Made by a program: the position numbers and the translations under genes. The notes beneath the pieces are model-generated. The model was given only the letters and a program-made list of their open reading frames with translations. It did no database searches and was not told where the DNA came from. Source: an uncultured virus (IMG/VR IMGVR_UViG_3300028805_000054) (taxonomy: Duplodnaviria; Heunggongvirae; Uroviricota; Caudoviricetes). From it: DNA of 31,615 bases. This document shows positions 1-31,615 of this stretch, piece by piece; the stretch's first letter is position 1; each line of letters opens with the position of its first letter. Location of the stretch: IMG/VR virus record IMGVR_UViG_3300028805_000054. One strand, 5' to 3'.

Positions 1-527
1 TACATCCAGTCAGTATCCTCAACCTGAACATTCAACCTTAAGTTTCTTTGTCTAATACGCGGAAAAGAACCAAGCGGAAGAATCTTGAAGTGTGAGGAAG
101 CGGCCGGTCTAACATAACTATCAAATTCTGAGTTTCTCGCTTTAATTTCTTCATAATCACTATATTGTTGTTTGAGTCTCCTCTGTATGAAATCGATTGG
201 ACAATACCTGATCAACCATACATCAAAGTAAGTAGGCGTATTCCATAAGACCAGCTCACCTTTTCCGTTCGGGTCTGGTTCCCAATCTTCTCCGAGTGCA
301 TCTTTGGCTTCTTGTACATGCTTAGGATCTTTATAATAATTCCGATATCTCTCCTTCTGTGCTTCAATTCTCTCCTTAAATTCGGCTTCTTCATATTCTG
401 CCACCCAATCAATCGGAGCAAAGACATTACCAAAATCATCCGTTACCGTCCCTACACTTTTGGCCCAATCATACGCTGCCTTGTAATCTTCCCAACAAGT
501 TACATAAGTCTTATCTATTCCTGCCAT
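1..527 (-). CDS. Hypothetical phage protein, partial (runs off the left edge)
   Basis: Manual translation from ATG at 527: MAGIDKTYVTCWEDYKAAYDWAKSVG...LVLWNTPTYFDVWLIRYCPIDFIQRRLKQQYS..., open to position 1. Not in the ORF track because it is truncated. Confidence 0.8.
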   Translation of the reverse strand, partial: MAGIDKTYVTCWEDYKAAYDWAKSVGTVTDDFGNVFAPIDWVAEYEEAEFKERIEAQKERYRNYYKDPKHVQEAKDALGEDWEPDPNGKGELVLWNTPTYFDVWLIRYCPIDFIQRRLKQQYSDYEEIKARNSEFDSYVRPAASSHFKILPLGSFPRIRQRNLRLNVQVEDTDWM

Positions 528-569
528 AGTCGTAAACTCCTATCTTTTTCTCCTACGTCGAACAATAAC

Positions 570-851
570 TCACTCATGATTCACGGTCTTGTTTTCTTGT
601 TTGCGTCTCTCTTTACAAAACTTACAATTTCCTTTATGAGACATTAGACCAAAACTATAACCACTTCTTATTAAATACTCACAAGAATCGATCTCAATAA
701 CTCGAAATCCCTTGAACTTAGCTTCCATGATTGAATCTTGTTTGGCCTTCTCTTTCTTGGCTAGATAATCTCGATATCTTTGTTCCTCTGTTCGGCTTTC
801 ACATCCAAACATTAAAATAACCGCTAATATAATCAATATCTTTTTCATCAT
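570..851 (-). CDS. Putative small lipoprotein
   Basis: MMKKILIILAVILMFGC resembles a lipoprotein signal peptide; the C-terminus carries HKGNCKFC. Confidence 0.7.
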   Translation of the reverse strand: MMKKILIILAVILMFGCESRTEEQRYRDYLAKKEKAKQDSIMEAKFKGFRVIEIDSCEYLIRSGYSFGLMSHKGNCKFCKERRKQENKTVNHE

Positions 852-896
852 ATATAAGGTTTTTGATTTAGAATTTTTACCATAAAGGGAAAAAAG

Positions 897-932
897 GAGG
901 GTTTAATTCCTCAGTTAGCTTTTTAAGTTAAC
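897..932 (+). repeat. 36-bp inverted repeat, left copy (partner 5881-5916); contains core AGGGTTTAATTCC
   Basis: gagggtttaattcctcagttagctttttaagttaac is the exact reverse complement of 5881-5916. Confidence 0.95.
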
Positions 933-999
933 AAGTCCAAAATAAGTAAATTTCATATTTACGTTAAGTTTGGCAAAAATATGAAAATTTTGTTATGAT

Positions 1000-3669
1000 A
1001 TGAGTGAAATAAGAAACTTAACTAGAAATGGAGAAACCTTTTATCCATTGACTTGTACCGAAGGCTTAGTTAATAGAGATGGTGATATTGTAGGTGAAAT
1101 CAATGATATTTTTGATGTCTCCGAATATAATGCCTATGGTACTCCTCCTACTCTAGCTAAATATACATCTTTGTCCTTAGCTTTAGCTGCAGTACCTTCT
1201 AGTAAGCAAAAAGGAGGTATGACTATTAGATATGTACAGACTTCTGACAATAAGTATGTACAGTATAGGTTGATGTCAAACTCTTGGAGTAGCAATGTGG
1301 GAGATTGGCAAGGAGTTGATGATGTACCAGAAAAAGGTAGTAAAAACCTGATTGAAAGTGGTGCGGTGTTTGATGCTTTAACTACAATTATGTCTGATAC
1401 GAAAGCTCAGTATGATCAGTATTCTCCTTATATCAGAAATGTCTATTTGATTCCTATTTCTAATTCTGGTGTAACCCTATTAAAAACATTAGAGAACAAT
1501 AATACTAAAATTAAAATCACATATCTTGGCATAAATAGTTCCGCAATCTCTTCAACATCCGTATTTGGACTTCAATTTAAAATAGGTGATGATAACATCG
1601 CATTTTATATTAAAAATGTTCCAAATTTTTCTGAATCAAGAATTTTTGAACTTGGCAATGTTGGCTATCATAGTGGAGGACTTGAAACAATGTTTAAATG
1701 TTTTGTTGAATTTAATGAAATGGCAGATTTTACTCCAATGGTTTTATATAATCTGCCTTCTACCTATATTAAGGTATTAAGTTCAACACAATTATCATTT
1801 CTTGCATCTTACTACAAATTATTAAAAATAGATAATAGTCCATCTTCATATTCAAGTAATGTTGTTGCAGGAAATGGAATATTTGGAATGACAAATACAA
1901 TATTTGCTCCTAATAAAGAACAGGAAGATAAATATTCACCTTATATAAAGAACATATTTTTAGTTCCTACTACTTCTGTAAAATTTAATTCTTTAAAACA
2001 AGAAAATGTAAATTTACGTTATCTAGGAGTAAGAAATACAAGTATTGGCGGTGAGTCTTCAATATTTGGTATATTAGTTGGAGATGCTGATGTCGTTGAT
2101 TGTTGTGGATTTTATACAACTGATGTACCAGATTTATCTTTAGGAACTATTGTAGAATTAAAAAATAAAAGTTCAAATACTAATAATTGGGGCGATAATT
2201 TAAGATGTTTTGTAGAATTTAATAAAAATATTGACTTTACTACAACTACTGGAAATATTTCAATTGGTTTGCCATCAGTTATAGTTAAATGTTTTGATAA
2301 TACTTTACACTCTTTAGTACAGACTTTATATAATCTTTTTGATTTTAAAATAGATGATACTCTTGTTCCATATTCAAACAATACTATTCAAAATAGTACT
2401 GTATATAATGCTATGTCAACAATCATTCCGCCAAATAAAGCTCAAGAGGATAAGTACTCTCCTTATATAAAAAATGTATTTATTATTCCTACTACATCTG
2501 CTAAATTTGATTATCTTAAAACATTAAAAAATAATAATACTTATATAAGATTAACTTATCTTGGTGTAAGAGAAAGAGCGTTAGGTGGTCCTTCATCAAT
2601 ATTTGGAATACAATTATTTTTAGGAGTAGATAATGTAGCTAGTTTTTATACAACTGAAATACCAAACTTATCTTTGGGAACGATAGTAGAATTACCAAAG
2701 ACTGCTAATGCTACAGGAGAAATTAGTTCTGGTTATAGGGTTTTTGTAGAATTTAATCCTATGATAGATTTTAATACTCCGTCGGAATTAATTATTATTA
2801 GTCTTCCAGTAATTTATGTAAACAATTATAATAATACTATCTATTCTTTATTTTCAAATATAGCAAATTTAAATCAGTTAAAATTACGTTATATTGTTGT
2901 AGATAAAAATGGTAGTGGTGACTTCACAACATTGACTGCTGCTACTGATTATGCAAGTGATGGTGCAATCATAAAAGTTATGCCTGGAATCTATGACAAT
3001 GAAGTAATTGTAGGCGGTAAGACGAAAACATTATTCATTATCGGAGATGATCGTGATAAATGCGTAATTAAAAACTCTTATGGTAATTATGCAAACGCTG
3101 TCATTCATATTGCATCTGGATTACTGAGAAACCTTACTGTTATTCAGGAGGCAACTTCTGCATCTGATGTTGGTGCTTATGCAGTTCATGCAGATATGAA
3201 TCCTATGTATAATAGCACGCTTAGGATTGAGAATTGTACGCTAAGAAACCACCTTAGAAATGTAGGTGCATTAGGTGCCGGTCTTAGAGGTGGTGGTGTT
3301 CTTACAATACAGAATAGTACTCTTGAGAATGTAACAGGTGGACGGGCATTATATTGTCACGACAACAATGGACCTGAATATAATGGTTTACAAATACTAA
3401 GGATAGTAGATTCAATTATAAAAACTGTACCAACAGATAATTTGTATGCTATTACCATACAAGGTCAAGGAAAAAATGGTGAAAGAACTTTCGAAGATAG
3501 TCAGTATTATCTTGAATTTGTACGCAACAGAATTGTTGGTGGTGCAAATTTTGTCAACTGGTATCCTGATGATGTAACCATTACTGATGACGATTTCCAA
3601 GGGGTTATGAATCTCAGACTTTCATCAGTATCTTGGGGTAACAGTGATTCAGTGTTCAATGCTGAATAA
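1000..3669 (+). CDS. Receptor-binding/tailspike-like paralog A: conserved N-terminus, three ~170-aa repeats, C-terminal pectinesterase/pectin-lyase-like beta-helix
   Basis: N-terminus MSEIRNLTRNGETFYPL...KGGMTIRYVQTSDNKYVQY is shared with three other ORFs. Repeats (QxDxYSPYIxN) start near 1381, 1891 and 2416. The segment YIVVDKNGSGDFTTLTAA...IKVMPGIY resembles a beta-helix cap. Confidence 0.75.
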   Translation: MSEIRNLTRNGETFYPLTCTEGLVNRDGDIVGEINDIFDVSEYNAYGTPPTLAKYTSLSLALAAVPSSKQKGGMTIRYVQTSDNKYVQYRLMSNSWSSNVGDWQGVDDVPEKGSKNLIESGAVFDALTTIMSDTKAQYDQYSPYIRNVYLIPISNSGVTLLKTLENNNTKIKITYLGINSSAISSTSVFGLQFKIGDDNIAFYIKNVPNFSESRIFELGNVGYHSGGLETMFKCFVEFNEMADFTPMVLYNLPSTYIKVLSSTQLSFLASYYKLLKIDNSPSSYSSNVVAGNGIFGMTNTIFAPNKEQEDKYSPYIKNIFLVPTTSVKFNSLKQENVNLRYLGVRNTSIGGESSIFGILVGDADVVDCCGFYTTDVPDLSLGTIVELKNKSSNTNNWGDNLRCFVEFNKNIDFTTTTGNISIGLPSVIVKCFDNTLHSLVQTLYNLFDFKIDDTLVPYSNNTIQNSTVYNAMSTIIPPNKAQEDKYSPYIKNVFIIPTTSAKFDYLKTLKNNNTYIRLTYLGVRERALGGPSSIFGIQLFLGVDNVASFYTTEIPNLSLGTIVELPKTANATGEISSGYRVFVEFNPMIDFNTPSELIIISLPVIYVNNYNNTIYSLFSNIANLNQLKLRYIVVDKNGSGDFTTLTAATDYASDGAIIKVMPGIYDNEVIVGGKTKTLFIIGDDRDKCVIKNSYGNYANAVIHIASGLLRNLTVIQEATSASDVGAYAVHADMNPMYNSTLRIENCTLRNHLRNVGALGAGLRGGGVLTIQNSTLENVTGGRALYCHDNNGPEYNGLQILRIVDSIIKTVPTDNLYAITIQGQGKNGERTFEDSQYYLEFVRNRIVGGANFVNWYPDDVTITDDDFQGVMNLRLSSVSWGNSDSVFNAE

Positions 3670-3678
3670 TTCACAGAG

Positions 3679-3789
3679 TTATTGTAATAACTCAATACAA
3701 AACTTTTGAGAATTAATAAAGGGAAAGGATAGATTTTAATTTCTATCCTTTCCTTTTTATTTTATGTACCTACTTATTACAATAACTAT
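3679..3789. terminator. 111-bp bidirectional terminator element, copy 1 (direct repeat of 9442-9552)
   Basis: Hairpin aaagggaaaggataga-ttttaatt-tctatcctttccttttt between convergent genes; 104/111 identical to copy 2; bracketed by a 14-bp inverted repeat at 3677-3690/3774-3787. Confidence 0.85.
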
Positions 3790-3802
3790 TTTCAATATAT
3801 AA

Positions 3803-5851
3803 TCAATATTTCGCAATTAAACCTGCCGTTAATTGGTCAGCCATTTTGACATGTCCTGCGGCATTTGGATGCAAGCCCTCATCATTGAAGAATGTACTTG
3901 TTGTTGCGAAGTTAATGCCACATGCTGGCATCTCAATGATATTCGCTCCTAATGCAAGTGCAATTTCCCTTATTTTATTATTGTATGAGTTTATTGATAC
4001 GCCTGCCGAATTTATGCCGGGATAATGTAAATCAACATCTTGGTCTACACTTATCATCAATGGAGAACAGTAAATTTTTGCGTTTGGATACATTGACATA
4101 CATTTCCATAGCAATAATGCGTAGGCAGTAGAGAAATTGTCAATTTGTCCATCCTCCGGGATTTCTGAATCTTGAGTCCAATTTCCAATAGGTACAAGAT
4201 TCCTCCAATCGTTTATACCCATATAAATCCAGATAATATCAGGAGCAAAACCGTCTCTTGACAAATCCGTGACTCTTTTAGTAGAACATCCGGGATTTCC
4301 GTCTGTTGCCAAAGAATTACCAGAAACATTTGAACCGCTCCAAGAGCAATTGTTAAAGTTCAATCCTAATCTGTCACATACGATTTTCCAATAGCATTGG
4401 TCAACATTTGTGACCCCTGCACCTTGTGATGGATAATATGGAACATATCCAGAAGGTATGTATCCACTGTAAGTTGAAATTGAATCACCGACTATTGCAA
4501 TATTCTTTCCCTCCAGTTTTTTTACAGAACTATACAAACCTTCATTTTTTAAAAATCCGGCAGAATATATTTCTACTTCAAATCCTGAGACATCATTCCA
4601 ATATGTACTTGGCTTATACCACACTTTCGCCGAATAAGGAGAACTTCCTCCAAAATATGCAATAGCAGTATCGTTATTTCCATCAACAAATCCAATCCAT
4701 TCGTTACTAGCAAGAATAAACGGACTGGAGAAACAAAGTGTAACAAGCCCAGTCTTATTTACTACAAATTGTTCTATGACAGATTTTGAAAAATCATTTG
4801 TCCTGATTCCAGTTCCTTTTAAGACGGTAAAAGTACCGGGTGATTTTATATTTACACAAACTCCTGTGATTAAACGTCCACGAATCTTTTGTTGGTATTT
4901 TTCCTCTAACCAATATCCGTTGACGCCAGAAATCAGAGAAACTGGAGTGGTTCCTGTGAAGTACGAAGACACCAACTTGACTGAATCATCTGTAACTTTC
5001 TTCTCGAAACCATCCAATGTTTCATATATACCATCTAAGTCCTTTTCTGATAAAAAGACAGAGTGTGAGTAAAATTCAACACAAAGATGTCCTCCTTCTT
5101 GCCATGAACTTGATGGTTTGTATTTAAACCATTGCTCATAAAGCAAATTTGAACTGCCAACAAGATATTTGAATATAGCCGTGTCGTTTGCACCATCACA
5201 TATACCAACCCATTCATTGTCATTCAGATAGAGAGGAGTTGAAAACTCTAAATAAACAACACCAGTTTTGGTTATATTGAATTGTTCTACTGTTGATTTA
5301 GAAAAATCGTCTGTTCCAATTCCAGTTCCTTTTAAGACAGATAAAGTTCCAATCGTTGATATTTCAATAGCGATTCCTGTTATTTTCTTATTCCTTAGTC
5401 TTTTCTGAATGGATTCAACAAACCAAAAGCCATTAACTCCGGCAGATAAACTTGAATTGGTATTACCACCAAAATTTGTTGCAAGTAATTTAATATTGTT
5501 TTTACTTGTTATCTCTTCCTCTTTAGCATTAACCTGTTTGTTCCAATTCTCTGTATTAATATTAAAACTATTAGAAGTAAGAGTATACTGCACATAAGTG
5601 TTGTCAGAAGTCTGTACATAACGGATAGTCATACCACCTTTCTGCTTACTGGTAGGTACTGCAGCTAAAGCTAAGGACAAAGATGCATATTTAGCCAGAA
5701 CAGGAGGAGTACCAGAAGCATTATATTCAGAGATATCGAATATGTCATTAACTAGCCCTAAAGGCTCACCATCTCTATTTAGGACAGCATCTGAACATGT
5801 TAATGGATAGAAGGTTTCCCCATTTCTAGTTAAGTTTCTTATTTCTGCCAT
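3803..5851 (-). CDS. Receptor-binding/tailspike-like paralog B: conserved N-terminus, two ~165-aa repeats, C-terminal SGNH/GDSL hydrolase
   Basis: Shared N-terminus; duplicated GVNG(F/Y)W...VLKGTGIxTxDFSKS...NEWxG...DTAI; SGNH blocks GDSIS, GIND and GLHP. Confidence 0.8.
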   Translation of the reverse strand: MAEIRNLTRNGETFYPLTCSDAVLNRDGEPLGLVNDIFDISEYNASGTPPVLAKYASLSLALAAVPTSKQKGGMTIRYVQTSDNTYVQYTLTSNSFNINTENWNKQVNAKEEEITSKNNIKLLATNFGGNTNSSLSAGVNGFWFVESIQKRLRNKKITGIAIEISTIGTLSVLKGTGIGTDDFSKSTVEQFNITKTGVVYLEFSTPLYLNDNEWVGICDGANDTAIFKYLVGSSNLLYEQWFKYKPSSSWQEGGHLCVEFYSHSVFLSEKDLDGIYETLDGFEKKVTDDSVKLVSSYFTGTTPVSLISGVNGYWLEEKYQQKIRGRLITGVCVNIKSPGTFTVLKGTGIRTNDFSKSVIEQFVVNKTGLVTLCFSSPFILASNEWIGFVDGNNDTAIAYFGGSSPYSAKVWYKPSTYWNDVSGFEVEIYSAGFLKNEGLYSSVKKLEGKNIAIVGDSISTYSGYIPSGYVPYYPSQGAGVTNVDQCYWKIVCDRLGLNFNNCSWSGSNVSGNSLATDGNPGCSTKRVTDLSRDGFAPDIIWIYMGINDWRNLVPIGNWTQDSEIPEDGQIDNFSTAYALLLWKCMSMYPNAKIYCSPLMISVDQDVDLHYPGINSAGVSINSYNNKIREIALALGANIIEMPACGINFATTSTFFNDEGLHPNAAGHVKMADQLTAGLIAKY

Positions 5852-5880
5852 AACCTTTTATTTTATATAGAACTAGACTC

Positions 5881-5916
5881 GTTAACTTAAAAAGCTAACT
5901 GAGGAATTAAACCCTC
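5881..5916 (-). repeat. 36-bp inverted repeat, right copy (partner 897-932)
   Basis: Exact reverse complement of 897-932; 13-bp core at 5903-5915. Confidence 0.95.
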
Positions 5917-5928
5917 TTTTATTTCCCT

Positions 5929-6484
5929 CAGTGTGTTTTGTCTAAGGTGTGATTTTAGTGAAGGAGGAGAAATTGAAAAGGTTAATAACAAAAATTTATC
6001 ATTTCTCCTTCTATTTCTTACACCTTGATTTCTTCACACACTGTTAACTACGCTTTGATAATTAACACAATGATTTAAACAGTGGGATAGATTAAAGTTG
6101 GAGAAAAACTTGCTTGTCTCGAGGTTGATTCCGAGTAAGCAAGGAAATATCAACTTTGAGGACTGAATTGTGTGAAAGAAAGCATGAAATGATCCAAATC
6201 TTCACTTTTCAGTTAAATTGACCCACTAAAACAGCAAAAAAATGTCACAATCCCTTATATAAGTACGGAATGTGTGTGGAGGTTGTTTGCATACTTTGTT
6301 GGTCCGAAAGCTAAGGTCAGTGTCGTTAGCAAAATCAAAAGTGTGGTCCTCTCTGCTAAAACCAAAAAGTCATGACAGCAGAAGAGGAGAGTAAGTTTAG
6401 GATTAGGGAAATTGGATCTCGGAAACTTGCTCTGATGATAATGGTGGTGTGAATATAAAATTCATAGAGTGCCTTCCGAGATCC
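5929..6484. other. Hairpin-rich non-coding spacer (candidate structured RNA or regulatory leader)
   Basis: No ORF of 60 aa or more. Nested stems at 5929-36/6036-43, 5944-50/6020-26, 5965-73/6001-09; 6081-86/6222-27, 6094-6100/6151-57, 6109-15/6137-43; and 6414-24/6474-84. Confidence 0.55.
6253..6263 (+). promoter_or_regulatory. CCTTATAT promoter-like motif facing paralog C
   Basis: Same motif as precedes several transcription units in this window; 6254-6263 (CTTATATAAG) is palindromic. Confidence 0.5.
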
Positions 6485-6625
6485 TTTGAGCCCTTTTAGT
6501 TTATCTTTATATAAACGAAAAAAAAACGACATATGAAGAAGAAAATTATGCCGTTAAAGGGTGAATATGGAAATTAAAGTCTGGATCTCCCGCAGTTACT
6601 AAAATAAAAGTGGGGAGAAAAAACC

Positions 6626-6708
6626 AGGGTTTAATTCCAATGGTCATGATTTTAGAGATTATGACTTTATGTTAAAAATTTTGATTATGATATGAGTGAA
6701 ATAAGAAA
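6626..6708 (+). repeat. 83-bp inverted repeat, left copy (partner 11972-12054)
   Basis: Exact reverse complement of 11972-12054; starts with core AGGGTTTAATTCC and spans the leader and start codon of paralog C. Confidence 0.95.
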
Positions 6709-8746
6709 CTTAACTAGAAACGGCGAAACTTTCTATCCACTATGTAGCTCTGAAGGATTGGTAAATAGAGATGGTAATGTGGTGGGTGAGATTAATGACA
6801 TCTTTGATATCAGTGAGTATAATTCTAATACTAGTACTACACCTCCTACTCTAGCTACATATGCTTCCTTAGATTTAGCTCTTGCTGCTATTCCAACGAC
6901 CAAAAGAAAAGGTGGAATGACTATCAGATATGTACAGAGTTCTGACAATGAGTATGTTCAATATAGGTTGATGTCAGAAACATTTAATACTACTGTGGTT
7001 AACTGGCAAGGAGTGGATGGTGAGCTTGTAGCTGGTAGTAGAAATCTTGTTGAAAGTGGTGCTGTATTTAAGGTTGACAAGAAAATAGAAGCCCTCATCA
7101 AGAATGACCCAGATAATACAGATCTTGATATATCCGATGAAGATGGGTATGTTATATCCAGATTTGTTGGTGGGCATGTAAAGACAAAGAATTTTGATTC
7201 ATCAAAGGCCGTGTCAGTTGATGAGTTTGAAGAGGCGGCAAGTAAAACACCAAAAATATCAGACAGTATTCCTGAAGCAGACCTCGATGTAAAGGACGAG
7301 AATGGTAACGTGGTGATGATATTGCAGAACGGGCATGTAAAGACAAAGAATTTTGATTCATCAAAAATCTCCTTCCCCAAGAATAGAACACTGAGCAATG
7401 GCGTATTAGGTTTCAACAGATGTCCAAATATATGGAGTGAGGATTATGACTATCTTCTTGTGTTTGTCTATGGTCAGTCCTATACTATTGCAACTGATGG
7501 AAGGTATAAGCTGACGAATGACTTGGATGACAATATATATTGTTTGGGTAATCACTTCTATGTTCAGGATGGTAACAGCCTTGTTAAGCTGAAGAACACG
7601 TCAGAAGCAAATCAGGAGTATTGCCCTGACACCGCAATGGATATAATAGCCAAACTATGTAGGATGTATTCCTTCAAGACTCCTAAATTCATTATAGGAA
7701 ACGTTGGTAGAGGAAGCAGAACTTGCCTTGAACTGATGAAGGAATCAAGCATTCAGTCTCTTTTGACACCAGCGGAATGGGAAACATTCTACAACCTTTC
7801 CACCTACGACAAAAAAGATCCAGATGAAGGACTAGATGTGACTGATGGCTGGTATAGAAAGGTAACGGCATATCTTGACAACCTGAACAGGTGGGCTACG
7901 GAAAATAACAAGAAGATCTTGTGTCCTTTCATTATTTACCTACAGGGAGAGTCAGATACCCACTCCCAGTTGGCTGACCATGGAAGCATCTCTTGCTCAG
8001 ACGGAAACTATTCTGTGTATAAGGAAAGATTGAATGTGATGCTGTCAGACTTGAGGTCGGATATTATGGCGGCAACTGGTCAGACTGATGAACCCGCAGT
8101 TTTCTTAGACAATATCGGAAATAGTATATTCAAGGATACATTAAGCGGTATATCCCAAGTGCAGACTGATTTGCCAAGAGAAGTCGATGGTGTATATACT
8201 TGTGGCCCATACTATGCATATCCTTCCTATGGTCCCCATCCGACACCAGATGGAAGAAGATGGATAGCAGAGTGTATTGGAAGGCTCTTCTATAAGGTAT
8301 TCTTAGGCTGTGAAAGAAGTGATATGTATGTCGATTCATATAAAATAGATGGTAATAGTGTTATTCTGGATGTAGTGAGTCCGACACCACCTTTGGTAAT
8401 TGACAATTACACGTCAGAAAATCAGCCTAACTGCGGGTTTAAGGCATTTGACGGCAATATGACTGAGATTGCGATAGATTCAGTTTCTGTGTCCTGCTCT
8501 TCTGTTATTATCAACTTTGGCTCTCTGCCTGTCTCTGATTTCTATATCTCATACGGAAGCTCTGGGTATGGCAACATTAGGGATTCAGAGAGATGGAACT
8601 CAAAATATAAATACACCAGCAATGCTTTGGGTGACGAGGCACAGATAGCCCATTATCCAAAGGATAAGGATGGTAATGCCATAATCGGTGAATACTATCC
8701 GATGTGGAACTGGCTGCCTTTTGGATTTGTCTATATAGAGTTGTAA
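6692..8746 (+). CDS. Receptor-binding/tailspike-like paralog C: conserved N-terminus, two short repeats, SASA-type (sialate O-acetylesterase-like) SGNH domain
   Basis: Shared N-terminus; DLDxxDExGxV...GHVKTKNFDSSK occurs twice; GQS, QGESD and GPHP motifs. Confidence 0.75.
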   Translation: MSEIRNLTRNGETFYPLCSSEGLVNRDGNVVGEINDIFDISEYNSNTSTTPPTLATYASLDLALAAIPTTKRKGGMTIRYVQSSDNEYVQYRLMSETFNTTVVNWQGVDGELVAGSRNLVESGAVFKVDKKIEALIKNDPDNTDLDISDEDGYVISRFVGGHVKTKNFDSSKAVSVDEFEEAASKTPKISDSIPEADLDVKDENGNVVMILQNGHVKTKNFDSSKISFPKNRTLSNGVLGFNRCPNIWSEDYDYLLVFVYGQSYTIATDGRYKLTNDLDDNIYCLGNHFYVQDGNSLVKLKNTSEANQEYCPDTAMDIIAKLCRMYSFKTPKFIIGNVGRGSRTCLELMKESSIQSLLTPAEWETFYNLSTYDKKDPDEGLDVTDGWYRKVTAYLDNLNRWATENNKKILCPFIIYLQGESDTHSQLADHGSISCSDGNYSVYKERLNVMLSDLRSDIMAATGQTDEPAVFLDNIGNSIFKDTLSGISQVQTDLPREVDGVYTCGPYYAYPSYGPHPTPDGRRWIAECIGRLFYKVFLGCERSDMYVDSYKIDGNSVILDVVSPTPPLVIDNYTSENQPNCGFKAFDGNMTEIAIDSVSVSCSSVIINFGSLPVSDFYISYGSSGYGNIRDSERWNSKYKYTSNALGDEAQIAHYPKDKDGNAIIGEYYPMWNWLPFGFVYIEL
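7172..7365 (+). repeat. 35-bp perfect direct repeat within paralog C (7172-7206 and 7331-7365)
   Basis: gggcatgtaaagacaaagaattttgattcatcaaa occurs twice. Confidence 0.9.
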
Positions 8747-8776
8747 TTAATAGATATAATTTAAAAATAAATCATT

Positions 8777-9433
8777 ATGGGAAAAAGTTTAATTATCAAG
8801 GGGGCGGATTTTAGCAATTCTGCCTTGGCAAGAGTAGGTTACGTCTATTCTGAGACAGTAAGTCTTGTAAATAATCAGGATGTAACTATAAATTGTGATG
8901 TTGTGGCTGGCAAGACATACGCCATATACACTGATTCCAGACGTTATAGATTGGATCTTAGCATATCACAGGGAAATTCTGTTTTGGCTACATTCAAGAC
9001 TTTTGATAATTCAAATGTCAAAGCAGACACATCTGGTACGATATTCACTGCAACAAGTGACGGAACAATTCAAGTCAAAGGAAACGGAAATGCCTCATGT
9101 GATTTTGTAATTAAGGAAGCATTCTTTGTTGCAGAAAAAGCTGCCGTAGTTCCAAGTTCAGCCGAAACAATAGCAGAACTTAAGGCTGGCTTCAAGTATT
9201 TCATAAACATACCTGAAATACAGTTAAAATCAGGAGTATCACCCATTCAGGCGTTTGCATTTATATCTATATATAATAGCACATTGTATTCTGTTATTCA
9301 GGATTCTACCAATTCTGGTGGATATTGTGTAAATGCTTCTGTAGATGGATTGTTGAAGGAAAATGGAGGTATAAATGTCGATCAGTGTGATAGCTATACC
9401 GTCAAGATATATGCGGTAGAAAAAGAATTCTAA
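8777..9433 (+). CDS. Hypothetical protein D, probable partner of paralog C
   Basis: 218-aa ORF beginning MGKSLIIKGADFS, 30 bp downstream of paralog C and inside the same cassette. Function is inferred from position only. Confidence 0.65.
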   Translation: MGKSLIIKGADFSNSALARVGYVYSETVSLVNNQDVTINCDVVAGKTYAIYTDSRRYRLDLSISQGNSVLATFKTFDNSNVKADTSGTIFTATSDGTIQVKGNGNASCDFVIKEAFFVAEKAAVVPSSAETIAELKAGFKYFINIPEIQLKSGVSPIQAFAFISIYNSTLYSVIQDSTNSGGYCVNASVDGLLKENGGINVDQCDSYTVKIYAVEKEF

Positions 9434-9441
9434 GAATGTAT

Positions 9442-9552
9442 TTATTGTAATAACTCAATACAAAACTTTTGAGAATTAATAAAGGGAAAGGATAGAGGTT
9501 AAAATCTATCCAATCCCTTTTATTTTATGTACCTACTTATTACAATAACTAT
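9442..9552. terminator. 111-bp bidirectional terminator element, copy 2
   Basis: Direct repeat of 3679-3789; hairpin ggataga-ggttaaaa-tctatcc; TTATTGTAATAA inverted repeats at 9442-9453/9537-9548. Confidence 0.85.
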
Positions 9553-9558
9553 GTGCTA

Positions 9559-11988
9559 TTAACGAATTAATAATAGTTCATTTGTAAATACATCACCCAT
9601 TATTTCTTGTCCGTAATCGCTTGGATGATTATCAACCTTCTCAATCTGGATTATAGATTTAGGAGTTGTGTTAATTTTACCCCAAAGGTCTATAATAGGT
9701 ATATTCCACTCTTCTTTCAGTAATCCAAATGCAGTCTTACCTTCTGTATATCTAAACTCACTATCAAGTAAGAATACCATCCTTGCTTTCGGGTTTAATT
9801 GATACATCTTGTCCATAAGGAATAGAAGAGCACCAAGGAATGTTGTGCGATGGCCTCTGAAATATCCAGGGTCTGAAGCATCATAATTTGGGTCTTCCTC
9901 TGATGGAGCGTCGTTGTATTTCCAATTATCCTTGTCAAAGGCATTCCAGTCTGTTAATGCAAAATTGTTATTATTAGGAGCAACTGCGAAAACCCACAAA
10001 TCAACATCAGCATTTGCAGCCGAGAAAACATTCTCAAATGTCTTATAGTATGAATTTACAGAACCTCCTGGAATCCATGTCGCTCCTGACGTTGGTACTG
10101 GTGTGCCGTCAATAGTAATATCTGTTTTGCCTGCTGCTCTTGCTGTTGCATAATCTGCGATAGACAAAGATGACGAACCATAAGACATGGGACTGAAAAC
10201 ACCATCCATCATTCTTCCATGTATAGCCAATCCTGGGACACAGGCAGGAACCACCTCTGCACCAAGATTATCAGCAGCAGTTTTGCCATAAGCATTATGA
10301 GCACCTGAACCAAAGGCAACTGATGTTCCTATAATACATATTTTCTTACCTCTCCACTGATTATTAATTGATGGAATGCTATTTTCAAAACTATGTAATT
10401 GAGTATAGGAATAGAAATATATGGCATTTTTTGATGGCATTTCATAAGTTATGCTAATATATTTTGCTCCAGCAGGCACTCTTAAATACGAATTTTGTCC
10501 ACTTCCCGTTGAGAAAGTAGAAATTGCCTTATTATCTGATAATGAGGCAACAAAGCCACCACCATTGACACCTACCGAAACAGTTCTTAAATCGAAATGT
10601 TCTACTCCTTTGCAGTTGAAATACAATGTGCCATAATCATTACCAGAAGAATCTACCTTTGTTTTTGTTCCTTTGTCCCATAGATGGTTGGGGTCTTCTG
10701 ACACAACATTGTCATAGGTGACAAGATTGAGTTTCAGATTTGATGTGTTAAGTTGAAGTTCATCAAACTGCTTCTTTAAATTTGCATTTATATATCCAAA
10801 CAATCCGACTCCGTTTCCATTAATCTTATACAGAGTTGGTGTTTTGGATATATTACCAGAGAACACATAATCACCTTCTTCTAAATAGAACAATGGTGAA
10901 CAGTTATGTGATATGTCATCATTTGCAGATTCCTCACTTACAATCGGTTTGTAACTATCAGTACTTAACTTGACAGAAACTAAGGCTATTTCATTGTTAT
11001 ACCCCCCAAGGTTGTCAAAGAAGTAATAACCACTATTCATGTGAATAGGCTCTGTATAACCATAGAAAGGTGCAACGCGTCCAGATAGAACACCCGTTTT
11101 CATTACATATTTCCCAGTATTAGCGAATGTAACAGCAACACTTGTCAGGTCAGACTCTTTTATTCCAAAGAATCTTAATGCGTTATATGCACCACCACTT
11201 GTTATCAGTTTGTCACTGTTTTCGATAGGCTGGTTTACGATATTTTGATAAATCCTTGATACGAACCCAGCAAGATTTTTTATCTGGTTGACCTTATACA
11301 ATTTAGGATTGTGGCCAATATACCCGCTGAAAACATAAGTTCCATCTTTAACATAGAATATACAAGATGTATCGTATGCTATTGCTACTGTCGTTGGGTT
11401 CGTATCAATTATCTGTGGCACATAACTACTACCAACTTTCTTTGAAACAACAGCAATCTCGCCCATGAATCCATAAATAGACTCAAAGAAATAGACCCCT
11501 TCTGTTAATTGGACATCTTCAGAATAAGAGAACATATTCGAGCCATTTCTTTTTGTTCCATTTTTATCAATATAGTGACCTGTGTTATTGCTGAAATTCA
11601 ATGTGACTTCTTCCAGATTAGAGTCACTGATACCAATCAGTCGAACATCATTCTCTTCTTGCCAATTTGTAACATCGAGGAATGGGTTCGGGTTTCCTGT
11701 TGTAGCAATACCAGTATATCTATATTGTACATACTTATTGTCAGAACTCTGTACATATCTGATTGTCATTCCTCCCTTTTGTTTGGCCTGAGGAACTGCG
11801 GCAAGAGCTAAAGACAGAGTTGAATATTTAGCCAAAGTAGGAGGAGTACCAGAGGCATTGTATTCGGAAATATCAAAAATATCATTTATAACGCCGACAA
11901 CACTTCCATCCCTATTTACAAGACCTTCTGTACAAGCTAGGGGATAAAAAGTTTCGCCGTTTCTAGTTAAATTTCTTATTTCACTCAT
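9559..11988 (-). CDS. Receptor-binding/tailspike-like paralog E: conserved N-terminus, two ~150-aa repeats, C-terminal SGNH-like hydrolase
   Basis: Shared N-terminus; duplicated NTGxY...EIAxVS...FYxxxGxYVFSGxI...PxLYK; GTSVA, PNN and DNHP blocks. Confidence 0.75.
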   Translation of the reverse strand: MSEIRNLTRNGETFYPLACTEGLVNRDGSVVGVINDIFDISEYNASGTPPTLAKYSTLSLALAAVPQAKQKGGMTIRYVQSSDNKYVQYRYTGIATTGNPNPFLDVTNWQEENDVRLIGISDSNLEEVTLNFSNNTGHYIDKNGTKRNGSNMFSYSEDVQLTEGVYFFESIYGFMGEIAVVSKKVGSSYVPQIIDTNPTTVAIAYDTSCIFYVKDGTYVFSGYIGHNPKLYKVNQIKNLAGFVSRIYQNIVNQPIENSDKLITSGGAYNALRFFGIKESDLTSVAVTFANTGKYVMKTGVLSGRVAPFYGYTEPIHMNSGYYFFDNLGGYNNEIALVSVKLSTDSYKPIVSEESANDDISHNCSPLFYLEEGDYVFSGNISKTPTLYKINGNGVGLFGYINANLKKQFDELQLNTSNLKLNLVTYDNVVSEDPNHLWDKGTKTKVDSSGNDYGTLYFNCKGVEHFDLRTVSVGVNGGGFVASLSDNKAISTFSTGSGQNSYLRVPAGAKYISITYEMPSKNAIYFYSYTQLHSFENSIPSINNQWRGKKICIIGTSVAFGSGAHNAYGKTAADNLGAEVVPACVPGLAIHGRMMDGVFSPMSYGSSSLSIADYATARAAGKTDITIDGTPVPTSGATWIPGGSVNSYYKTFENVFSAANADVDLWVFAVAPNNNNFALTDWNAFDKDNWKYNDAPSEEDPNYDASDPGYFRGHRTTFLGALLFLMDKMYQLNPKARMVFLLDSEFRYTEGKTAFGLLKEEWNIPIIDLWGKINTTPKSIIQIEKVDNHPSDYGQEIMGDVFTNELLLIR

Positions 11989-12054
11989 ATCATAATCAAA
12001 ATTTTTAACATAAAGTCATAATCTCTAAAATCATGACCATTGGAATTAAACCCT
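11972..12054 (-). repeat. 83-bp inverted repeat, right copy (partner 6626-6708)
   Basis: Exact reverse complement of 6626-6708; 13-bp core at 12042-12054. Confidence 0.95.
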
Positions 12055-12091
12055 CCTTTATTTCCCCGGTCATTATTTCCTTATATTTGTA
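12052..12091 (+). promoter_or_regulatory. 40-bp promoter-containing repeat (inverted partner 17061-17100)
   Basis: 39/40 identical to the reverse complement of 17061-17100; contains CCTTATATTTG (TAnnTTTG) just upstream of the ATG at 12095. Confidence 0.75.
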
Positions 12092-12094
12092 GAT

Positions 12095-12676
12095 ATGTTA
12101 GCATGGATATGGATTTATGAAGAAGGACGTATAAAAGTAAAATTTGATACTCTCTACTACTATCTTCATGTATTTTCGCCATATAAAAGTGATTTTCCAA
12201 GTAGTATGTTAAGGTGGAGAATTATAGAGAACACATGTAGTAGAATAGATAAGAACTTAGGACAATTGATAAAAACAGATTATAGGAATTTAGACATAGA
12301 TGAAATATATAGAGTCATTTTTGTTGGAGCTCCTATATCGGAAAGAGAAGTAAGAGAACGTGAATATCTTAGTGTTAAACAGAGGGATTTGAGGGCTTCA
12401 CTTTTTAGATATAATTATATGTTTGAATTAATAATAGAAAATTGTGTTGGAGTCTCCATATGGAAGAGATTACCTTGGAGGAATCAGCACAAAAAGAAAG
12501 ATGCTGTCAAATGGATAAGAAGTGCTAAAATAATTCATGATGGTGTTATACGTTGTTATACTCGCACGCCTTACACTAATATTTTGATTCCTTTCTTTGA
12601 TTTCTTATGGTACTTGAAAGAGGAGGGACAAGAAGATAAGGTAGTAGAGATAATAATAAGTATTTCACCTTTTTAA
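12095..12676 (+). CDS. Hypothetical protein
   Basis: 193-aa ORF directly downstream of the promoter motif. Confidence 0.7.
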   Translation: MLAWIWIYEEGRIKVKFDTLYYYLHVFSPYKSDFPSSMLRWRIIENTCSRIDKNLGQLIKTDYRNLDIDEIYRVIFVGAPISEREVREREYLSVKQRDLRASLFRYNYMFELIIENCVGVSIWKRLPWRNQHKKKDAVKWIRSAKIIHDGVIRCYTRTPYTNILIPFFDFLWYLKEEGQEDKVVEIIISISPF

Positions 12677-12704
12677 TTCCTTATTTATATATGAAAAGTG
12701 GATT

Positions 12705-13532
12705 ATGAAAAATTTACTGGAGTTTTATGAAGAATCAGTAAAGTTAGGACCTGATATACCAAACCATATTGAGATTGTGGAAGATTACTGCAATAAGGTG
12801 AAGAAATTTGAATCTATGCCAATCTTAAAGAACATCTACTCACGAACTCTTCCAGATATATCAAATTATTGTGGCTCAAGGTTAGATTATTTTGAGTCGA
12901 TAAATGGGAATAAGGTGGTGATGTGTAAGGATTATATTGGCATCATTGACCTCTGGTTTCCCTCTGAGAGACCACTATTCGACTTAACCTCTCCCATCTT
13001 ATCTGGTTGGTTAGTATCAGAAATAATATGTGCAGGAGGATTGACTGGAATAGAAGAAGTTATACAGTACCCCTCCCTCTTAGATCAAACTTTCGAAAAC
13101 CTAAAGAAAACCTTAATCGGAACTACGGTATGGGGATTTTGGTTAGGAGATCAGAGAAGAGGAACCAGGAAGAGAGGAATAAAGATCAGGGAGTTGGAGA
13201 TCAAGGAGGTTAATGATCCAAAGTATTATGGTATTTATCCTCTAGAAACTGTCCTTTATGATAAGCGAGAGAGGGTAGATCTGAGGTTTGAGATTAATGG
13301 AGATTATAAGGGTTGGAATTTTTATCTCTCCAAGGAATTATTAAAGACTAAGTTGGAGGAGTTAGAGATTTTATGGACCCGGGGATATGATGATCGAGTT
13401 AGGGGTTTTGATTTTGAGATTAAGAAGAAAACGAAAGAGCTTGAGAACCTTAAAGATGAGAGAAACAAATATGAAAATGGAATCGAAGAATTTAGAAAAA
13501 AGATACACGAGAAATTATGGAAAAGCTTTTAG
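12705..13532 (+). CDS. Hypothetical protein with C-terminal coiled coil
   Basis: 275-aa ORF overlapping the next gene; charged helical C-terminus. Confidence 0.75.
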   Translation: MKNLLEFYEESVKLGPDIPNHIEIVEDYCNKVKKFESMPILKNIYSRTLPDISNYCGSRLDYFESINGNKVVMCKDYIGIIDLWFPSERPLFDLTSPILSGWLVSEIICAGGLTGIEEVIQYPSLLDQTFENLKKTLIGTTVWGFWLGDQRRGTRKRGIKIRELEIKEVNDPKYYGIYPLETVLYDKRERVDLRFEINGDYKGWNFYLSKELLKTKLEELEILWTRGYDDRVRGFDFEIKKKTKELENLKDERNKYENGIEEFRKKIHEKLWKSF

Positions 13533-14596
13533 ATTTTGTTGATATTGCTTTAATCCCATCTGAAAAGAATGGTGGGGTTGGGAAGTATGATTTTGGAGTG
13601 GCTGATCTTGTAGATAAAACCAATAGTCTCCCAATCTTCACTTCGCCGATGGATTCGATAGTGAGTGAGCAAAATTGGAAGGTATGGGCAGATCAAGGTA
13701 TAAGGCCAATTCTTCCACGTACTACTCCCCTAGAAATCCGGCTTGAAGGTTGTCAATACATTTTCGCCGCATTCTCCTTGAAAGAAGTAGCGGAAAATTT
13801 CTTATCACGAAGACCATCAGGGAGCGGACCTTTCAGAGTTTGTATAGATCCTGGAAATGGTCATGATACTAAGTTATTCGAGATTGGAAAGGCCTTAAAA
13901 GCAGCATACGGACCTGGCATAAATTTGATGGGTGGTAATATAGGAAATCCAAAAACCTACTCTGAATATTGTAAGACTGGTTTTGATTATGTTCGGGTAG
14001 GTATGACAGGAGGTTCTTTGGTAAATCATTCAGCTCATGGTTTTGCTTATCCTCAGGCTTCTCTCTTAATTGATACATTGGGAATAAAAAATACATCTCT
14101 TATGGGCTTGAAGCATACAAAGATAGTGTCAGATGGTGGTATTACAGGTCCAGTCGATATTCTGAAGGCTATAGCACTTGGAGCAGATTATGTCATGGTA
14201 GGTCGTGAATTTGCTAAACTTGTGGAGGCAGCTGGACAGATCATGAGAAAGAATGAAGATGGTGTGTTAGAGCCAATTGAGAAGAGTGAGATGGCTGCAA
14301 ACCTGACTGAAGAAGAGTTGAGAATGTCTGGACTTGTTAGATTATATGCTGGAAATACGACCTACGAGATGCAAGCTAAGCGAGGAGGTTTTGAGGATAT
14401 TCATGATTGGCTTGGAGCTCCTGGTATGAAAAGAAATATGTCAGATGCACGAGTCGACACAGTTAAGGTAGTGAGGACTCTGAAAACTTGGATGGAGGAT
14501 ATGTATCAAACTCTTAACTACGGCTTCACTATGTCTGGAGCTAAAGATTGGGAGACGTTCAAATCTAATGTGCGTTATGTCAGAGTCCAAATCTAA
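13517..14596 (+). CDS. GMP reductase/IMPDH-family TIM-barrel protein, divergent active-site loop
   Basis: PIFTSPMDSIV, CIDPGNGH, GGNI, DYVRVGMTGGS, YPQ, IVSDGGI...DILKAIALGADYVMVG. Confidence 0.85.
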   Translation: MEKLLDFVDIALIPSEKNGGVGKYDFGVADLVDKTNSLPIFTSPMDSIVSEQNWKVWADQGIRPILPRTTPLEIRLEGCQYIFAAFSLKEVAENFLSRRPSGSGPFRVCIDPGNGHDTKLFEIGKALKAAYGPGINLMGGNIGNPKTYSEYCKTGFDYVRVGMTGGSLVNHSAHGFAYPQASLLIDTLGIKNTSLMGLKHTKIVSDGGITGPVDILKAIALGADYVMVGREFAKLVEAAGQIMRKNEDGVLEPIEKSEMAANLTEEELRMSGLVRLYAGNTTYEMQAKRGGFEDIHDWLGAPGMKRNMSDARVDTVKVVRTLKTWMEDMYQTLNYGFTMSGAKDWETFKSNVRYVRVQI

Positions 14597-14957
14597 AACT
14601 GGCTCTGATCGTACTACGCGTAAAACCGGAAGTACTAAAATCTGGAAAGTTACCTCACCCGATTCCCCTGAGATATTTTGGGTAAGAGGAAGAACAAGGG
14701 CAGAAGTTAAAAAACATCTTCGCCATTTCTTCAGGTCGGACAGCTACTGGGAAGGAGAACCACAGGAAGATCTCGCCCATGATATTTTCAAGTCTTATTG
14801 TGAGAGCGGAAGCCTTATCGATTGTCCGGGTTTCAGAGTGGATGATAGCAGAGGGGATGTGTTGTACTCCTTAACAGATCCTTCGAAAGATTGGATTGAT
14901 AGAGATGTTTCGGAAAGGGATAAGAAAAAGGAAGAAAAAGTTATACAGAATAGTTAG
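14568..14957 (+). CDS. Hypothetical protein
   Basis: 129-aa ORF in the operon; true start may be the MSESK Met. Confidence 0.65.
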   Translation: MCVMSESKSKTGSDRTTRKTGSTKIWKVTSPDSPEIFWVRGRTRAEVKKHLRHFFRSDSYWEGEPQEDLAHDIFKSYCESGSLIDCPGFRVDDSRGDVLYSLTDPSKDWIDRDVSERDKKKEEKVIQNS

Positions 14958-15075
14958 TCTATTAAGTAGTAGCAATGGAATTTATGAAACATATATTTGG
15001 AGAACTAGTGTGAATCCAAGGTTGAAGAAAGAAGTGACTGAGTTTTGTTGCACGATTCAGGAGTTTAAAGAATGA
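14905..15075 (+). CDS. Small basic protein, GxRKR...WRT family (copy 1)
   Basis: 56 aa, MFRKGIRKRKKKLYRIV...YIWRTSV..., below the ORF-track cutoff; ATGA overlap with the gene at 15072. Confidence 0.65.
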   Translation: MFRKGIRKRKKKLYRIVSLLSSSNGIYETYIWRTSVNPRLKKEVTEFCCTIQEFKE

Positions 15076-15278
15076 AAACACTAGAAAGAGGACCACGCAA
15101 GAGAGGGAAGAAATTGTACAGGTTTAAACAGCTCCTAAACTTCTATGGCCCTCCTTTCTTTATATGGCGAACTAGGATAGACGTGGAAGAAAGAAGAATC
15201 CTGAGTTTAGCCGGATTTCAGATTACAAACGTGCCAAAAGAAAAAGAAGACTTATGGATATCAAAATCAAAGGAGTAA
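15072..15278 (+). CDS. Small basic protein, GxRKR...WRT family (copy 2)
   Basis: RGPRKRGKKLYRF...GPPFFIWRT. Confidence 0.7.
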   Translation: MKTLERGPRKRGKKLYRFKQLLNFYGPPFFIWRTRIDVEERRILSLAGFQITNVPKEKEDLWISKSKE

Positions 15279-15463
15279 GAAAGAGATGTCGAGTTTTATG
15301 GGAGGTTAAACCATTAAATCATTCAGGACCAATACTTAGATTTTGGAGGACAGGCAAATATAGTATAACTAGAGAAACAATGATAGCAGCAGGATTGGAC
15401 GTGAATAGATATGGAGCTGAAACAAGACAACTTACTTTTTATAGGATTAGGAAGAAAACTTAA
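15254..15463 (+). CDS. Small basic protein, GxRKR...WRT family (copy 3)
   Basis: KGVRKRCRVLWEV...GPILRFWRT; followed by a hairpin and T-tract terminator. Confidence 0.7.
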   Translation: MDIKIKGVRKRCRVLWEVKPLNHSGPILRFWRTGKYSITRETMIAAGLDVNRYGAETRQLTFYRIRKKT

Positions 15464-15882
15464 TCCTATTTTTTTTTCAAGCGGGATCTAACACACAACG
15501 GAGACACAAACACTATAGAAGAAACGCAAAAAAAAAATACGGCCGTGAGAAAAATTGCGTTGAGGATTATAGTGTGAGAAGAAAAGGCTTGAAGAAAACA
15601 CGAGAATTACCGTTATTATAATCCGTAAAATAACGTAAAATGTCTAGGATTTTACTTTTAACTTAACCTGCTCCACCAAAAGATCCTCGTGTGAAAACCA
15701 AGCCAGATTCATTTCCCGTTGTAATTTCCCCGCTTGTTTCCCTTATATACGTAACAATGTCAGAAGAAAACTATGAGAAATGAAAAGATTTGGAGTCGAG
15801 TGTTAGTAAATTTCAAAGATAATTTACGCTATTGTCGAGGAACGAGAAATTACGAAACGCAGAACGAAGAGGAGGCGAAGTC

Positions 15883-16353
15883 ATGAGCAGAATCGCAGTG
15901 GATTTTGATGGTGTATGTGTTGTTGCCCTCCCTGAATCTGGCAAACCGATAGAAGCTGATACTGGTGCTGCTGAAGTTTTGGGAGATCTGGTTAAAGCGG
16001 GTCATTCTTTGATACTCTGGACTTGTAGAAATGATGACCCTGGAAATCCGTATAATTGGGTGGATGGGAAATTAAGAGAGGAAACAAGTCTAGGGGAAGC
16101 GGTGAGATGGTTTCAAGAACATGGAATACCGCTGGAAGGAATAAATGGATGGGAAGGAGAAGACCGGTTAATAGGAAAATCACGAAAATCATTGTTCGAC
16201 TACCTAATTGATGATACTTCGGTGGGAACAAAATATAAGGTTGGTGAGGTGGAATATGTAAGCTATGAAACCGGCGAAATAAAGAGGACCCGAACATTCT
16301 GCATCGATTGGGAGTGGATGAGAAGTGAGTTACAAAATTTGGGACTATTGTAA
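15883..16353 (+). CDS. HAD-superfamily phosphatase-like protein
   Basis: IAVDFDGV (motif I), LILWTCR (motif II), K...YLIDD (motifs III/IV). ATG at 15883 preferred over TTG at 15832. Confidence 0.8.
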   Translation: MSRIAVDFDGVCVVALPESGKPIEADTGAAEVLGDLVKAGHSLILWTCRNDDPGNPYNWVDGKLREETSLGEAVRWFQEHGIPLEGINGWEGEDRLIGKSRKSLFDYLIDDTSVGTKYKVGEVEYVSYETGEIKRTRTFCIDWEWMRSELQNLGLL

Positions 16354-16406
16354 CGGAAGAAGAATTAGGCCTATTATGAACGGCGAGAACAAAATAAAAA
16401 GGATAA

Positions 16407-16748
16407 CTATAATTGTTTATCCTTTATTTTATTTTTTAATTCTTCCAAAATTCTAGAATAATAATAATCTCCAGACTTAATATACTTATCAAGCCATTTT
16501 ATTAACATTTCTTTTGATATTGAGAATGATTCTAGATACTCCTCCCAAAGATTTAGTTCTGGCTTCTTAGTTATTTTTCCCGTTGAGTTGTAAAGAAAGG
16601 AGTTCATAAAAATAATTTCAATCTTTCCACTCTTTCTCTTATTTCCAACTTTATTATTTGGTTTTATTCCAGATACTACCAATATATCCTGAAAGAAAAA
16701 TTTAAATGTATAATAATTATCACTACTAATATTATAATAAATTTTCAT
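16407..16748 (-). CDS. Hypothetical protein, probable paralog of the adjacent ORF
   Basis: Shares GNKR(K/R) and FxI(S/T)xxxL(I/V)KW with 16732-17058. Confidence 0.65.
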   Translation of the reverse strand: MKIYYNISSDNYYTFKFFFQDILVVSGIKPNNKVGNKRKSGKIEIIFMNSFLYNSTGKITKKPELNLWEEYLESFSISKEMLIKWLDKYIKSGDYYYSRILEELKNKIKDKQL

Positions 16749-17058
16749 AATCTTTCTTTACTTTCATTATCCAACCTATGTCATCCAAACTTGCCACTTG
16801 ATCTAGACTTACTCTCCCGATCCACTTTACCAACTCTTTCTCTGTGATTTCAAAATAAGGGAGACCATCAAGCTTTATTCCTATCTCAAGCTCTACAAAA
16901 CGAGGATGAAGAAATTTTGATCTTAAGCTTCCTCTCCTTTTATTCCCCGGCAAAAATTCTATCGACTTTATGACAAATTGATATGGAGGAACGGAGATAA
17001 GAAATAATATAATCTTAGATTCTTTATACTTCGTCGTCGTCCAAAATACTTTAATCAT
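16732..17058 (-). CDS. Hypothetical protein
   Basis: Start re-assigned to ATG 17058 (MIKVFW), which directly follows the promoter repeat at 17061-17100. Confidence 0.65.
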   Translation of the reverse strand: MIKVFWTTTKYKESKIILFLISVPPYQFVIKSIEFLPGNKRRGSLRSKFLHPRFVELEIGIKLDGLPYFEITEKELVKWIGRVSLDQVASLDDIGWIMKVKKDYENLL

Positions 17059-17060
17059 AT

Positions 17061-17100
17061 TACAAATATAAGGAAATAATGACTGGGGAAATAAAGGAGG
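17061..17100 (-). promoter_or_regulatory. 40-bp promoter-containing repeat (inverted partner 12052-12091)
   Basis: 39/40 match to its partner; contains a TAnnTTTG box. Confidence 0.75.
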
Positions 17101-17299
17101 AAATGGTTGGTGGAAAGTAAATCCAATTAGTCTCACACGATCCAATAAACGATTTAACTTACAACGTCTTTTCACTCTCTTTGCAACACGTCTAGAATAC
17201 CCTTTTGATAAGTTTGGGGAGAGAAATCAGAAGTTAATATGGGAGCAAAAGTTTGAAGTGGATGAAGAGAAGGTAAGAAAAAAATTTAGAGCAGCAGTT

Positions 17300-18030
17300 G
17301 AGAGTTAGACCCCGAAATATGACCGCAGGGAATATCGAGGAGGTCTTTTCTTTTTGTTCTCTCTTTTATCATAAAGGCTATAACAAAAGCTGTAACAGGT
17401 GCTTATGCTTTTTACGTTAACACTCGTCTTCGACAAAGCATAATGATGAGGTTAAGCCTTCCCATGGCCATTCCAAAGTTGTCCAGAAATTGCTCTCTGC
17501 GTTTACACTTCGCTCACAATTTTGGTCAGACTTTGTCAAACCCTTAACCTCTCTTCAATTTTTCGTTTCACTCCTAATTGAAGAAAACCCTAATTCCTTT
17601 TATTCAATTTTTTAAAAACTGCCTTGATCTTGAAAAAGCTATGATCTATCCACACAAGGGCTTTACGCCATCTTGTGTATTCTCTTATAGCTTTGGTCTT
17701 ATGAAAGGCAGAATCATAGAACAACCAGAAAAAATATTATGTGCCACCCAAAGTATGTTTTCTCGCCGAAGGCATGGTCTCTATACTTTGCCCACCCACA
17801 TAATAAAAATATCTGGTTGTAATTTTCTTATTTCTTATTTTAAACACTCTTATAGCCGCAATTTCGATTCTAGAAGTAAATTAAGAAAACTCTCTTATAA
17901 AACCTTAAAATCCTAATATGTGTAAAGAAGATTGGCTCTTAATGGCCAAAAGAGTAAGAGAGCTGTACAGTTAAAATCTGCGCAGCGGATTTTGTGAGAG
18001 ACTGTGCTGTTAAGCCTGGCTCTCATCGTT
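17300..18030. other. Hairpin-dense non-coding region; candidate replication origin or structured RNA
   Basis: Stems at 17403-11/17435-43, 17448-56/17543-51, 17552-60/17576-84, 17723-29/17812-18, 17736-43/17797-804 and 17749-56/17783-90; repeated TCTTAT; directly upstream of the helicase. Confidence 0.4.
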
Positions 18031-18051
18031 TCAAGACAATAATAAATTAAT

Positions 18052-20154
18052 ATGAATAAAATGAAAATTATAGTACCAGAACATGTAGAATATATTGGAA
18101 GAGACTGGTATGGAAAAGAAGATGAATATAGGTTAGAGGATTATCCTTTTCCACATATTATCAATAAAGTTCTTACTGGGTGTGGTTATACAGAGTATTG
18201 TCTTATGAATGATCAAGACCTAGTTCTGATATCTCCAAGAAAATTTCTCTTAGAGAATAAAATAGATCAGCATGAAAATGATCCTAATATTTACTATGCT
18301 GAAAACAAGACAGAAGTGATAACTAACTATGAAAAAGATATAAACCAAGAAGATAAATCTGGACTTAATAAAAAGTTTAACACTGAAATTCTTCGAGAGA
18401 AAAAGAGAGAATCTATCGAAGAACTTAAGTTTAGAGTAGTTGAGCATGTTACAAAGTGTAGAATTGCTTATCACAAACCTGTCAAGATTCTTGTTACCTA
18501 TGATTCTTTTAGACATGTTAAAGAAGCCCTTGGAGATCAGATTAAGAATTTTCAGATCGTAGTAGATGAATTTCAGAGTATTTTTATTGATGCTAGATTT
18601 AAATCTGACGCTGAATTAGAGCTTGTTAACAGCCTTAGGGATCTTCAGAGAGTATGTTTTGTTAGTGCTACTCCTATGTTAGATAAGTACTTGGAGATGT
18701 TGGATGAATTTAAGGATCTTCCTTACTATGAGTTTGATTGGAAGACAAAAAATTCTGGTCGAGTAGTAAAGCCTAAATTAGAAATAAAGTTTACTACAAA
18801 ATCTCTGAATTTCTGTATTTCAAAGATTATTCAAGACTATCTAGCAGGGAACTTTGAGACAAAATTGAAAAAAGATGATTCTGGCGTAATGCAAAAATTT
18901 AAATCAGAAGAGGCAGTATTTTTCTTGAACTCAGTGAAAGGTATTTGTAGAGCTATTACTACTAATATGCTTTCAATAGATCAATGTAATATTTTATGTG
19001 CTCAGACGGATGACAATAATAAATTGGTTAGAGAGGCTTTCAATACTGTAATCAAAAAGAGGGCAGAGCAGATTGGAATCAAAAATCCGGAGTTATTAGA
19101 AGGTTTAGTTATAGGTCATATACCAAAAGAGGGCCAACCGCATAAAATGTTTACTTTTTGTACTAGGACGGTTTATCTTGGAGCAGACTTTTATTCTAAA
19201 TGTGCTAGTACATACATATTTTCAGATTCCAATATTGAATGTCTTTCAGTAGATATTTCGATGGATCTTGAGCAAATACTTGGCAGACAAAGATTGAAAG
19301 AAAATCTTTGGAAAAATTGTGCTACTATGTATGTTAAATGTACTAGGATTGGTTTAAAAACTACTTGGGAAGAATTTAAGTCTAGACTAGATGAAAAGGA
19401 AAGAAAAACCATTTCTTTGTTAAATTCATATGTTACATCAGAAGGAAAGCATGATTTAGCAGAGGCATATCAGAAGTTAGCTAAGACATTTCACTATAAG
19501 GATAATTATGTGGCAGTAAATGTTCATGCCGGTAAAGATATAGTTCCCGTTTTCAATCGTCTAATGCAAGTCTCAGAAATTAGAGCTTTTGAAATTCAAC
19601 AAACAGATTATGCAGATCGATTTACTGTTATAGGATCTATGCACGAGAAGAGTTTAGTTGGAGAGATTAGAAATGATATAATGGGGTTAGCAAAGGAATT
19701 TACCAATATAACTGATATGGTAAAGAGGTTAATGTTTATTGTAAGTCTTGGAGAGGGCGAAAAGAAATTGACAGATGATGAATTAAAAGTTTTCTTCAAT
19801 TTAATTCCGGATAAATATAGAGAATATTATGATCTTTTAGGATTTGAAGGAATAAAAGCTTGTAAATATCAAGAGACATATATTAAACGTAGAATGGAGG
19901 GACTTTATGGAAATAGTAAGAAGGGAGATCAGTTGAGAGAAGAAATATATCGTCTATTTCAGGTTGGTTATAAATATTCCAAGTCTGATATTAAGACCAC
20001 TTTGAAAAATGTTTATGAAAGAATTGGATATCAGAAGACAGCAAAAGCCAGTGACCTTGAAGAATATTATGTGATTAAAGACACTAAATTACAGGATTCT
20101 ACAGGTAAATGGGTTAATGGATTTGAAATACAAGGAAAGAAGGGGATGGCTTAA
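18052..20154 (+). CDS. Superfamily 2 (DExD/H-like) helicase, origin-binding/replication-protein type
   Basis: TGCGYT (atypical motif I), SPRK, VTYDS, VVDEFQ (II), SATP (III), FFLNS (IV), YLGADF (V), QILGRQR (VI). Confidence 0.8.
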   Translation: MNKMKIIVPEHVEYIGRDWYGKEDEYRLEDYPFPHIINKVLTGCGYTEYCLMNDQDLVLISPRKFLLENKIDQHENDPNIYYAENKTEVITNYEKDINQEDKSGLNKKFNTEILREKKRESIEELKFRVVEHVTKCRIAYHKPVKILVTYDSFRHVKEALGDQIKNFQIVVDEFQSIFIDARFKSDAELELVNSLRDLQRVCFVSATPMLDKYLEMLDEFKDLPYYEFDWKTKNSGRVVKPKLEIKFTTKSLNFCISKIIQDYLAGNFETKLKKDDSGVMQKFKSEEAVFFLNSVKGICRAITTNMLSIDQCNILCAQTDDNNKLVREAFNTVIKKRAEQIGIKNPELLEGLVIGHIPKEGQPHKMFTFCTRTVYLGADFYSKCASTYIFSDSNIECLSVDISMDLEQILGRQRLKENLWKNCATMYVKCTRIGLKTTWEEFKSRLDEKERKTISLLNSYVTSEGKHDLAEAYQKLAKTFHYKDNYVAVNVHAGKDIVPVFNRLMQVSEIRAFEIQQTDYADRFTVIGSMHEKSLVGEIRNDIMGLAKEFTNITDMVKRLMFIVSLGEGEKKLTDDELKVFFNLIPDKYREYYDLLGFEGIKACKYQETYIKRRMEGLYGNSKKGDQLREEIYRLFQVGYKYSKSDIKTTLKNVYERIGYQKTAKASDLEEYYVIKDTKLQDSTGKWVNGFEIQGKKGMA

Positions 20155-20271
20155 TGCTGTCCTCTCCTTTTCAATCCCTTATTCCTTATATATGATGAGT
20201 GTAAGTAAATTTAAAATAAAATTTACGGTATTGTACGACGAAGGAGTAAATTTTGAAAGGAAATACGCAGT

Positions 20272-20790
20272 ATGAGAATAACAGATAAGAGAGTATATTT
20301 TTGGGCTGGACCGTTAGGAAATTGGAGCCGAGTGAAGGGAGGTATATTTGTTCCGGCCGAATTAAGTTTTACTAATCAGGTATTCAAACTCCCTACCTCC
20401 GAGCACGTCTTTATGTACCTTAAGGCTAGATTCTTTGGTGATGAGGAAATGATTATAAGAATTATTGCTACATCCGACCCAAAAGAAGCAAAGAAGTGGG
20501 GAAGGCAGGTAAAAGGATTTGATGAATTTCTATGGGTAGGAATTAGAGAGGAAACTATGTGGACTGCCCTAACCTTAAGATACCAATATGACGAAAGATT
20601 TAGAGATTACCTGGCGAAGGAAGAATTTGTAAGTAAGCATTTTGTAGAGGCCAATCCATATGATAAAGTTTGGAGTTGTGGTTACTTAGAAGATGACCCG
20701 AGAATAGATTTGCCGGAGGAGACATGGCCAGGATTGAATTTGTTAGGGAAGTTGTTAGATAAGTTAAGAGATCAAAATGTTAAACCGTAA
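20272..20790 (+). CDS. NADAR-family (YbiA-like) protein
   Basis: TSEHVFMYLKARFFGD, DPKEAKKWGRQV, EANPYDKVW, GLNLLGKLL. Confidence 0.9.
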   Translation: MRITDKRVYFWAGPLGNWSRVKGGIFVPAELSFTNQVFKLPTSEHVFMYLKARFFGDEEMIIRIIATSDPKEAKKWGRQVKGFDEFLWVGIREETMWTALTLRYQYDERFRDYLAKEEFVSKHFVEANPYDKVWSCGYLEDDPRIDLPEETWPGLNLLGKLLDKLRDQNVKP

Positions 20791-21130
20791 TCCTGAGCAC
20801 GTTTTCATAGAGTCGATTATATATTGCCCTTCTCAGATTTACTATTACTTTACGGATGAAGAGGATCAGGGGTGGGTTCTTTATGTTCGTCAGCGGAGAG
20901 GGCCATTAACTTGTGAATTAGTTAGAGTAGGAAAAGACGGAGAGTGGGATAGTTGGGAAAAGTGGAATAAGGTTGTGTTATCTAGGGAATATGACATTAA
21001 CGGGAAACAGAGTCAAGGGGAAGAGGAATCCGAAATTATGGCTGTTGAGAAGGAGATGTTATTGTTTCTTCGTCAGCGTTTTCCCAAGGTTATATTTCCT
21101 GACCATCCTGAGCGAAAAAATGAAGAGTAG
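20777..21130 (+). CDS. Hypothetical protein
   Basis: 117-aa ORF overlapping the end of the NADAR gene. Confidence 0.7.
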   Translation: MLNRNPEHVFIESIIYCPSQIYYYFTDEEDQGWVLYVRQRRGPLTCELVRVGKDGEWDSWEKWNKVVLSREYDINGKQSQGEEESEIMAVEKEMLLFLRQRFPKVIFPDHPERKNEE

Positions 21131-21139
21131 GTTTTATGC

Positions 21140-21478
21140 CTATTCTTTTTTTAATGGTATGATTTGATTTATACTTGTTACTCCTAGTCTATCTTTCAGT
21201 TCTGGGTATTCGACGAGAAGATGATTGCAAAATTGTCCAAAGTTATCGTATTTACGGAGTGGGCTTTTCATCATTCCACATTTATAATACAGTTGACATT
21301 TTTGGGGAGTGCATGAAAGGGAGTGGTGGTTTGTTTTTTCTACTTTCAACCATATTTTTCTTCTTTTTGTTGCTTTCAGTTTTATTCTTACAATTTTCTT
21401 ATCGATCCATTTTACCTCTAATATTTTCTCGCTTACATTCCTTTCAGTCATATTTTCCTCGTGATTTTTCCTCAACAA
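21140..21478 (-). CDS. Hypothetical protein, Cys-containing
   Basis: CxxxxCxxxxxC...C pattern; true start may be ATG 21451. Confidence 0.65.
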   Translation of the reverse strand: MLRKNHEENMTERNVSEKILEVKWIDKKIVRIKLKATKRRKIWLKVEKTNHHSLSCTPQKCQLYYKCGMMKSPLRKYDNFGQFCNHLLVEYPELKDRLGVTSINQIIPLKKE

Positions 21479-21845
21479 TTACTCGCTCATCCGTTTGTTT
21501 CCACTCATTAATAAGTCTTTCCCCGTACTTCGTGTTTCCCCGTGTGTTTTCTTGCAAGTTTTATTTTCTTGGTTGGATTTTCAGAGAGGATTTTTAGACG
21601 GCCGTAATTTTCCCTCTCTTATCTTCAACCAATTTTTTTTTACAGCATAGTCATCACACAATATTTTTACGGCCAAAGTTATTGATAAAGGCAATAACGA
21701 TAAATCTATTGTGTTTCTTTATGCTGTTTTATGTCTCTTGCAATGAATAAAACACGGGACTTTTAACATCACAAATATTAAAACAAAAAGAACTAAGGAT
21801 TTTTCTTCCCTAGTTCCTTTCCGTGCTAAGATCATAAATCCTAGC

Positions 21846-23393
21846 CTACATACCTCCGAACAATTTATCTATCAGTATTTTAGTTCTTTTGATGGTCCAA
21901 TTGCTGGGTGACTCTAGTATAGTTTCTCCTTGTCTCATTCGGAAAACGAGTTTAGCAAAAGCCTTCTCTGTTTTCTCGTCACGATTAGTTTCCACTTCAT
22001 ATACATTGTCATCCTCACTAATCTCGGACGCCACCTTAAACTTCAATTCTGGATAAGTTTCTTGTAGTTCGTCGATATTCATGTGTAGGCGAATAAAGAT
22101 AATCTCGGTAATTTTGTCTCCCGTATAAGTCTGGCCAAAATCTTTCACCAGTACTTCGGATCCAATTGTTATACCTCCAAAATCAATCTCTCGGAATATA
22201 CCTTTCCATTGTTTCCCTACCTCCATGATCAGGTCTTTAATTTCTCTAGTCCCGATCTCAACATATCTCGTCTTTTTTATGATTGCGGAGATATCGGAGA
22301 AGTTATACCATACTCCTCTTTCTGCTCCTTTCAGTGTAGCGGCGATTAAGGATTTATACCATTTCGTCTTACTTCCTTCATAAATTGTTGACGGTGCGGA
22401 TCCAGTCTCCTTGAATTCGCTTTTTCCTACTACCGGAGATGCCTTGATAATTCTTGGTCTCTCTGTGATAGGTTTAGGTTTCGGCATTTCTGCTTCTACC
22501 TTTGGTTTTTCGTCAATCTTTTCAGTTGACTTATCCTCTGCCTTAGGTTCTGGCTTTGGTTCCTCAGTGTCAGTTTTTTTCGGTTCATCATCTGTTTTTA
22601 TAACTGACATTTTTGCGATAATCTCTTGAACTTTCTTCTTCAGGTCTTCATCTTCCATCAGAGAGAACGTTCCTTTGACTTTATCATCTAGTGTTCTCGA
22701 TTCTACTTCGCATTTGTAATGGTTATCCTTCTTGTCTATTCGTATCACATCTTTTTTCATGTCCAGATACTCTTGGCAAAAACGATTTACTTCCAGATAA
22801 GCGGTATAAGGTTTCCCCTCTATGCTTCTCTGATATTTCCACCCAAATTTTTCTCGAATCTCATTAAAGGCTTTTGATTCAGCCTTTCCTTCACCTTTCC
22901 TTAATAATGACAGGAGAATAGCACTTTTTGCCATAGTCTCGCAATCAGGAAAGATATGCTTTTTTGTAGATCTTTTTACTTTCTTCTCCTCTTCCAAACG
23001 TCTTAGTTCATCCATTTCTGCAGGAGTTGGGATAAAGTACTTCGGATTTTCTTTCTTCAGTTCCTCCTTTATCTCCGGAATTTTACCTGTTCTAGCATAT
23101 CCTACTAGCTGTTCGGGTTTATACTCCGGTTTAAGCATGTAAAAACGATCTTTGCCATTGATCCTTGTTGTTACTAGATCTCCGACTCTCTTTTCGAAGC
23201 ATTTAATGAGCAGTCCAAAACTTTTCTCATTAGTTTCATACTTCTTTCTTCCTTTCAATCCTTCAACGCTGTTCACTGCTTTTACTAAGTCGACTGGTGT
23301 TATTTCCTTACCCCAGTCCAGACTCTTAATCACAGCCACATAATTGACTTTCTCCGGATTAAAAGCTTCCTTCATTTCTTTTCTTTTGTCCAT
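21846..23393 (-). CDS. Hypothetical protein with Lys/Glu/Pro-rich linker
   Basis: 515-aa ORF; no family recognised. Confidence 0.8.
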   Translation of the reverse strand: MDKRKEMKEAFNPEKVNYVAVIKSLDWGKEITPVDLVKAVNSVEGLKGRKKYETNEKSFGLLIKCFEKRVGDLVTTRINGKDRFYMLKPEYKPEQLVGYARTGKIPEIKEELKKENPKYFIPTPAEMDELRRLEEEKKVKRSTKKHIFPDCETMAKSAILLSLLRKGEGKAESKAFNEIREKFGWKYQRSIEGKPYTAYLEVNRFCQEYLDMKKDVIRIDKKDNHYKCEVESRTLDDKVKGTFSLMEDEDLKKKVQEIIAKMSVIKTDDEPKKTDTEEPKPEPKAEDKSTEKIDEKPKVEAEMPKPKPITERPRIIKASPVVGKSEFKETGSAPSTIYEGSKTKWYKSLIAATLKGAERGVWYNFSDISAIIKKTRYVEIGTREIKDLIMEVGKQWKGIFREIDFGGITIGSEVLVKDFGQTYTGDKITEIIFIRLHMNIDELQETYPELKFKVASEISEDDNVYEVETNRDEKTEKAFAKLVFRMRQGETILESPSNWTIKRTKILIDKLFGGM

Positions 23394-23419
23394 TTCTTTT
23401 GTTCTTTTTTGTTCTTAAA

Positions 23420-23752
23420 TTATAATACTCTATGCCTCTTTATCACCAAGGTACAAGATCTCGGTAATTCTGGGAGGCTTGAATACTCAAAGAGATTTAG
23501 TTCTAGGCCTTCAACTCGGATAGAATAAACTACATCTCCGCGATCAGCCTTAAACTTTTCGATCTGCTCCCACCTAACTCCATTTTTCAACAGTGTATTA
23601 TTTAGGGCGCCATTCTTAATTGAACTGAAGAGATGTTTTTCTTTCTTCAGCTCTTCCATCGACACAGTTTCAGATTCAGTCTTATACCGATTTAACTGCG
23701 GCAAGACCATCGACTCTATAAACTTAGTCGTCACATAAACTCTTCGTTCCAT
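23420..23752 (-). CDS. Hypothetical protein
   Basis: 110-aa ORF in the minus-strand cluster. Confidence 0.75.
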   Translation of the reverse strand: MERRVYVTTKFIESMVLPQLNRYKTESETVSMEELKKEKHLFSSIKNGALNNTLLKNGVRWEQIEKFKADRGDVVYSIRVEGLELNLFEYSSLPELPRSCTLVIKRHRVL

Positions 23753-23760
23753 TATTCTTT

Positions 23761-24045
23761 TTATTTTGTCATTGATTTTTTGCCAAGTTGATAATAAGAG
23801 TTTTCAATTTCTCTTCCCAACCTGCGATTCTCTTTCTCAGTAGCACGAATCTGACCTCGAAGATCAGCATTCTCGCCTTTCAGTGATTGGTTCTCTTTTT
23901 CTAAGTTTCCCAATTTTTCGTTCGCTTTGAGTAGATAATATCCTTCTGCCATCATACCAACTAAGGAAATTAAACCTACTCCAACTGTCATGCGATTTTC
24001 TTTAACCCATGACCAAAATGTTCTTTTCTTCTTTTGTTCTTCCAT
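23761..24045 (-). CDS. Membrane-anchored coiled-coil protein
   Basis: Hydrophobic segment followed by heptad-like LEKENQSLKGENADL. Confidence 0.7.
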   Translation of the reverse strand: MEEQKKKRTFWSWVKENRMTVGVGLISLVGMMAEGYYLLKANEKLGNLEKENQSLKGENADLRGQIRATEKENRRLGREIENSYYQLGKKSMTK

Positions 24046-24127
24046 ATTTGTTAAACTTATATTTCATTGTTTTGAAAATAATTCTTCAGGGTCCACAGGT
24101 CGTAAGCTTTAGTTACAGTTAGGGGCC

Positions 24128-24210
24128 CGCTGTTTCGACTTTTTCGTCTCATCAGGTTATGTCTTCCTTTTTCATTTTAATAATGAAAATAACGGATCAT
24201 AACTACAGCG
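24128..24210 (-). ncRNA. Hammerhead ribozyme, type III
   Basis: Minus strand reads CGCUGU-A-GUUAUG...CAUAAC-CUGAUGA-GAC(GAAAAA)GUC-GAA-ACAGCG. All three stems and the catalytic core are intact; GUA cleavage triplet. Confidence 0.9.
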
Positions 24211-24215
24211 TGAAT

Positions 24216-24253
24216 AATAAGAGGGCAATGTTTTTTACACACACCCTCTTATT
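24216..24253 (-). terminator. Stem-loop immediately upstream of the ribozyme
   Basis: 10-bp stem aataagaggg/ccctcttatt right after the stop of 24255-24452. Confidence 0.5.
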
Positions 24254-24254
24254 T

Positions 24255-24452
24255 TCATTTCTTGTCCAGACCATAGAGTATCTTCAGGAACTCTTTGATC
24301 TCTTCCCAGTTTCTTGTCAATACTTGTGCTGTCCATGCGAAAAACACGACAGTACTAAATTTCTTAATCTCGGGACCAAAGTAATTATCGATCCCCGCTA
24401 CCAATGCTGTAAATACTATCAGCAAAGACGTATAATAAATTATTTTTCTCAT
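24255..24452 (-). CDS. Small membrane protein
   Basis: 65 aa with two hydrophobic segments. Confidence 0.65.
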   Translation of the reverse strand: MRKIIYYTSLLIVFTALVAGIDNYFGPEIKKFSTVVFFAWTAQVLTRNWEEIKEFLKILYGLDKK

Positions 24453-24571
24453 AATAATTTTTAATTATTGTTTCCCTCGTGATTTATTTCATACAATCAC
24501 TCGTTCACGTTGTTATTAAATGTTTCTGTCTTGAAAAAAGGTACCTCTGCTTTGGAAGTACCTGTGTTTGT

Positions 24572-24718
24572 TTATTCTTCGTCTGGCCAAATATAACTTG
24601 CCACACTTGTAATACCATCCACTACTAAAGCCGTTATTACAATCGTTCTAAGTGGATGAACAGCTAAGGATTTGAAATACTCACTCCAAAATCCTACTTT
24701 TGTTTTCTTTTCTTCCAT
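24572..24718 (-). CDS. Small membrane protein
   Basis: 48 aa, MEEKKTKVGFWSEYFK...; below the track cutoff; N-terminus resembles that of 23761-24045 (MEEQKKKRTFW). Confidence 0.55.
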   Translation of the reverse strand: MEEKKTKVGFWSEYFKSLAVHPLRTIVITALVVDGITSVASYIWPDEE

Positions 24719-24729
24719 TGTTCTTCTTT

Positions 24730-24912
24730 TTATTTGATTGCCCATACTCCCTGCAATAAAGCTAAGAGGGGAGCAAAAGCAATAGTTAATACTAGAGCTA
24801 CAACCTTAATGATTGCAGACTCATCATTACTCTCTTTAAATGTCTTAATTGCTGACCAGGAAATGCTTAAAAGTGCTATTCCCCAAATCAACATAATCGT
24901 TGTTTCGTTCAT
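24730..24912 (-). CDS. Small membrane protein
   Basis: 60 aa with two hydrophobic helices. Confidence 0.65.
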   Translation of the reverse strand: MNETTIMLIWGIALLSISWSAIKTFKESNDESAIIKVVALVLTIAFAPLLALLQGVWAIK

Positions 24913-24996
24913 TGTTGTTTTGCGTTCCTCCTTTAGTGGGGAACTCTGTCTTGAAAAAGTGTCAACAAATCTCGGTCAACACTCTTTAAAATGTTT

Positions 24997-25191
24997 TCAG
25001 TCCCTTAGAGAAGACTCTATTCCAATTACAACCCAATCTATCACCGTAAATATTAATAATAGCGGTGATAATGCAAGTCGGAGAGTAGATACCCAAACTG
25101 GAATACCCTCCTCGAAAATTTTCTTCTTTATTAATAGTGCAGAAATTGTCCACACTAACATTAACGTCAAGATTGTATTTATTGTATTCAT
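24997..25191 (-). CDS. Small membrane protein
   Basis: 64 aa with two hydrophobic helices; ATGA overlap with the upstream gene. Confidence 0.65.
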   Translation of the reverse strand: MNTINTILTLMLVWTISALLIKKKIFEEGIPVWVSTLRLALSPLLLIFTVIDWVVIGIESSLRD

Positions 25192-25403
25192 AGTCCTAAC
25201 TCTCTAAGTTCTCGTTTATCATGTTCAATCAGTTCAAGCACTTTACCAGCACTCCTAACTGCATACGTGAGGGTCTTCGAATCCCTCTCGTTCCGAATTT
25301 CTTTTTGACCTATAATATCTATGGCCTCTTTATGGAATCCTAAGATAAACTCATGAAATTGTTTTCTTGATTCCACGCGTTTCTTTTGTTCTTCTATGTT
25401 CAT
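25188..25403 (-). CDS. Hypothetical protein
   Basis: 71-aa ORF with an A-rich leader. Confidence 0.7.
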   Translation of the reverse strand: MNIEEQKKRVESRKQFHEFILGFHKEAIDIIGQKEIRNERDSKTLTYAVRSAGKVLELIEHDKRELRELGL

Positions 25404-26220
25404 TGTTGTTAATTTTTAAAATGTCAAAAGTTTAAAATGTCAAATTACCTCCGGCCTCTCTCCTTCGGATTTCTTGTGACTCTCTAATATACTTCTCATT
25501 CAGTGCTCTTCGCCTTACTAGTTCTTCATATACTAGGGGAAATTCTGTACAATCTCCCAAAGAATCACCACACCTAGATTCGGAGAAATTAATACAGTAA
25601 TCTCTCTTTCCCTAGTTCGTCCATTGATATCTTCGGACTACCTGTGTTTTACAAGTCACTATAGTCTAGACTTTTCATCTAAACATCAACTTGTAAGGTC
25701 AGAACTTTTTCAGCTCTAACATTGTTTCTTTAATTTTGTTTATTTTTCTAAGACACTAACTTCCTCTTTATTTGTTATAATTAGTTAGTGTCCTTTGTCT
25801 TGAATACATTTTAAATTTTCATCAGCGTAACCACATTTCAATTATGTTGAAATTTCCCTACTGACGTTTTCCGCTCTAGCCTATGATCTCTCCGTGTATG
25901 TTCGTTTAAGGTTTATCCTCGGTTACAACACTTCAATTTTAAGAGGTCCTCACGTTTACAGGGCTTAACAACTACCCCTTCACTCCAGTTTGACATCTGA
26001 AGTCCTCTGATCCTGATTCATTTTTAATTCGCTTAGACGAATCTCCCGGTCGCTACTTCCGAAAGTACTCATCATACAATATCCAAATCAGCACCTCCTC
26101 AATACTGTATGACAAAGCCGAACTCTGTGATTCGACGCGCTTTAAAAATCAAAAACTCCCTAAGAATTTTTCATCTTAAGGAGCTTATAATCAAGATTTA
26201 TTCTCTTGATTTTATCTCAT

Positions 26221-26228
26221 ATATAAGG
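26221..26228 (-). promoter_or_regulatory. CCTTATAT promoter-like motif
   Basis: Reverse complement atataagg; heads a ~800-nt ORF-free stretch. Confidence 0.5.
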
Positions 26229-26259
26229 ATTTGAGGCGATTTCAGACGGATAAAAAAAA

Positions 26260-26538
26260 TTACCGGAAAGCAGAAGGAAGAGGTTCAATAAAAAGATCGA
26301 CAATTCCTTTTTCACCGGTTTCATCCTGCCAGAATTTAGCCACACCCATAATTTTAAGCCTACTGACATAATTATCTTTTCGAAGATAATGATTTCCAGA
26401 TATTACTAGTCTTCTCATCTCTTTTCGACTAACCTCTCCTCCCCATTTCGTTCCTTCCTTCCTAGCTTTTCCTATCATCCCTACTATCTTGTCCAGCCTT
26501 TTATCCCAAACATCAAATGGGAGGATATAGCGTTTCAT
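26260..26538 (-). CDS. Hypothetical protein
   Basis: 92-aa ORF at the end of an operon. Confidence 0.65.
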   Translation of the reverse strand: MKRYILPFDVWDKRLDKIVGMIGKARKEGTKWGGEVSRKEMRRLVISGNHYLRKDNYVSRLKIMGVAKFWQDETGEKGIVDLFIEPLPSAFR

Positions 26539-26860
26539 CTAGGTATATAACATCTAGAGTCTTAATAAATCTTTCATCCAATCCTTTCATTTCCAGTAAA
26601 CTTTCCAATACAGTTTTTGTTGAACTAGGATCAGTATAATAAACGTTATTGTAATTATAGTCTAGACAAGAAGAGTAGTAAAAACATTCATTTGGTATTC
26701 TTATTGTTTCTCCAGAAGTACTATTACATCTTTCAAAGCCCGGATATACTTCAACAATTCTAAACCAATCTGATGATATCTCCAGTTCTTTAATTTTTGG
26801 TATTAAGAGATCTATTTTATAAATCTTATCTCCTTTCTTAAGATCACAAAATCGTTTCAT
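26513..26860 (-). CDS. Hypothetical protein, KxFxDLKKGD family
   Basis: N-terminal motif shared with 27360-27767. Confidence 0.7.
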   Translation of the reverse strand: MKRFCDLKKGDKIYKIDLLIPKIKELEISSDWFRIVEVYPGFERCNSTSGETIRIPNECFYYSSCLDYNYNNVYYTDPSSTKTVLESLLEMKGLDERFIKTLDVIYLDETLYPPI

Positions 26861-27363
26861 ATAAATTTAATCCTCAAAGCTATAGTCTCTCCTTCTGAAT
26901 TTTGAGATGCGTAAAGATTATAACCACCATCACCTAATCCACTAGTACTTATCACACACTTACCGTCTATCATAGCTCCATCCCCTTCTCCGGTTTTAGT
27001 AGCTTCATATAAACGATCTGCCCAATTTTTATCTAATTCTTCCTTATGATGCTCAAAGTAGTAGTCAGAATCAAAGAATCCAGCTTTAGCACTATCCACA
27101 CCAATTTCAACATCTTTTACAAGCAGAGTAGGGAATTCATCTTGGTAATCTTCATGAGTTATCCAAAGGTCAGTTACTCTAGTTCCCCAATCTTTCCCAG
27201 TGTTTTTCTTGTACATAAAGCCAATCCATTTTCCTGACTTTATACCTTCAATAGCAGCTTGACACCAAATCCCAGGAAAATAGATAGGGTCAGAAACGAA
27301 TACAATATCCTTCAGTTCTATTTCTCCTAATCTATGTTTTATTTTCTTTTTTGTCGTACTCAT
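26857..27363 (-). CDS. DUF4241-like protein
   Basis: VSDP, GVDSAKAGFFD and SGLGDGGY motifs. Confidence 0.6.
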   Translation of the reverse strand: MSTTKKKIKHRLGEIELKDIVFVSDPIYFPGIWCQAAIEGIKSGKWIGFMYKKNTGKDWGTRVTDLWITHEDYQDEFPTLLVKDVEIGVDSAKAGFFDSDYYFEHHKEELDKNWADRLYEATKTGEGDGAMIDGKCVISTSGLGDGGYNLYASQNSEGETIALRIKFI

Positions 27364-27767
27364 AATATTTTTAGTTCTTTTTTATTGTAGAGAAGATCAT
27401 CATATTTTTTTATCATGTCTTCTATTTTATCTATTTTGGTTTTCATTATAGATATTTCACCAATCTTCTGTTCTTTCCAGGCCTCATATATTTGAACATA
27501 TCTATCATACAGGTCCTTTTTATTTATAACAAGATTTTCTGTACTGGTATTATAAAATTCATCCTCTTTTATGACATATCCGGAAGGAGGAATACTATAA
27601 CCATTAACACGATCATATAATAGATAAAGATACTTCTCATCCTCATTTTCAACTAGTATAGGATCATTTAGTAGATGTATTTTACCAGCATATACCCCAA
27701 AAGATTCCGACCTTAAAATCTCATACAGTATATCGCCCTTCTTAAGATCTTTGAACTTTTTTATCAT
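27360..27767 (-). CDS. Hypothetical protein, KxFxDLKKGD family
   Basis: Start re-assigned to ATG 27767 (MIKKFKDLKKGDILY) by similarity to 26513-26860. Confidence 0.7.
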   Translation of the reverse strand: MIKKFKDLKKGDILYEILRSESFGVYAGKIHLLNDPILVENEDEKYLYLLYDRVNGYSIPPSGYVIKEDEFYNTSTENLVINKKDLYDRYVQIYEAWKEQKIGEISIMKTKIDKIEDMIKKYDDLLYNKKELKIL

Positions 27768-28053
27768 AATCCGTTTTATTATCTCGATTCTTTCCAATAT
27801 GATATCCGTTGCAGAATAAACACTTGTAATAAGAGAAATGAGTGTTGTGCTTCTCTCCCATTTTTTCGGCAGACTTACGAGCAGTTTCTACAGTATTATA
27901 AGTTACTTTTGGTTTCCCCGTATGCTGATTAATATGAGAGTTTATAGAAAAGGCACCCCAAGCATTCCTAGTTATAAAGAAGTTTCTAAACCAGACTTTC
28001 CGTTTAATCTGATCTAGAAACCAAATCTTAAAATTTCTAAACTTTATTTTCAT
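27742..28053 (-). CDS. Hypothetical protein with zinc-finger-like YxCxxCxxxH motif
   Basis: YKCLFCNGYHIG. Confidence 0.7.
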   Translation of the reverse strand: MKIKFRNFKIWFLDQIKRKVWFRNFFITRNAWGAFSINSHINQHTGKPKVTYNTVETARKSAEKMGEKHNTHFSYYKCLFCNGYHIGKNRDNKTDYDKKVQRS

Positions 28054-28208
28054 TTTCTTACTCTATACAATATCCCTCCTATACATGCCGCCACAAACAT
28101 CATACATATTAGGAGAGTCATAAGAATATAATGAATTGGAATGAGAAGTGGATTTCTTGGTATTCCGCCCTCGTCCATGTGCCAATCTTTAAACCTTGAC
28201 CAATCCAT
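28050..28208 (-). CDS. Small membrane protein
   Basis: 52 aa, MDWSRFKDW...YILMTLLICMMFVAACIGGILYRVRK; fills the intergenic gap; ATGA overlap with the next gene. Confidence 0.55.
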   Translation of the reverse strand: MDWSRFKDWHMDEGGIPRNPLLIPIHYILMTLLICMMFVAACIGGILYRVRK

Positions 28209-28680
28209 AATCTTTCTTTAACTCGGAAAATATATTTTTAGCATCCTCCAAAGAACTAATCTTTCCGTCAGTATATCCTTCTATATCTTTCCACCATTCG
28301 AATTCCTTTAAAAACTCCTTATTAACATCTCCTTCAAGAAACCATTCAAGTTCATTGACAACTCCCTCAAATGCTTCTTTATGTAGGAGAATATATCTGG
28401 CACATTCTTTAAAGGATTCATATTGTAGTTCCCCGGGTTTGCTTAAATTATCAAACCAAAATAAATATTCAATCCCACTACGACTACATAATGGATGCTC
28501 TTCTATCTTTTTGAGGAGGTCTGGATTTTCTGTTTTAAGCCACTTCAAGAAATCCGGAATAAACTTCTTACCATCCGAATCTTCAAATCCAAATCTATCA
28601 CCTACCGATTCATCATCCATCATAGCCGGTAGTTCAATTAGATACATAAGTCTCTTTATTTGTTCTTCAGTTGGTTTCAT
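28189..28680 (-). CDS. Hypothetical protein
   Basis: 163-aa ORF with ATGA overlap. Confidence 0.75.
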   Translation of the reverse strand: MKPTEEQIKRLMYLIELPAMMDDESVGDRFGFEDSDGKKFIPDFLKWLKTENPDLLKKIEEHPLCSRSGIEYLFWFDNLSKPGELQYESFKECARYILLHKEAFEGVVNELEWFLEGDVNKEFLKEFEWWKDIEGYTDGKISSLEDAKNIFSELKKDYGLVKV

Positions 28681-28976
28681 ACTATTACATCACAAATTTC
28701 TTTAAACTCTTCCACAGTTTCTTCATCTTCAAACTCAAACACAGATTCCATAAGTTCACAAAATCCATAAAGGTCTGCTAGGTCATAAAGCCAACCTGGA
28801 GTGCTGTCGGGAATAATCCACCTACCTCCATCATTATAGCAATCGGAGAGGTCAGCAATATCAACAACTATCCCCATCTCCCCAAATTCTTCTGGGGCAT
28901 CAGGTTCTCTGCTAAAGTAAATTTTTCTATCGCCCTTAATTTCTAGCGCCTTCTGTTTTCTTTCTTCTTTTGTCAT
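28677..28976 (-). CDS. Hypothetical acidic protein
   Basis: 99-aa ORF with ATGA overlap. Confidence 0.75.
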   Translation of the reverse strand: MTKEERKQKALEIKGDRKIYFSREPDAPEEFGEMGIVVDIADLSDCYNDGGRWIIPDSTPGWLYDLADLYGFCELMESVFEFEDEETVEEFKEICDVIV

Positions 28977-29200
28977 GATCTTAATAATTCAGGTTTACAA
29001 TCAAAGTTTTCACACTCCTTTGCCTTCTTTGAATAATCCTGGTAGTTTATATCTTCGCCTGTTACTTTACATTTTCCAGCAAACCAATGAAGACCATAAC
29101 CACAAAACTTAGTACAGTAATGACAAGATTTCGCTTCCTCATAGTCTTTTAGTATCTCTCCATTCGTTCCGTGGCCTATACAGATCTTCACTTTATCCAA
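28973..29200 (-). CDS. Small Cys-rich hypothetical protein
   Basis: CxxC...GxC...CxxF pattern. Confidence 0.7.
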   Translation of the reverse strand: MDKVKICIGHGTNGEILKDYEEAKSCHYCTKFCGYGLHWFAGKCKVTGEDINYQDYSKKAKECENFDCKPELLRS

Positions 29201-29835
29201 TACTTAACACACTCTGCCAGAACTTTACCATCAACTCTCCCTAATTCTTTCTTCAGTTTTCCTATCGTCGGTCCCATTATTTTAGCCTCAATACCTTCTG
29301 GATATAGCTCCCTCAGTTTGGCCATAATCTCATCTTTACCAACTTCTTTAGGGAGCCAGCCAAGAAGAATATCAAACTCAAATTTCTCTTTCTTAAACTC
29401 TTCTGAATTTTTCTCCAAAAGGGTTAAATTTTCTTTATGTGATTTAGCCAACTTTTCGAAAATTCCTTCCTGTATATCGGCCGGAATAAGCTCAATTCGT
29501 TCATCCATATTTTGATCAATTACTCTAACTTCTACTTCAACACCGTCTTTTTTAGCTTTTTCAATATGTGAGGTTAGGGTTCCGGTTTTCAGGAGTTGGT
29601 CAGTCATTTCATTATTCTTCACTACCTCCTCCATGAAAAGTGACTTAATGATCTTGAAGAATCCAGCTTTCCATTCCAACTCCTTAAGTTTTTGGTCATC
29701 CTCATCTAATATTACATCGATTAAAATTCCACGAGCCCTCATTTCAGATTGTTTCTTACGCTCAAATTCCTTTTTGATCTTTAAGGGTTTAATTTCTTCC
29801 ATCACCCTCTTCAGTTCTTCATTTACGTTTATCAT
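29188..29835 (-). CDS. GatB/YqeY-domain protein
   Basis: C-terminus EFDILLGWLPK...MGPTIGKLKKELGRVDGKVLAECVK matches the YqeY pattern. Confidence 0.7.
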   Translation of the reverse strand: MINVNEELKRVMEEIKPLKIKKEFERKKQSEMRARGILIDVILDEDDQKLKELEWKAGFFKIIKSLFMEEVVKNNEMTDQLLKTGTLTSHIEKAKKDGVEVEVRVIDQNMDERIELIPADIQEGIFEKLAKSHKENLTLLEKNSEEFKKEKFEFDILLGWLPKEVGKDEIMAKLRELYPEGIEAKIMGPTIGKLKKELGRVDGKVLAECVKYWIK

Positions 29836-29843
29836 AATCTTTT

Positions 29844-30125
29844 TTATTCAGAATAACCTTCATCTAATATTATTTGAGGTTTGTCTACATTAGCAGCTAG
29901 ATTAGTATATTCTGTCCAATGTTCGATGGGATAGGTTTTGCTTATGATTTTTGCAGCTTGTTCTACATAATCAACATATCTACCTTTCCTATCTAAGAAC
30001 AAGAAATGGACAAATGCATCTTTATCATGAGCAGCGATAGAAAAAGCCTCATTCCTGCTATTTGCTGCTACTAGAATAATTCCACCTTCCCAATCTCCTT
30101 GTCTAATGCATCCAAAAACTTTCAT
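29844..30125 (-). CDS. Hypothetical protein
   Basis: 93-aa ORF, GGIILVAANSxxEA. Confidence 0.75.
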   Translation of the reverse strand: MKVFGCIRQGDWEGGIILVAANSRNEAFSIAAHDKDAFVHFLFLDRKGRYVDYVEQAAKIISKTYPIEHWTEYTNLAANVDKPQIILDEGYSE

Positions 30126-30622
30126 TTGTCTTCTGGGTAGTCTATATAATAAATTTTCAAGTTGCTTGGATCTCTAAATTTATTTTTATTCGCTCCTATA
30201 AATTTTTCATACTCATCCTCAGTCATTGAAGATAAGTTAGTGCCAATGAAGTAGAAACCGTCAGATAGGTAAGCTTCATATTCTCCCTCATCCGAATAAA
30301 AGTTTCCGTTCTTAAAATCTTTCAAAGTTAAGAATTCTGAACGCTCATAGGTATCTCCCCAATCATAACGTTTAACCTTCTCCATACAACGATATAAGGC
30401 AAGAGGATCTGATATTGTTTTAGCTACAGGCATGAGATCTTCTTCTTCCACTTTAGTTTCCTCATATTCCAATTCCATAATAATATTGGAACCTGAAACA
30501 CCACATACCCTATACCCTTTAAAACCAAGATCATTTACATCTTCTTCGTTCAGTTCTTCTAATATTCTATATTTAAATCTTTTCATACTTCGTGTTTCCT
30601 TCGTTAATATTAACTCACTCAC
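30122..30622 (-). CDS. Hypothetical protein
   Basis: 166-aa ORF directly after a CCTTATTAATG promoter-like motif. Confidence 0.7.
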   Translation of the reverse strand: MSELILTKETRSMKRFKYRILEELNEEDVNDLGFKGYRVCGVSGSNIIMELEYEETKVEEEDLMPVAKTISDPLALYRCMEKVKRYDWGDTYERSEFLTLKDFKNGNFYSDEGEYEAYLSDGFYFIGTNLSSMTEDEYEKFIGANKNKFRDPSNLKIYYIDYPEDK

Positions 30623-30932
30623 ATTAATAAGGAATTCGCGCGTGATCTTACAGGTTGGATATTATTGTTGTGTTGAAGTAAAGGTTGAGGAGAATTCGTA
30701 AAATATATAGAATTTTACTTTGGCCGTAAGATATAAACAACCTTAAAATAAACACAACATCTTTCATACTGTTTTTCAAGGCATGGTTATAGTTTCTTGC
30801 TTCACCTATTTTCTTTATGCCTTTTCTCTCACAGTATTTTCCTTTCCCAACCTGTTTCTTTACACGCGCGTTTTTAGAATATTGAAAAAGAAGAAGAGAA
30901 GATACAGCACTAAACCATACCTTCTCCTCCTT

Positions 30933-31574
30933 TTAATATAGAGACTCAAGTTCTTTCTTCAAGTTTATAATCCTGAAGAAACGATCCACATTTTTCCAAG
31001 ACGTTAACCACCTTTGCTCTCTGTCAGTCGGTTCAGAAGAGGTACCATATGAAATGAATAAATCCTCAACTGACACTGCTGAATCTGATAATATCTCCTT
31101 CAATATATCACTCTCCAAATATTTTCCCGCTTTCCCTGGTTCAAGTTCAGCGAGACTCAAGTGGGGAATGTAGGTAGAGTACTCAGACTTAACATCCTCT
31201 TTTATCGACAAACCCTTATTAATTAAGCTCAAAGTTTTAAATAATGGCGTTCCTTTTCTGAGCTTAAGAATAATATAGTCAGAGTCATTTTCAAAACTCC
31301 CTAACTCGAAAAGATCTAAGACACTATAGAACTCATCTCCACGAATCATTCCCTCTAGCCATCTCCAATCTTCATCTCCTAATATATCCTTAATACTCGA
31401 CAACAAACCTCCATACTCAATTTTCTTACCCTGAGCATATAGTAAGGTAATATGCGAATCTAACTCCACTCCAGTATCCTTAAGATCTGACTCCTCGAAA
31501 ACACAACCTAAGCTAACAGGAGTGGATAGATTCATAGCTAACATAAGACAACTATTTATTTCACGCTTATCCAT
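30933..31574 (-). CDS. 2H phosphoesterase, Acb1 (anti-CBASS)-like
   Basis: Two Hx(T/S) motifs: SHITLLY and YIPHLSLA. Confidence 0.7.
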   Translation of the reverse strand: MDKREINSCLMLAMNLSTPVSLGCVFEESDLKDTGVELDSHITLLYAQGKKIEYGGLLSSIKDILGDEDWRWLEGMIRGDEFYSVLDLFELGSFENDSDYIILKLRKGTPLFKTLSLINKGLSIKEDVKSEYSTYIPHLSLAELEPGKAGKYLESDILKEILSDSAVSVEDLFISYGTSSEPTDREQRWLTSWKNVDRFFRIINLKKELESLY

Positions 31575-31615
31575 TCTTTCCCTGATTCTTTAACCTAAAT
31601 TTCGTTTTCATAGTC

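Follow-up and report, generated by a model that had tools for sequence, protein, structure and literature searches.

Eight tyrosine-recombinase-type sites bracket four fibre genes in a probable bank of swappable host-recognition parts of an uncultured phage

We analysed a stretch of 31,615 nucleotides from an uncultured virus of the Caudoviricetes (IMG/VR IMGVR_UViG_3300028805_000054; the whole stretch is called the window here) and found in it eight 30-bp sites of the tyrosine-recombinase type, two of which bracket each of four gene bodies. The four genes of this large, rumen-type phage are arranged as in a relative with an adjoining recombinase, so the array probably serves as a bank of host-recognition parts that can be exchanged, although no switching was seen. 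The explanation that we prefer, at about even probability, is a four-slot fibre bank derived from a shufflon, with one expression slot, whole-gene switching near a 13-bp core and bodies imported in trans. How phages track the phase-variable capsules of Bacteroidales is an open problem.

A sequence-only reading of the window had placed four full-length genes (A, B, C and E) in two convergent pairs, A/B and C/E, and these open reading frames (ORFs) indeed exist, on the strands +, -, + and -. Exact, too, are the inverted repeats reported to bound the pairs, of 36 bp around A/B (897-932/5881-5916) and 83 bp around C/E (6626-6708/11972-12054). The common N-terminus (the head) had been put at about 105-125 aa; the alignment covers about 90-105 residues and reaches about 125 for A and C, and the remainders (the bodies) are unrelated, as claimed. 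A 111-bp central terminator is present in both pairs, with 104 of 111 positions identical rather than all of them. The array comprises the following features:

1000..3669, + strand: gene A, 889 aa; common head, three ~170-aa internal repeats and a C-terminal part that resembles pectinesterase
3718..3757, both strands: two-way terminator-like hairpin between A and B
3803..5851, - strand: gene B, 682 aa; common head, GDSL/SGNH esterase C-terminus
6692..8746, + strand: gene C (slot C), 684 aa; common head, acetylesterase-like C-terminus
8777..9433, + strand: gene D, 218 aa; accessory gene within the C cassette
9481..9520, both strands: two-way terminator-like hairpin between D and E
9559..11988, - strand: gene E, 809 aa; common head

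Gene D had been absent from the earlier reading; one cassette of a relative, L054, holds a gene with the same N-terminus.

The pectinesterase-like part of A matches PF01095 just below the family cut-off (E 3e-6). Gene B matches PF13472 (E 1e-13) and PHROG 5240, tail fiber protein (E 2e-12), an SGNH-bearing tail-fibre family to which E also has a weak match (E 3e-5), while C matches PHROG 4201, tail fiber protein (E 3e-41), and weakly SASA. On these family matches, the four fibre proteins are predicted to bind receptors. Relatives of body B reach only 32-44% identity and are confined to its esterase part, and the body of E has no match in viral_contigs. For the head, 57 relatives were found among 335 candidates, many of them listed with esterase, phosphoesterase, deacetylase or peptidase domains. 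The structure model of the head has no PDB fold match; its matches in BFVD are weak, to crAss-like and podoviral fibre/SGNH proteins, and the Atlas returned only unnamed clusters and fibre-type leads. At the temperate-type locus L009, the homologous gene comes after the portal, protease, major head and collagen-like genes, so that "virion fibre" is a safer name than "tail fibre".

All four heads are intact and unbroken at a divergence of dS 0.55-1.6, with dN/dS of 0.08-0.24 over the six pairs, part of which may predate the array. Such purifying selection on whole heads suggests that each window gene is probably expressed whole; this would happen either at the present position of every gene or after transfer of the complete gene to slot C.

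The proteins of the window sit on a 155,615-bp contig, and the runs containing the stretch are recorded mostly as sheep gut. The host is presumably a member of the Bacteroidales; of the four loci from genome collections, two carry the label Prevotellaceae or Bacteroidaceae. We found no relatives among GenBank phages, and a search of viral_contigs with family-specific DNA patterns and the IMPDH gene gave no match.

Each body lies between a 5' site, in frame at the head/body joint, and an inverted 3' site at the stop codon or cassette end. The sites consist of 11-bp imperfect inverted arms around an 8-bp spacer. As the first and last bases of this spacer vary, a 6-bp core is left, TGACAA at the joints and TTACAA at the ends, a difference of one base. 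The 36- and 83-bp repeats had been taken for the recombination sites, a role for which the joint and stop-codon sites are the best evidenced instead:

1233..1262, + strand: 5' (joint) site of A; matches the consensus, has core TGACAA and encodes VQTSDNKYVQ
3670..3699, - strand: 3' site of A; inverted, core TTACAA, abuts the stop codon
3765..3794, + strand: 3' site of B; found with the site matrix
5589..5618, - strand: 5' site of B; inner arm off-consensus
6931..6960, + strand: 5' site of C; inner arm off-consensus at its first base
9433..9462, - strand: 3' site closing the C+D cassette; found with the site matrix
9528..9557, + strand: 3' site of E; found with the site matrix
11726..11755, - strand: 5' site of E; consensus

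Each of the four 3' sites has a good score, and the 5' sites of A and E match the consensus; the scores of window sites are inflated, since six of the 20 sites that seeded the matrix come from the window. Outside these eight positions the window gave no further match to the matrix, and neither did 20 shuffles or the 478,411 bp of upstream flanks scanned. The joint sites of B and C have codons found in none of the 82 protein-anchored sites described below.

The same pair of sites recurs in other rumen phages: loci L001-L131 together with the window contain 112 distinct joint sites. We considered 66 cassettes whose body is complete and in which 1,200 nt or more follow the stop, the window's four included. 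An inverted 3' site lies at most 1 kb from the stop in 53 of them and at most 30 nt from it in 32; the other 13 have no inverted end site at that distance, among them two with a further direct site and ten with no site. Where the gap between stop and 3' site is long, it is filled by one accessory gene, for example D. The 3' cores read TTACAA in 67 of 69 cassettes and the 5' cores TGACAA in 69 of 69, the latter having been selected on that G. Among 107 head-bearing sites that were not so selected, 105 read TGACAA and none TTACAA. With no head fused to an end-type core, inversion of a single body is not seen, and selection would hide such fusions too.

The codons within the sites are frozen. When the protein motif alone was used to place the anchors (of 99, 82 are in register, and 17 have insertions or have lost the motif), the top codon accounts for 93-100% at the eight site codons compared to 42-68% at conserved codons just upstream. 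This result indicates that the DNA is conserved here rather than the protein.

Bodies also change between the sites. L017 and L021, as well as L069 and L113, are near-identical outside the sites and at background level between them, with the change at both sites; the pairs L009/L017 and L009/L068 are likewise alike outside and unrelated inside, again with the change at both sites. Pairs with like backbones and unlike bodies are relatives by site, and none of them involves the window phage. Cassette exchange at heterospecific sites is marked by two sites with different cores around a cassette and by a change of body at both sites in like backbones, and we found both, the second in relatives. 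The comparative evidence for cassette exchange is strong, and a recombinase presumably carries it out. The 155 bodies compared form 144 clusters, and no near-identical site-bounded bodies were found among them in unrelated backbones (the best reach 73% and 60%). One 95%-identical body sits on an unrelated head, with its junction downstream of the site and in a lineage without sites; thus, bodies also move by ordinary mosaicism.

The candidate enzyme is encoded at the end of the L054 array, a recombinase of 337 aa from the integrase family. Residues R189, K212, H294, R297, H320 and Y329 are invariant in 12 aligned homologues, and we take them to be the catalytic R-K-H-R-H-Y set, which together with the Xer-like size marks a tyrosine recombinase. 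All 12 homologues match a PHROG integrase. The enzyme has no PDB match at the sequence level, and its model (pLDDT 61) matches the folds of Tn1549 Int, lambda Int, Cre and XerH. The family is abundant (357 clusters), and the sites are tightly linked to it. In a scan that started from the recombinase, 33 of 39 loci were usable, six starting inside the recombinase gene. A 5' site was present in 17 of the 17 loci with at least 5 kb upstream, and a 3' site lay within 600 nt in 22 of 27, with several of these loci duplicating one another or loci used above.

No recombinase had been seen adjacent to the array in the sequence-only reading. This stands for the window, where none of the 29 ORFs scanned matches integrase, invertase or resolvase families and the L054 recombinase has no tblastn match at E<=0.01. 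As a property of the system it does not stand: it is the state of this lineage, while L054 has a recombinase adjoining. In a weak check, the 155,615-bp contig was not represented among the 120 listed of the 357 clusters of recombinase homologues.

Relatives of the window phage show the array in a series of states. L073 has a single gene, placed at slot C behind the same promoter and leader as in the window, suggesting that slot C is the ancestral expression slot. L054, on a 173.5-kb contig, has the two convergent pairs, the central block and the promoter of the window, and its neighbouring IMPDH gene is 86% identical to the window's over the 151 residues compared. It holds one headed gene and three headless cassettes that start at the 30-bp motif, which encodes VQ(T/S)SDNKYVQ, with the recombinase adjoining. 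By this sequence organization L054 is a shufflon, on which the recombinase is predicted to act. The switch layout proposed for the window is found in L054 as a one-head shufflon with an adjoining tyrosine recombinase; what was observed is the layout, not the switching.

In L052, one slot is headless, the head at slot B is frameshifted while the body behind it is intact over 863 codons, and slot C holds a whole gene. All four genes of the window are whole and its eight sites are present, with the joint sites of B and C off-consensus. L053 and L067 encode P0023, P0034 and P0024, all with a longest contig of 141,894 bp, and appear to be one phage. This 141,894-bp relative keeps the convergent pairs and terminators and has headed genes, both types of 30-bp site are lost, and L053 retains the exact 13-mer with the same left boundary. 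The likely order of events runs from a single gene through one head with silent cassettes, and then through decaying heads, to four whole genes that still have the sites and finally to whole genes without them. The series may show how a shufflon either becomes frozen as a multi-fibre phage or changes its mechanism.

Only slot C has the conserved promoter and leader. These elements and the 13-bp core are located as follows:

898..910, + strand: 13-bp core upstream of A, inside the 36-bp arm 897-932
5903..5915, - strand: 13-bp core upstream of B, inside the 36-bp arm 5881-5916
6220..6263, + strand: conserved promoter-like block, ending in CCTTATAT
6280..6691, + strand: slot C leader; conserved foldable stretch (z -2.7), terminal stem with the 13-bp core as its 3' arm
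6626..6638, + strand: 13-bp core upstream of C, at the start of the 83-bp arm 6626-6708
12042..12054, - strand: 13-bp core upstream of E, at the end of the 83-bp arm 11972-12054

The promoter-like block is common to L052, L073 and L054, in each case upstream of the slot-C gene (91% identity to L054 over 56 nt). The conserved stretch of the leader is common to L052 and L073 and has no Rfam family match. Its stem with the 13-mer as 3' arm was found at slot C of three phages, without two-sided compensatory change. The motif CCTTATAT had been reported to point into the array only at 6253; this is the sole intergenic inward copy, and three further copies lie inside gene A. As claimed, the promoter-like elements beside A and E face outward, and neither gene has an inward intergenic CCTTATAT. 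At 6254-6263, CTTATATAAG is palindromic and could drive B also. A sigma-70 scan (76 matches compared to 57 +/- 7 in shuffles) was set aside.

The exact 13-mer AGGGTTTAATTCC precedes all four genes (898+, 5915-, 6626+ and 12054-) and occurs exactly four times in the window, compared to 0.0014 expected under a mononucleotide model. The flanks of the four copies are unalignable with one another. Upstream of E the core is joined to the outward promoter-like element, which is also present at 17061-17100. A 9-6-9 recombinase palindrome, of which the 13-mer would be one half, was also considered; the copies have different spacers, and slot C is explained no less well by the stem. Inversions of A/B, of C/E and of the spacer had been suggested, and the 13-bp core would permit all three, while the best-evidenced sites are elsewhere.

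Contigs from four runs of three samples contain no inversion joints among the window sites; because contigs drop rare variants, this neither confirms nor refutes switching. Those of the probable source sample (word depth ~12) are unbroken through the joint sites of B and C and both spacer cores, and they break only at static repeats or shared site sequence. In an independent study, a contig from an RNA library repeats the join of spacer and C, and the library has contig cover on all four bodies, its contigs carrying neither strand nor level. During growth on a single host, selection would favour a single state of the phage. Contig breaks at the joint sites of A and E were rejected as evidence of inversion, since other phages in the sample share those 31-mers, and the start of L053 exactly at the core was not counted as a branch, since a static repeat fits too. 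In run X5, body B is covered by five exact pieces at depth ~2 with little else, a hint of a mobile body only.

We propose two layers of variation in a bank descended from a tyrosine-recombinase shufflon. In the first layer, each body would be a cassette with a 5' site (TGACAA) at one end and an inverted 3' site (TTACAA) at the other. The 337-aa tyrosine recombinase, found in many rumen phages and not beside the array, would recombine sites with like cores. With a co-infecting phage or prophage as partner, a double crossover would replace a body, and 5'x5' or 3'x3' inversions would reshuffle the slots. In the second layer, one fibre type would be made at a time, from slot C, as the restriction of promoter and leader to this slot suggests. 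Whole heads in every slot and the drifted joint sites of B and C suggest that switching would now move whole genes. A crossover at or beside the 13-bp core, or in the perfect 36/83-bp arms, would rebuild the terminal stem of the leader for the gene entering slot C, with either phage homologous recombination or a site-specific enzyme at work.

The first layer reduces to one 337-aa enzyme and two 30-bp sites, which makes it directly testable. If true, unrelated phages would share a site-specific means of exchanging fibre bodies of 400-1,375 aa, a programmed horizontal transfer of host range that would surpass shufflons that act within one genome. The broadest form of the proposal is tentative and falls below even probability: rumen Bacteroidales phages of unrelated families would share a two-core site standard for the exchange of complete enzymatic bodies, phages without the enzyme would borrow one from phages that co-infect the cell, and one large-phage family would have a four-slot bank, the window lineage having passed the switch from the intragenic sites to whole-gene inversion at the 13-bp leader element. 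The window phage would then import as well as toggle host specificities.

The array could also be frozen, with the recombinase lost, a head gained in each slot and all four fibres made and either co-assembled or mixed on the virion; the 30-bp motifs would then be remnants, or each would serve independently as a landing pad at which bodies are replaced in trans. We consider this possible but doubtful. It agrees with the one arrangement seen in two studies, with four intact heads under purifying selection and with the drift of two joint sites, and the 141,894-bp relative indeed combines headed genes with the absence of sites. Static multi-spike clusters with conserved N-termini exist, according to the available part of one report (PMC11414711), and the palindromic promoter core could serve B. 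However, A and E have no inward intergenic CCTTATAT and abut outward promoter-like elements. Left unexplained by a frozen array are the retention of the exact 13-mer, half of the slot-C stem, not only in the three slots A, B and E but also in a second lineage with the same left boundary, and a perfect 83-bp arm beside heads with dS above 1. It is the 13-mer, kept exact and with one left boundary in slots without a stem partner, that leads us to favour whole-gene switching over the frozen array.

Whole-gene switching also has to be weighed against the persistence of a body-level shufflon as in L054 and L052. A recombinase supplied in trans, or encoded at another place in the genome, would then fuse bodies to the slot-C head at the 5' sites, and the extra heads would be recent passengers. 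The consensus 5' sites of A and E, the good scores of all four 3' sites and the abundance of the recombinase family (357 clusters) speak for it, and the example of L052 shows decay of a headed gene at slot B into a silent cassette. We nevertheless find it unlikely, as the heads are old (dS 0.55-1.6) yet unbroken, the sites of B and of C, the expression slot, carry codons that occur in 0 of 82 protein-anchored sites, and the contigs hold no joint at the B and C sites. Least probable is that the 30-bp motifs are homology islands or protein-binding signals, with bodies moving by homologous or illegitimate recombination. Motifs flanking receptor-binding domains in coliphages are read as hotspots of homologous recombination in the available text of PMC10408124, and the 95%-identical body did move with its junction outside the site. 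This explanation is hard to reconcile with an arm-spacer-arm structure with two fixed cores, codons frozen within the site, headless cassettes that start exactly at the site and the tight linkage to one recombinase family.

Several known systems resemble parts of the one that we propose. Recombinase-mediated cassette exchange with heterospecific lox or FRT sites is a laboratory method in which the sites differ in their cores, like recombines with like and the cassette is replaced; the window system is natural and phage-borne, with a predicted core selectivity that may leak at a one-base difference. In the sap locus of Campylobacter fetus, whole-gene homologues with conserved 5' ends are served by one promoter, and inversion between the homologous 5' regions is RecA-dependent. 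Our second layer is alike in plan, with an upstream homology of only 13-83 bp and switching that is putative. Gin and Cin are serine invertases with 26-bp sites and a single invertible segment, whereas the 29 window ORFs include no resolvase or invertase and the sites are of the arm-core-arm tyrosine type.

The closest parallel to L054 is the Rin shufflon of Bifidobacterium prophages, as far as the available part of its description goes (PMC6109161). There, an armless tyrosine recombinase adjoins the receptor-binding gene, one crossover site lies within this gene and one just past its 3' end, and the variable C-termini are silent. The rix site is one 11-bp sequence, direct repeats flank the expressed part, and the variable parts span 95-100 aa (PMC6109161). 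L054 appears to work alike. The window has in-frame crossover sites at the constant/variable joint in inverted orientations (1233+, 5618-, 6931+ and 11755-), as Rin/Min-type systems do. One constant 5' part with headless cassettes and an adjoining invertase are present in L054 and absent from the window, which we therefore do not class as a Rin member. Compared to what is described of Rin, our sites are 30-bp arm-core-arm sequences with two cores, inverted around each body, and the bodies are of 400-1,375 aa; the sites also flank single cassettes in unrelated phages, and the window consists of four whole genes with no adjoining enzyme.

In BV01-like Phocaeicola phages, which infect Bacteroidales, a fibre gene is diversified by a recombinase-flanked inversion locus with multiple cassettes, of 1.7 kb and with 10-bp directional motifs, in which only the distal end changes (PMC13596623, available part). 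That locus, as described there, is without a two-core bracket and without whole-gene slots. Together with programmed tail-fibre inversions (PMC9881135, in part), it shows that Bacteroidales and other prophages use inversion. The accessible text of PMC8042965 holds nothing on a phage shufflon, and the literature searched, which included few subscription papers and was seen in part, holds nothing on natural two-core exchange or on this phage family.

Multi-tailspike clusters of Ackermannviridae contain multiple spike genes, whose N-termini are conserved and whose enzymatic C-termini vary, and are read as co-expressed (PMC11414711, available part). In lytic coliphages, conserved DNA motifs lie before and after the receptor-binding domain, with exchange by homologous recombination; the words "recombinase" and "site-specific" have no occurrence in the available text (PMC10408124). 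Compared to these two systems as far as they are described there, the genes of the window lie on alternating strands, and its motifs are linked to a tyrosine recombinase.

We found that two headless cassettes, which carry a fibre body without the common head, start with a hybrid recombinase-type site. In both cases, the left arm is of the end-site type (the inverted site found 3′ of fibre bodies):

L013 6600-6629, hybrid site at the start of a headless cassette, left arm of end-site type
L052 522-551, hybrid site at the start of a headless cassette, left arm of end-site type

These hybrid sites suggest that cassettes could be added in tandem by an event between an end site and a joint site, the 30-bp site found 5′ of fibre bodies. 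The fibre proteins P0058 and P0034 (L067) share a 788-aa body at 95% identity and have unrelated heads, with the head-body junction at a PTxGS linker and not at the 30-bp site.

Damaged copies of the tyrosine recombinase adjoin intact cassettes in two loci, one reversed and truncated (L014 13214-13552) and the other split across two frames (L035 12839-13842), a pattern that fits the enzyme having been lost repeatedly. Family matches identify three further genes in the window:

13517-14596, IMPDH/GMP reductase-like gene
20272-20790, NADAR gene
29188-29835, YqeY-like gene

The IMPDH-like gene shows synteny with L054, a locus of the same layout with an adjacent recombinase.

Headed fibre genes are also found in a separate phage group (L001 6017-12636 and L005), whose heads carry MSVNKILVNN. 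Several such genes share the junction domain of the window's family, with intact sites in some and not in others. This group is probably one of jumbo phages; a 345,957-bp contig is listed for its proteins P0042, P0046 and P0055.

At slot C, the presumed expression slot, a conserved foldable leader (6280-6466) has counterparts in L052 and L073; an Rfam search of this leader returned no matching family. An RNA-library contig with a short loose end starts at 6280, weakly hinting at a transcript start there. Near gene E, an outward-facing 40-bp promoter-like element (12052-12091) has an inverted near-exact copy at 17061-17100. The element's terminal sequence, TATATTTG, matches the Bacteroidetes promoter consensus TAnnTTTG, and the 13-bp core at gene E is flanked on its left by the element's purine-rich end.

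Finally, gene A contains three internal repeats (1480-2780) spaced by 507 and 534 nt, and gene C an exact 35-bp direct repeat (7172-7206 and 7331-7365). The latter encodes a GHVKTKNFDSSK motif, which is also present in L001 and L054 fibre bodies.
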